Positions 1 to 64,000 of a DNA stretch of 64,000 nt are shown one piece after another (the first letter of the stretch is position 1; each line of letters opens with the position of its first letter). The stretch covers positions 32,001-96,000 of the forward strand of contig JAYOYH010000002.1 in NCBI GenBank assembly GCA_038153405.1. Direction: 5' to 3'. Position numbers and translations under genes: made by a program. A model generated the notes under the pieces. The model made no database searches. It saw only the letters and a list, made by a program, of their open reading frames with translations, and had not been told where the DNA came from. Source of the stretch: Gemmatimonadota bacterium (GTDB lineage: Bacteria; Latescibacterota; UBA2968; UBA8231).

Positions 1-17700: not shown

Positions 17701-18510
17701 CGCGATCTTCTCATCGGTGATGAGATCGAAAGCCTCGAGTATGATCTCGCCCGTGCTCTTGTCCACAACATCGCTGCTCGAATTGTGATGATTGACGAGT
17801 TCTTCATCGACGGCGACTTCGACATCGTTGCGGAACAGGCTGAGGACTTCGCCATCTTTGGAAAACCCAAGAGCCTTCAGCAACAGCGTGACGGGCAGCT
17901 TGCGACGGCGATCGATGTGGACATACATGATGTCGTTGATGTCCATGCTGAATTCGAGCCAAGGCCCCTTGGCCGGCAGAATCCGAGCAGAGAAAAGCTC
18001 CTTGCCGTTGGGATGGACGGTCTCGTCAAAAAACACGCCCGGCGATCGGTGCAGCTGACTTACGACGACGCGCTCAGCACCGTTGATTATGAACGTGCCT
18101 TGGTTCGTCATCAGAGGCAATTCACCGAGAAAAACCGATTGCTGGACGACGTCCTTGACCGGTTTATCAGGGCTCTCTTTGTCGCGGGTGACCAAGCGCA
18201 GAGTCGCGCGGAGAGGAGCGGCAAAGGTCATACCGCGCTCACGGCACTCTTCTTGGCTATAGCGAGGATTGCCGATGGAGTAATCGACGTATTCCAAAGA
18301 AAAGATGCCATGGGCATCTGCAACGGGAAAAATGCTCTCAAAAACCAGGTGCAACCCCCTGCGCTGACGACGCCTCGGATCTACGTCGAGCTGTAGAAAG
18401 TCCTGGTAGGAGTCGATCTGCACCGAGAGCAAATTCGGCATTTCCACGACTTCCTCGATTTTGCCAAAAGAGTGCCTCTCAATGCTGCCTTCCGTCTTGG
18501 CCAAAGTCAA
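14716..18510 (-). CDS. rpoB: RNA polymerase beta subunit
   Basis: [31 protein letters not shown]. Confidence 0.99.
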
Positions 18511-18534
18511 AACTCCTTATTGCTAGTTAAGGCA

Positions 18535-18592
18535 AAAGCTCATGGAGACATCGGCCGCCCCATCGCGAGGCGGCCGACATACCATGAGCTTT
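18535..18592 (-). terminator. rplL-rpoB intergenic hairpin, attenuator-like
   Basis: AAAGCTCATGG...CCATGAGCTTT outer stem, TCGGCCGCC/GGCGGCCGA inner stem, ends in TTTTG on the minus strand. Confidence 0.6.
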
Positions 18593-18660
18593 AAATAATT
18601 ACTGCAAAGACGCAGTATACTTGCGGTAAGAGTTCACGAAAGCGCCGATTAGACGAATCC

Positions 18661-19059
18661 CTATTTGATCTCTACCGTGGCACCGGCTTCCTGCAAGCGA
18701 TTCTGCAGATCCTCCGCCTCGTCTTTGCTAACGCCTTCTTTGATCGGCTTCGGCGCTTCGTCGACCAGAGCTTTGGCTTCTTTCAGACCAAGGCTGGTGA
18801 TCTCGCGAACGACCTTAATTACCTGAATCTTCTTATCGCCCGCGCTGGCCAAGACCACGTCAAACGAGTCCTTCTCTTCTTCAGCGGCTTCGCCACCAGC
18901 CGCGGGCATTGCCCCGGCCATCATGACCGGAGCGGCGGCGGACACGCCAAACTTATCTTCCAACGCCTTTACCAAGTCGGCCAGTTCCAAGACAGTCAAG
19001 CCACCAATAGTCTCGATAATGGCATCGACTTTTTCGTTTGTGGTCGTTTCTTCGCTCAT
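18661..19059 (-). CDS. rplL: 50S ribosomal protein L7/L12
   Basis: [24 protein letters not shown]. Confidence 0.98.
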
Positions 19060-19123
19060 CTATTCAAACCTCCTAATGGGGTATGCGGATAATTTCGAAA
19101 TGGGGTTGTATCGCGCCACGGCG

Positions 19124-19654
19124 TTATTCGCCGGCGCCTGTTCTCTGTTTTTCTTCGATTGCGGCAACGACGCCGACCAGATTGCGCAACAGTCCGGTAA
19201 GCACTCCGGCAAAGCCGTACAGGGGACTTTGCACACTGCCCAGCAACTTGCTCAACAACTCCTCGCGCGAGGGCAGCTTGGACAGTGCCTTGACCTCGTC
19301 AGCGGACAGGATCTTGCCGTCCATAAAACCGGACTTGATTGAGAAAGACTCATCTTTGTCGGCGAAGTCCTGCAGGATTTTTGCCGGTGCAATGGGATCG
19401 TCGTTGGAGAAGGCAATCGCCGTAGGACCGACAAAGTGCTCGCCCAACCCGGCCAACCCCGCCGCTTCCGCAGCGCGTTTGGCCAAGCGGTTCTTGACGA
19501 CATGGTAACCGATTTCAGCGTCGCGCAGTTGGTTGCGCAAGCCCGTAACCTTAGCCACATCTATACCCGTGAAATCGGCCAAGTATATGGCTTTGGCACC
19601 GGCCATAGCTGCTGTTAACTCTTCGACCTTCTCTATTTTTTCCGACGTAGGCAT
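19124..19654 (-). CDS. rplJ: 50S ribosomal protein L10
   Basis: [24 protein letters not shown]. Confidence 0.97.
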
Positions 19655-19686
19655 CGCTTTTTCCTTTTAACTCACTCGTCGCCCAA

Positions 19687-20385
19687 TCAGGCACTCATCT
19701 GCGAGCGATCAATCTTGATTCCAGGCCCCATGGCAGAGGAGAGGACGCACTTGCGAACAAACTGGCCCTTTGCCGCGGCCGGTTTGGCGCGCATAATCGC
19801 ATCGGTAAAGGCCTTGGCGTTTTCGATAAGCGCTTGGGCATCAAAAGAGAGCTTGCCAATGGGCGCCTGCGCGTTGTTACCGGATTTGCTATCGGCCCGA
19901 TATTCGACGCGGCCGGCCTTTGCTTCGCGCACGGTCTGTCCGACTTCGCGCGTGACCGTGCCCGTCTTGGGATTGGGCATGAGACCGCGCGGACCCAGCA
20001 CGCGCCCCAACTTACCGACCTGCCCCATCATGTCGGGCGAGGCGATGACCAGATCGAAGTCCAACCAACCGCCCTCGATTTTAGCTACCATCTCCGCGCC
20101 GCCCACGTGGTCGGCACCGGCCGCCTCGGCCTGCTGCGCCAGTTCGCCCTGCGTGATAACCAATACCCGCACGTCTTTGCCCGTGCCGTGCGGCAGCATG
20201 ACCGTGCCGCGCAAGATCTGGTCCGCTTGGCGACCGTCAATTCCCAAGTGCATGGACAATTCCACCGTCTGGTCGAACTTGAGTGTGGGAAAGCTCTTGA
20301 GCAACCCCACGGCCTCTTCTAGCGAGTACGCTTTGTCGCGGTCAATGCTCTCCATCGCCTGCGCGTATTTCTTGCCTCTGGACAT
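19687..20385 (-). CDS. rplA: 50S ribosomal protein L1
   Basis: [22 protein letters not shown]. Confidence 0.98.
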
Positions 20386-20419
20386 AAGTAATCCTAATCC
20401 TCTCGTCGTCTCTTAACCG

Positions 20420-20842
20420 TTACTCTACGAGCAAACCCATGCTGCGCGCCGTGCCGGCAATCATCGACATGGCCGACTCGATAGACGCGGCATTCAAGTC
20501 GGGCATCTTCAGCTCGGCAATTTCGCGCACCTGCTTGGGCGACACCTTGCCGACTTTGTCGCGATTGGGCACGCTGGACCCCTTGCCCAGCTTGGCGGCC
20601 CGCAATAGCAGCACCGCTGCCGGCGGCGTTTTCCGGATGAATGAGAAGCTGCGATCCGCATATACTGTAATGACTACGGGGATGATCAACCCATCCTGAT
20701 CCTGAGTCTGCGCGTTGAACGCCTTGCAGAACTCCATAATGTTTACACCGTGCTGACCCAACGCAGGGCCAACGGGCGGCGTGGGATTGGCCTTACCGGC
20801 GGGCACCTGCAATTTAATCTGTGCTATTTCTTTTTTCGCCAT
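20420..20842 (-). CDS. rplK: 50S ribosomal protein L11
   Basis: [20 protein letters not shown]. Confidence 0.99.
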
Positions 20843-20865
20843 GGGACGAAAACCCCTTCTCTAAA

Positions 20866-21408
20866 TCAGGTTGTCTCTTCTGCCGGTTCGACCTGCAGCA
20901 CGTCGAGTTCGACCGATGTGCCCCGACCAAATATGCTGACCGTAACCTTCAAGCGGCGCTTCTCGGGCAGCACTTCCTGGACCGTGCCGACAAAGTCCTT
21001 GAACGGCCCGTCGTTTACCTTCACCTGCTCGCCGACGACAAAGGGAATCTCTTCGACTTCTTGATCCTTGCGCTTGTCTATGTGGCCGAGGATATGGTCG
21101 ATTTCTTCTTTGCGCAGCGGCTGCGGACGGCGGGCCGGACCGACGAAATTTGTCACGCCGGGAATATTGGTAATAAGATGCCAAGCGTCCTTCGACATTT
21201 CCATCTCGATAAGCACGTAGCTAGGCAGGAAGCGCTTTTTGGTGACCCGCTTCTTGCCTGCGCGCAGTTCGACGACCTCTTCCGTGGGGACGACGACTTG
21301 CCCAATAGCGCCATCGGCCGCGTCGGACTCGATGAGGGAGTCGACGTATGTCTTCACTTTGTTCTCGTGCCCTGAATAGGTATGCAGGGCATACCAACGC
21401 TTTGTCAT
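20866..21408 (-). CDS. nusG: Transcription factor NusG
   Basis: WYALHTYSGHE, DGPFKDF KOW, VSIFGR. Confidence 0.98.
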   Translation of the reverse strand: MTKRWYALHTYSGHENKVKTYVDSLIESDAADGAIGQVVVPTEEVVELRAGKKRVTKKRFLPSYVLIEMEMSKDAWHLITNIPGVTNFVGPARRPQPLRKEEIDHILGHIDKRKDQEVEEIPFVVGEQVKVNDGPFKDFVGTVQEVLPEKRRLKVTVSIFGRGTSVELDVLQVEPAEETT

Positions 21409-21490
21409 CTATGCTACCGTCACTCGCTTCGCATGCGCATCAGCGCACGCGTGGAAAGCGGCTATATGCCGCCCATGTGCCAATCTGCTA

Positions 21491-21679
21491 CTAACCGAGG
21501 AGCATACCTCGGATAAACGATATGACCAAATCGAAAAGTCCGATAAAAACGGCAAACACGGCAGAGAAGACCAAAACGACACTCGTCGAATTGAGCAGCT
21601 GCTCGCGCGTCGGCCAGCTTACCTTTGCGAATTCGGCCCGAACTTCGCTAGCGAAATTAGTTAACTTTGCCCACATCAC
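21491..21679 (-). CDS. secE: Preprotein translocase SecE
   Basis: EFAKVSWPTR plus one TM helix; upstream of nusG. Confidence 0.95.
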   Translation of the reverse strand: MMWAKLTNFASEVRAEFAKVSWPTREQLLNSTSVVLVFSAVFAVFIGLFDLVISFIRGMLLG

Positions 21680-21709
21680 CCATTTTCCCGTTGGTTAGGC
21701 AGCATAAAA

Positions 21710-21785
21710 TGGCAGGGCCGGCAGGACTTGAACCTGCAACCGCCGGTTTTGGAGACCGGAGCTCTACCAATTGAGCTACGACCCT
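21710..21785 (-). tRNA. tRNA-Trp(CCA)
   Basis: AGGGTCGTAGCTCAATTGG...CTCCAAA...GTTCAAG...CCA; 76 nt. Confidence 0.96.
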
Positions 21786-21791
21786 ACCCTT

Positions 21792-21944
21792 TTAACGGGT
21801 CTCCTTATGCACGTGGTGTTTGCGGCAGAACCGACAGTACTTCTTGTACTCTACCCGACTTGGCTGAGTTCTGCGGTTCTTGGTAGCAGTGTAGTTGCGT
21901 CGACTGCACCCTTCGCATTCCAATGTGATCTGTTCTCTCGGCAT
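21792..21944 (-). CDS. rpmG: 50S ribosomal protein L33 (Zn-binding type; absent from the ORF track)
   Basis: Manual translation MPREQITLECEGCSRRNYTATKNRRTQPSRVEYKKYCRFCRKHHVHKETR. Confidence 0.96.
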   Translation of the reverse strand: MPREQITLECEGCSRRNYTATKNRRTQPSRVEYKKYCRFCRKHHVHKETR

Positions 21945-21991
21945 GATTACTCACAGTCCGTCCGTTTTACTCTTGGGAGACAACAAATTTC

Positions 21992-22067
<76 letters not shown>

Positions 22068-22085
22068 CTAAATTGCCGAAACAAA

Positions 22086-22161
22086 TGGAGCGGGAGACGG
22101 GAGTCGAACCCGCGACATCAAGCTTGGAAGGCTTGCGCTCTGCCAACTGAGCTACTCCCGC
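22086..22161 (-). tRNA. tRNA-Gly(TCC)
   Basis: GCGGGAGTAGCTCAG...CTTCCAAG...TTCGA...CCA. Confidence 0.96.
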
Positions 22162-22205
22162 ACACGCAATTTTACACACCGTGTCAATCTCTTGACAGAC
22201 CGATA

Positions 22206-22234
22206 AAGATAGGACTGCAGTTTTAGTCTGTCAA
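22206..22234 (-). promoter_or_regulatory. sigma70-type promoter of the tRNA-rpmG-secE-nusG unit
   Basis: TTGACA-17 bp-TATCTT, 44 bp upstream of tRNA-Gly. Confidence 0.75.
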
Positions 22235-22247
22235 GACATGTACAAAT

Positions 22248-22284
22248 TATGGCGGCCTCCCACGTTATGTGGAACGCCGCCGTA
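22248..22284 (-). terminator. Hairpin downstream of the Zn-finger gene
   Basis: TATGGCGGC...GCCGCCGTA with inner CCAC/GTGG; weak U tail. Confidence 0.4.
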
Positions 22285-22312
22285 TCCCCACCGATCTTTC
22301 GCAGTGCCTAGA

Positions 22313-22714
22313 CTAGGCGCTGCGCCGCTGGTCAGAAGAAGCCTGTTTGGGCAGGTAGTACTCGCTCATATAGTGCTTTTTGCAAAAGCCGCGCGAAGAG
22401 TGCTTTTCGGCACAGCCGGGCACCAAGCACAGTTTGCGACCGTAAATGCGTTCGCGCTCCGGCGTCAGGCGACCGTAGCGGCGAACCTGCTGGTAGTGGC
22501 GAAAGCAATATGCTTTGGCGGCCTGCTCCTCGCCGCACCCCACCACGACGCATCCGTTGCCCCGCTTGCCGTATTCGCGCTCCGGCGTCAAGCGCCCATG
22601 CCTGCGCATCTGCTGGTAGTGGCGCGGACAAAAACCGCACGTGCGCGCCTCCACTTCGCATCCATCGGCCTTGCACAGGATGTGCCACTTCGCTTTGAGT
22701 ATCTTGTTTTCCAT
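22313..22714 (-). CDS. Small basic protein with three C-x4-C-x9-C-x2-H-Y putative Zn-finger repeats
   Basis: CKADGC..CPRHY, CVVVGC..CFRHY, CLVPGC..CKKHY; GRLTPERE repeated; GAGG upstream of ATG (MENK). Confidence 0.85.
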   Translation of the reverse strand: MENKILKAKWHILCKADGCEVEARTCGFCPRHYQQMRRHGRLTPEREYGKRGNGCVVVGCGEEQAAKAYCFRHYQQVRRYGRLTPERERIYGRKLCLVPGCAEKHSSRGFCKKHYMSEYYLPKQASSDQRRSA

Positions 22715-22763
22715 GGTGACCCTCTCTATGCGTGACATACACTCGACTATACAACGCCACACC

Positions 22764-22779
22764 AGCAAAGGACGTACCG
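22764..22779 (-). promoter_or_regulatory. sigma54 (-24/-12) promoter
   Basis: CGGTACGTCCTTTGCT = GG-N10-GC, close to consensus TGGCACG-N4-TTGCW. Confidence 0.8.
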
Positions 22780-22888
22780 CATGAAAACAACGGAATGGTA
22801 GCCGCGCTTAAAATTTCATAAAGAATTATTTTTACAATTCTTACAACAAAGACGGTAAAATGTATCGCCACCGTCTATGAGAAAGGCT

Positions 22889-23006
22889 TGTCTCATATAT
22901 GATACTGGCCGGAGACCGAGGCGCACGCTAAATACTTATTTTTAAAGGATTAATGGAGCATACAGGACTGTGTCAATTATGAGACAAGTATCTCAAATTT
23001 GACACT
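22889..23006. promoter_or_regulatory. Three 18-bp palindromic enhancer (UAS)-like sites and an AT-rich IHF-like tract
   Basis: TGTCTCA-TATA-TGATACT (22889), TGTGTCA-ATTA-TGAGACA (22969), TATCTCA-AATT-TGACACT (22989); TAAATACTTATTTTTAAAGGATTA between them. Confidence 0.7.
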
Positions 23007-25375
23007 TCACGTAGCAAATCGTGCTCTCTCAGCCGGCGATACAGGGTCGCTCTGCTGATCCCAAGCCGCGCAGCGGCTTTGACCACGTCGCCTTCTTCCG
23101 CGCGCAGCGCCTCCAAATACAGGCGGCGCACGGCTTCGCGATGGCCCTTTTGCGCTCCCTCAAAGCCGGAATCCTCGGCACCGCTGGCCAACTCCGCTTC
23201 CTGCAACAGGCTCGGCGGCAAATCTTCCAGCGCAATGGTTCGATCTTTGACTAGGGCGACGGCGTGCTCTATCGCGTTTTCAAGTTCGCGCACGTTGCCC
23301 GGCCACGGGTAGCGGGACAGTAACTGGAGGGTCTCGGGGTCAACGCGCGTAACAACTTTGCCATTGCGCTCGGCAAATACGCGCACAAAGCGCTCGACAA
23401 AGAGGGGGATATCTTCCTGGCGCTCTCTCAGGGGTGGAACGTCCAGCGCGATTACGTTGAGCCGGTAGAGCAGGTCTCTGCGAAAGCCTCCCCCCTCGAC
23501 TTCGCGGTGCAAATCGCGGTTGGTCGCCGCAATCAGGCGACAATCGATGGGGATGGTCCGATCGCCGCCGACGCGAACGATCGTCTTTTCCTGTAGAACG
23601 CGCAGCAATTTCACCTGCACTTCGGGAGGGACTTCGCCAATTTCATCGAGGAATATCGTTCCACCGCTGGCCAACTCAAACTTGCCCAAGCGCCCCTTTT
23701 TGCTGGCGCCGGTAAAGGCGCCTTCGACATAGCCAAAGAGCTCACTCTCGATGAGATCGCGCGGCAGAGCAGCGCAGTTAACTGCGAGGAAAGGCCCCTC
23801 ACTAAAGGCACTCGCATTGTGAATGGCCTGGGCAAACACCTCTTTGCCGGTGCCGGTCTCACCCTGAATGAGAATATTGGAACTCGTCCCTGCCGCGATG
23901 CGCGCCAGCTCTTTGGCCTTTTCTATCACCGAACTGTTGCCGATGATGTCATCGAAGGAATAGGTGCGCTGAACACCGATAACCCGATGCACTAGCCGCC
24001 CCACTTCGCCCATCTCGCGAAAGGTTAACACCGCGCCAGTCGTCTGTCCTTCGCCGTCCATAACCGGCTGTAAATTGGCCATGGCGGCAACGGCACCCAC
24101 GGTGGCGCGCAGCGTTATCACCCTGTTGTTGAACTGCCCCCCCTCGGCCAACCACGAGCGCAGCGGCGGTTTGTCCTCGACCAAGTCATCCGCACGCACG
24201 CGCTCATCGCCGGTGATGCGACGACCGAGAATGCGAGCGGCGACGGCATTGATCTCCTCGACGTAGCCATCGCGATCAATGGCGATCAACCCATCCGAAA
24301 TGGACTGCAGCAGGGCCTGGGAGCGGCTGTAGAGCTGTCGGAGCTGCGCGCCCTGCTGTTTTTCGCTGCGCACGAGCTCCTGCAAGCGCCCCGTCAAGCG
24401 AATGTCTTCAATTTCTGCGGCGATCTGGCTCGACAGGGCAAATAGCATACTGAGATCGTCTATGCTAAAGCGGCGGCGCTCCGTGCCCAGCGGCGCAATT
24501 TTATCAAAGAGCGTCAGCGTGCCAACAATGCGATCTTCCAAGACGAGCGGCACGCAGACCATAGACGCGCCCAGATCTTGGGGATTTCGCGGCGCCCTCA
24601 CGTCGTCTATCATAATCGGCTCGCCGGTCGCAGCGACGTATTCGGCGATGCGCCTTTCGCACTGCAGATCCAACTCGTTTTCCGTCTCGATAACTACCGT
24701 AGCCAAGGCGAGCGAACCATCTTCGACGAGCAGGCGGATGGCTGCTCCTTTCGCCCGCAGCACATCGGCCGCCAAGCTGGCAATCAGCTCTAACGACTCG
24801 TCCAAGCCGAGCCCGGAATTCATCGCCTGCCCCAACTCATTGAGCGCCTGCACTTCGTCGGAACGCCGCTCCATAGTCTGACGCACTTCCACCGCGTTGA
24901 TCAACGCCAGAACGAGGCTGCGCGCAGCTTCTAGGGCGCCCACCTCGTCTGCGCTATAGCGGCGCACGGCTACACTCTGCAGGTTGATTACCCCGCGCAA
25001 CTCGCCGCCATCCTCAATCGGCACGGCGATGATGCTGGCGTAGCTCTCGGCCTGTGCGACCTTCGCCAATACGGCGGAGCGGGGATCGCGTCCCATGTGC
25101 GGAACCTGGACGATTTTCCGGTGCAATCCCGCAGCGCCGGTTATGCCTTGACCGAGTCGCAGTCGGACTGCTTGCCCCTGCACCGGACCGTGCGACGCGC
25201 TCAGAACGAGCTCGTCCATGCGCCCGTCGAGCAAATAGAGCGCACAAAAATCGGCCCCGAAAGTCTCGGCAAAGAGGCGCACGAGCGCATTTAAGCTCGT
25301 TGGATCCGGAGATGCAATATGGGCCAGCGTCTGGCGCCACAGTTCTCGCTCTATATTGAAGGACTCATTTACCAT
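22973..25375 (-). CDS. sigma54-dependent activator (GAF-GAF-PAS-AAA+-HTH)
   Basis: GETGTGKE, ESELFGYVEGAFTGA, FLDEIGE, WPGNVREL, LGISRATLYRRL; start trimmed to MVNES because the longer ORF overlaps greA. Confidence 0.93.
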   Translation of the reverse strand: MVNESFNIERELWRQTLAHIASPDPTSLNALVRLFAETFGADFCALYLLDGRMDELVLSASHGPVQGQAVRLRLGQGITGAAGLHRKIVQVPHMGRDPRSAVLAKVAQAESYASIIAVPIEDGGELRGVINLQSVAVRRYSADEVGALEAARSLVLALINAVEVRQTMERRSDEVQALNELGQAMNSGLGLDESLELIASLAADVLRAKGAAIRLLVEDGSLALATVVIETENELDLQCERRIAEYVAATGEPIMIDDVRAPRNPQDLGASMVCVPLVLEDRIVGTLTLFDKIAPLGTERRRFSIDDLSMLFALSSQIAAEIEDIRLTGRLQELVRSEKQQGAQLRQLYSRSQALLQSISDGLIAIDRDGYVEEINAVAARILGRRITGDERVRADDLVEDKPPLRSWLAEGGQFNNRVITLRATVGAVAAMANLQPVMDGEGQTTGAVLTFREMGEVGRLVHRVIGVQRTYSFDDIIGNSSVIEKAKELARIAAGTSSNILIQGETGTGKEVFAQAIHNASAFSEGPFLAVNCAALPRDLIESELFGYVEGAFTGASKKGRLGKFELASGGTIFLDEIGEVPPEVQVKLLRVLQEKTIVRVGGDRTIPIDCRLIAATNRDLHREVEGGGFRRDLLYRLNVIALDVPPLRERQEDIPLFVERFVRVFAERNGKVVTRVDPETLQLLSRYPWPGNVRELENAIEHAVALVKDRTIALEDLPPSLLQEAELASGAEDSGFEGAQKGHREAVRRLYLEALRAEEGDVVKAAARLGISRATLYRRLREHDLLREVSNLRYLSHN

Positions 25376-25386
25376 AACAACGCAAC

Positions 25387-25419
25387 AAAAAAAACTCCCG
25401 GAGCCTGAGCCCCGGGAGT
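25387..25419 (-). terminator. Intrinsic terminator downstream of greA
   Basis: ACTCCCGGGGC-TCAG-GCTCCGGGAGT ending in a T8 tract. Confidence 0.85.
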
Positions 25420-25442
25420 CGACATTGGGATAGACGGGGTTA

Positions 25443-25913
25443 CTAGCGGCTAATCTTGACGATTCGATAGTGCAACATACCGGCCGGGACCTGAATCTCG
25501 ACTTCTTCGCCTTCGGAATGGCCCAATAACCCTTTGCCAATCGGCGATGTAGTAGAAATCTTGCCCGCATCGAAATCGGCCTCTTCCGGCGCGACGAGCA
25601 TGTAGTTCAGCTCGCGGTCCTTTTTCAAATCGACCAATTCGACCTTGGCTCCAATATACACTTTGTCCTCTGGTATGGCCTCGTTTTCCAACAGGGTCGC
25701 GCGGCTGAGGGTATCCTCCAGCTTGCTTATGCGCTGCTCCAGAAACATGAGGCGCTCTTTGGCGGCCGAATACTCGGCATTCTCCGACAAGTCGCCAAAC
25801 TCGCGCGCGCGCTGCAGCGCCTGACGCACCGTGGGCCGCTCTTTCTCCTTTAGCTCTTTCAGCTCATCTTTGAGCTTCACGTAACCATCTCGGGATAGGT
25901 ATACTTCGCTCAT
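25443..25913 (-). CDS. greA: Transcription elongation factor GreA
   Basis: GDLSENAEY, ISTTSPIGKGLLG; GAGGT SD before MSEVY. Confidence 0.97.
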   Translation of the reverse strand: MSEVYLSRDGYVKLKDELKELKEKERPTVRQALQRAREFGDLSENAEYSAAKERLMFLEQRISKLEDTLSRATLLENEAIPEDKVYIGAKVELVDLKKDRELNYMLVAPEEADFDAGKISTTSPIGKGLLGHSEGEEVEIQVPAGMLHYRIVKISR

Positions 25914-25949
25914 TTCCGACCTCAACACGCAATCATATCGACATTATAT

Positions 25950-25977
25950 AAAAAGCGGAAGCGACCGTCGCTTCCGC
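25950..25977 (-). terminator. Terminator/attenuator in the greA leader
   Basis: GCGGAAGCGA-CGG-TCGCTTCCGC-TTTTT upstream of the greA start. Confidence 0.75.
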
Positions 25978-26000
25978 CGGAAATACGATATCTGCCAGAG

Positions 26001-26029
26001 AATATAAACGACCCCATGGACAAATGCAA
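26001..26029 (-). promoter_or_regulatory. greA promoter
   Basis: TTGCAT-17 bp-TATATT. Confidence 0.6.
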
Positions 26030-26054
26030 GCATTACTCAAACCCATTTCGGCCG

Positions 26055-26083
26055 TTTACCAAGCCAGTACTGCGTGTTATATT
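26055..26083 (+). promoter_or_regulatory. sbcD promoter (divergent from greA)
   Basis: TTTACC-17 bp-TATATT with extended -10 TG. Confidence 0.5.
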
Positions 26084-26124
26084 TGGGTCTAGGTAACTCC
26101 TTTTATGCGCATCGCCAGCCATCC

Positions 26125-27390
26125 ATGACCCATACATTTCTACACTTTGCCGACCTGCACTTAGGCGTGGAGAACTACGGTCGGGTGGATCCGACAACGG
26201 GTCTGCACTCGCGCATCGAAGACTTTTCGCGCAGCTTGAGCATCGCCTTTGACTTTGCCATCGAGGAAGAGGTCGACCTAGTCGTCTTTGCCGGCGATGC
26301 CTACAAGACCTGCGATCCCAGCCCCACTCACCAGAGTACCTTCGCACGTCAACTTCGCCGTCTGCAGCAGGCCTCGATTCCCATCGTGCTCATCGTCGGC
26401 AACCACGACACGCCGGCCGCCTTTGGCAAGGCGACGTCTATCGATATTTTCGGCGCGTTGGAATTGGACAATACCCACGTCGTGCGCCGCCCAGAGTTAC
26501 TTATGCTCGACACGCGCCACGGGCCCATACAGGTGGCAGGACTGCCCTGGCCCACGCGCAATATGCTGCGCACACACGACGAGTATAAGCATCTATCGCA
26601 AGAAGATCTCAGTGCGCATATACAGGCCATTTGCGCCGCGCAAATCGATGAATTCGCCCGCTCGCTCGATCCCGATATACCGGCGATCTTAACGGCGCAT
26701 ATCGCAACAGCTGACGCCACCTATTCGGGCAGTGAACGCACCGCCCTGATCGGACAAGACCCCACGTTGCTGACCAGCACGCTGGCCAATCCCGCATTCG
26801 ACTACGTAGCCCTAGGCCACATTCACAAATTCCAAGACGTACACAGGGGCGCAGCGCCGCCCGTCGTCTACTCGGGCAGCATAGAGCGCATCGACTTTGG
26901 TGAAGAGCGCGAAGAAAAGGGATTCTGTATCGGCAGCATCGAACCCACTGACGGCACGGCGCGCGGGCGCACGACGCACTTCGAGTTTGTTCCCGTCCCC
27001 GCGCGCCGCTTTGTAACAATTGAAGTAGACCTTGTCGATGGCATGCCGCCCACCGAGCAAATCGCCAACGCCATCGCCAAAACCGATATCGCCGACGCGG
27101 TCGTTCGCATCCTGTATAATATGCCGACCAGCACGGAAGAGCCCGTCGATCTCGAGCGAGTGCGCCGGGCGCTGGACGCGGCCTTCTACGTTGCCTCGAT
27201 CCAACCGCGCCTACTGCCCAGAGAGCGCCCGCGCCGCGCCGCCATCACCGAAGACCTCGCCCTGAGCGATGCACTTGGACGCTATATCGATAACAACGAC
27301 CATCTCAGCGAGCGCCGTGAAGAACTGCTCAAGCGCGCCCGCGAGTTGGAGCGCGAGTTGGAGCTCAACTCAACAGAGGGAACGCCGTGA
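26125..27390 (+). CDS. sbcD: Nuclease SbcCD subunit D (Mre11 family)
   Basis: FADLHLG, AGD, GNHD, ALGHIH, YSGS. Confidence 0.93.
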   Translation: MTHTFLHFADLHLGVENYGRVDPTTGLHSRIEDFSRSLSIAFDFAIEEEVDLVVFAGDAYKTCDPSPTHQSTFARQLRRLQQASIPIVLIVGNHDTPAAFGKATSIDIFGALELDNTHVVRRPELLMLDTRHGPIQVAGLPWPTRNMLRTHDEYKHLSQEDLSAHIQAICAAQIDEFARSLDPDIPAILTAHIATADATYSGSERTALIGQDPTLLTSTLANPAFDYVALGHIHKFQDVHRGAAPPVVYSGSIERIDFGEEREEKGFCIGSIEPTDGTARGRTTHFEFVPVPARRFVTIEVDLVDGMPPTEQIANAIAKTDIADAVVRILYNMPTSTEEPVDLERVRRALDAAFYVASIQPRLLPRERPRRAAITEDLALSDALGRYIDNNDHLSERREELLKRARELERELELNSTEGTP

Positions 27391-30300
27391 TTCCCGTATC
27401 CCTTTCGCTGCGCAACTTTCTGAGCTATGGCGAACAGGTGCCCACACTCGACTTCACCCAGTTTCGCGTTGCTTGCCTCAGCGGAGACAACGGACACGGC
27501 AAGTCGGCCATTCTCGACGCAATGACCTACGCCCTGTGGGGCGAAGCCCGCAAGAGCCAGCACGATCGCAAACCCGACGAAGGCCTGCTGCGCATCGGCG
27601 CCAGCGAGATGAGGGTGGAGTTTTGCTTCGAGTTGGACGAACAGCGCTTTCGCGTCTTGCGCAGCTACCGCAGGCGTGGCAACAGGGGCTCGGCACAGCT
27701 CGAATTACAGGTTTACGACGCCGGCGATCAAGTATACCGCTCGCTGTCGGAGGGCGACTCGCTTACCCGCACCCAAGAGCGCATCAACCAGTTGCTCAGC
27801 ATCGACTATGAGACCTTTGTCAACTCGGCTTTTATCGTGCAGGGCCGCGCGGACGCCTTTACGGAAAAGAGCGCGCGCCAGCGCAAAGATATCCTGGCCC
27901 AAATCCTCGGCTTAGAGCGCTACGATCGCCTGCAGGCCCTTGCCCGCAGCCGCTTTCAAGCGCTCGACCAGCGCAACCGCGAGCGCACGAGGCGCCTGTC
28001 CGAACTGGATGCCGAACTCGGCGAAAGCGCGCAACACGCGCGCGAACTCGGCGAAGTTACACAGCGTTTGGAGCAGCTCGTCGCGGTATTAGAAAAGCGC
28101 GATGCCGATCTGGAATCGCTGCGCCAGAAGCAGCAGAGCCTGCAGAGCGCCAGAGAGAATCAGCAGTCGAGCGAACGCGAGCGCGGCGAACTAGCCCAAC
28201 GCTTATTGCAACTGGCCAAGGAAAGAAACCACCTAGAAAAGCAACAGCGCGACGACGCAGAATTGCTTAAGGCTGAGCAGGACATACAGCGCGACTTTTC
28301 TAACTACCAAAAGCTACAGCTTCGGGTGGTTGAATTCGATCGCGCCATGCATGCACTGCGCGGTCTGGAAACGCGCCGTGGCGACGTGCGCGCGCACATC
28401 ACCGCAGCGCGCCACGAAGTGGAACAGCGCCACCAAACCCATGCTGCGCTGCGCGACGACTACGAAAGACAGTTGGGCGAAATAAGAGAGCTACTGGCCA
28501 AGGAAGACCAGGTTCAGCAGACCTTCAACCAACTGCAGAGCCTGCGCAAAAAATCCCAGCAGTTAGAGAACCAGCGCGTGCGCCACGAAGCACTACGCCA
28601 CGAGCACGTGCAGTTGGAACACGCCATTGCCATGCAGCGCCAGGACATCGGCAACCAGCGCAGCCACATCCAAAAGCAGCTAGTGCAGTTGAGCGCGACA
28701 ACGGCCGAAGGGAGTGCTCTTAACAGCCAGCTACATCAGCTAGAGAGCGACGTGAGCACCCTGCAATTACAGGCGGCTGAGCGCGATCGTCTGAAGGAGC
28801 GCGGCAGCGCGCTGCGCGCGCAGATTGACGAACAGCGCAAGCAGTTGGCTCAAGCGCAGCGCACCTTGGAAGCCGAACGCCAGAGCACGGCAGAGGCCAA
28901 GACCCGCGCCGAAGATCGCTGTCCTCTATGCGGCAGCGCGCTCGATGAAGCACACCGCAAGCAGTTAGACGAGGAACTCGAACGCGTAGAGCGCGAACAG
29001 GAAAGTCGCATTGCCGAGTTAGCGACATCGGCTGACCAGCTCGAGCAGGAATTGGACGGCATGCGCTCAACCTACCGATCGCTGGAAGAGCAAACCGCGC
29101 CGCTAGAGACCCGGCGCACCGAGCTAAACGAATGCCGCCTCCGCCTACAGCAGCTCGACCAGCAACGGCGCGAAGCGCAGGCCCTCGACGCAGCGATCGC
29201 CGCGCTGAGCAGCCAGCTAGAGCAGTGCGCTGCCGCTGAGCGAACACGTCTACAGCAGGTCGAAGAGGAGCTAGTGGCGCTGTCGTATAGCGCAGAGGAT
29301 CATGCGGATCTGCAGCGAATCGTTGAGGAGATGCGCCAGTCTGAACTCGACCACGCGCGCCTGCAGAACGCCCGTGCCCAGGCGGACGAATTGGTGCGCC
29401 AGCGCGACGAAGCCAACAAAAAAATGGAGGCTGCCCAGCAGTATCTTCTCGACAAACGCTACGCCAAGGCAGAGCAAGAGCAGCTGGCTGAACTAGAGCG
29501 CGAAATAGCCTCCCTCGCCTACGACGGCGATGCCCACGCCCAGTTGCGCAAAGACCTAGACGCGCTGAGCGAAGTTTTCACGCTGCAAAACAACCTACAG
29601 GCAGCACGCGAACGGCGCGCGGGCACCAGCGAGGCACTCAACCGCACCGCGCAGCAAGTCTTGGAGTTAAACGAGCGCAGCGACCAGCTTGAGGAGGGAC
29701 TTCGCGCAGCACAGCGCACTATTGAAGAACTCTCTCCAGTAGATCAGCAACTGACACAGCTGGCGCAACAGCAGGCGACAGAGCGCCAGCAGCGCGACGC
29801 GCTCATTGAGCAGCGGGGCTCGTTGCGCACCCTCTGCGAACGCGAGGAACGGCTAGCCCAAGAGCGCCAAACCATGCAGCGGGAAATGCAGGGCGATCGC
29901 GATGACACTTGGCTCTACCAATCCCTCGACGAAGCTTTCGGCAAAGACGGTATTCAGGCGCTCATTATCGAAAGCGCCGTCCCGCAAATTGAAAGCGAAG
30001 CCAACGCTCTGCTAGCTCGCCTGACCGACAACCGGATACAAATATCAATCGAGTCTCTCCGCGACTTGAAAACAGGCGGCACGCGCGAAACGCTGGACAT
30101 AAAAATAGCCGATGAGCTAGGGGAGCGCCCCTACCATCTCTACTCGGGCGGCGAGGCGTTCCGCACCAATTTTGCCCTGCGCATCGCCCTTTCCAAAGTA
30201 TTGGCGATCCGCGCCGGCACCCAACTGCGCACGCTCGTCATCGATGAAGGGTTTGGCACGCAGGACACCGCAGGCATAGAACAGCTCGTCGAGGCCATCC

Positions 30301-30437
30301 AGGAAATAAGCCGCGATTTCGACAAGGTGCTGATCGTGACCCATCTGCCCGAGCTTAAAAAAGTTTTCCCCGTGCAGATCGAAGTCGTAAAACACCCGGA
30401 TATCGGCTCGCGTTTCACCTTGATCGACAACAGCTGA
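27387..30437 (+). CDS. sbcC: Nuclease SbcCD subunit C (Rad50 family SMC ATPase)
   Basis: GDNGHGKS, coiled coils, CPLCG Zn hook, YSGGE, IDEGFG. Confidence 0.94.
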   Translation: MIPVSLSLRNFLSYGEQVPTLDFTQFRVACLSGDNGHGKSAILDAMTYALWGEARKSQHDRKPDEGLLRIGASEMRVEFCFELDEQRFRVLRSYRRRGNRGSAQLELQVYDAGDQVYRSLSEGDSLTRTQERINQLLSIDYETFVNSAFIVQGRADAFTEKSARQRKDILAQILGLERYDRLQALARSRFQALDQRNRERTRRLSELDAELGESAQHARELGEVTQRLEQLVAVLEKRDADLESLRQKQQSLQSARENQQSSERERGELAQRLLQLAKERNHLEKQQRDDAELLKAEQDIQRDFSNYQKLQLRVVEFDRAMHALRGLETRRGDVRAHITAARHEVEQRHQTHAALRDDYERQLGEIRELLAKEDQVQQTFNQLQSLRKKSQQLENQRVRHEALRHEHVQLEHAIAMQRQDIGNQRSHIQKQLVQLSATTAEGSALNSQLHQLESDVSTLQLQAAERDRLKERGSALRAQIDEQRKQLAQAQRTLEAERQSTAEAKTRAEDRCPLCGSALDEAHRKQLDEELERVEREQESRIAELATSADQLEQELDGMRSTYRSLEEQTAPLETRRTELNECRLRLQQLDQQRREAQALDAAIAALSSQLEQCAAAERTRLQQVEEELVALSYSAEDHADLQRIVEEMRQSELDHARLQNARAQADELVRQRDEANKKMEAAQQYLLDKRYAKAEQEQLAELEREIASLAYDGDAHAQLRKDLDALSEVFTLQNNLQAARERRAGTSEALNRTAQQVLELNERSDQLEEGLRAAQRTIEELSPVDQQLTQLAQQQATERQQRDALIEQRGSLRTLCEREERLAQERQTMQREMQGDRDDTWLYQSLDEAFGKDGIQALIIESAVPQIESEANALLARLTDNRIQISIESLRDLKTGGTRETLDIKIADELGERPYHLYSGGEAFRTNFALRIALSKVLAIRAGTQLRTLVIDEGFGTQDTAGIEQLVEAIQEISRDFDKVLIVTHLPELKKVFPVQIEVVKHPDIGSRFTLIDNS

Positions 30438-30478
30438 CACCCTTTACCAAAACACTAGTAACTTATTGGAGGAACCGC

Positions 30479-31528
30479 TTGACCACGCACGCGCTGCGCG
30501 ATGTTCTAACAGAAGAAGGAGGCCGGTGGGAAGAGCAGGTTGCCGAGGCACCGGCACCGCGCGACTACGGCGATCCCATTGCCGAATACACAGCCGCGGC
30601 GCAGGGCGCTGCCCTGCACTACGGTGGCCACTGGGGACGCCTGCTATTGGGCGGAGCAGACCATCTCGATTTTCTCCACCGCATGACCACCAACGATTTT
30701 ATCGGGCTGCAAAATGGACATGGCCTGCAGGCCGTATTTACGGAGAGCCGCGGGCGCATCGTCGACTTCGGCGCGTTCTATCGCAGGCAAGAGCACACCC
30801 TTGCTATTGTCAGCCCCGCGGCGCGTCAGACAATTCCCGCTTGGCTCGATCGATTTATTTTCTCTGAAGACATGACCATTGACGACATCGGCGAATCGAC
30901 TTCGATGTTCGACGTCATTGGCCCCGACGCACTTTCCACCGCACGCCGCGCGCTGGACCTACCCGCAGAACCGTCTGCGCCGCATCAGCTCATCGATTGC
31001 CCTTCCCAGCCTTCTCTGTGGATCGCCGCACTAGCCAGCCCCTCTGCGGGTCTGCGTCTACTGGGCGAACCGGACGGACTGGCCGTGCTCTGGCGCGCCC
31101 TGCGCGAAGCCGGTGCCCACCCCATCGGCGAAGAGGCGTGGAACGTGCGCCGCATCGAACTCGGCATTCCACTAGCCAACGGCGAGCTAAACGACGAGCA
31201 CAATCCCTGGGAAGCCGGCCTGGGCGATGCAATACACATGAATAAGGGATGCTATATAGGCCAAGAAGTCATCGCCCGCTTGGACACGTACGACAAAATC
31301 AAACAGCACTTGGTCGGCCTTGCCGTCTCTGCGGAGGCCCCCCCACCTCCCGGCACCCAACTGCTCAGCGAGAGGGCCGCCGTCGGCACGGTGACGTCGA
31401 GCGCGCTTTCGCCGACCTTGGGCACGATCGCCCTAGGCTATGTACGCCGAGCCCATGCCGCACCCGGCACACAGCTCTCTCTGGCCGATGGCAACGGCAC
31501 GTGCATCGTGCAGTCGCTACCATTCTGA
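30479..31528 (+). CDS. Folate-binding YgfZ/GcvT-family protein
   Basis: KGCYIGQEVIAR motif, GcvT C-terminal GTVTS...LGYV. Confidence 0.88.
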   Translation: MTTHALRDVLTEEGGRWEEQVAEAPAPRDYGDPIAEYTAAAQGAALHYGGHWGRLLLGGADHLDFLHRMTTNDFIGLQNGHGLQAVFTESRGRIVDFGAFYRRQEHTLAIVSPAARQTIPAWLDRFIFSEDMTIDDIGESTSMFDVIGPDALSTARRALDLPAEPSAPHQLIDCPSQPSLWIAALASPSAGLRLLGEPDGLAVLWRALREAGAHPIGEEAWNVRRIELGIPLANGELNDEHNPWEAGLGDAIHMNKGCYIGQEVIARLDTYDKIKQHLVGLAVSAEAPPPPGTQLLSERAAVGTVTSSALSPTLGTIALGYVRRAHAAPGTQLSLADGNGTCIVQSLPF

Positions 31529-31533
31529 CTGCG

Positions 31534-32619
31534 ATGCAGACCCACGCGCCCAAAGAGCATCGGCGCAAAATTCTCTACCTGCACGTCAATAACCTAGCCG
31601 TGTGCAGCGCTCAGCATCAATCCGAGCGCTGGAATACCCATCCCTGCATCGTCGCCGATCGTATCGTGCGCGCCGCATCGCCGGCCGCTCAACGGCTGGG
31701 CATAGAACAGGGCATGCAGCGCAGCCAAGCCCTCCGCATCGCCCCACGCGTCGAATGCATCGGTCCTGCGACCGACATTAGCGCTGATCTAGGCGGGCAA
31801 TTGGAAGCCATCTTGCTCGAGTACACCGACCTCGTAGAAGCCAAGTCTCCCTGCGAGTACTTCCTCGATATCACCTATAACAAGATGGACATACCCATCG
31901 GTTTGCGCGCCGCACAGCTGCTGCGCGGCGACCTAAGCCGCGAGTTGGCGCTTGATACGACAATGGCGTTAGCGCCGAACAAACTACTCGCTCAAATGGT
32001 CCATAAAACCGGCGATGGGCGTCCTATATACGTGCTAGAAAGAGACGAAGTAGAGGCTTTCCTAGCCGACAAACCCATCGATCTTCTACCAGGTGTAGGT
32101 GCGAAGATACGGCACCGGCTGCACGCCCTTCGCATTGAGCACATTGGCCAGCTCGCCCAGGCCGACCTGAGCGAACTCCAGGCCCACTGCGGGCATTTAG
32201 CCTCAAAGCTACACCGGGGTGCGCGCGGCATCGATCACGCACCGGTCGCTCCGCATGTTGATGCCGCTTTTCTCTCGGCCGACATCCACTTACCCGTCCC
32301 CCTTTACGACATGAGAGAGATCTGTGCCGCCCTGCGTGCCCCCGTTGAGGATCTGGTAGGCCGCTTGCGCCGGCGCCCCATGCGCAGTCGCCATATCAGC
32401 GTGCAGATATGGCCAAACAACGGCCGCACCGACGCCTTCGAACGCGAGTTATCACACGATTCCAATCGCGCAGAGGCGCTCTTAGAAGCTATCGCCCAAT
32501 GCGTCGAACAGGCCCCCGCACGGGCGGCAGGTATGCGCGGCTGCCGCATAGAAATCCACCCACATAGCGACAAAGCATCAAGACAGCTCGACCTGTTCAC
32601 CTCTTCCAACGCACCGTAA
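31534..32619 (+). CDS. Y-family (DinB-like) polymerase homolog with degenerate active site
   Basis: AASPAA..GI..GM, EYFLDIT, APNKLLA, LPGVG; C-terminal QLDLF clamp motif. Confidence 0.82.
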   Translation: MQTHAPKEHRRKILYLHVNNLAVCSAQHQSERWNTHPCIVADRIVRAASPAAQRLGIEQGMQRSQALRIAPRVECIGPATDISADLGGQLEAILLEYTDLVEAKSPCEYFLDITYNKMDIPIGLRAAQLLRGDLSRELALDTTMALAPNKLLAQMVHKTGDGRPIYVLERDEVEAFLADKPIDLLPGVGAKIRHRLHALRIEHIGQLAQADLSELQAHCGHLASKLHRGARGIDHAPVAPHVDAAFLSADIHLPVPLYDMREICAALRAPVEDLVGRLRRRPMRSRHISVQIWPNNGRTDAFERELSHDSNRAEALLEAIAQCVEQAPARAAGMRGCRIEIHPHSDKASRQLDLFTSSNAP

Positions 32620-32625
32620 AAACGC

Positions 32626-32661
32626 GCGAGGGGACAGCGCCGCTAAGCGCTGCCCCCTCGC
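32626..32661 (-). terminator. Hairpin between convergent operons
   Basis: GCGAGGGGACAGCGC/GCGCTGCCCCCTCGC; GCGTTTTT follows on the minus strand. Confidence 0.6.
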
Positions 32662-32689
32662 CAACTGCCACCTTTCCAACCGAGCCCAC

Positions 32690-32911
32690 TCAGGACAGCG
32701 AACAGGCTCCCGGACCGCGTGGATCGCCGCAGCTGCCGCAGGGAGCACCGGTGCTTACGGCTGTCGCCACGCCGGCTCCCACGGCAAAACCCGACAGCTT
32801 TTTCGCGAGTTTCACGCTGTCGCAGTGGGGACAAGCGGGCCGTTGCTCTCCCTGAACGAGCACCTCGAACTCGCTCTTACAGTTGCGACAGGCGTATTCG
32901 AATATGGGCAT
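32690..32911 (-). CDS. FmdB-family Zn-ribbon protein
   Basis: MPIFEYACRNC...CPHC, C-terminal CGSC...C. Confidence 0.9.
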   Translation of the reverse strand: MPIFEYACRNCKSEFEVLVQGEQRPACPHCDSVKLAKKLSGFAVGAGVATAVSTGAPCGSCGDPRGPGACSLS

Positions 32912-32923
32912 ATGCGATCTCTC

Positions 32924-33445
32924 CTATGCGTGCAGCGATTTCTGGTATAGACCAACGCTGTAAAACTCGTACGAAGCGGCCTTGTCCGGGAAGTCCATCA
33001 CGTGCACCGTAAAGCGCGAAGGCACGCCGTTATCGGGCATCTGCTCGGCAAAGAACGTGCTGTAAGCTTGAGCATACTCCTTGTATATGCGCTGCTGCTC
33101 TTCGTGGAAGCGCAGCGGTTCAGCCATCGGATTGATGTCCTTGGGCTGCGCACCAAAGGCGTGCACCTCAATAAAGTCGATCTGGGTGAGCGATTGGCAA
33201 ATCTCGGCTTCCTGCAGCCACTTTTCCCAGCAGCGAAATACCATTTCAACTTCTTGCAGCGGCTCCATCCGCACCAACTCTTCCCGCCCCAGCACGCCCT
33301 TGGCAGAATAGCCGCCCGTCAGCCCAGCGAAGTATATTTTGAGGTCTCCGCCGCCAATGTCCTCCGTCACCAGAGCCGACAGGGTCGGTCGCTCCCCACC
33401 GTAATAGTAGGTAAGGCGGCCGCGCTTCTTTACTTGAAATGCCAT
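32924..33445 (-). CDS. Hypothetical protein, remote RidA/YjgF-like
   Basis: IYFAGLTG, EVEMVF..W..WL.EA, Y.TFF...PSRFTV.V..FP....YEF pattern. Confidence 0.6.
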   Translation of the reverse strand: MAFQVKKRGRLTYYYGGERPTLSALVTEDIGGGDLKIYFAGLTGGYSAKGVLGREELVRMEPLQEVEMVFRCWEKWLQEAEICQSLTQIDFIEVHAFGAQPKDINPMAEPLRFHEEQQRIYKEYAQAYSTFFAEQMPDNGVPSRFTVHVMDFPDKAASYEFYSVGLYQKSLHA

Positions 33446-33458
33446 GCGTGTTCTCCCG

Positions 33459-36332
33459 TTAGTTGAGTGCGTCTACTAATACCTCAGCCCAGTGGCGCGC
33501 CTTGCGCCCAGTAAAATCGGCAATTTGGTGGCGACACGAGGTGCCCACTGCCACCACCTCGACATCGTCTGCAGCGGCATCGATCACGTCAAAAAGACGC
33601 TGCTGACCAACCTGGCGCGAAACGTCGTAATGTTCTTTTTCATAGCCAAAGCTACCGGCCATGCCGCAGCAGCCCGAAGCAATTTCCTCCACCTCAAAAT
33701 GAGTCGGCAGACTGAGGACTTCCAGCGTTGCGGCAGTGCCAATCAGTGCCTTTTGATGGCAGTGTCCGTGCAGCAGCAGCTTGCGCGCAAGGGGCTTGAA
33801 CTCCAGATCTAAATCGCCGGCGCGCGCGCGCGCAGCGAGGAATTCTTCCAGCATAAACACGCTGTCGGCCAAGCGCTGCGCCCCATCGCCGGCGACTAGG
33901 TCGCAGTAGTCGTCGCGCAGGGTCAGGATGCAGCTCGGTTCGATGCCGATAATGGGGATGCCGCGCTCGACGTAGGGCAGCAGCGCGGCAATATTGGCCT
34001 GTGCATGCGCCCGCGCCTGTTCGAGGAACCCCTTGGATATGAGAGGACGGCCGCAGCACACCTTGTTCTCTACCAACACCACTTCGTAGCCAGCGCGCTC
34101 GAGTAACACCGTAGCAGCTGCGGCAATCTGCGGCTCCTCGTACTCGGCAAAGGTATCGTTAAAGAGGACGACCTGCCCTTTGTCGGCGTCACCCGCAGCG
34201 GTGCGCTTGGCAAACCAGCGCGAGAAGGGCTCGGAGACAAAGCGCGGCAGCCTGCGACGCCGGTCGATCCCCAGAAATCGGTCGAGAAACCATCGGCTCA
34301 GCGCACTGCCCGCTATCCAATTGGAAAGCGGAGCCAGCGCCGAGCCAATACGCGCAAAACGCGCTATATATCCGAACAGGTAGGACCGCAGCGGATAGCC
34401 GTGTTCGCGGTGATAATGCGCCAGGTATTCGTATTTCAACTTAGCCATATCGACATTGGACGGGCATTCTGCCTTGCAGGCCTTACACTCGAGGCACAGG
34501 TCCATGACCTGATGCACTTGCTCACCCAGCAGACCGCCAGCCATCGAGCCATTTAACGCGGCGCGCAGCGCATTGGCCCTCCCGCGCGTCGAATGCTCTT
34601 CGTCGAGGGTGGCCATGTAGGAAGGACACATCGTGCCGACTAGTTTTTTGCGACATTGGCCCACGCCCGAGCACAGCTCAACTGCTTCCTGGAATCCCCC
34701 TTCGGCATCAAAGTGAAAAAAGGTCTCCATCTTTTGCGTTGTATAGCCCTGACCATAGCGCAAGTTCTCGTCCATGCGCGGCGCGCGCACAATCTTGCCG
34801 GGATTCATCATGCCGCGCGGGTCAAAGGCGTCTTTGGTCTCGGCCAACAGCTCGACAATGCGCGGACCAAACATCTTGGGGATCCACTCGCTGCGCGCTA
34901 GCCCATCGCCGTGCTCTGCCGACATGGCGCCCCCGTATTCCAGCGCCATATCGCTCATCTCATCTTCTAAAGCGCGCAGTATGGCAATACCCTCGGGCTT
35001 TTTGAGGTTGAGAATGGGGCGGATGTGCAAAACGCCCACGCTGCAGTGACCATAGTAGCACGCATCCACTCCGTGGCGTGCCATGGCCTGCTGCACGCGG
35101 CGCACGAATTCGGGCAGATGCTCGGGAGGCACGCAGGTATCCTCGACGCCAGACGTAGGCTTGGCCTCGCCCTTCATTCCCATCAACAGCCCCAGACCCG
35201 CTTTGCGCAGCGCCCACATATTGGCCTGTTCAGCCGGCGTCAGCGCGCGGGTAAAGGCGTAGCCCATGCCCTTTTCGCGCAGGCGCACCTCCAGTTGGTC
35301 CATTTTATCGGACAGTTCGGTCGCTGTGTCGGCGTAGTATTCGACAAAGAGCAAGGCCTGCGGATCGCCCTGCAGAAAGCGGCGGCGCGGTGCGTGCTCG
35401 ATAGAGGCACCGGTCAAGTCGAGCAACAGTTTATCCGTCAACTCGACTGAGGCTGGCCCCGTTTCCAACGCTATGATATTGGCCTCTAACGACTCGTTAA
35501 GATCGTTGAAGTGCGCGGCAACAAGCCCCTTATGGGGCGGCAGGGGCACCAAGTTTAGCTTAGCTTCCACCACCGTGCACAGCGTTCCCTCGGAACCGAC
35601 GACGATTTTGCTCAGGTCAAAGGGACGGGTTTCGTCGGCAAATTCGTCGAGGTTATACCCCGATACGCGGCGCATGACCGCGGGGAAGCGCGCGCGAATC
35701 TCGTCGGCGTTATCGAGCGCCACCGCGCGCACGCGCCGATAAACTTCGCCTTCGAGATCGTCGCGCGCCGCTTTTTCGGCGTACGCAGTCGCCTCCAGCG
35801 GCCCCATATCCACCGCACTGGCATCGGCCAGCACCGCCCGGAGGCCGAGGACGTGATCGATGGTCTTGCCGTAGATCACCGAGCGTGCTCCGCACGAGTT
35901 GTTGCCGATCATACCGCCGATATTGGCGCGACTGCTCGTCGATACATCGGGCCCAAACAGCAGGCCGTGCGGGCGCAGGAACTCATTTAATTCGTCGAGC
36001 ACCACCCCGGGCTGCACGCGCACCCAGCGCTCCTCAACGTTCAGCTCGAGAATCTCGTTCATATACTTGGAGAAGTCGACGTGCACCGAAGCCCCAACCG
36101 ACTGACCGGCCAGACTCGTGCCACCGCCGCGCGGCAGAATGGACACGCCGTGCTGGGATGCCCACCGAACGAGTTCCACTACATCGGCCTCGTCGCGCGG
36201 AATGACGAGCCCGAGAGGTTCCATCTCGTAAATGCTGGCATCGGTTCGGTACAGCATGCGCGCCACGTCGTCAAAACGCACCTCGCCGCGTAGGCTATCG
36301 CACAGAGATTGGGTTAAATCGGCCGTTATCAA
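33459..36332 (-). CDS. FAD- and Fe-S-binding oxidoreductase (YdiJ-like, GlcD+GlcF fusion)
   Basis: PRGGGTSLAGQ, GSEGTL, EHGDG, CLECKACKAECP, CCG domains. Confidence 0.92.
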   Translation of the reverse strand: MITADLTQSLCDSLRGEVRFDDVARMLYRTDASIYEMEPLGLVIPRDEADVVELVRWASQHGVSILPRGGGTSLAGQSVGASVHVDFSKYMNEILELNVEERWVRVQPGVVLDELNEFLRPHGLLFGPDVSTSSRANIGGMIGNNSCGARSVIYGKTIDHVLGLRAVLADASAVDMGPLEATAYAEKAARDDLEGEVYRRVRAVALDNADEIRARFPAVMRRVSGYNLDEFADETRPFDLSKIVVGSEGTLCTVVEAKLNLVPLPPHKGLVAAHFNDLNESLEANIIALETGPASVELTDKLLLDLTGASIEHAPRRRFLQGDPQALLFVEYYADTATELSDKMDQLEVRLREKGMGYAFTRALTPAEQANMWALRKAGLGLLMGMKGEAKPTSGVEDTCVPPEHLPEFVRRVQQAMARHGVDACYYGHCSVGVLHIRPILNLKKPEGIAILRALEDEMSDMALEYGGAMSAEHGDGLARSEWIPKMFGPRIVELLAETKDAFDPRGMMNPGKIVRAPRMDENLRYGQGYTTQKMETFFHFDAEGGFQEAVELCSGVGQCRKKLVGTMCPSYMATLDEEHSTRGRANALRAALNGSMAGGLLGEQVHQVMDLCLECKACKAECPSNVDMAKLKYEYLAHYHREHGYPLRSYLFGYIARFARIGSALAPLSNWIAGSALSRWFLDRFLGIDRRRRLPRFVSEPFSRWFAKRTAAGDADKGQVVLFNDTFAEYEEPQIAAAATVLLERAGYEVVLVENKVCCGRPLISKGFLEQARAHAQANIAALLPYVERGIPIIGIEPSCILTLRDDYCDLVAGDGAQRLADSVFMLEEFLAARARAGDLDLEFKPLARKLLLHGHCHQKALIGTAATLEVLSLPTHFEVEEIASGCCGMAGSFGYEKEHYDVSRQVGQQRLFDVIDAAADDVEVVAVGTSCRHQIADFTGRKARHWAEVLVDALN

Positions 36333-36391
36333 TCGACGTATAATCCTCTGAAAATCATCATGTTAAGTTTTTATTTATGCCTCGCGAGGAG

Positions 36392-36420
36392 AATGTACTG
36401 CCCATTGCCGAGAGCGTCAA
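36392..36420 (-). promoter_or_regulatory. Promoter of the oxidoreductase operon
   Basis: TTGACG-17 bp-TACATT. Confidence 0.6.
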
Positions 36421-36621
36421 ATAATCAAGGTGGGGCCGCTGCCTTCGCCCCGAATCCACCTTTCAACCGCCCCCTTTGCCGCCCTAAAACTGGTTTGCAT
36501 CGGACCACAACTGCGACAATACGTTGGGGGCCATGACCTAGTACTTTACATGGCTTTGGGGCCTCAATACACTGTGGCAAAACCCTTTCACAACAAATTG
36601 CAAAAAGATAACAATATATCG

Positions 36622-36650
36622 TTGACAAACTTTTGCCACCCCAATATATT
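36622..36650 (+). promoter_or_regulatory. zapA promoter
   Basis: TTGACA-17 bp-TATATT. Confidence 0.7.
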
Positions 36651-36748
36651 GTCTGCCGACCACGTGGTTAGCGCGCAAAAGAGGGGGCTTCCGGGACAAG
36701 GGGAGATCACGGAAGTCCCCACTTTATATATGCATTCAAGGATGACTC

Positions 36749-37078
36749 ATGTCGCGCGATAGCGCCGTCTCCGTTAAGATTTTCAACCAGACCTATCGCT
36801 TGGCCACCAGCCAAGACCGCGATGCCGAGTACGTCGAGCGCGCCGCGGCCTACCTCGACGAAAAGATGCGCGAGGCAGCTGAACACGCCAGCCATCGGGC
36901 CCCCTTGGACATTGCCATATTAGCTGCGCTCAACATTGCCGAAGAAGTGATGGCCGCGCGCGACAAAAAGGCGCAGTTGCTCGATCGCACGGACGCGCAC
37001 ATCGATAGTTTTGCCAAGCGGCTCAACGAAGAGCATGCCGCGCCAGACGACGACTCCCCTGCTGCGCCACGCTTCTAA
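36749..37078 (+). CDS. zapA: Cell division protein ZapA
   Basis: V.VKIFNQTY.L, A.YLDEKMRE, IAILAALNIAEE. Confidence 0.92.
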   Translation: MSRDSAVSVKIFNQTYRLATSQDRDAEYVERAAAYLDEKMREAAEHASHRAPLDIAILAALNIAEEVMAARDKKAQLLDRTDAHIDSFAKRLNEEHAAPDDDSPAAPRF

Positions 37079-37097
37079 CCGACGTCTCACAATCCCA

Positions 37098-38849
37098 CTA
37101 TATGTAGTACTCCCCAGCGGTTCCCGATCTGGGCTGCGGATGCGGCTTGTTGAGAGGGCAGCGCGCCTTGTATTCGGGTGCCAGCCGCGCCCACAAATGC
37201 TCTAGGGCGTGCTGGTTCCAGCGAAAAAAATGATCGCGACCGATATAGTCCATCGCTCCCGAACGCTCAAGGGCTGCGGTAAACTGTCCCTTGGTTCGCG
37301 TGAAGTACACATCCGTGCCCACCGAACGCAGCCTTTCGATTACACCGCGCAACGCCTGCTCTCCAGAGGCATCCATTTGATTGATGCCCTCGGCGTCGAC
37401 GACTAAGTAGCGCAGTTGAGGTGCCCGGGCGGCAATTTCCAGCACGCAGTCCTCAAAATAGCTGCTCGATCCAAAGTAAAGCCTGCCATCAAAGCGCATG
37501 ATGGCGATCTGCTGATCGGGCTGCAAACTGGCCATACTCGAGCCGCGCAACGTGCCGTCGAGATGGCGCGATAACAGCGCCACGTTTGGGCGCATCATGC
37601 GGTAGAAATTGACCGCCAGCGACAGCCCCATACCCATCGCAATGCCCCAGTGCAGCGCCGGCGCCAGCGCTAGCGTCATCGCAAAAGTAATAAAGCCGAT
37701 GAAGCCGTCCTGGCGGCTAATTTTCCAGGCGTGCCACAGCGGTGCGAAGCGAACGAGTTTGGCCACGGCGACGATGATGATGATCGCCAGCGTCGCCTGG
37801 GGCAGGTAGTAGAACAGGGGCGTCAACCATAGCAGCGCAATCGTCACAACCAACGAGGTAACCACCGAACTGAACCCGGTGCGCGCACCGCTGGCGTGAT
37901 TAATCGCCGAGCGGGAAAACGAACCGGAAACGGTGTAGCTCTGAAAAAAACCCGCTGCGATATTGGCCAATCCCTGACCGATTAGTTCCTGGTCTATGTC
38001 TATGCGCTCTTTGGTCTGCATTGCGATAGCTTTGGCAATAGCAATCACCTCCATCAGGCCAATCAGCACCAGCGTCAATGCTCCCGGCAGGAGGCCGATA
38101 ACCGCGTCTATATCAAACGGCGGCAAGCGCAGCGCAGGTAAGCCGCGCGGAACCTCGCCCACTACTATACCGTCATATTCCATCCACCAGGCCACGAGCG
38201 AGGTGACGGCTACTGCAATGAGCACATTGGGCAGGTGCGGCCGGTACGCACCCACTAGCAACAAGAGCAGCCCAGCCAAAAAGGCCATGGCCACCGTCGA
38301 TTCGTGGGCGCCGTATACCCCCGCAACTACAATGTGCCATACGCCCACAATATGATTGGTTTCGTGCGCTATTTCTACGCCCAACACCTTGTGTATTTGC
38401 GACGTGGCGATAATGATCGCAGCGGCGTTGGTAAAGCCGACAACGACGGGTGCCGATAGCAAGTTGGCCAGAAAGCCCAACCGCAAAAGGCCCATTAGTA
38501 GGCGCATACAGCCCACCATGCAGGCCAGCAAAAACGAGTACCCGATAAAGGCCTCGCTGCCCACCGGTGCGACGCGCTGCACGGCGACAAAACTGATCAG
38601 TGCCGCCGTGGCCACTGTGCCCGTAGCCAACTGACGCGAGGAGCCGAAGAGCGCGGCAACAGCGGGTGGGAGAAACGCCGCATACAGGCCGTAGACCGCC
38701 GGCAGGCCAGCCAGTTCGGCATAGGCCATGGCCTGTGGAACCAGCACCATGGCGACGCTGATTCCGGCCACGCAGTCGGCCAACAGCACACGCCGATCGC
38801 GCAGTTCGGGCAGCCAGAGTAAAAATGGAAAAAATCGCTCTAATCTCAT
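37098..38849 (-). CDS. SulP-family anion transporter with STAS domain
   Basis: PQAMAYAELAG, GSSRQL, GSFSRSA, C-terminal STAS. Confidence 0.93.
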   Translation of the reverse strand: MRLERFFPFLLWLPELRDRRVLLADCVAGISVAMVLVPQAMAYAELAGLPAVYGLYAAFLPPAVAALFGSSRQLATGTVATAALISFVAVQRVAPVGSEAFIGYSFLLACMVGCMRLLMGLLRLGFLANLLSAPVVVGFTNAAAIIIATSQIHKVLGVEIAHETNHIVGVWHIVVAGVYGAHESTVAMAFLAGLLLLLVGAYRPHLPNVLIAVAVTSLVAWWMEYDGIVVGEVPRGLPALRLPPFDIDAVIGLLPGALTLVLIGLMEVIAIAKAIAMQTKERIDIDQELIGQGLANIAAGFFQSYTVSGSFSRSAINHASGARTGFSSVVTSLVVTIALLWLTPLFYYLPQATLAIIIIVAVAKLVRFAPLWHAWKISRQDGFIGFITFAMTLALAPALHWGIAMGMGLSLAVNFYRMMRPNVALLSRHLDGTLRGSSMASLQPDQQIAIMRFDGRLYFGSSSYFEDCVLEIAARAPQLRYLVVDAEGINQMDASGEQALRGVIERLRSVGTDVYFTRTKGQFTAALERSGAMDYIGRDHFFRWNQHALEHLWARLAPEYKARCPLNKPHPQPRSGTAGEYYI

Positions 38850-38864
38850 TGGATTTCACACGAG

Positions 38865-38894
38865 TTGACAGGCCGTCGAATACCGGCGTACAAT
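38865..38894 (+). promoter_or_regulatory. Promoter of the PhyH-family gene
   Basis: TTGACA-18 bp-TACAAT. Confidence 0.55.
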
Positions 38895-38942
38895 AATACG
38901 GACTTTGATCATATTATCCACTGAGAAGGAGAGAAGACAGCC

Positions 38943-39743
38943 ATGGATCTCGTCCAGTGCGAACGTTTTTTTGCCGACAATGGCTACTTAATCCTTCCCG
39001 ATCTGCTCAGCGACGAAGAAGTTTCCACCAGTCGCGCGGAGGTCGAGCGCTTGCACCGGGTGGCCGCCGACCTAGCGGCGGAAGATGCGCTGCAGCGCAG
39101 CGACTTTCAGCTCGAGCCTTATGTGCAGGGGCCGCGTGCCGACGACTTGCCCATTCTCCGCAAAATCGAAAATACGCGCAGGCACTCCGATTGGTTTGGT
39201 ACCCTAGCGTCCCATTCTCGTCTGGTTCCCGTCGTGCAGCAGTTGCTGGGCGAGGACCTGCTGCTCTTTCGCAGCACGCTCATGCTCAAACCAGCCCATC
39301 ACGGTTCTGCCCATGCGCTGCATCAGGATTCAGCCTACTGGCCGATGGATCCACCCGCACTAGTCACGGTCAGCATTGCGCTAGATGAGGCCACGCCGGC
39401 CAACGGCTGTATAAAAGTCATTCCCGGCAGCCACGAGTGGGAGCTGCAAGAATGGGGACATATCGCCCAGGCGCAGGAGGCCCCGCTCACCCAGCGTCAG
39501 GACATCGACGTATCGGCGCAAATCGACGTGCCGCTCGCCGCTGGCTCAGCAGTCCTCTTTCACAGCAAACTAGTGCACGGATCGGGCGCCAACGCGACGG
39601 ACCGTTCGCGCAATACGGCACTCTACGCATACTTTTCTTCGCGCGTCCACTACCGCCCGGCTCCCAACGCACCGCGGCGGCGCACCTTTCCCGTTATCTC
39701 CGGTATGCAGGGAGCGACAGAACACGAACTGGTGGCCGATTGA
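38943..39743 (+). CDS. Phytanoyl-CoA dioxygenase family (2OG-Fe(II)) protein
   Basis: HQDSAYW, NGCIKVIPGSH, HGSGAN.T..SR. Confidence 0.92.
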   Translation: MDLVQCERFFADNGYLILPDLLSDEEVSTSRAEVERLHRVAADLAAEDALQRSDFQLEPYVQGPRADDLPILRKIENTRRHSDWFGTLASHSRLVPVVQQLLGEDLLLFRSTLMLKPAHHGSAHALHQDSAYWPMDPPALVTVSIALDEATPANGCIKVIPGSHEWELQEWGHIAQAQEAPLTQRQDIDVSAQIDVPLAAGSAVLFHSKLVHGSGANATDRSRNTALYAYFSSRVHYRPAPNAPRRRTFPVISGMQGATEHELVAD

Positions 39744-41944
39744 TCGCCATCGGCCTGCTCGTTCTCTGCGGGCTCTCCGTCCCAGCAGTGCAGGCAGATT
39801 CCTACCAAACCCTGCCGGCTAACCTCCCCTCGCACTACGGCCTTGTGGGCGTGCGCGTAGAAAATCGCGGTGTCGACAGCCTGTATATTACCCAAGTCCA
39901 TCCCGAAGGACCGGCCGCAGCCGCAGGCCTGCGCGTCGGCGACCGCATTGTCGCCATTCCGCCGTATAAGCTGGGCACGGCCGACGAGCTAAGTCGCTGC
40001 GTTCAGAGCTTTGCTCCGGGCGAGAATACGCACATCGACATTCTGCGCGACAACCAACCGAAGCGCGTGCAGATCGCCATTACCGACGTCGGCCATCTCT
40101 ACGACTTGATGGGTAGCGAAGGTCGACGCCCCAACCCGACTGCCCGCCGACACCACCGCTGGGACCAGCAGCGCAGCGGCGCAGAAGAACTGCTCTGGAC
40201 GCTGGCCCAACGATACGATGCGGTCACAGCATTCGAGCGATTGCAGCAAGCACTGCAGATGGAAACGCGGCGCTACGGGGGCGACGAGCGCCTCGACGAC
40301 GTGCACTTTCTCCTCAACAATCCGCTGAAAGTCGATCCATTTACCCGCGACTTGGCGTCCTCCCTCGACGCCGCAGTGGATATGCGCGCCTACGTCGATC
40401 TAGCCCTTGTCCATCTGGACGGGGACCCGCGTAGGGCGCGTCGGTCGCGGTTGCCCCATGTCCCGCTTACGGAGGAAGTGCTCTTTGCCACTCTAAGTGA
40501 AGCCGCAGCGCGCGTGGATAGCGCCTTTGCGGCCATCGCGCCTTCCGAGCGCCGACACCTGCTCTCCACCCCTCCCTCTCTATTGGCGCGCTTTGCCGAG
40601 AACGGCCGCCTAGACGAGGTCGAGGGCGCGGAATACGAGGCCCACAAACGCGCACTTATCCTAGCCAAAAAAGTGGATATCGACCTGCTCTTTAGCGCTG
40701 CACTGCAGGTCGCAGACCTTGCCACCGCGCTGTCTGTACCGCAGGCATTGACCCTGCCGGCAGGTGTCCCCCCCGCGCTATCGTCCGTGGGCGGCTCTCT
40801 ACTTTACGCGCGCCAGACGCCGCTTGGATGGATTATCGTCGGCGGCACCGGTGCCAACTACTACGCCCGCGACGATATCCTGTGCATCATCGATATGGGC
40901 GGCGACGACGTATACGTGCGCTCCGCAGCCGATCCATCCACCGCCTCGTCTGGCGTGTACTTGTGCATTGACTACGGCGGCAGCGACCGCTACATAGGCC
41001 GTGCCGGCAGTGCCATTGGCGGCGTGGATCTACTAGTAGACCATGCGGGCAACGACGCCTACCAGGGGCAAGAAATGGCACAGGGCACATCGTTTTGTGG
41101 GGTTGGCCTACTCTGGGATCGCCAGGGCGACGATACCTACCGCAGCGGGCGCGCCAGCCAGGGGTGTGCATTCTGGGGAGCGGGTATACTCGTCGACAGC
41201 GACGGCGACGATCGCTATGCCATCGCCCAAATGGGCCAGGGGTTTGGCGGCGCGCGCGGCTTTGGCCTATTGGCCGATTGGCGCGGCAGCGACACCTATA
41301 CGGCGGACCACCAAGCGCCCTCGGCATACGGTATAACAGACCAGTTTTCCGGCTGGGCGCAGGGCGTGGGCTGCGGTTTTCGCGGCCAGAGTTCGGGCGG
41401 TATGGGCGTGCTCTACGACCGCGAGGGAAACGACCGCTATCAAGCGGGAGAATTCGCGCAGGGGCTAGGCTACTTCTTCGCGCTCGGCATGCTCTACGAC
41501 CGCGAGGGAAACGACGCCTACCGCGGCAGGCGCTATGCCCAAGGAGCTGCGGCCCATCAGGCCATCGGAGCGCTCGTCGACGCGGCCGGTCACGACCGCT
41601 ATTGGGCACAAACCGCCGCCGGCCAAGGCGCCGGCTGGGACGCGTCTATTGGCTATTTGCGCGATGGATCTGGCGACGATAGCTACCGCGCCGAACACCT
41701 GAGCCAAGGGGCGGCTGCCATGAATAGCTGGGGCCTGCTCATAGACGAAGGCGGCCGCGATCGCTATCGGGCGCACAGCGGCCAGGGACAGGGCGGCTCG
41801 ACGACGTATTGGGGGGGACGTGGAGCGGAAAACGCAGGCGGGTTGATCGACCTAGGCGACCAACCCGACGCGTACGGACTTCCCGAGCGGCGCGATGACC
41901 ACGCTTTCAAAACACCCGGGATTGGAATTTTTTTGGATCGCTAA
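39740..41944 (+). CDS. Exported PDZ-domain protein with Gly/Asp-rich repeats
   Basis: TTG start overlapping the phyH stop, signal peptide, GPAAAAGLRVGD, many G.L.D..G.D.Y repeats. Confidence 0.8.
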   Translation: MIAIGLLVLCGLSVPAVQADSYQTLPANLPSHYGLVGVRVENRGVDSLYITQVHPEGPAAAAGLRVGDRIVAIPPYKLGTADELSRCVQSFAPGENTHIDILRDNQPKRVQIAITDVGHLYDLMGSEGRRPNPTARRHHRWDQQRSGAEELLWTLAQRYDAVTAFERLQQALQMETRRYGGDERLDDVHFLLNNPLKVDPFTRDLASSLDAAVDMRAYVDLALVHLDGDPRRARRSRLPHVPLTEEVLFATLSEAAARVDSAFAAIAPSERRHLLSTPPSLLARFAENGRLDEVEGAEYEAHKRALILAKKVDIDLLFSAALQVADLATALSVPQALTLPAGVPPALSSVGGSLLYARQTPLGWIIVGGTGANYYARDDILCIIDMGGDDVYVRSAADPSTASSGVYLCIDYGGSDRYIGRAGSAIGGVDLLVDHAGNDAYQGQEMAQGTSFCGVGLLWDRQGDDTYRSGRASQGCAFWGAGILVDSDGDDRYAIAQMGQGFGGARGFGLLADWRGSDTYTADHQAPSAYGITDQFSGWAQGVGCGFRGQSSGGMGVLYDREGNDRYQAGEFAQGLGYFFALGMLYDREGNDAYRGRRYAQGAAAHQAIGALVDAAGHDRYWAQTAAGQGAGWDASIGYLRDGSGDDSYRAEHLSQGAAAMNSWGLLIDEGGRDRYRAHSGQGQGGSTTYWGGRGAENAGGLIDLGDQPDAYGLPERRDDHAFKTPGIGIFLDR

Positions 41945-41955
41945 ACAGACCCGGC

Positions 41956-42477
41956 TTATATCGGTCTGAGAATCAACGACATTTCGCGACCCTCCATCCT
42001 GGGATCTTGATCGACGACCGCGATATCCTCTACTTTAGTGGCCAACTCGCGCAGCAATTCGCGGCCCTTCTCCTGATAGGCCATCTGGCGACCGCGAAAG
42101 CGCACGCTCACTTTGACCCGATTGCCCTTCTCAATAAACTCGCGCATGTGCGATAGGCGATACTCGAGATCGTGCTCTGATATATTGGCCCCGTTGATGC
42201 GAATGCCTTTCATCTGCACGTTTTGCTGCTTTTTTCGCGCCTCTTTCGCCTTCTTTTCCTTATCGTAGCGGAACTTCCCGTAATCGACGATGCGGCATAC
42301 CGGCGGCTGCGCATCGGGGACAATTTCCACCAAGTCAAGCTCCGCTTCTTCGGCGATCTGAATCGCCTTGGCAATATCGACAACGCCGATCTGCTCGCCT
42401 TCTGCACCAATCAAGCGCACCTGCGGCACGCGAATATCTTCATTAACGCGCGTGGAACTCTTTCTCTTTGTTGCGAT
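41956..42477 (-). CDS. infC: Translation initiation factor IF-3 (ATC start)
   Basis: VRLIG..GEQIG, LDLVEI, PPVCRIVDYGK, VRFRGR; AGGAGG 7 nt before ATC. Confidence 0.95.
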   Translation of the reverse strand: MATKRKSSTRVNEDIRVPQVRLIGAEGEQIGVVDIAKAIQIAEEAELDLVEIVPDAQPPVCRIVDYGKFRYDKEKKAKEARKKQQNVQMKGIRINGANISEHDLEYRLSHMREFIEKGNRVKVSVRFRGRQMAYQEKGRELLRELATKVEDIAVVDQDPRMEGREMSLILRPI

Positions 42478-42593
42478 AGTATTTCCTCCTATGAGAGCGA
42501 ACGGCATGTCCTCGCCACTATGGCTTGGACATAATAGGCAGAAAGCCACCCGGCAGATTGGCACATGGGTGGCTCCTCCTGTTGATTGAGTAT

Positions 42594-42622
42594 ATCTTAA
42601 ACGCAGGGGTAAATATAATCAA
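42594..42622 (-). promoter_or_regulatory. infC promoter
   Basis: TTGATT-17 bp-TAAGAT. Confidence 0.55.
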
Positions 42623-42709
42623 GAAATTATTTTAGAGCCATGCCTTATATCGCAGGCAGAACCCCACATCTTCACCGACACTTGGTCCAATCACTCGATA
42701 AGGAGTACT

Positions 42710-43705
42710 ATGAAACGCTCGTTTGACGTCTACGGAGTAGGGCATGCCCTGGTCGATATACAATTCAAAGTGGAAACCGAAACGCTGGAGCGCTTAGGCG
42801 TTGAAAAAGGGGTAATGACCCTTATAGATGCCGATCGCCAGCAGGGCCTTTTTGCCGATATCGCCCAAGATCCCATCGCCTCGGCTTCCGGTGGCTCTGC
42901 GGCCAATACCATGATCGGCGTAGCGCTCTTCGGCGGGACGGCCTTTTACGCATGCCTAACGGGCCGCGACGCCTGGGGCGATTTCTACCAGAACGACCTA
43001 GAAAAGGCCGGCGTTGCGACCGACCCTACCCATCGCACCGATGGCATTACCGGGCAGTGTGTCGTCTTTATCACGCCCGACGCCGATCGCACGCTCAACA
43101 CCTTTCTCGGCGCGGGCAGCAAGATTGGCGTAGGACAGCTCGACGCGGAGAAGATTGCCGCCAGTCAGTATGTCTATTTAGAGGGGTATCTGCTCAGTTC
43201 GGACAACGGCTACGAGGCCTGCAGAAAAGCGCAGCACCTAGCGCGCGCGGCGGGGACCTCCGTCGCCCTCACGCTGAGCGATCCCTTTATGGTATCGACG
43301 TTTCGCGAACGCTTTGCCCAATTGATCGACGATGGCGTCGACCTCCTCTTTTGCAACGAAGATGAAGCGTGCACCTTTACCGCCTCCGACCAGCGCGAAC
43401 AGGCCGTCGCCCACCTCGGTCAACGGGTATCCATCGCCTGCGTGACCTGCGGTGCCGACGGCGCGCAGCTGCATCAGGATGGGCGGATCATCGCCATTCC
43501 CGGCGTGCCGGTCGATGCGGTGGATACCAATGGCGCCGGCGATCTCTTTGCCGGTGGTGTTCTCTACGGCCTGACGCATGGCCTCAGCGCAGAGGACGCA
43601 GGCAGGCTCGGCTCGTATGCCGCCGCACAGGTCGTCTCCCAATATGGTCCACGCCTGCAGGGCACTCTCGACACAGTGGAAGCCATTCTCGCCCGCTTTG
43701 CCTAG
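42710..43705 (+). CDS. PfkB-family kinase (adenosine kinase-like)
   Basis: GGSAANT, NEDEA, DTNGAGDLFAGG. Confidence 0.92.
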   Translation: MKRSFDVYGVGHALVDIQFKVETETLERLGVEKGVMTLIDADRQQGLFADIAQDPIASASGGSAANTMIGVALFGGTAFYACLTGRDAWGDFYQNDLEKAGVATDPTHRTDGITGQCVVFITPDADRTLNTFLGAGSKIGVGQLDAEKIAASQYVYLEGYLLSSDNGYEACRKAQHLARAAGTSVALTLSDPFMVSTFRERFAQLIDDGVDLLFCNEDEACTFTASDQREQAVAHLGQRVSIACVTCGADGAQLHQDGRIIAIPGVPVDAVDTNGAGDLFAGGVLYGLTHGLSAEDAGRLGSYAAAQVVSQYGPRLQGTLDTVEAILARFA

Positions 43706-43718
43706 GAGGCATATCGCT

Positions 43719-44675
43719 ATGAAAATACTCGTCCACTACCCATTTGACGAAGATCAATTCGAAGCGCTGCACGCTCTTGGACAACGGCTCGGTTCACACG
43801 AGGTCATCTGTACGGCAGACGATGCAATGGCCCTGGCAAACGCACCGGGCTGCCAGGTCATCATGGGCTTCTTCAAACCGGACGTCTGTGCGGCCACCGA
43901 CCAACTGCGCTGGGTGCAGTCCTTTAGCGCCGGTATGGACAAGTTCCTATTTCCCGAGATCGTCGCACGCGACGAGGTTATCATCAGCAATATGGCCGGC
44001 CTCTACGCTCCGCAAGGAGGCGAGCACGCCTGGGCACTGCTGCTGGCTCTCACGCGCGGTATAGCCGAAACCGTGCGCTCCAACGGCCAGCGGCAGTGGC
44101 GCGGAGGAGCGACGGTTGAACTCACCGAAAAAACGCTGGGTATCGTCGGCATGGGCGGCTTTGGCATCGAGATGGCCAAGCGCGCCGCCGGCTACGATAT
44201 GCGCGTCATAGCAGTTGACCCCATGCGCACTGAACCGCCGCCAGGGGTCGACGAATTGCGGGCCAACTCGCGCGACAACCTCTACGACCTACTGGCCCGT
44301 TCCGACGTCGTCATGTTGGCCTGTCCGCTCACCGACGAGACCTACCACCTGATCGGCCGCGCCGAATTGGCGCATATGAAAAAAGAGGCCTACCTAATCA
44401 ACGTAACGCGCGGGGGCATCATTGACGAAGAGGCGCTGGTCGAAGCGCTACAGGGCGGCGAAATCGCCGGCGCCGGATTGGACGTCGTAGAGAAAGAGCC
44501 ACTGGCGGCTGAAAGTTCTCTGTGGGACGCTCCCAACCTCATTTTAACGCCCCATAGAGCCGGCGCCTCTCAGCACCGACCGCGCAAGATATTCGAATTT
44601 TTCTGCGCACAGCTCGAGCGCTATATCAAGGGCGAGCGACCACTCAATATCGTCGACAAACAGCGGGGCTTTTAG
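43719..44675 (+). CDS. D-2-hydroxyacid dehydrogenase family protein
   Basis: GIVGMGGFG, NVTRG, LDV.EKEPL, TPHRAG; GGAGG SD. Confidence 0.92.
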   Translation: MKILVHYPFDEDQFEALHALGQRLGSHEVICTADDAMALANAPGCQVIMGFFKPDVCAATDQLRWVQSFSAGMDKFLFPEIVARDEVIISNMAGLYAPQGGEHAWALLLALTRGIAETVRSNGQRQWRGGATVELTEKTLGIVGMGGFGIEMAKRAAGYDMRVIAVDPMRTEPPPGVDELRANSRDNLYDLLARSDVVMLACPLTDETYHLIGRAELAHMKKEAYLINVTRGGIIDEEALVEALQGGEIAGAGLDVVEKEPLAAESSLWDAPNLILTPHRAGASQHRPRKIFEFFCAQLERYIKGERPLNIVDKQRGF

Positions 44676-44682
44676 CGCACCT

Positions 44683-45486
44683 TCAATACCCCAACTCCCT
44701 CAGATAAGCACGCATGCCGGCGCTGCGCCTAGCCTCGCTAATGGGATCGTCGCCGGCGGGTGGATCGCCCGGACAGGCCGTTACCCACCGCGAGAAATGG
44801 CGCTCAGCGCACAGGTCGAGCACTCCTTTGAAATCGAGGCACTCGGCCGCGCCGACATCGACCCACTGCGGGTTGTACTCGCCGTATTTCCTTGTGCTGC
44901 ACGATGAGTAGTCCTGCAAGTGCACGTAGTTGAGCTGTGACCAAAAGTCACCCAGCGCCTGCACCGGATCGTAGCCCCACAGCTCGGCGTGCGACACGTC
45001 AATACACAGTTTCGCCCTGTCGAGTAAGCTCATATAGAGCGTCCACTCCTCGATCGAATCGACCAGTAGGTTGGTGTGAATGTGATAGCTCAGTTCTAGC
45101 CCGTACTGCGCCGCGTATTCGGCCCAGTCCTCGGCTCCAGCGGCCGCGCGCTTTATATCGTCCTCATTGGTTGGACGCCCCTCGGGCTTGCGACCGCTCA
45201 TAAACATAAAGCAGTCCACCTCCATCTCGGCCGCGTAGTCCATGCGCCGCTTGTTGCGCTCGACGTGCTCCCAGTCGCGCTGTTCGGGCGAACCGCTGGC
45301 TGTGAGCACGGCCAGCGGCATATCGGCGTCGCGACACACCTTCCGGAGGTGGTTCGGTGGCCCCATCCAGTCGAGCGGCAAACGACCCTCCCAGCCGTCC
45401 CAACCCGCTTTTTTTAACTCGGCAAGCGCTTGGGGCAGATCCGGATTGCGCCAGCGCAGCGTGGCATAGCCCAATTTAAACGCCAT
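44683..45486 (-). CDS. Sugar phosphate isomerase/epimerase (IolE-like TIM barrel)
   Basis: GWDGWE, YHIH, DVSH, VHLQD. Confidence 0.8.
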   Translation of the reverse strand: MAFKLGYATLRWRNPDLPQALAELKKAGWDGWEGRLPLDWMGPPNHLRKVCRDADMPLAVLTASGSPEQRDWEHVERNKRRMDYAAEMEVDCFMFMSGRKPEGRPTNEDDIKRAAAGAEDWAEYAAQYGLELSYHIHTNLLVDSIEEWTLYMSLLDRAKLCIDVSHAELWGYDPVQALGDFWSQLNYVHLQDYSSCSTRKYGEYNPQWVDVGAAECLDFKGVLDLCAERHFSRWVTACPGDPPAGDDPISEARRSAGMRAYLRELGY

Positions 45487-45591
45487 AACATCCTCCTTTT
45501 TGCGCCTAAGCTAAGGCGAAGACACGCGGCGAACAACATCGTTGACCATTAGCCGCGCGAGGTCGATATTTGCAAGGCGATACAAACGACA

Positions 45592-47886
45592 ATGGAAGAC
45601 TCCAACTCCCTATCGCGCGGGCAGACAAACCGCGCCATGCGCTCCTTTATTGTGGCCAGCGGCCTGTGGGGAGCCTGGGGACAAGCAGTCGGCATAGGTA
45701 CGGCTGCCTTTACTGGCTTTGCCCTGTATATGGGAGCCGATGAGTCGTTTATCGCCCTTTTCACCTCGCTCGCCTATGTTCTGGCCCTAACCCAGATTCT
45801 CGCTCCCTTTCTCAACGCGCACATCCGACGCAAAAAGCGCTTTATCGTCGGTCTCGGTTCCATCGAAATTTTGCTGCGCGGATCGCTCGTCCTCATTCCC
45901 TTTTTCTTTGCCGGCGAACTGTATCTCCCCGCCATGGCCTTTCTGATCGGCGCCAGCATGTTTTTCGGCCACGGTGTATCGCCCTTTTATGGGACGTGGG
46001 TAGCCAATGCCGTACCGGAGCACATTCGCGCGCGCTTCACCGGCCGCCAAACTATCCTCAGCACCATAACGGCAATGCTCGCGGGCTTTGCCATTGGCCA
46101 CTTTATCGACCTGTTCAAAGGCGGCGACGAGCATTTGGGCTTTCTCTGGGTCTTTTCCGTGGGCACGTTCTTTGGCTTACTGGGCTATCTAAACTTGCTG
46201 CGCGCTCCCTTCCCCAAAGAGCTGCCAACAGAGGAGGGGCACCCGGGGATTGCCGACCTAATCGAACCATTCCGCGACGCCAACTTTCGCCGCGCCGTTC
46301 TGTTTTACGGCCTGTGGACTATGGCGCTGGGCCTTTCGGGACCGCTCTATAGCGTGTTTATGCTCGACAGGCTGCGCATTTCCTACACAGAAATATCCAT
46401 CTTCAACGCCTGTTTTATGGCGACGAGCATCGCCGGCTATCGCATATGGGCCGGCCTTATAGACCGCTTTGGCAGCAAGGCCGTGTTGCAAATTATGGTC
46501 GTGCCTTCCGCCTTTATTCCCTTTGTATGGATGCTCAATTCGCCGGAATCCTATTATCTCGTGCCCGTGGCGCTCGTTATGAGCGGCATCTTCTTTTCCG
46601 GTATCGGCGTCGGCATCAGCCCACTGGTCTACAGCCTGCTGCCACAGGGAGAAAAGCGCACGCTATACCTGGCATCGTGGTCGGTCGCCGTCAATCTCAT
46701 GGGTGCGCTGGGGCCGTTTTTAGGGAGCGTCCTATCGCACCAACTGCACGGCGTCCAGTTTGAAATCATGGGGATTCCCATCGCCAATTTGCAGATCGTC
46801 TTCGCCATCAGCGCCGTCGTGCGCATCATTCCCATCTGGCTCCTGCGCCGCGTCAGCGATGCAAAGGGCACCAGTTCGCTCGAACTCATTTCGCAAATGC
46901 GCCGCGGCAACCTGCTCAGCTACGCCTACAACGCCACCCTCTTCAACTTGGCTAACGCTGAAACCACGCGCGCGCGCGCGGCCGAAGCATTGGGACGCTC
47001 GGGCAACCCATTGGCAATCGAACAGTTGGTGCAGGCCCTAGCCGATGCCAGCCCCCTCGTCCGGCGCAGCGCGGCGCGCGCTCTAGGCGAGAGCGGATCA
47101 GACAGCGCTACGGCCCCGCTGCTGCGCGAACTGAACGACGGCTCGTCCGACATCCGCAGCGAAGCGGCCGAAGCGCTGGGACGCCTAGGTCACCTCTCCA
47201 GCGTAGACCCGCTTATCGACGCGTTAGATGACGAGGACCTGCGCGTGCGCATCAGCGCCATTCGCGGCTTGGGCAATATACGCAGCGACGAGGTGCACGA
47301 ACTGCTGTTCTGGCATTTTAGCAGCGATTTCAACCCGCAGACCTTTCCGACCTTGGTCGACGTTCTCAGCGAACGCGGAGACCAGCGCATCGTGCGCCCC
47401 ACCTTAGAGCACTTGGCGCAATTCCGCTCTTCTGCCGTGCGCCTACAACTGCTCAACAGCGTATGCCGGGCACTGGGAGCCGAAGATCAATTTTACCGCC
47501 TGCTTTCCCAAGAAGACACGCGGCGCATCGACTCCATTAGTCGCCTGCTGCGCGAACTGCGATCGGATCTGGGAAGGACGGCGGGATTGGAGGCGACCCA
47601 GCAGCGCAGCTTGGCCGATCGCTGCCTTGCGCTGCAGTTGGCCTACGAGGAGGACCGCGCCAGCGATATGCGCGAAGCGGTGCTCGACATTGTGCGCATC
47701 GTGCGCGACGGTCTTTCGGCCGGCACCGATCAGGCGTTTGAAGTCCTATCGGTTTTTGTCATCATCGTCGCCCTCAACGACTTTATCGCCCAAAGCGAAC
47801 GCATCGACTCGCCCGCGGCCGAGGAAATCTTCCTCGCCGTTTGTCTTTCGCACTTGGGCAAACGCGTCGCGTCCATCCATTCGTAG
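45592..47886 (+). CDS. MFS transporter fused to a HEAT-repeat domain
   Basis: About 12 TM helices, DRFGSK, then VRRSAARALGE / IRSEAAEALGRLG repeats. Confidence 0.85.
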   Translation: MEDSNSLSRGQTNRAMRSFIVASGLWGAWGQAVGIGTAAFTGFALYMGADESFIALFTSLAYVLALTQILAPFLNAHIRRKKRFIVGLGSIEILLRGSLVLIPFFFAGELYLPAMAFLIGASMFFGHGVSPFYGTWVANAVPEHIRARFTGRQTILSTITAMLAGFAIGHFIDLFKGGDEHLGFLWVFSVGTFFGLLGYLNLLRAPFPKELPTEEGHPGIADLIEPFRDANFRRAVLFYGLWTMALGLSGPLYSVFMLDRLRISYTEISIFNACFMATSIAGYRIWAGLIDRFGSKAVLQIMVVPSAFIPFVWMLNSPESYYLVPVALVMSGIFFSGIGVGISPLVYSLLPQGEKRTLYLASWSVAVNLMGALGPFLGSVLSHQLHGVQFEIMGIPIANLQIVFAISAVVRIIPIWLLRRVSDAKGTSSLELISQMRRGNLLSYAYNATLFNLANAETTRARAAEALGRSGNPLAIEQLVQALADASPLVRRSAARALGESGSDSATAPLLRELNDGSSDIRSEAAEALGRLGHLSSVDPLIDALDDEDLRVRISAIRGLGNIRSDEVHELLFWHFSSDFNPQTFPTLVDVLSERGDQRIVRPTLEHLAQFRSSAVRLQLLNSVCRALGAEDQFYRLLSQEDTRRIDSISRLLRELRSDLGRTAGLEATQQRSLADRCLALQLAYEEDRASDMREAVLDIVRIVRDGLSAGTDQAFEVLSVFVIIVALNDFIAQSERIDSPAAEEIFLAVCLSHLGKRVASIHS

Positions 47887-47888
47887 CC

Positions 47889-49523
47889 TCATAGTTGGCC
47901 GCGCAGGGCCGCCTGGGCGGCGCGCAGGCTCTGCCGCGTATCGCTTCGATCCGCATCAAAGGCCAATGCCCGGCTCAGCGCAGCGACCGACCGGGCGTAA
48001 TCGGCACGGCGATAGGCGCCGCGGCCGGCGTGGTGATATGCTTCCGCGATAACGCCTCCGATATTTCTATTGCCCTTGAATTTCTCCAAGTGGGCCAGCG
48101 CAGTTGCATCGCCGTCGACGGCCCATACGACCTGCTCGTATATGTGCAACATGACATTGCGCGGAAACAGCGCGCGCGCTGCATCCAACGGCGCGCGCAC
48201 AGCGCGCCCCTGATTGAGCAGCATCGGGCACAGGCGAACGTATAGGTCTTCGCGATCGATCGCACCATACTCTACTTCTAGGGCGTGCTCTAACTGCTCT
48301 ATGCCGCGCTCGATATCGCCCGTGGCCAAATAGTTTCTGCCTTCGCTGTAGTAGGCTATAGCCTCGGCTCGCTGCACGCCGTGCCAGCCGCCCAGGACCA
48401 GTAGCGCGACCGCGCCGGCCACACACCAGGCACTCGCCTTGGCACTCCAGCACCGCCGCAGGCGATCCTGCATATTCACTAAGAGTAGCGCCCAGACAAA
48501 AGCCATGCCCGCACAGGATATGTAGAGGTAGCGAGAGGGACCTGCCGATAGGGTGCGCACGTATTCTGGTGACAGCAGCAGTGGCGGCAGCAGCGTAAGT
48601 CCAACCCACGCGACAGCCCCTACGCCGTCGCCGCGATCGCGCAGCAGTGCCCATATTCCCAAGCAGCACGCTGCCCCCCCTACAAAGAGCTCTCCTGCTG
48701 AGGTTAGATCGGGCCGCGCTGGCACCCAGAAAGCCGATAGCAACAGCCGTCCCCACAGAAAGCAATAGGTTTTCACCGCTTCTACCCCATCAAATCCACT
48801 AGCGGCAATGGTATTTTGCGGGGCGCTGCCGTAGTGCAATTTAATGGCCAATACCAAGGCGAGCGCCACGCTACCCATAGCTAGGCCCCGATATAGGGCA
48901 GGCCGACCTAATCCGCCTTTTCTATGGGCGATATATAGAGCTAAAGGCATAGCGACGGCGGCGGAAATATGGGTCAGCACACCGGCTAGCAGAGCCAGGG
49001 CACTGCCTACGATAGCGGCGGGCCGTCCCCGCTCCGCATATTCTACAAAACCCCACAGGCATAGACACATGCAGATCAGCGCCAGGGCATAGCAATGCGC
49101 CGAGATCCACTGCACGGCCTGAAACGGCGCGCAACTGCACGCAAAGAGCACACCGGCTAGCTGCGCGAGAGGACGCGCAGCCCCCAGACGCCAGCCGCAG
49201 AAGGCCATCACCCAGGCAGCCAGCGCGTGCAGGCCGATACCCGCCCAGTGAAACAGGCGAGGACTCTCTCCCCAGAGGGCGTATTCAATCAGTATGAACA
49301 ATTCGAAGAAGGGCCGTCCGGGCATGCGCTTATCGACGGCAAAGAATGCAGTTGGATCGGATAGTATACGCGCGCTATCGGCCCAATAATCGGCGTCGTG
49401 CGTATCCAGCAGATGGTCGCTCAGGGGTGCGTAAAACAGAGCCGCTAGCGCACAGAGCAGCAGCGCATAGGCGCGCCACGACACGCCTGCACTCCACGCT
49501 GAACCAGCCCCAATGGCCGACAT
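47889..49523 (-). CDS. Polytopic membrane protein, GT-C/TMTC-like, with C-terminal TPRs
   Basis: TM1 then acidic DTHDADY loop, RP, HW, RYLY, TPR-like helices. Confidence 0.65.
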   Translation of the reverse strand: MSAIGAGSAWSAGVSWRAYALLLCALAALFYAPLSDHLLDTHDADYWADSARILSDPTAFFAVDKRMPGRPFFELFILIEYALWGESPRLFHWAGIGLHALAAWVMAFCGWRLGAARPLAQLAGVLFACSCAPFQAVQWISAHCYALALICMCLCLWGFVEYAERGRPAAIVGSALALLAGVLTHISAAVAMPLALYIAHRKGGLGRPALYRGLAMGSVALALVLAIKLHYGSAPQNTIAASGFDGVEAVKTYCFLWGRLLLSAFWVPARPDLTSAGELFVGGAACCLGIWALLRDRGDGVGAVAWVGLTLLPPLLLSPEYVRTLSAGPSRYLYISCAGMAFVWALLLVNMQDRLRRCWSAKASAWCVAGAVALLVLGGWHGVQRAEAIAYYSEGRNYLATGDIERGIEQLEHALEVEYGAIDREDLYVRLCPMLLNQGRAVRAPLDAARALFPRNVMLHIYEQVVWAVDGDATALAHLEKFKGNRNIGGVIAEAYHHAGRGAYRRADYARSVAALSRALAFDADRSDTRQSLRAAQAALRGQL

Positions 49524-49530
49524 GGTTCAA

Positions 49531-50250
49531 TCAGTCGACGGGGCCGCGGTGCTGCCAGCGAATGCGCGCCAACTCGCTGAAGTTGCGCGCCATGCCGATG
49601 ACGGGATTAAAGCGGCTATCGGGATCGAACGTCCATTTGACGGGAATGCGCTCAATGCGGTAGCCCAATTTAGAGGCCAGCAGCAAAATTTCCACATCGA
49701 ACATGTAGCCGTCGACCTTCTGGCGGGCAAATAGGTCGCGTATGATATCGGCGCGAAAGAACTTAAAGCCGCACTGCGTATCGTCGTATTCGCGCAGTCC
49801 CATCAGCGTTTGCAACAGCGCGCGAAAGACGTTGGAACCGATTTCCCGGTAGCGCTTGCGCGCCTGTGCGATTTCGGTCTGACCCAGGGTGCGGTCGCCA
49901 ATTACGCCATCGGCTCCCTCGTCTAATAGGGGCACAACCTGATCGAGCGCGGCGATATCGGTCTTGTAATCGGCGTCCATAAAGCCGATATAACGCCCGC
50001 GCGCCTCTTCTATGCCGTGGCGAATCGAGTACCCTTTGCCGCGGTTGCGCTCGTTGCGCACGCAGCGCACCTGCGGATGGGCTGCCGCCACGGACTCAAT
50101 CCGCCCGACCGTCGCATCTGCGCTGCCGTCGTCCACCGGCAGTAACTCGTACTGCCACGACCGCTGCTGAAGAAATTCCATCGACTTCTCCAGCGTAAAC
50201 GCGATGCGTTTTTCTTCATTATATGCTGGAATTATTATGCTGAGATCCAT
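49531..50250 (-). CDS. GT2 polyprenyl-phosphate glycosyltransferase (Alg5/DPM-like)
   Basis: SIIIPAYNEE, DDGS.D, NRGKG, DAD, DTQCGFK, FDVE. Confidence 0.92.
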   Translation of the reverse strand: MDLSIIIPAYNEEKRIAFTLEKSMEFLQQRSWQYELLPVDDGSADATVGRIESVAAAHPQVRCVRNERNRGKGYSIRHGIEEARGRYIGFMDADYKTDIAALDQVVPLLDEGADGVIGDRTLGQTEIAQARKRYREIGSNVFRALLQTLMGLREYDDTQCGFKFFRADIIRDLFARQKVDGYMFDVEILLLASKLGYRIERIPVKWTFDPDSRFNPVIGMARNFSELARIRWQHRGPVD

Positions 50251-50301
50251 AGGTCCTCTAGCGCGAAAAGATATCGCCACCTCCCTTGCGGGTCAACCAA
50301 C

Positions 50302-50329
50302 TTGACATGGGCTAGCCGCAGCTTATATT
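50302..50329 (+). promoter_or_regulatory. Promoter of the Ldh_2-HIT unit
   Basis: TTGACA-16 bp-TATATT. Confidence 0.55.
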
Positions 50330-50368
50330 GCCGAGAGTTCTACACTTAGCCCATACACTGTGCCATCC

Positions 50369-51777
<1,409 letters not shown>

Positions 51778-51801
51778 GGCTACATCCCAACGCAAAGACT
51801 A

Positions 51802-51850
51802 CAACGACAAAACGGGCGCTCCCTGTAAAGGGGCGCCCGTTTTGTCGTTG
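51802..51850. terminator. Bidirectional terminator between the HIT gene and rplC
   Basis: 18-bp perfect inverted repeat CAACGACAAAACGGGCGC/GCGCCCGTTTTGTCGTTG. Confidence 0.85.
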
Positions 51851-51862
51851 GGTTGCTGCGTG

Positions 51863-52480
51863 CTACTGAGTCTGTATATCGATAAAGCCGTTGGCGCCGC
51901 CGGGCACAGCCCCCTTGAGAAAGAGCAGGTTGCGCTCGCTGTCGATGCGCACGATGTCCAGTCCCTTTGTCGACACCTGCACATTACCCATTTGGCCGGG
52001 CATCTTCTTGCCCTTCCAGACTTTGCCCGGGGTAGTTCCCTGACCAATAGAACCGCCGTGGCGAACGCGATCAGGCGTCCCGTGGCTGGTGTTCTTTCCC
52101 TTGAAGCCGTAGCGCTTGACGACGCCGGCGAAGCCCTTGCCCTTCGAGCGTCCGGTCACCTTGACCCGCTGCCCCACCTCAAACTGACTCACATCGAGGA
52201 CCTGCCCCACTTCAAACTGACCGTCAATGCGGCGAAATTCGCGCAGTATGCGGTGCGGCCCCACCCCAGCCTTGGCAAAATGACCGCTCTCGGGCTTGTT
52301 GACTTTGCGGGCGGGTACTTCTTCAAAGGCCAACTGCAGCGCCTCGTAGCCATTGCTCTTCTGCGAGCGAACCTGAACTACGGGACAGGGGCCAGCGGCC
52401 ACTACGGTAACGGGCACTAACTCCTCTTTGTCGTTGTAGACTTGAGTCATGCCCAATTTCTTTCCTATCAGAGCGCCCAT
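51863..52480 (-). CDS. rplC: 50S ribosomal protein L3 (stand-alone)
   Basis: GKKLGMTQ, SKGKGFAG, KGKKMPGQMG, KGAVPG; AAGGAG SD. Confidence 0.97.
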   Translation of the reverse strand: MGALIGKKLGMTQVYNDKEELVPVTVVAAGPCPVVQVRSQKSNGYEALQLAFEEVPARKVNKPESGHFAKAGVGPHRILREFRRIDGQFEVGQVLDVSQFEVGQRVKVTGRSKGKGFAGVVKRYGFKGKNTSHGTPDRVRHGGSIGQGTTPGKVWKGKKMPGQMGNVQVSTKGLDIVRIDSERNLLFLKGAVPGGANGFIDIQTQ

Positions 52481-52535
52481 AGCGCAAACTCCTTGCCTAA
52501 ACTCATTTGTATATTCATATATGATGCAACTGAAA

Positions 52536-52564
52536 AATTTAGCCCATTTCCCCTTTTTCAGCAA
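52536..52564 (-). promoter_or_regulatory. rplC promoter
   Basis: TTGCTG-17 bp-TAAATT followed by an AT-rich leader. Confidence 0.5.
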
Positions 52565-52579
52565 GGGCAATAAAAAACT

Positions 52580-53488
52580 ATGTCCGACTACGCACGCGTT
52601 GGCCATATAACCGTCTGGCGCAGCGGTGCCGTGGGCGACTTCGTTCTCACCCTCCCCGCTCTCGACGCCCTGCGGCGATACGGAGCAGGACGTCCCATCC
52701 GCGTCGTCGGTCGCCCGTCCATTTGCCAGCTTTTTGAGGCCGATGCCATCGTCGACAGCGAGTCGACGCAGCTACTACCTCTTTTCGCCTCCACGCGTGC
52801 CAGCGAGCGGACCGAGGCGTTCTTTGCCGACTGCAGCCTGTTGCTGGCCTACGGCAAAGCTGAAGGTCCGCTGTACGAGCACGCACTCAATGCATTGGGT
52901 AAGCGGGCTATTTTTTGGGATCCACACCCCACCCCCGGCGATATGCGGCACATGACCGATCACTTGTTAGTGCCCCTGCGCGAGCGGCTGGCCATCGAAA
53001 TAACCGATAACCGTCCCGCCTTGCAACCGCGTGCACACGAGCTGACTCGTGCGGCCGAACTGGGCACCATACCTGCCGTACTAGCCCATCCCGGCAGCAG
53101 CGCTCCCGGCAAATGCTGGCCTTTGGAGCGCTATATCGCCTGGGCGCAGGCGCTGCGTAGGCGGGGCGCAGAGGTGGGATTTATCAGCGGACCGATCGAG
53201 CGCGAACAGGGCGTGTCGATGCCCGGCGACATACCCCATTTCTGTCCGCCGGACCTGCGCACGCTCGCCGCGCTGCTTGCGCAGACGCGCCTCTTTGTCG
53301 GTAACGACTCCGGTCCAGGCCATATTGCGGCAGCAGTCGGCACGCCAACCCTTTCCCTATTTGGTCGGACGGACCCGCACGTCTGGGCACCGCGACGCGA
53401 AACGAGCCGCGTCTTGGTCGCCGCCGAAGGTAACTTGCACAATCTGCCGTTAGACACCGTCGTCTCAACTGCGCTCGATATGCTGTGA
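52580..53488 (+). CDS. GT9-family glycosyltransferase (heptosyltransferase-like)
   Basis: GAVGDFVL..P, HPGS...K.WP, GNDSGPGHIAAA. Confidence 0.92.
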   Translation: MSDYARVGHITVWRSGAVGDFVLTLPALDALRRYGAGRPIRVVGRPSICQLFEADAIVDSESTQLLPLFASTRASERTEAFFADCSLLLAYGKAEGPLYEHALNALGKRAIFWDPHPTPGDMRHMTDHLLVPLRERLAIEITDNRPALQPRAHELTRAAELGTIPAVLAHPGSSAPGKCWPLERYIAWAQALRRRGAEVGFISGPIEREQGVSMPGDIPHFCPPDLRTLAALLAQTRLFVGNDSGPGHIAAAVGTPTLSLFGRTDPHVWAPRRETSRVLVAAEGNLHNLPLDTVVSTALDML

Positions 53489-53543
53489 TCCATTAGAGAA
53501 GTCGGCTCTGCACCCTTAACCTGTTGGCCGACTTGCAAAGCGC

Positions 53544-54047
53544 TCATTCGACCGACTCGATAATTTCTATCATCACCTTTGCCGTGCCATCCTTGACCAT
53601 TTCTAACTCCAACGCGGCGGCGAAAGACAGATCGAGTACGCGCCCCTCGATAAAGGGACCGCGATCGTTCACCTTCACCTCTACCCAGCGTCCGTTGCCC
53701 AAGTGGGTTACGCGAATGTGCGTGCCTAGGGGCAGCACTCGGTGCGCGGCGGTGAGTTTATACATATTGAACGTCTCGCCGTTGGCCGTTTTGCGTCCGT
53801 GAAATTTTTCGCCGTAGTAGGAAGCAACGCCAATTTGATAGGCATTGCCGGTGTCGATTTGCTCAATGTCAACGGGCTGGGCCGTCTGGGCGGGCGGGCC
53901 CAAGGGCGTTGGCGAACGTTGAGGGGATGAGCGCACAGACTGGTCGGCAGCAGATCGCGCAGGCGCTTTTCCCCCATTCAGGTAAACGGGGTGCGGCGCA
54001 CAGGCGCAGCATAACATCGCGATCAGTATTCCAATCCACCTCTGCAT
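53544..54047 (-). CDS. rlpA: Septal ring lytic transglycosylase RlpA family lipoprotein
   Basis: Lipoprotein signal, GVASYYG..FHG..TANGE, NDRGPF, DLS. Confidence 0.9.
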   Translation of the reverse strand: MQRWIGILIAMLCCACAPHPVYLNGGKAPARSAADQSVRSSPQRSPTPLGPPAQTAQPVDIEQIDTGNAYQIGVASYYGEKFHGRKTANGETFNMYKLTAAHRVLPLGTHIRVTHLGNGRWVEVKVNDRGPFIEGRVLDLSFAAALELEMVKDGTAKVMIEIIESVE

Positions 54048-54082
54048 GCGATACGCCCCCCTGCCGCCGCGTACAGCAACGC

Positions 54083-54985
54083 CTACGTCTGTAGCGATCC
54101 AACTAAATCGCCCACGCGCGCAATGCCGAATTCTTCGCAGTAGCGGCGAATGCCTTCGACCATTTCGGCGCCGGCGTTGGGGTTGACAAAGTTCGCCGTG
54201 CCCACTTGAACAGCCGATGCGCCGGCGATGAGAAACTCGACGGCATCGAGCGCCGAACATATGCCGCCCAGTCCTATCACGGGAATATCGACAGCTTGGC
54301 TCACCTTCCACACCATCGCCAGTGCAACGGGCTTGATGGCCGGCCCTGATAGGCCGCCGGTTATATTGCCGAGTAGCGGCCGCCGACGGCGCACGTCGAT
54401 GGCCATGCCGACCAGCGTGTTGATCAGCGACACGGCGTCGGCACCGGCCTCTTCAACGGCGCGGGCGATCTCTCCTATATCGGTCACGTTCGGCGACAGT
54501 TTGGCTATGACCGGCTGGTTTGCCGCGCGGCGCACGGCGCCAATCACATCGGCCGATGCACGAGCATTGCTGGCAAAGCTCTCGCCACCGGCCCGCACGT
54601 TTGGACAGGATATATTGACCTCGAGAGCGGCAATTCCCCGCAGGTCGCGCAGGCGCGAGGCCATATCGGCAAATTCTTCAACCGAGTGCCCGGCGATATT
54701 GACCACGACCTGCGTATCTAAGGTCTGTAAAAAGGGCCATTTATCTGCGATGAAATCGTCCAAGCCAGGGTTCTGTAAGCCAATCGAGTTGAGCATGCCA
54801 GCTGGGGTCTCCACGATGCGCTGTGGGCGATTGCCAGCGCGCGGCAGCGGGGTAATCGTCTTGGTCACGATCCCCCCCAGCTGACTCAGGTCGGTCAGGG
54901 ACTGCAGTTCGCGGCCGTAGTTGCAGGTGCCCGATGCCAGCAGAACCGGATTGCGCAGGGCGATGCCGGCCAGTTCGATTGACAT
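54083..54985 (-). CDS. pyrD: Dihydroorotate dehydrogenase 1B catalytic subunit
   Basis: NSIGLQNPG, NISCPN, KLSPNVTDI, GGLSGPAIKP. Confidence 0.95.
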   Translation of the reverse strand: MSIELAGIALRNPVLLASGTCNYGRELQSLTDLSQLGGIVTKTITPLPRAGNRPQRIVETPAGMLNSIGLQNPGLDDFIADKWPFLQTLDTQVVVNIAGHSVEEFADMASRLRDLRGIAALEVNISCPNVRAGGESFASNARASADVIGAVRRAANQPVIAKLSPNVTDIGEIARAVEEAGADAVSLINTLVGMAIDVRRRRPLLGNITGGLSGPAIKPVALAMVWKVSQAVDIPVIGLGGICSALDAVEFLIAGASAVQVGTANFVNPNAGAEMVEGIRRYCEEFGIARVGDLVGSLQT

Positions 54986-54993
54986 ATCCACGA

Positions 54994-55791
54994 CTAGTGC
55001 TCCCAGCAAATTTCGCGCGCGTCAAAAACGGGACCATCGACGCAAATGCGCTTGTAGTCGGCATAGGCGTTATCCGCATCGGCATTTTCCACGCGCACCA
55101 CGCAGCCGACGCAGATGCCAATCCCACAGGCCATATATTCCTCGAGCGAGACCTGGCAGGGCACATCCGATGCCATGCACGCTCGCGCAACCGCCTCTAT
55201 CATGGCGTGCGGACCGCAAGTATAGACCGCACACGCCCCCGTCGCCAATTCGCGCAGCAGCAACTCCGTAACCAAGCCGTGATGCCCTAAGCTACCGTCG
55301 TCGGTGGCGCGCTCTAAGCGCGTGGCCGACACCTGAAAAAAGCTGTCCCCAAGGTGCTTGGCCGCCGAGCGAGCACCAACTAGCAGAATGACCTCAGCGC
55401 CTTTTTTTACCAGCTCGCTGCCCAAAAAAATCATGGGCGGAACGCCGATGCCACCGCCGACCAACACGCTGCGCTTGGTGTTGGGCACCGGCGAAAACGC
55501 CTTGCCAAGCGGTCCTAAACAGCGCAGTTGCTCACCGACCCTGCACCGGCTCAATTGGCCGCTCTTGGGACCCATATTCTGGTAGAGCACGTCTATGCAG
55601 CTGATCTGCCTGTGGACTGCGCATACGCTGAGCGGCATGCGCAGAAACGGCGCAACGTCCGCACTTACCTCTACGTTGACAAACTGTCCCGGCTGCGCAT
55701 GCGCCGCGATATGCGGCGCTTCCAGACGCGCCAGAAAAAAATCCTCTGCCACTTCGTCGTTGGTCAGCACTTCGACTATTTCGTCTATCAC
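54994..55791 (-). CDS. pyrK: Dihydroorotate dehydrogenase electron transfer subunit
   Basis: PGQFV, GGGIGVPP, MACGIGICVGC, CVDGPVF. Confidence 0.94.
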   Translation of the reverse strand: MIDEIVEVLTNDEVAEDFFLARLEAPHIAAHAQPGQFVNVEVSADVAPFLRMPLSVCAVHRQISCIDVLYQNMGPKSGQLSRCRVGEQLRCLGPLGKAFSPVPNTKRSVLVGGGIGVPPMIFLGSELVKKGAEVILLVGARSAAKHLGDSFFQVSATRLERATDDGSLGHHGLVTELLLRELATGACAVYTCGPHAMIEAVARACMASDVPCQVSLEEYMACGIGICVGCVVRVENADADNAYADYKRICVDGPVFDAREICWEH

Positions 55792-58592
55792 GTGCCCTCG
55801 TCTATGGTCGTCGGTGCAGACGCCGCCGTCGTATCAGCAGCTAATTCGCGCAAGAAAAAAGGTATAACTAACTCGACCCATACCTTAATCTGGTTTCCAT
55901 CATTGCGCAGTGCGGGATAAAACTCGTATTCGTAGGCGGCGTTTACCGCTGCTTGGGCAAAGGGTTCGTCGCCGCGAAAAACTTCGACGAGCTCGGCGCG
56001 CCCCGCTTTATCGACCAGCACGTCGACGAGCACCTCAAGCGAATCGACCGACATCCCCGGCGGCGTTTGGGGCCGCACGACCCTGCGCACTAGGGGCCAA
56101 TCGCTCAGCGCAATATCCTGCTTCCCGAGATTCAAGTCGATTTCGGGCGGTACAATGGCCAGCTCTTCCAACTGATCTAGTTCGAGCGCCTCGCCCTCCA
56201 CTATAGCCGGGTACTGATCGCGCGCATAGCGTATCTGCGGATTGGCCGCATCGCGCCTTAGCAGTTGCTGAAGGTAGGAATTGGCCGAGTCCTCTTCGGC
56301 CTCGGCAATGTGTATGGCAAATAGCCGGTAGTGCGCCTGTAGGTTATTCGGGTCAAAGCTCAGCGTCTGGCGATACAGCTCCGTAGCCTCGGAGAAAAAG
56401 CCCTCATCCCACGATATATTGCCCAACAGGTAGAGCGCGCGCGGGTTTCTCAACTGTTCTTCCAAGCTGCGCTCGTAATAGCTGCGCGCCGAGCTCTTGT
56501 CGCCGCGCCGGTCAGCGCGCAGCGCAAATCCCATGTACTTGCGCGACAGCGATGCGGAGTCGAGCGTGTCGGGTTCCAACGCCAACAGGGCCATTTCCTC
56601 ACCCGGCTTCAGCACCCCGCCCACGGCTTTGAGACTGCGCTCCAGCTTGGCGACGGAGCCATCGCTTTGCGCTGCGCGTCGCTGCAGCGCCAAATCGCCA
56701 TAGCGCGTTTCTGCAAACTCCTCTTCCAGACGGCGGTAGCGCTGCTCCACTTGCAGCGTATCGCCGCGGAGATCGTCGTATGCCACGGCGCTCAAGTAAA
56801 CGGCCTTGGCGCCGATGGGCGAACCGGTATAGCGCGCTGCCAAGCTATCGAGGAGCGGCACGTAATCCTCCAGCGCGTTGGGATTGGTCATGCGCAGCGT
56901 TTCAATCTCGGCAAACTCAGCCGCGGCGCGCTCGGCGTCCGTAGTCAGCAGTTCGCGCCCCAGGAGAAGGCGCGCTTGGTTGGCATGGGCCGATGTAGAA
57001 AAATCGCGAACCAGCTGTTCTAAATACGGCTTAGCCCCTTCTTCGTCACGCAACAGCTGTCGGTGAATCCAGGCTATGCTGTAGACGGCACGCGGCAGCT
57101 GCTCCGAACTCGGAAAGCGACGAATGACTTCTTCGTAGTAGGCGATGGAAGAGTCGGGCTGTCCGACAAAATCGCGATAGACCTCGGCGATGGTAAATAA
57201 ATTATCGAGCACTTCTAGGCTGTGGGATACGACGACTTCTTTGCCGGCTTCGCCCCCTCCGCGTTCTTCGCCTTCCTCGTCCATGATTTGGTCGTCGACG
57301 TCTACGGCGTCGTCTTCGCTCTGTCTGTCTACGCTAGCCTCTTCGCCGTCTTCGCCTCCTCCGTTTTTGCTCCCCTCGTCTTCATCCTCCTCGCGCTCGG
57401 GAGGCTGCCAGCCTTCGACCCGCAGAACGGGGCCGGCAATGGCACCGAGCGAATCGGCGGCCAGCGAGTCGGCCCGATGCACGCTGCCCTGCAGACTTTC
57501 CAATCGCGTCAGGTGGCCCAACATAACCTGGGCGAGGCGCGCCCCCTGCGACCCCGCTTTTTCCTGGTTGGTCTCTTCGAAGTACTCGCGGGCCAGTCGG
57601 GTATCCCCTCGCTCCTGCAGATAGAGCAACCCCGTCCGATAGAGCGCCATAGCCGAGGCCGGACTCTGGGGAAAATCGTCGCGCACCTTCTCGTACTGGG
57701 CAAGGGCGCGCTCTTCATCGCGATCGACCTGATAGTGCTGGCCGATCAGCAGGCGCGTGCGTCCCTCATAGGCGCGAAAATCGCCGTCTTTAAGCAGTGC
57801 ATCATAGGTATCTAAAGAGCCTTCCACATCGCCCAACATAGACAGGGCACGACCAATATTGAGCCGAGCCCGATATTCCTGATCGCGGTCTGGATCGGCC
57901 CTGAGCACTTCAAAAAAAGTATCGACGGCTTCTTCGTAGTGCGTCGAGTCTTCAAGCGCCAATAGAGACGATCCCAGCCGCAGCAAGAGCGCGGCGCGGA
58001 TCGGCGCATCGGGGAACGCATCGAGCGCGGAGCGGTATTCCTGTGCGGCGGCGACGTAGTCTTCATTGGCAAAGGCCATCTCGCCCAAACGCCATCCCGC
58101 CCGAGCCGCCATCTCCTCTTCGGCCTCTTCTACCAGCGTCCTGTAGAGTTGCTGGGCCTCGCTGTCGATCCGCTGTTTTTCCATGCACAGAGCGCGCCAG
58201 TAGCGCGCCCTGTTGAAATATTCGCTATCGGGAAAGTTGGTCTCCAAATCGCGGAATGCCTGGACCGCGCGCAGGTACTCGGCGCGCCAGTAGAACGAAC
58301 GCCCCAAGAGGAACATCGCATCGTCGACCAATTCGCTCTCTTTGTAACGCTCCAACACGCGCGAGGCCTTGCGCGCAGCCTGATCGTACAGCTGGTCGGC
58401 ATTTTGCGGGCGCGGCACCTGGTAGTCCTCAGTGGCTCCGTCTTCTAACTCCCAACTGGCGTGCAGTTCTTCGTGCGCATGGCGCGCTTTTTCCGCCTGG
58501 CGGTAGTATTTCTGTGCATTGTAGAACGTGTTGAAATAGACGCAGCCCGAAGTGCCGAAGAAGACGAGTGCTATGAGGACGTACAGGCGCAT
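55788..58592 (-). CDS. Large TPR lipoprotein with C-terminal TonB_C-like domain
   Basis: TSGC lipobox, YFNTFYNA, many TPRs, acidic insert, VLVDKAG...F.PA...G..KVWV..I.F. Confidence 0.8.
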   Translation of the reverse strand: MRLYVLIALVFFGTSGCVYFNTFYNAQKYYRQAEKARHAHEELHASWELEDGATEDYQVPRPQNADQLYDQAARKASRVLERYKESELVDDAMFLLGRSFYWRAEYLRAVQAFRDLETNFPDSEYFNRARYWRALCMEKQRIDSEAQQLYRTLVEEAEEEMAARAGWRLGEMAFANEDYVAAAQEYRSALDAFPDAPIRAALLLRLGSSLLALEDSTHYEEAVDTFFEVLRADPDRDQEYRARLNIGRALSMLGDVEGSLDTYDALLKDGDFRAYEGRTRLLIGQHYQVDRDEERALAQYEKVRDDFPQSPASAMALYRTGLLYLQERGDTRLAREYFEETNQEKAGSQGARLAQVMLGHLTRLESLQGSVHRADSLAADSLGAIAGPVLRVEGWQPPEREEDEDEGSKNGGGEDGEEASVDRQSEDDAVDVDDQIMDEEGEERGGGEAGKEVVVSHSLEVLDNLFTIAEVYRDFVGQPDSSIAYYEEVIRRFPSSEQLPRAVYSIAWIHRQLLRDEEGAKPYLEQLVRDFSTSAHANQARLLLGRELLTTDAERAAAEFAEIETLRMTNPNALEDYVPLLDSLAARYTGSPIGAKAVYLSAVAYDDLRGDTLQVEQRYRRLEEEFAETRYGDLALQRRAAQSDGSVAKLERSLKAVGGVLKPGEEMALLALEPDTLDSASLSRKYMGFALRADRRGDKSSARSYYERSLEEQLRNPRALYLLGNISWDEGFFSEATELYRQTLSFDPNNLQAHYRLFAIHIAEAEEDSANSYLQQLLRRDAANPQIRYARDQYPAIVEGEALELDQLEELAIVPPEIDLNLGKQDIALSDWPLVRRVVRPQTPPGMSVDSLEVLVDVLVDKAGRAELVEVFRGDEPFAQAAVNAAYEYEFYPALRNDGNQIKVWVELVIPFFLRELAADTTAASAPTTIDEGT

Positions 58593-58597
58593 GGAAC

Positions 58598-61500
58598 TCA
58601 CGAATTGGCGTGGTAATCTTGCAGGGCGCACACGTCGAGACCGGAGCGCAGCAGAGCGTCAATACCCTCCGCAGCGGCGCGCGCACCGGCCAGCGTCGTC
58701 GTATAGGGGACGTTGTTCATAACGGCCGCGCGACGCACGACAAAATCGTCATACTGAGAAGGTTCATCGAGCGGCGTGTTGATAACCAATGCGATATCGC
58801 GATTGCGAATGGCATCCTCGATATGCGGCCGTCCCTCGTGCACTTTGCGAACCACCCCGGCCTCGACGCCGTTGGCGACGAGATAGTCGCGCGTGCCCTG
58901 CGTGGCAACAATGGTGAAACCCGCCTCTAACAGACGCTGGGCCACCGGTACAATGGCCGGTTTATCGCGATCGGCCACGCTTATAAAAACGCGCCCCTGC
59001 GCCGGCAACACGGTATTGGCACCCATTTGCGCCTTGAGAAAGGCCGTGCCGAAGTCGCGGCCAATGCCCATGACCTCTCCCGTCGATTTCATCTCCGGCC
59101 CCAGCACGCTATCGGCGCCGGGAAATTTGATAAAGGGCAGCACCGCCTCTTTGACGCAGATGTGCTCTGGGACGATTTCCTCGTGGACGCCCTGCGCGGC
59201 CAGGCTAGTGCCGACCATGGCGCGCGCGGCGATCTTGGCCAGCGGTCTGCCGATGGCCTTACTGACAAAGGGCACCGTCCGCGAAGCGCGCGGGTTGACC
59301 TCCAACACGTAGACTTCGCCCTCGTGAATGGCGTACTGCACATTCATGAGTCCAATCACATCAAGCGCTCTGGCCAGCGCGTGCGTATAGTCGCGCAGGC
59401 GCTGCAAGTTTTCCGGCGTAATGCTATAGGGCGGCAGGGCGCAGGCGCTATCGCCGGAGTGCACTCCGGCGTGCTCAATGTGCTGCATAATGCCGCCGAT
59501 AACGACGTCTTTGCCATCGGCCACCGCATCGACGTCAAACTCTTCGGCCCCCTCCAAATAGCGATCGATGAGCACCGGACGCTCTGGCGACACATCAATG
59601 GCCTGGCGCATGTAGTTTTCCAGACTAGCCGCATCATAGACGATGACCATAGCGCGCCCACCCAGCACGTACGAAGGGCGCACCAAGACCGGGTAGCCGA
59701 TGCGCTCGGCCACCGCACGCGCCTCGACAAAACTGCTGGCCATGCCGTTTTCCGGCTGGCGAATGTCGAGTTGGCGGAGCAGGTTGCCAAAGCGCTCGCG
59801 GTCTTCGGCCAGATCGATGCTGGCCGGCGTCGTGCCGATAATTGGCACGCCTTCGCGCTCCAGCTCGGCTGCCAGGTTCAGCGGCGTTTGGCCGCCGAAC
59901 TGCACGATAACCCCGTCGGGGTTCTCGCGGCGGACGATGTGCAACACATCTTCTACCGTCAGCGGCTCGAAATAGAGCTTATTGGCCGTGTCGTAATCCG
60001 TGCTCACGGTCTCGGGGTTGCTGTTGACCATGATGGTCTCGTAACCATCTTCGCGCAGGGCAAAGCAGGCGTGCACGCAGCAATAGTCGAATTCGATTCC
60101 CTGCCCTATGCGATTGGGTCCACCGCCGAGTATCATGATCTTTTTCTTGTCGGAGCACTCGGCCTCGTCCTCGCGATCGTAGGCCGAGTAGTGGTAGGGC
60201 GTATGCGCGGCAAATTCGGCGGCACAGGTATCCACCGTCTTGTAGACGGGAAATAGACCCAGCGCGCTGCGGCGGGCGCGCACATCGCCCTCGCTCAGCC
60301 CCAACATGTGTGCCAATTGGCGATCGCTATATCCCCACTCCTTAGCTCGGCGCAACAGCCCGACGTCTTCCAGATTGCCGGCGGCGCGTATCTCGGCCTC
60401 GCATTCGATCAACTGCAGCAGGTGGTCTAAAAACCAGGGGTCGATGCCCGTGAGCTTGTGCACCTGTTCGATTGAATAGCCCTTTTCAAAGGCGAGTTTG
60501 AGGTAGAATATGCGCTGCGAGTTGGGCACGAGCAGCTTTTCGCGCAGCTCCTTGTCGCTGACCTTCTCGCTGGAAAAATCCTTGCCATCGGCTCCCCAAC
60601 CCGCACGCCCTACCTCGAGCGAGCGCAGCCCTTTCTGCAGGGACTCTTTGAAGGTGCGGCCGATGGACATCGTCTCGCCAACGGAGCGCATTTGCGTGTC
60701 GAGCTGATCGGGTGTGCTGGGAAATTTTTCAAAGGTAAAACGCGGAATTTTGGTGACTACGTAATCGATTGTCGGCTCGAAGGACGCCGGCGTTTCGCGG
60801 GTAATATCGTTGGGGATTTCGTCGAGGCTATACCCAACGGCCAGCTTGGCCGCGATTTTTGCGATGGGAAAGCCCGTGGCCTTTGAGGCCAGAGCAGACG
60901 AACGCGATACGCGCGGATTCATCTCTATAACGGTCATGCGTCCGTCGGCGGGATTGACGGCAAACTGAATATTCGATCCTCCGGTATCGACGCCGATCTC
61001 GCGGATAACGCGGATCGCCGCATCGCGCATGATTTGGTATTCCTTGTCGGAAAGCGTTTGCGCGGGCGCCACCGTCAGACTATCGCCGGTGTGTACGCCC
61101 ATCGGGTCGAAGTTCTCTATGGAACAAATGATGACGACGTTATCGGCGTGATCGCGCATGACCTCGAGTTCGTACTCTTTCCAGCCGAGCACCGACTCCT
61201 CGATCAACACTTCGTCGATGGGACTCAGATCTAGGCCATGAGCAACAATGCGCTCGAATTCCTCTGCGTTGTAGGCGATTCCTCCGCCGCTGCCCCCCAT
61301 GGTAAACGATGGACGGATGATGGTCGGGTAGCCCAGCTCCCCCTGATCGCGCAGCGCCTCATCCAACGAGTGAACGAAGAAGCCGCGCGGCATATCGAGG
61401 CCGGCGCGATCCATAGCAGCCTTGAACAACTCGCGATCTTCCGCCGTCTTTATGGCATCTAATTTAGCGCCTATTAGCTCGACGCCATACGCGTCGAGCA

Positions 61501-61819
61501 CGCCGCTTTCGGCTAGGGCAACGGCGGTATTGAGCGCCGTTTGACCGCCCAGTGTGGGCAAGAGCGCCTGCGGTCGTTCCGCCGCAATGATCTTGGCACA
61601 AATCTCCGGCGTAATCGGTTCGATATAAGTGCGATCGGCCATTTCGGGATCGGTCATAATGGTCGCCGGATTGCTATTTACTAGCACGATTTCATATCCC
61701 TCTTCGCGCAGTGCCTTACAGGCCTGAGTTCCCGAGTAATCGAATTCGCAGGCCTGCCCGATGACTATGGGGCCGGACCCGATCAACATGATTTTCTCTA
61801 TATCTGTGCGCTTGGGCAT
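58598..61819 (-). CDS. carB: Carbamoyl-phosphate synthase large subunit
   Basis: [21 protein letters not shown], two ATP-grasp domains, MGS domain. Confidence 0.98.
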
Positions 61820-61856
61820 GCCAGTATCGTTCTCGCTAAGCGGTTGATAGCACATA

Positions 61857-61894
61857 CAAAAACAGAGATGCGCCGGAGCACATCTCTGTTTTTG
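61857..61894. terminator. Hairpin terminator upstream of carB
   Basis: CAAAAACAGAGATG/CATCTCTGTTTTTG. Confidence 0.75.
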
Positions 61895-61957
61895 CGGAAC
61901 TCCGAATTATAGGGGGAAGACGATGATGCGAATAAATCTGTGCACCCCACCTTGCCA

Positions 61958-62479
61958 TTAGGGATTTTGAATGATCCCCATATAAATGAGCAGGACAATG
62001 AGCCCGACCGTCGTCGCATAACCCAGTTTGAGAAACAGCAGGCGGTACTGCTCCCAGTTGCGCTTTTTTCGAATACGCAGTTGGGGTTCCTGCCCGACAT
62101 CCCCCTGAAACCGCTGCTCATCGATGAGGCGCACCAAGTTCGGATCGTAGTCGGCAATGGCCTTGAGAATGAGGCGCTTGCGACGAGCGACCTTTTCGGC
62201 GAACGCCTCGTGCGCCCCTTCGTCGACGCTGCGCGAACTGACCGCCCCCACTTCTTTATGACCGTCACCGGCGTGATCAGCTATAAGAATGCAGGTCTTT
62301 TCCTTGGCCAACTCCTCGGTCAGACCGCTAATCGCTGCGCGGTCCCTGACGTTGGCCTGCAAAACGGCGAAGCACGTATCGATAAAACGCTTGAAGTCGC
62401 GGCGGATTTCCTCTTCCGAGAGCCCCAATAAGTAGGACTCTTCAATGGCTTCCTCAATGGCTTCTTTCACGCTAGACAT
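61958..62479 (-). CDS. Hypothetical protein with C-terminal TM anchor
   Basis: Open frame with own promoter; hydrophobic C-terminus; start uncertain (62479 to 62530). Confidence 0.65.
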   Translation of the reverse strand: MSSVKEAIEEAIEESYLLGLSEEEIRRDFKRFIDTCFAVLQANVRDRAAISGLTEELAKEKTCILIADHAGDGHKEVGAVSSRSVDEGAHEAFAEKVARRKRLILKAIADYDPNLVRLIDEQRFQGDVGQEPQLRIRKKRNWEQYRLLFLKLGYATTVGLIVLLIYMGIIQNP

Positions 62480-62580
62480 AATGCACACTCTATCATCTAT
62501 AGTCATAACGAACAAAGACTTAGGCTGCAAACAACCGACGCGACTTCACCGGCCAAACCACCTCGCTTACCACCCCCCAT

Positions 62581-62609
62581 AGAGTACTGCATCGGTCAGT
62601 GCATGTCAA
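62581..62609 (-). promoter_or_regulatory. Promoter of the hypothetical gene
   Basis: TTGACA-17 bp-TACTCT. Confidence 0.6.
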
Positions 62610-62622
62610 GTATATAACCCGG

Positions 62623-64000
62623 CTAGCCGGAAGCCAATTCCACCAGCGATTGCGGAACCTGAGCGGCGATATCTCCGGCTAGCATACTCCACTCTCCAAG
62701 GCGATCGCGCGCCCGGTCTCCCGCAGCCCCGTGCACGTATACGGCAAGACAAGCCGCATCGGGCGCCGACAGACCCTGTGCCCAAAAACCGGCTACCAGC
62801 CCGGTGAGCACGTCGCCCGAGCCGGCGGTAGCCATGCCGGCATTGCCGGTGGGGTTGACGAGGACTTGCCCATCGGGCAGGGCGACCAGCGAGGGCGCAC
62901 CCTTCAGCACTATGACGGTGCGGTATTCTTGTGCAAACGCACGACTAACGCCTATCGGATCGGCGCGAACGGCCTCGCGAGGCATCCCCGTCAAGCGCGC
63001 GAATTCACCAATGTGCGGCGTCAAAATCGCATCGCCAGACCGCGCGCGCAGTCCGTCCGCGCAGCCGCTCAGCGCGTTGATTCCATCGGCATCCAGGACC
63101 AGCGGCAGCGGACAGCGCCGGACGATGCGGCGCACCAACTCAGCGGTCTCAGCGTGCGACCCCAGACCAGGTCCCAGAGCCAGCACGTCGGCGCGGCTGT
63201 ATAGCGCCTCGATCTGCCCCAGGGCGCGCAGCGCCAAACAGCGCCGGCGGCGCACTTCGGGCAAGGGGCGCGTCATGACCTCGGTCAGCATGCCCTCCAG
63301 CACGTCGTTGAGACTAGAGGGAATGCCCAAACTCACGCGCCCGGACCCAGCGCGCAGCGCCGCCGCGGCCGTCAGCGCCGCGGCCCCCGTCATGCCAACC
63401 GACCCAGCGACGACGGCCACGCTGCCACAGCTTCCCTTGTGCGCATCCCCCGAACGGCGCGGCAGCACGGCGCGCATGGCGTCGGCATCCAACAGGTGGG
63501 CAACGGGCGACACGGCCTGCACGGCGCGTTCGGCAAAGCCGATATCGGCCAAGTGCAGCACGCCGCAGCAGGCGCGCCCCGGATAGAATAGATGGCCCAC
63601 TTTTGGCAGGCCCAATCCCACCGTCAGCACGGCCTTTACGCCGCTTCCCGGCGTCGCCCCCGCGTCGGCATCAACGCCCGACGGTATATCGACGGCCACG
63701 ACGGGACGACCCGAACGGTTCAGCGCCTCAATGGCCCGGGCAATCCCCCCTTGCGGGGCTGAGCGCAGACCCATGCCCAACAGGGCGTCAACGGCCACGT
63801 CGCAGGTGGCTAGCGCCGCGGCAAATGCCTCGCCCCCGTCCGGCAGCACTTCCATCGTCACGCCCGCATCCTCCAAGCGGCGCAGGTGCTCGGCAGCGTC
63901 GCCTCGCACCCGCTCTCTCTCCGCAAATAGAAAGGCGCGCACGCGCGCGCCGCCGGCGTGCAAAAGGCGGCCCACGACAAACCCGTCGCCGCCGTTATTG
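62623..64000 (-). CDS. nnr: Bifunctional NAD(P)HX epimerase/dehydratase (5' part outside window)
   Basis: NNGGDG, DALLG.G, VDIPSG, HKG..G, LDADG, TPH.GE, GSGDVL. Confidence 0.93.
   Translation of the reverse strand, partial: NNGGDGFVVGRLLHAGGARVRAFLFAERERVRGDAAEHLRRLEDAGVTMEVLPDGGEAFAAALATCDVAVDALLGMGLRSAPQGGIARAIEALNRSGRPVVAVDIPSGVDADAGATPGSGVKAVLTVGLGLPKVGHLFYPGRACCGVLHLADIGFAERAVQAVSPVAHLLDADAMRAVLPRRSGDAHKGSCGSVAVVAGSVGMTGAAALTAAAALRAGSGRVSLGIPSSLNDVLEGMLTEVMTRPLPEVRRRRCLALRALGQIEALYSRADVLALGPGLGSHAETAELVRRIVRRCPLPLVLDADGINALSGCADGLRARSGDAILTPHIGEFARLTGMPREAVRADPIGVSRAFAQEYRTVIVLKGAPSLVALPDGQVLVNPTGNAGMATAGSGDVLTGLVAGFWAQGLSAPDAACLAVYVHGAAGDRARDRLGEWSMLAGDIAAQVPQSLVELASG

Follow-up and report, generated by a model that had tools for sequence, protein, structure and literature searches.

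A candidate lineage-specific sigma54 regulon joining a three-finger protein and small membrane peptides in uncultured bacteria

The window, a stretch of 64,000 nucleotides, contains a gene for a sigma54 enhancer-binding activator (P0002) and, behind a -24/-12 promoter with three palindromic sites, a gene for a small finger protein (P0001) (Table 1). The genes and motifs are conserved and lost together among relatives, and the assembly contains only two promoters of this kind. The best explanation, which we hold to be moderately probable, is a lineage-specific sigma54 regulon of two promoters, with a finger regulator and one to three membrane peptides as its outputs. The activator, triggered by a small-molecule signal, would bind three conserved palindromes at each promoter. 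The first promoter, when switched on, would yield the three-finger P0001 as a putative zinc- and DNA-binding second-tier regulator, and the distant second promoter between one and three very small peptides predicted to sit in the membrane. The activation machinery is that of the textbook; the outputs are new, and a non-metabolic output would be unusual for this regulator class.

Table 1 Features of the module and its surroundings in the window
Feature	Position	Strand	Basis
Sigma54 enhancer-binding activator P0002, GAF1-GAF2-PAS-AAA+-HTH, 800 aa	22973..25375	-	Pfam; orthologues 59-92% identical
GAF1, aa 28-150 of activator	24926..25294	-	Pfam; variable, mean identity 0.42
GAF2, aa 191-323 of activator	24407..24805	-	Pfam; conserved, mean identity 0.74
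PAS-like domain, aa 353-454 of activator	24014..24319	-	Pfam, marginally below cut-off
AAA+ sigma54-interaction domain, Walker A GETGTGKE, GAFTGA at 23705-23722	23444..23947	-	
Fis-type helix-turn-helix of activator	23024..23113	-	Pfam
Terminator-like hairpin of the upstream greA-like gene, ~18 nt ahead of activator start	25393..25420	-	
Predicted enhancer site 1, -226 from sigma54 site, within last codons of activator	22990..23005	.	Motif scan
Predicted enhancer site 2, -206 from sigma54 site, overlaps activator stop codon	22970..22985	.	Motif scan
Predicted enhancer site 3, -126 from sigma54 site	22890..22905	.	Motif scan
AT-rich tract, 16% GC, perhaps a site of bending or of IHF	22807..22849	.	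Weak consensus match
Sigma54 -24/-12 promoter, GG-N10-GC, CGGTACGTCCTTTGCT	22764..22779	-	Motif scan
Shine-Dalgarno-like GAGAGGG, ATG 5 nt downstream	22720..22726	-	Sequence
P0001, basic 133-aa protein, three C-x4-C-x9-C-x2-H fingers, without nuclease domain	22313..22714	-	
GC-rich hairpin past finger gene, without T-run	22251..22280	-	
Sigma70-type promoter TTGACA-17-TATCTT of tRNA cluster, module boundary	22206..22234	-	
tRNA-Gly, tRNA-Thr, tRNA-Trp, downstream neighbours	21710..22161	-	

Activator, operator sites and module boundaries

bEBPs bind their sites as dimers, a signal frees the AAA+ oligomer, and the sigma54 promoter is opened in an ATP-driven step. The AAA+ domain of P0002 matches Sigma54_activat in Pfam (PF00158, E 3e-67), with Walker A and B present, and its C-terminus matches HTH_8 (PF02954, E 2e-8). 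The GAFTGA motif is intact, as the initial annotation had read it; GAFTG is invariant among 22 activator orthologues, and the last A is present in at least 90% of them. The proposed GAF-GAF-PAS layout is borne out by two GAF stretches, with the PAS fold slightly under the Pfam cut-off (21.2 bits vs 22.6). The nearest named solved relatives of GAF1 are the GAF domains of PEP-protein phosphotransferase, and GAF2 has a weak likeness to the GAFs of PDE5, HD-GYP and NifA. Close relatives of GAF2 (at least 59%) nearly all belong to the same activator, with source names that are mostly Latescibacterota or Gemmatimonadota MAGs. The alignment of orthologues contains no conserved histidine in either GAF domain and one conserved cysteine in each, C44 and C274. 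GAF2 is likely the sensing domain.

The three predicted enhancer sites share the palindromic consensus RTCTCA-N4-TGAGAY. By bare count in the 64 kb, neither the palindromes (3 vs 1.95 expected; at least 3 in 32 of 100 shuffles) nor the GG-N10-GC promoter (1 vs 0.45 expected) is above chance. The clustering and conservation of the sites do exceed chance, the observed score being reached by 0/30 shuffles at each of the 22 linked loci. With a matrix from a 16-bp seed, picked by eye from the finger-gene loci themselves, all three sites and the sigma54 site are found in 22/22 linked loci with scores of 28-59; the best of 23 unlinked regions scores 15.8. Sites 1 and 2 are 20 bp apart in every linked locus. 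They overlap coding sequence at the finger locus, which adds conservation. The palindromes, promoter and Shine-Dalgarno sequence of the initial annotation are all retained, and the rpoN gene that it named as a check is found at G000:C32. Its IHF-like tract holds as far as AT-richness is concerned, and the spacer is AT-richer than its own locus in 21 of 22 cases. The best match of the tract to the IHF consensus carries two mismatches; the consensus is exact in 1/22 spacers and within one mismatch in 8/22, counts without a control, and an IHF site is not established.

Of 48 loci, 21 show the linkage of greA, activator, promoter and finger gene, and one more shows it with the finger gene broken, which answers the co-occurrence check suggested at the outset. 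The genomes compared are kin: the host is one family of uncultured aquatic bacteria, within which the finger protein is 57-90% identical. This comparison supports a predicted conserved unit of activator, UAS, sigma54 promoter and target. Four of 30 genomes have the finger gene but no activator; loci L046 and L047 keep the gene in place and have no activator, sites or sigma54 promoter. Several paralogues of the finger gene are unlinked; the one in this genome itself (C4) lacks both promoter and sites.

At least 11 bEBP-type motifs are present in the genome, so the assignment of the activator to the sites rests on co-occurrence. It is conceivable that another bEBP reads the palindromes, or that the cassette is what remains of a mobile element, in decay and with no function in the host, as its patchy distribution, its broken copies in G011, G023 and G033 and the kinship of the finger with mobile endonucleases might suggest. 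Both readings are highly improbable, as the sites are gone where the activator is lost, the remote target is found only together with the activator, selection is purifying, and the cassette contains no nuclease or integrase. The identity of the activator also rises and falls with that of greA (rho 0.70; non-independent pairs drawn from 20 loci). Judged by this co-occurrence, it is very probable that P0002 reads these palindromes.

The module is 3 kb in size, and the distance between greA and nusG is 4.0 kb where it is present, whereas it is 0.9-1.3 kb in eight genomes that lack the module here, two of them from the same genus. A TTGACA-type sigma70 promoter of its own precedes the tRNA cluster in 28 of 29 regions scored, among them those of all eight genomes with no module at this place. 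The initial annotation had the module pointing into the tRNA/ribosomal/rpoBC cluster, and in that version a self-contained unit controls the cluster through its transcript or product. The conserved place before tRNA-Gly would agree with this, as would the lack of a T-run in the hairpin after the finger gene and an RNA-library contig across it (22142-22541), whose strand is not given and which may be DNA. The hairpin itself, described earlier as following the target gene, is present (z -2.6; 4/200 shuffles), but the terminator scan does not call it. With a sigma70 promoter independent of the module, the module missing from this locus in 8/8 genomes checked, and a second target elsewhere, control of the cluster is scarcely credible; the cluster is a mere neighbour.

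The finger protein

The single 133-aa Cys/His-repeat target gene of the initial annotation is real, because its pN/pS is 0.10-0.36 in 23/23 comparisons, which indicates purifying selection. An ORF on the + strand (22238-22735) was rejected, as stops interrupt the antisense frame, read in register, in 13/23 relatives. The product, with a pI of 9.6 and a net charge of +15, is filled by its three fingers, passes no Pfam cut-off and has no HNH domain. It matches a PHROG HNH family (E 7e-22) and the N-terminus of an HNH-AP2 protein (38% over 106 aa). HNH or EndoVII is carried by 20 of 50 longer relatives; among 102 relatives, HNH is found in 20 and HNH_3 in 17, and many have no nuclease. Across 86 finger sequences, the helix residues HYQQ.R and R.T/L.PE.E/R show little or no variation. 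In the finger-protein tree, which is unrooted and carries long-branch warnings, the stand-alone forms come together across a weak branch (89/61), and the direction of origin is not given by the tree. From its homology, P0001 is probably a DNA-binding module such as HNH endonucleases carry, here without the nuclease, in keeping with the nucleic-acid-binding effector first suggested, and likely a zinc- and DNA-binding second-tier regulator.

A PDB sequence search with P0001 gave no genuine match, and no solved structure was significant in fold searches (best Foldseek E 1.6). The structure model has a pLDDT of 71, and its comparison with treble-clef A20/GATA-like folds gave weak scores. Classical C2H2 fingers were rejected as an identity, since the pattern is Cys3His and the C2H2 matches (TM 0.14-0.23) are not significant. 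It is possible that, within the same regulon, P0001 binds protein or RNA instead of DNA, for instance as a partner that feeds back on the activator or on RNA polymerase/sigma, and that the peptides modulate a membrane protein. Among solved folds, a single finger comes closest to the ubiquitin-binding fingers of the A20 type (best Z 4.1, rmsd 1.1 over 31 aa); anti-sigma CsfB is also among the matches (Z 2.2), and neither score is high enough to be reliable. Moreover, activator and finger gene are jointly broken in G033. This role is unlikely, though not negligibly so: the gene is intact without the activator in L046 and L047 and has several unlinked paralogues, the closest sequence relatives of the protein precede DNA nucleases, and its charge is strongly positive.

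The second promoter and its membrane peptides

The genome contains 2111 sigma54-like sites, and the triple palindrome accompanies only two of them (scores 59.9 and 56.2; next 19.3) in an assembly that is 93% complete, so that further targets may be missed. The second promoter, at G000:C36 on another contig, precedes a 40-aa predicted single-pass membrane peptide. Contrary to what had been proposed, the circuit is hence not self-contained, nor is the finger protein its sole predicted output. A palindrome near a dnaK-like promoter (C2:113645) was rejected as a target, being single and without partner sites.

The peptide is found in 14 of 61 family genomes, namely in 14/28 with the activator and 0/33 without it; many of the 14 activator-bearing genomes that gave no peptide match are incomplete. 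The sigma54 site is present at 14/14 peptide loci and all three upstream sites at 13. All 14 loci beat 30/30 shuffles with the matrix trained on finger-gene loci only, although four were first found via the motif pattern and are hence not independent. A strict composite motif pattern matched only 2/41 genomes. The peptides are 30-40 aa long, with Kyte-Doolittle 19-mer means of 1.97-2.38, and further small hydrophobic ORFs of similar kind lie at 10/14 loci. The membrane peptide has no match in Pfam, NCBIfam or PADLOC (the last also has none for P0001), its Atlas matches are all below 0.9 (MmpB 0.84), and Rfam places no antitoxin-type RNA above the gathering score nearby. Flp pilin was considered as an identity and dropped for want of a Pfam match.

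A small basic protein and hydrophobic peptides as sole outputs could also form a resting-state switch, in which P0001 would coat or compact DNA without much specificity and the membrane potential would be lowered, or the membrane remodelled, by the peptides. As an analogy, nucleoid condensation and a lower proton motive force are effects of YohP (PMC12719787, part of the text), and the automatic Atlas name for the P0001 cluster is 'putative Vegetative protein'. We regard this switch as decidedly improbable: the peptide has no database match or neighbouring antitoxin-type RNA, and specific recognition accounts better for the invariant helix residues. Nor do the RNA-library contigs suggest a rare state: in 4/4 runs with contigs on ribosomal-protein genes, the finger gene is covered as well. 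The contigs cover the peptide in 1/4 runs, give no start, strand or level, and none of the pieces listed lies over 22811-23057. Quite unlikely, too, is the boldest form of the preferred two-promoter regulon, in which an uncultured phylum would have a sigma54 switch dedicated to a cell-state change such as dormancy, with a homing-endonuclease-derived DNA-binding array as master regulator, 30-40-aa membrane peptides as effectors and a nucleotide-like GAF2 ligand as the trigger. The tandem Cys3His array would then be an unrecognised modular DNA-reading family of more than 13,000 representatives.

Comparison with known systems

P0002 shares the AAA+/GAFTGA/HTH core and an N-terminal GAF with the GAF/PAS-regulated bEBPs PrdR, NifA, DhaR, AcoR, NorR and PexR; it differs from them in having two GAFs. 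Its scores for the best 25 NCBIfam families are all below the equivalog cut-offs (e.g. PrdR 394 vs 795, NifA 348 vs 529). NifA, PrdR, DhaR and NorR have a cognate metabolic operon, whereas only two targets are predicted here, neither of them an enzyme. Sigma54 control of non-metabolic, membrane-related outputs is reportedly found in the Chlamydia sigma54/CtcC regulon; CtcC is a two-component regulator with a large regulon. Metal-centre GAFs of the PexR/NorR type form their metal pocket from conserved His, Cys or Asp residues; the two GAFs of P0002 have no conserved histidine and one conserved cysteine each. PexR-type systems and the module both have a -24/-12 promoter with several dyad sites over 100 bp ahead of it (PMC12754779, part of the text). 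The literature searched, mostly open-access papers, yielded no description of such a layout, in agreement with the initial annotation, and the main text of a survey of sigma54 regulons, searched by term, does not mention Latescibacterota (PMC12316311).

The N-terminal repeats of phage HNH/EndoVII proteins (phrog_5351, phrog_1271; overlapping Pfam Zf_WRKY19, DUF5763) have the same tandem C-x4-C-x9-C-x2-H-Y-x5-G pattern as P0001. Unlike these endonucleases, P0001 is stand-alone, nuclease-free, chromosomal and under a sigma54 enhancer. One such finger is presumably present in the small basic 'vegetative protein' VegA of Myxococcus, a likeness to which the automatic Atlas name points; the literature searched contained no paper on Myxococcus VegA. 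CapR of the Vibrio cholerae PLE is a DNA-binding repressor with a nuclease-less, Cys-rich domain related to homing endonucleases (PMC8096241, part of the text). Its CxxC..CxC motif lies in a phage satellite, whereas the three Cys3His repeats of P0001 are chromosomal, and the likeness would be one of analogy.

The peptides have no sequence relationship to known small membrane proteins in Atlas, Pfam or NCBIfam. TisB and MgrB are stress-induced small membrane proteins. Proteins of this kind, such as YohP, resemble the peptides in having fewer than 50 aa and one helix (PMC12719787, part of the text).

For a lineage that has no cultured members, the analysis defines from sequence alone a small testable regulon, made up of an activator, an operator consensus and two promoters. 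Neither output belongs to a named family; annotation calls them hypothetical or, at 40 aa, misses them. If P0001 binds DNA specifically, it would be the first way into a very large repeat family (13,123 representatives) and an example, on a chromosome, of a nuclease-associated module that serves as a host regulator.

Conservation of the finger-gene module

The activator, palindromes, AT-rich tract, promoter, SD, 133-aa finger gene and hairpin of the initial annotation are all present in the sequence. Downstream of the activator's coding domains, three palindromes are followed by a 16%-GC tract, the sigma54 promoter and the SD, and the hairpin 3′ of the finger gene has no T-run. The genome, G000, holds rpoN, as the proposed circuit supposed, and four HU/IHF-family genes. 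In-window motif counts taken alone are within chance.

Coordinates of the module, its surroundings and related loci (window positions unless a contig or locus is named)
Feature	Position	Strand	Description
RNA-library contig	22142-22541		spans hairpin
Repeat at tRNA promoter	22190-22234		9-bp inverted repeat TTGACAGAC...GTCTGTCAA
Finger gene (P0001)	22313-22714	-	133 aa, three Cys3His units, pI 9.6
Sigma54 promoter	22764-22779		CGGTACGTCCTTTGCT, between activator and finger gene
Predicted enhancer sites	22970-23005		two of three, within last codons and stop codon of activator
Activator (P0002)	22973-25375	-	800 aa: two GAF, borderline PAS, AAA+ with GAFTGA, Fis-type HTH
Activator start region	25375-25420		start ~18 nt past greA terminator, no clear SD
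Second sigma54 promoter	G000:C36:36445		before 40-aa ORF
Finger paralogue (L030/L082)	G000:C4:126276-126629		three fingers, 56% identical
dnaK-like gene	L081:5740-5760 (G000:C2 ~113.7 kb)		sigma54-type promoter, upstream inverted repeat of different type

Of 75 further genomes in the family, 30 were found to encode the three-finger protein; 92 genomes from other families of the phylum gave only two single-finger matches. Among 61 family genomes, which are kin and in many cases incomplete, 28 have the activator, 30 the finger gene, 26 both and 29 neither. The predicted linkage is conserved: the activator precedes an intact finger gene in 21 of 48 loci, all with greA upstream and tRNA-Gly downstream as far as the contig extends. 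The remaining 27 comprise one broken finger gene, two starts at contig edges, two activator-less loci with the finger gene at its usual place (L046 and L047), and 22 paralogues elsewhere. The labels greA, nusG, rplK, sbcD, dnaK, lnt, hydrolase and phytanoyl-CoA-dioxygenase-like were read from translations, not from a family scan. The pN/pS of the finger gene is 0.10–0.36 in 23 of 23 comparisons, indicating purifying selection. Frameshifts or stops in module genes (G033:C49, G011:C679, G023:C271) reflect either decay or assembly error.

A 16-bp palindromic matrix (consensus GTCTCA-N4-TGAGAC, seed picked by eye) identifies three palindromic sites in all 22 linked loci, with sites 1 and 2 invariably spaced 20 bp; each of these loci also has a sigma54 site. 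Leave-one-out sums are 28–59 and shuffle means -3 to 9; none of 30 shuffles attained any of the sums. The top palindrome score in 23 unlinked regions is 15.8; L044, L050, L069, L076 and L079 were omitted from that set because their upstream sequence is short or their gene broken. Neither palindromes nor a sigma54 promoter were found in L046 and L047. Since sites and promoter are missing where the activator was lost, the activator very probably reads the sites, rather than other sigma54 enhancer-binding proteins (bEBPs), whose motifs number at least 11 in the genome. This co-loss is the best evidence that the activator would read the palindromes. It speaks against reading by another activator; that alternative, or a mobile remnant, is highly improbable. 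Two predicted sites lie inside the coding end of the activator, and this DNA would therefore be used twice; activator bound there could block its own transcript.

A probable second target promoter and its predicted membrane peptides

The circuit had been described as self-contained, which did not hold genome-wide. Scoring of all 2111 sigma54-like sites in the genome gave two outliers, 59.9 at the finger locus and 56.2 on contig C36, with the next site at 19.3. The ORF behind the second promoter encodes a peptide with one hydrophobic helix, which a profile search detected in 14 of 61 genomes from five genera (E < 1e-11). All 14 have the activator, and the peptide occurs in none of 33 activator-less genomes. 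A fifteenth match (E 0.0014), missing the motifs, was taken as chance. With a matrix trained on finger-gene loci only, a sigma54 site was found at 14 of 14 peptide loci, each beating 30 of 30 shuffles, and three upstream palindromes at 13; the exception, in G033 with its frameshifted module, has only 201 nt of upstream sequence and two sites close in. Four of the 14 loci were discovered motif first, and nine relatives by protein alone. One or two additional 30–40-aa hydrophobic ORFs are present at ten of the loci and an lnt-like gene nearby at 12. The peptide has pN < pS in six of six pairs and matched no Pfam, NCBIfam or PADLOC family. A third candidate promoter (L119, G027:C507; site sum 30) precedes another 40-aa hydrophobic ORF adjoining an lnt-like gene, which suggests splitting of the peptide locus in that genus.

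Near-identical RNA-library contigs, which carry no strand, start or level information, lie on the finger gene in four of four runs and on the peptide gene in one of four (two studies; four of 12 listed runs, found with the window sequence itself).

The activator very probably acts on the palindromes of both sigma54 promoters. bEBPs bind their sites, are released by a signal and open a sigma54 promoter. By extension, the activator would sit on three sites at each of the two promoters, be released by a GAF2 ligand and open them, so that a second-tier regulator acting on DNA would be made along with between one and three membrane peptides. We favour this complete mechanism with moderate confidence; a resting-state programme is quite unlikely.

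The neighbouring tRNA and ribosomal cluster

The module had also been described as pointing into the tRNA/ribosomal/rpoBC cluster. An RNA-library contig crosses the hairpin, so some read-through may occur, which would favour a functional link. Against it, 28 of 29 regions have a TTGACA-16/18-TA sigma70 promoter as the top match ahead of tRNA-Gly, all eight module-less ones among them, so that the cluster has its own promoter with or without the module. The link is very improbable, and the tRNA cluster is a neighbour. The greA-nusG distance is 0.9–1.3 kb in eight of eight checked family genomes without the module here, and 4.0 kb in the window. The GTCTRT half of the repeat at the tRNA promoter also occurs in several module-less genomes.

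The finger protein, the activator and known systems

Neither Pfam nor NCBIfam assigns P0001 to a family. The protein does match HNH endonuclease families in PHROG (best E 7e-22), annotated phage HNH genes in five of eight records, and 14 viral models at E up to 0.001, six of them named endonucleases. HNH or EndoVII is present in 20 of 50 longer relatives; 102 long representatives, drawn from the best 150 matches, contain HNH (20), HNH_3 (17), HNH_5 (14), EndoVII (4) and Zf_WRKY19 (40), classes that may overlap. The three repeats at the N-terminus of an HNH-AP2 protein align with P0001 at 38% identity, and the position of such repeats in nucleases suggests that they bind DNA; binding of protein or RNA by the finger protein is unlikely. 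Its predicted structure has three hairpin-helix units (pLDDT 71, pTM 0.35) with weak likeness to A20/GATA treble-clef fingers. The finger-protein tree gives no direction of origin.

The C4 paralogue sits between ABC permease-like and TetR-like genes, with no sigma54 site or palindromes. In another paralogue class (L051, L053, L054, L055, L067; also L072, L073, L078), a separate sigma54-like site lies at -134 to -153, but the GTCTCA-N4-TGAGAC palindromes are missing; in L051 and L055 the gene follows a 620–690-aa ORF for which no Pfam family reaches the cut-off. Other activators may place the finger family under sigma54 control. Long arrays of the finger, with no Pfam family recorded, occur in P0124, P0125 and P0128, from one contig with the source name Bacillus toyonensis, and ORF010 of Bacillus phage 0305phi8-36 ('Cys-rich domain protein') likewise matches.

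Among named NCBIfam families, even the 25 best matches leave the activator under the cut-off. It may be expressed at low level by read-through. GAF1, which is similar to the GAF domains of PEP-protein phosphotransferase, varies in sequence (mean identity 0.42). Conservation is higher in GAF2 (0.74), which is closest among solved structures to GAFs of HD-GYP, PDE5 and NifA (E 5e-5 to 4e-3), and carries a conserved DK..F..DD stretch, which we take to resemble the NKFDE motif. Unlike the GAF pocket of PexR (PMC12754779), neither GAF1 nor GAF2 has a conserved His. A literature search found no description of such a layout. CapR shows that a protein related to homing endonucleases but without a nuclease can act as a repressor (PMC8096241). 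The activation machinery is ordinary; its outputs are unusual and unnamed.
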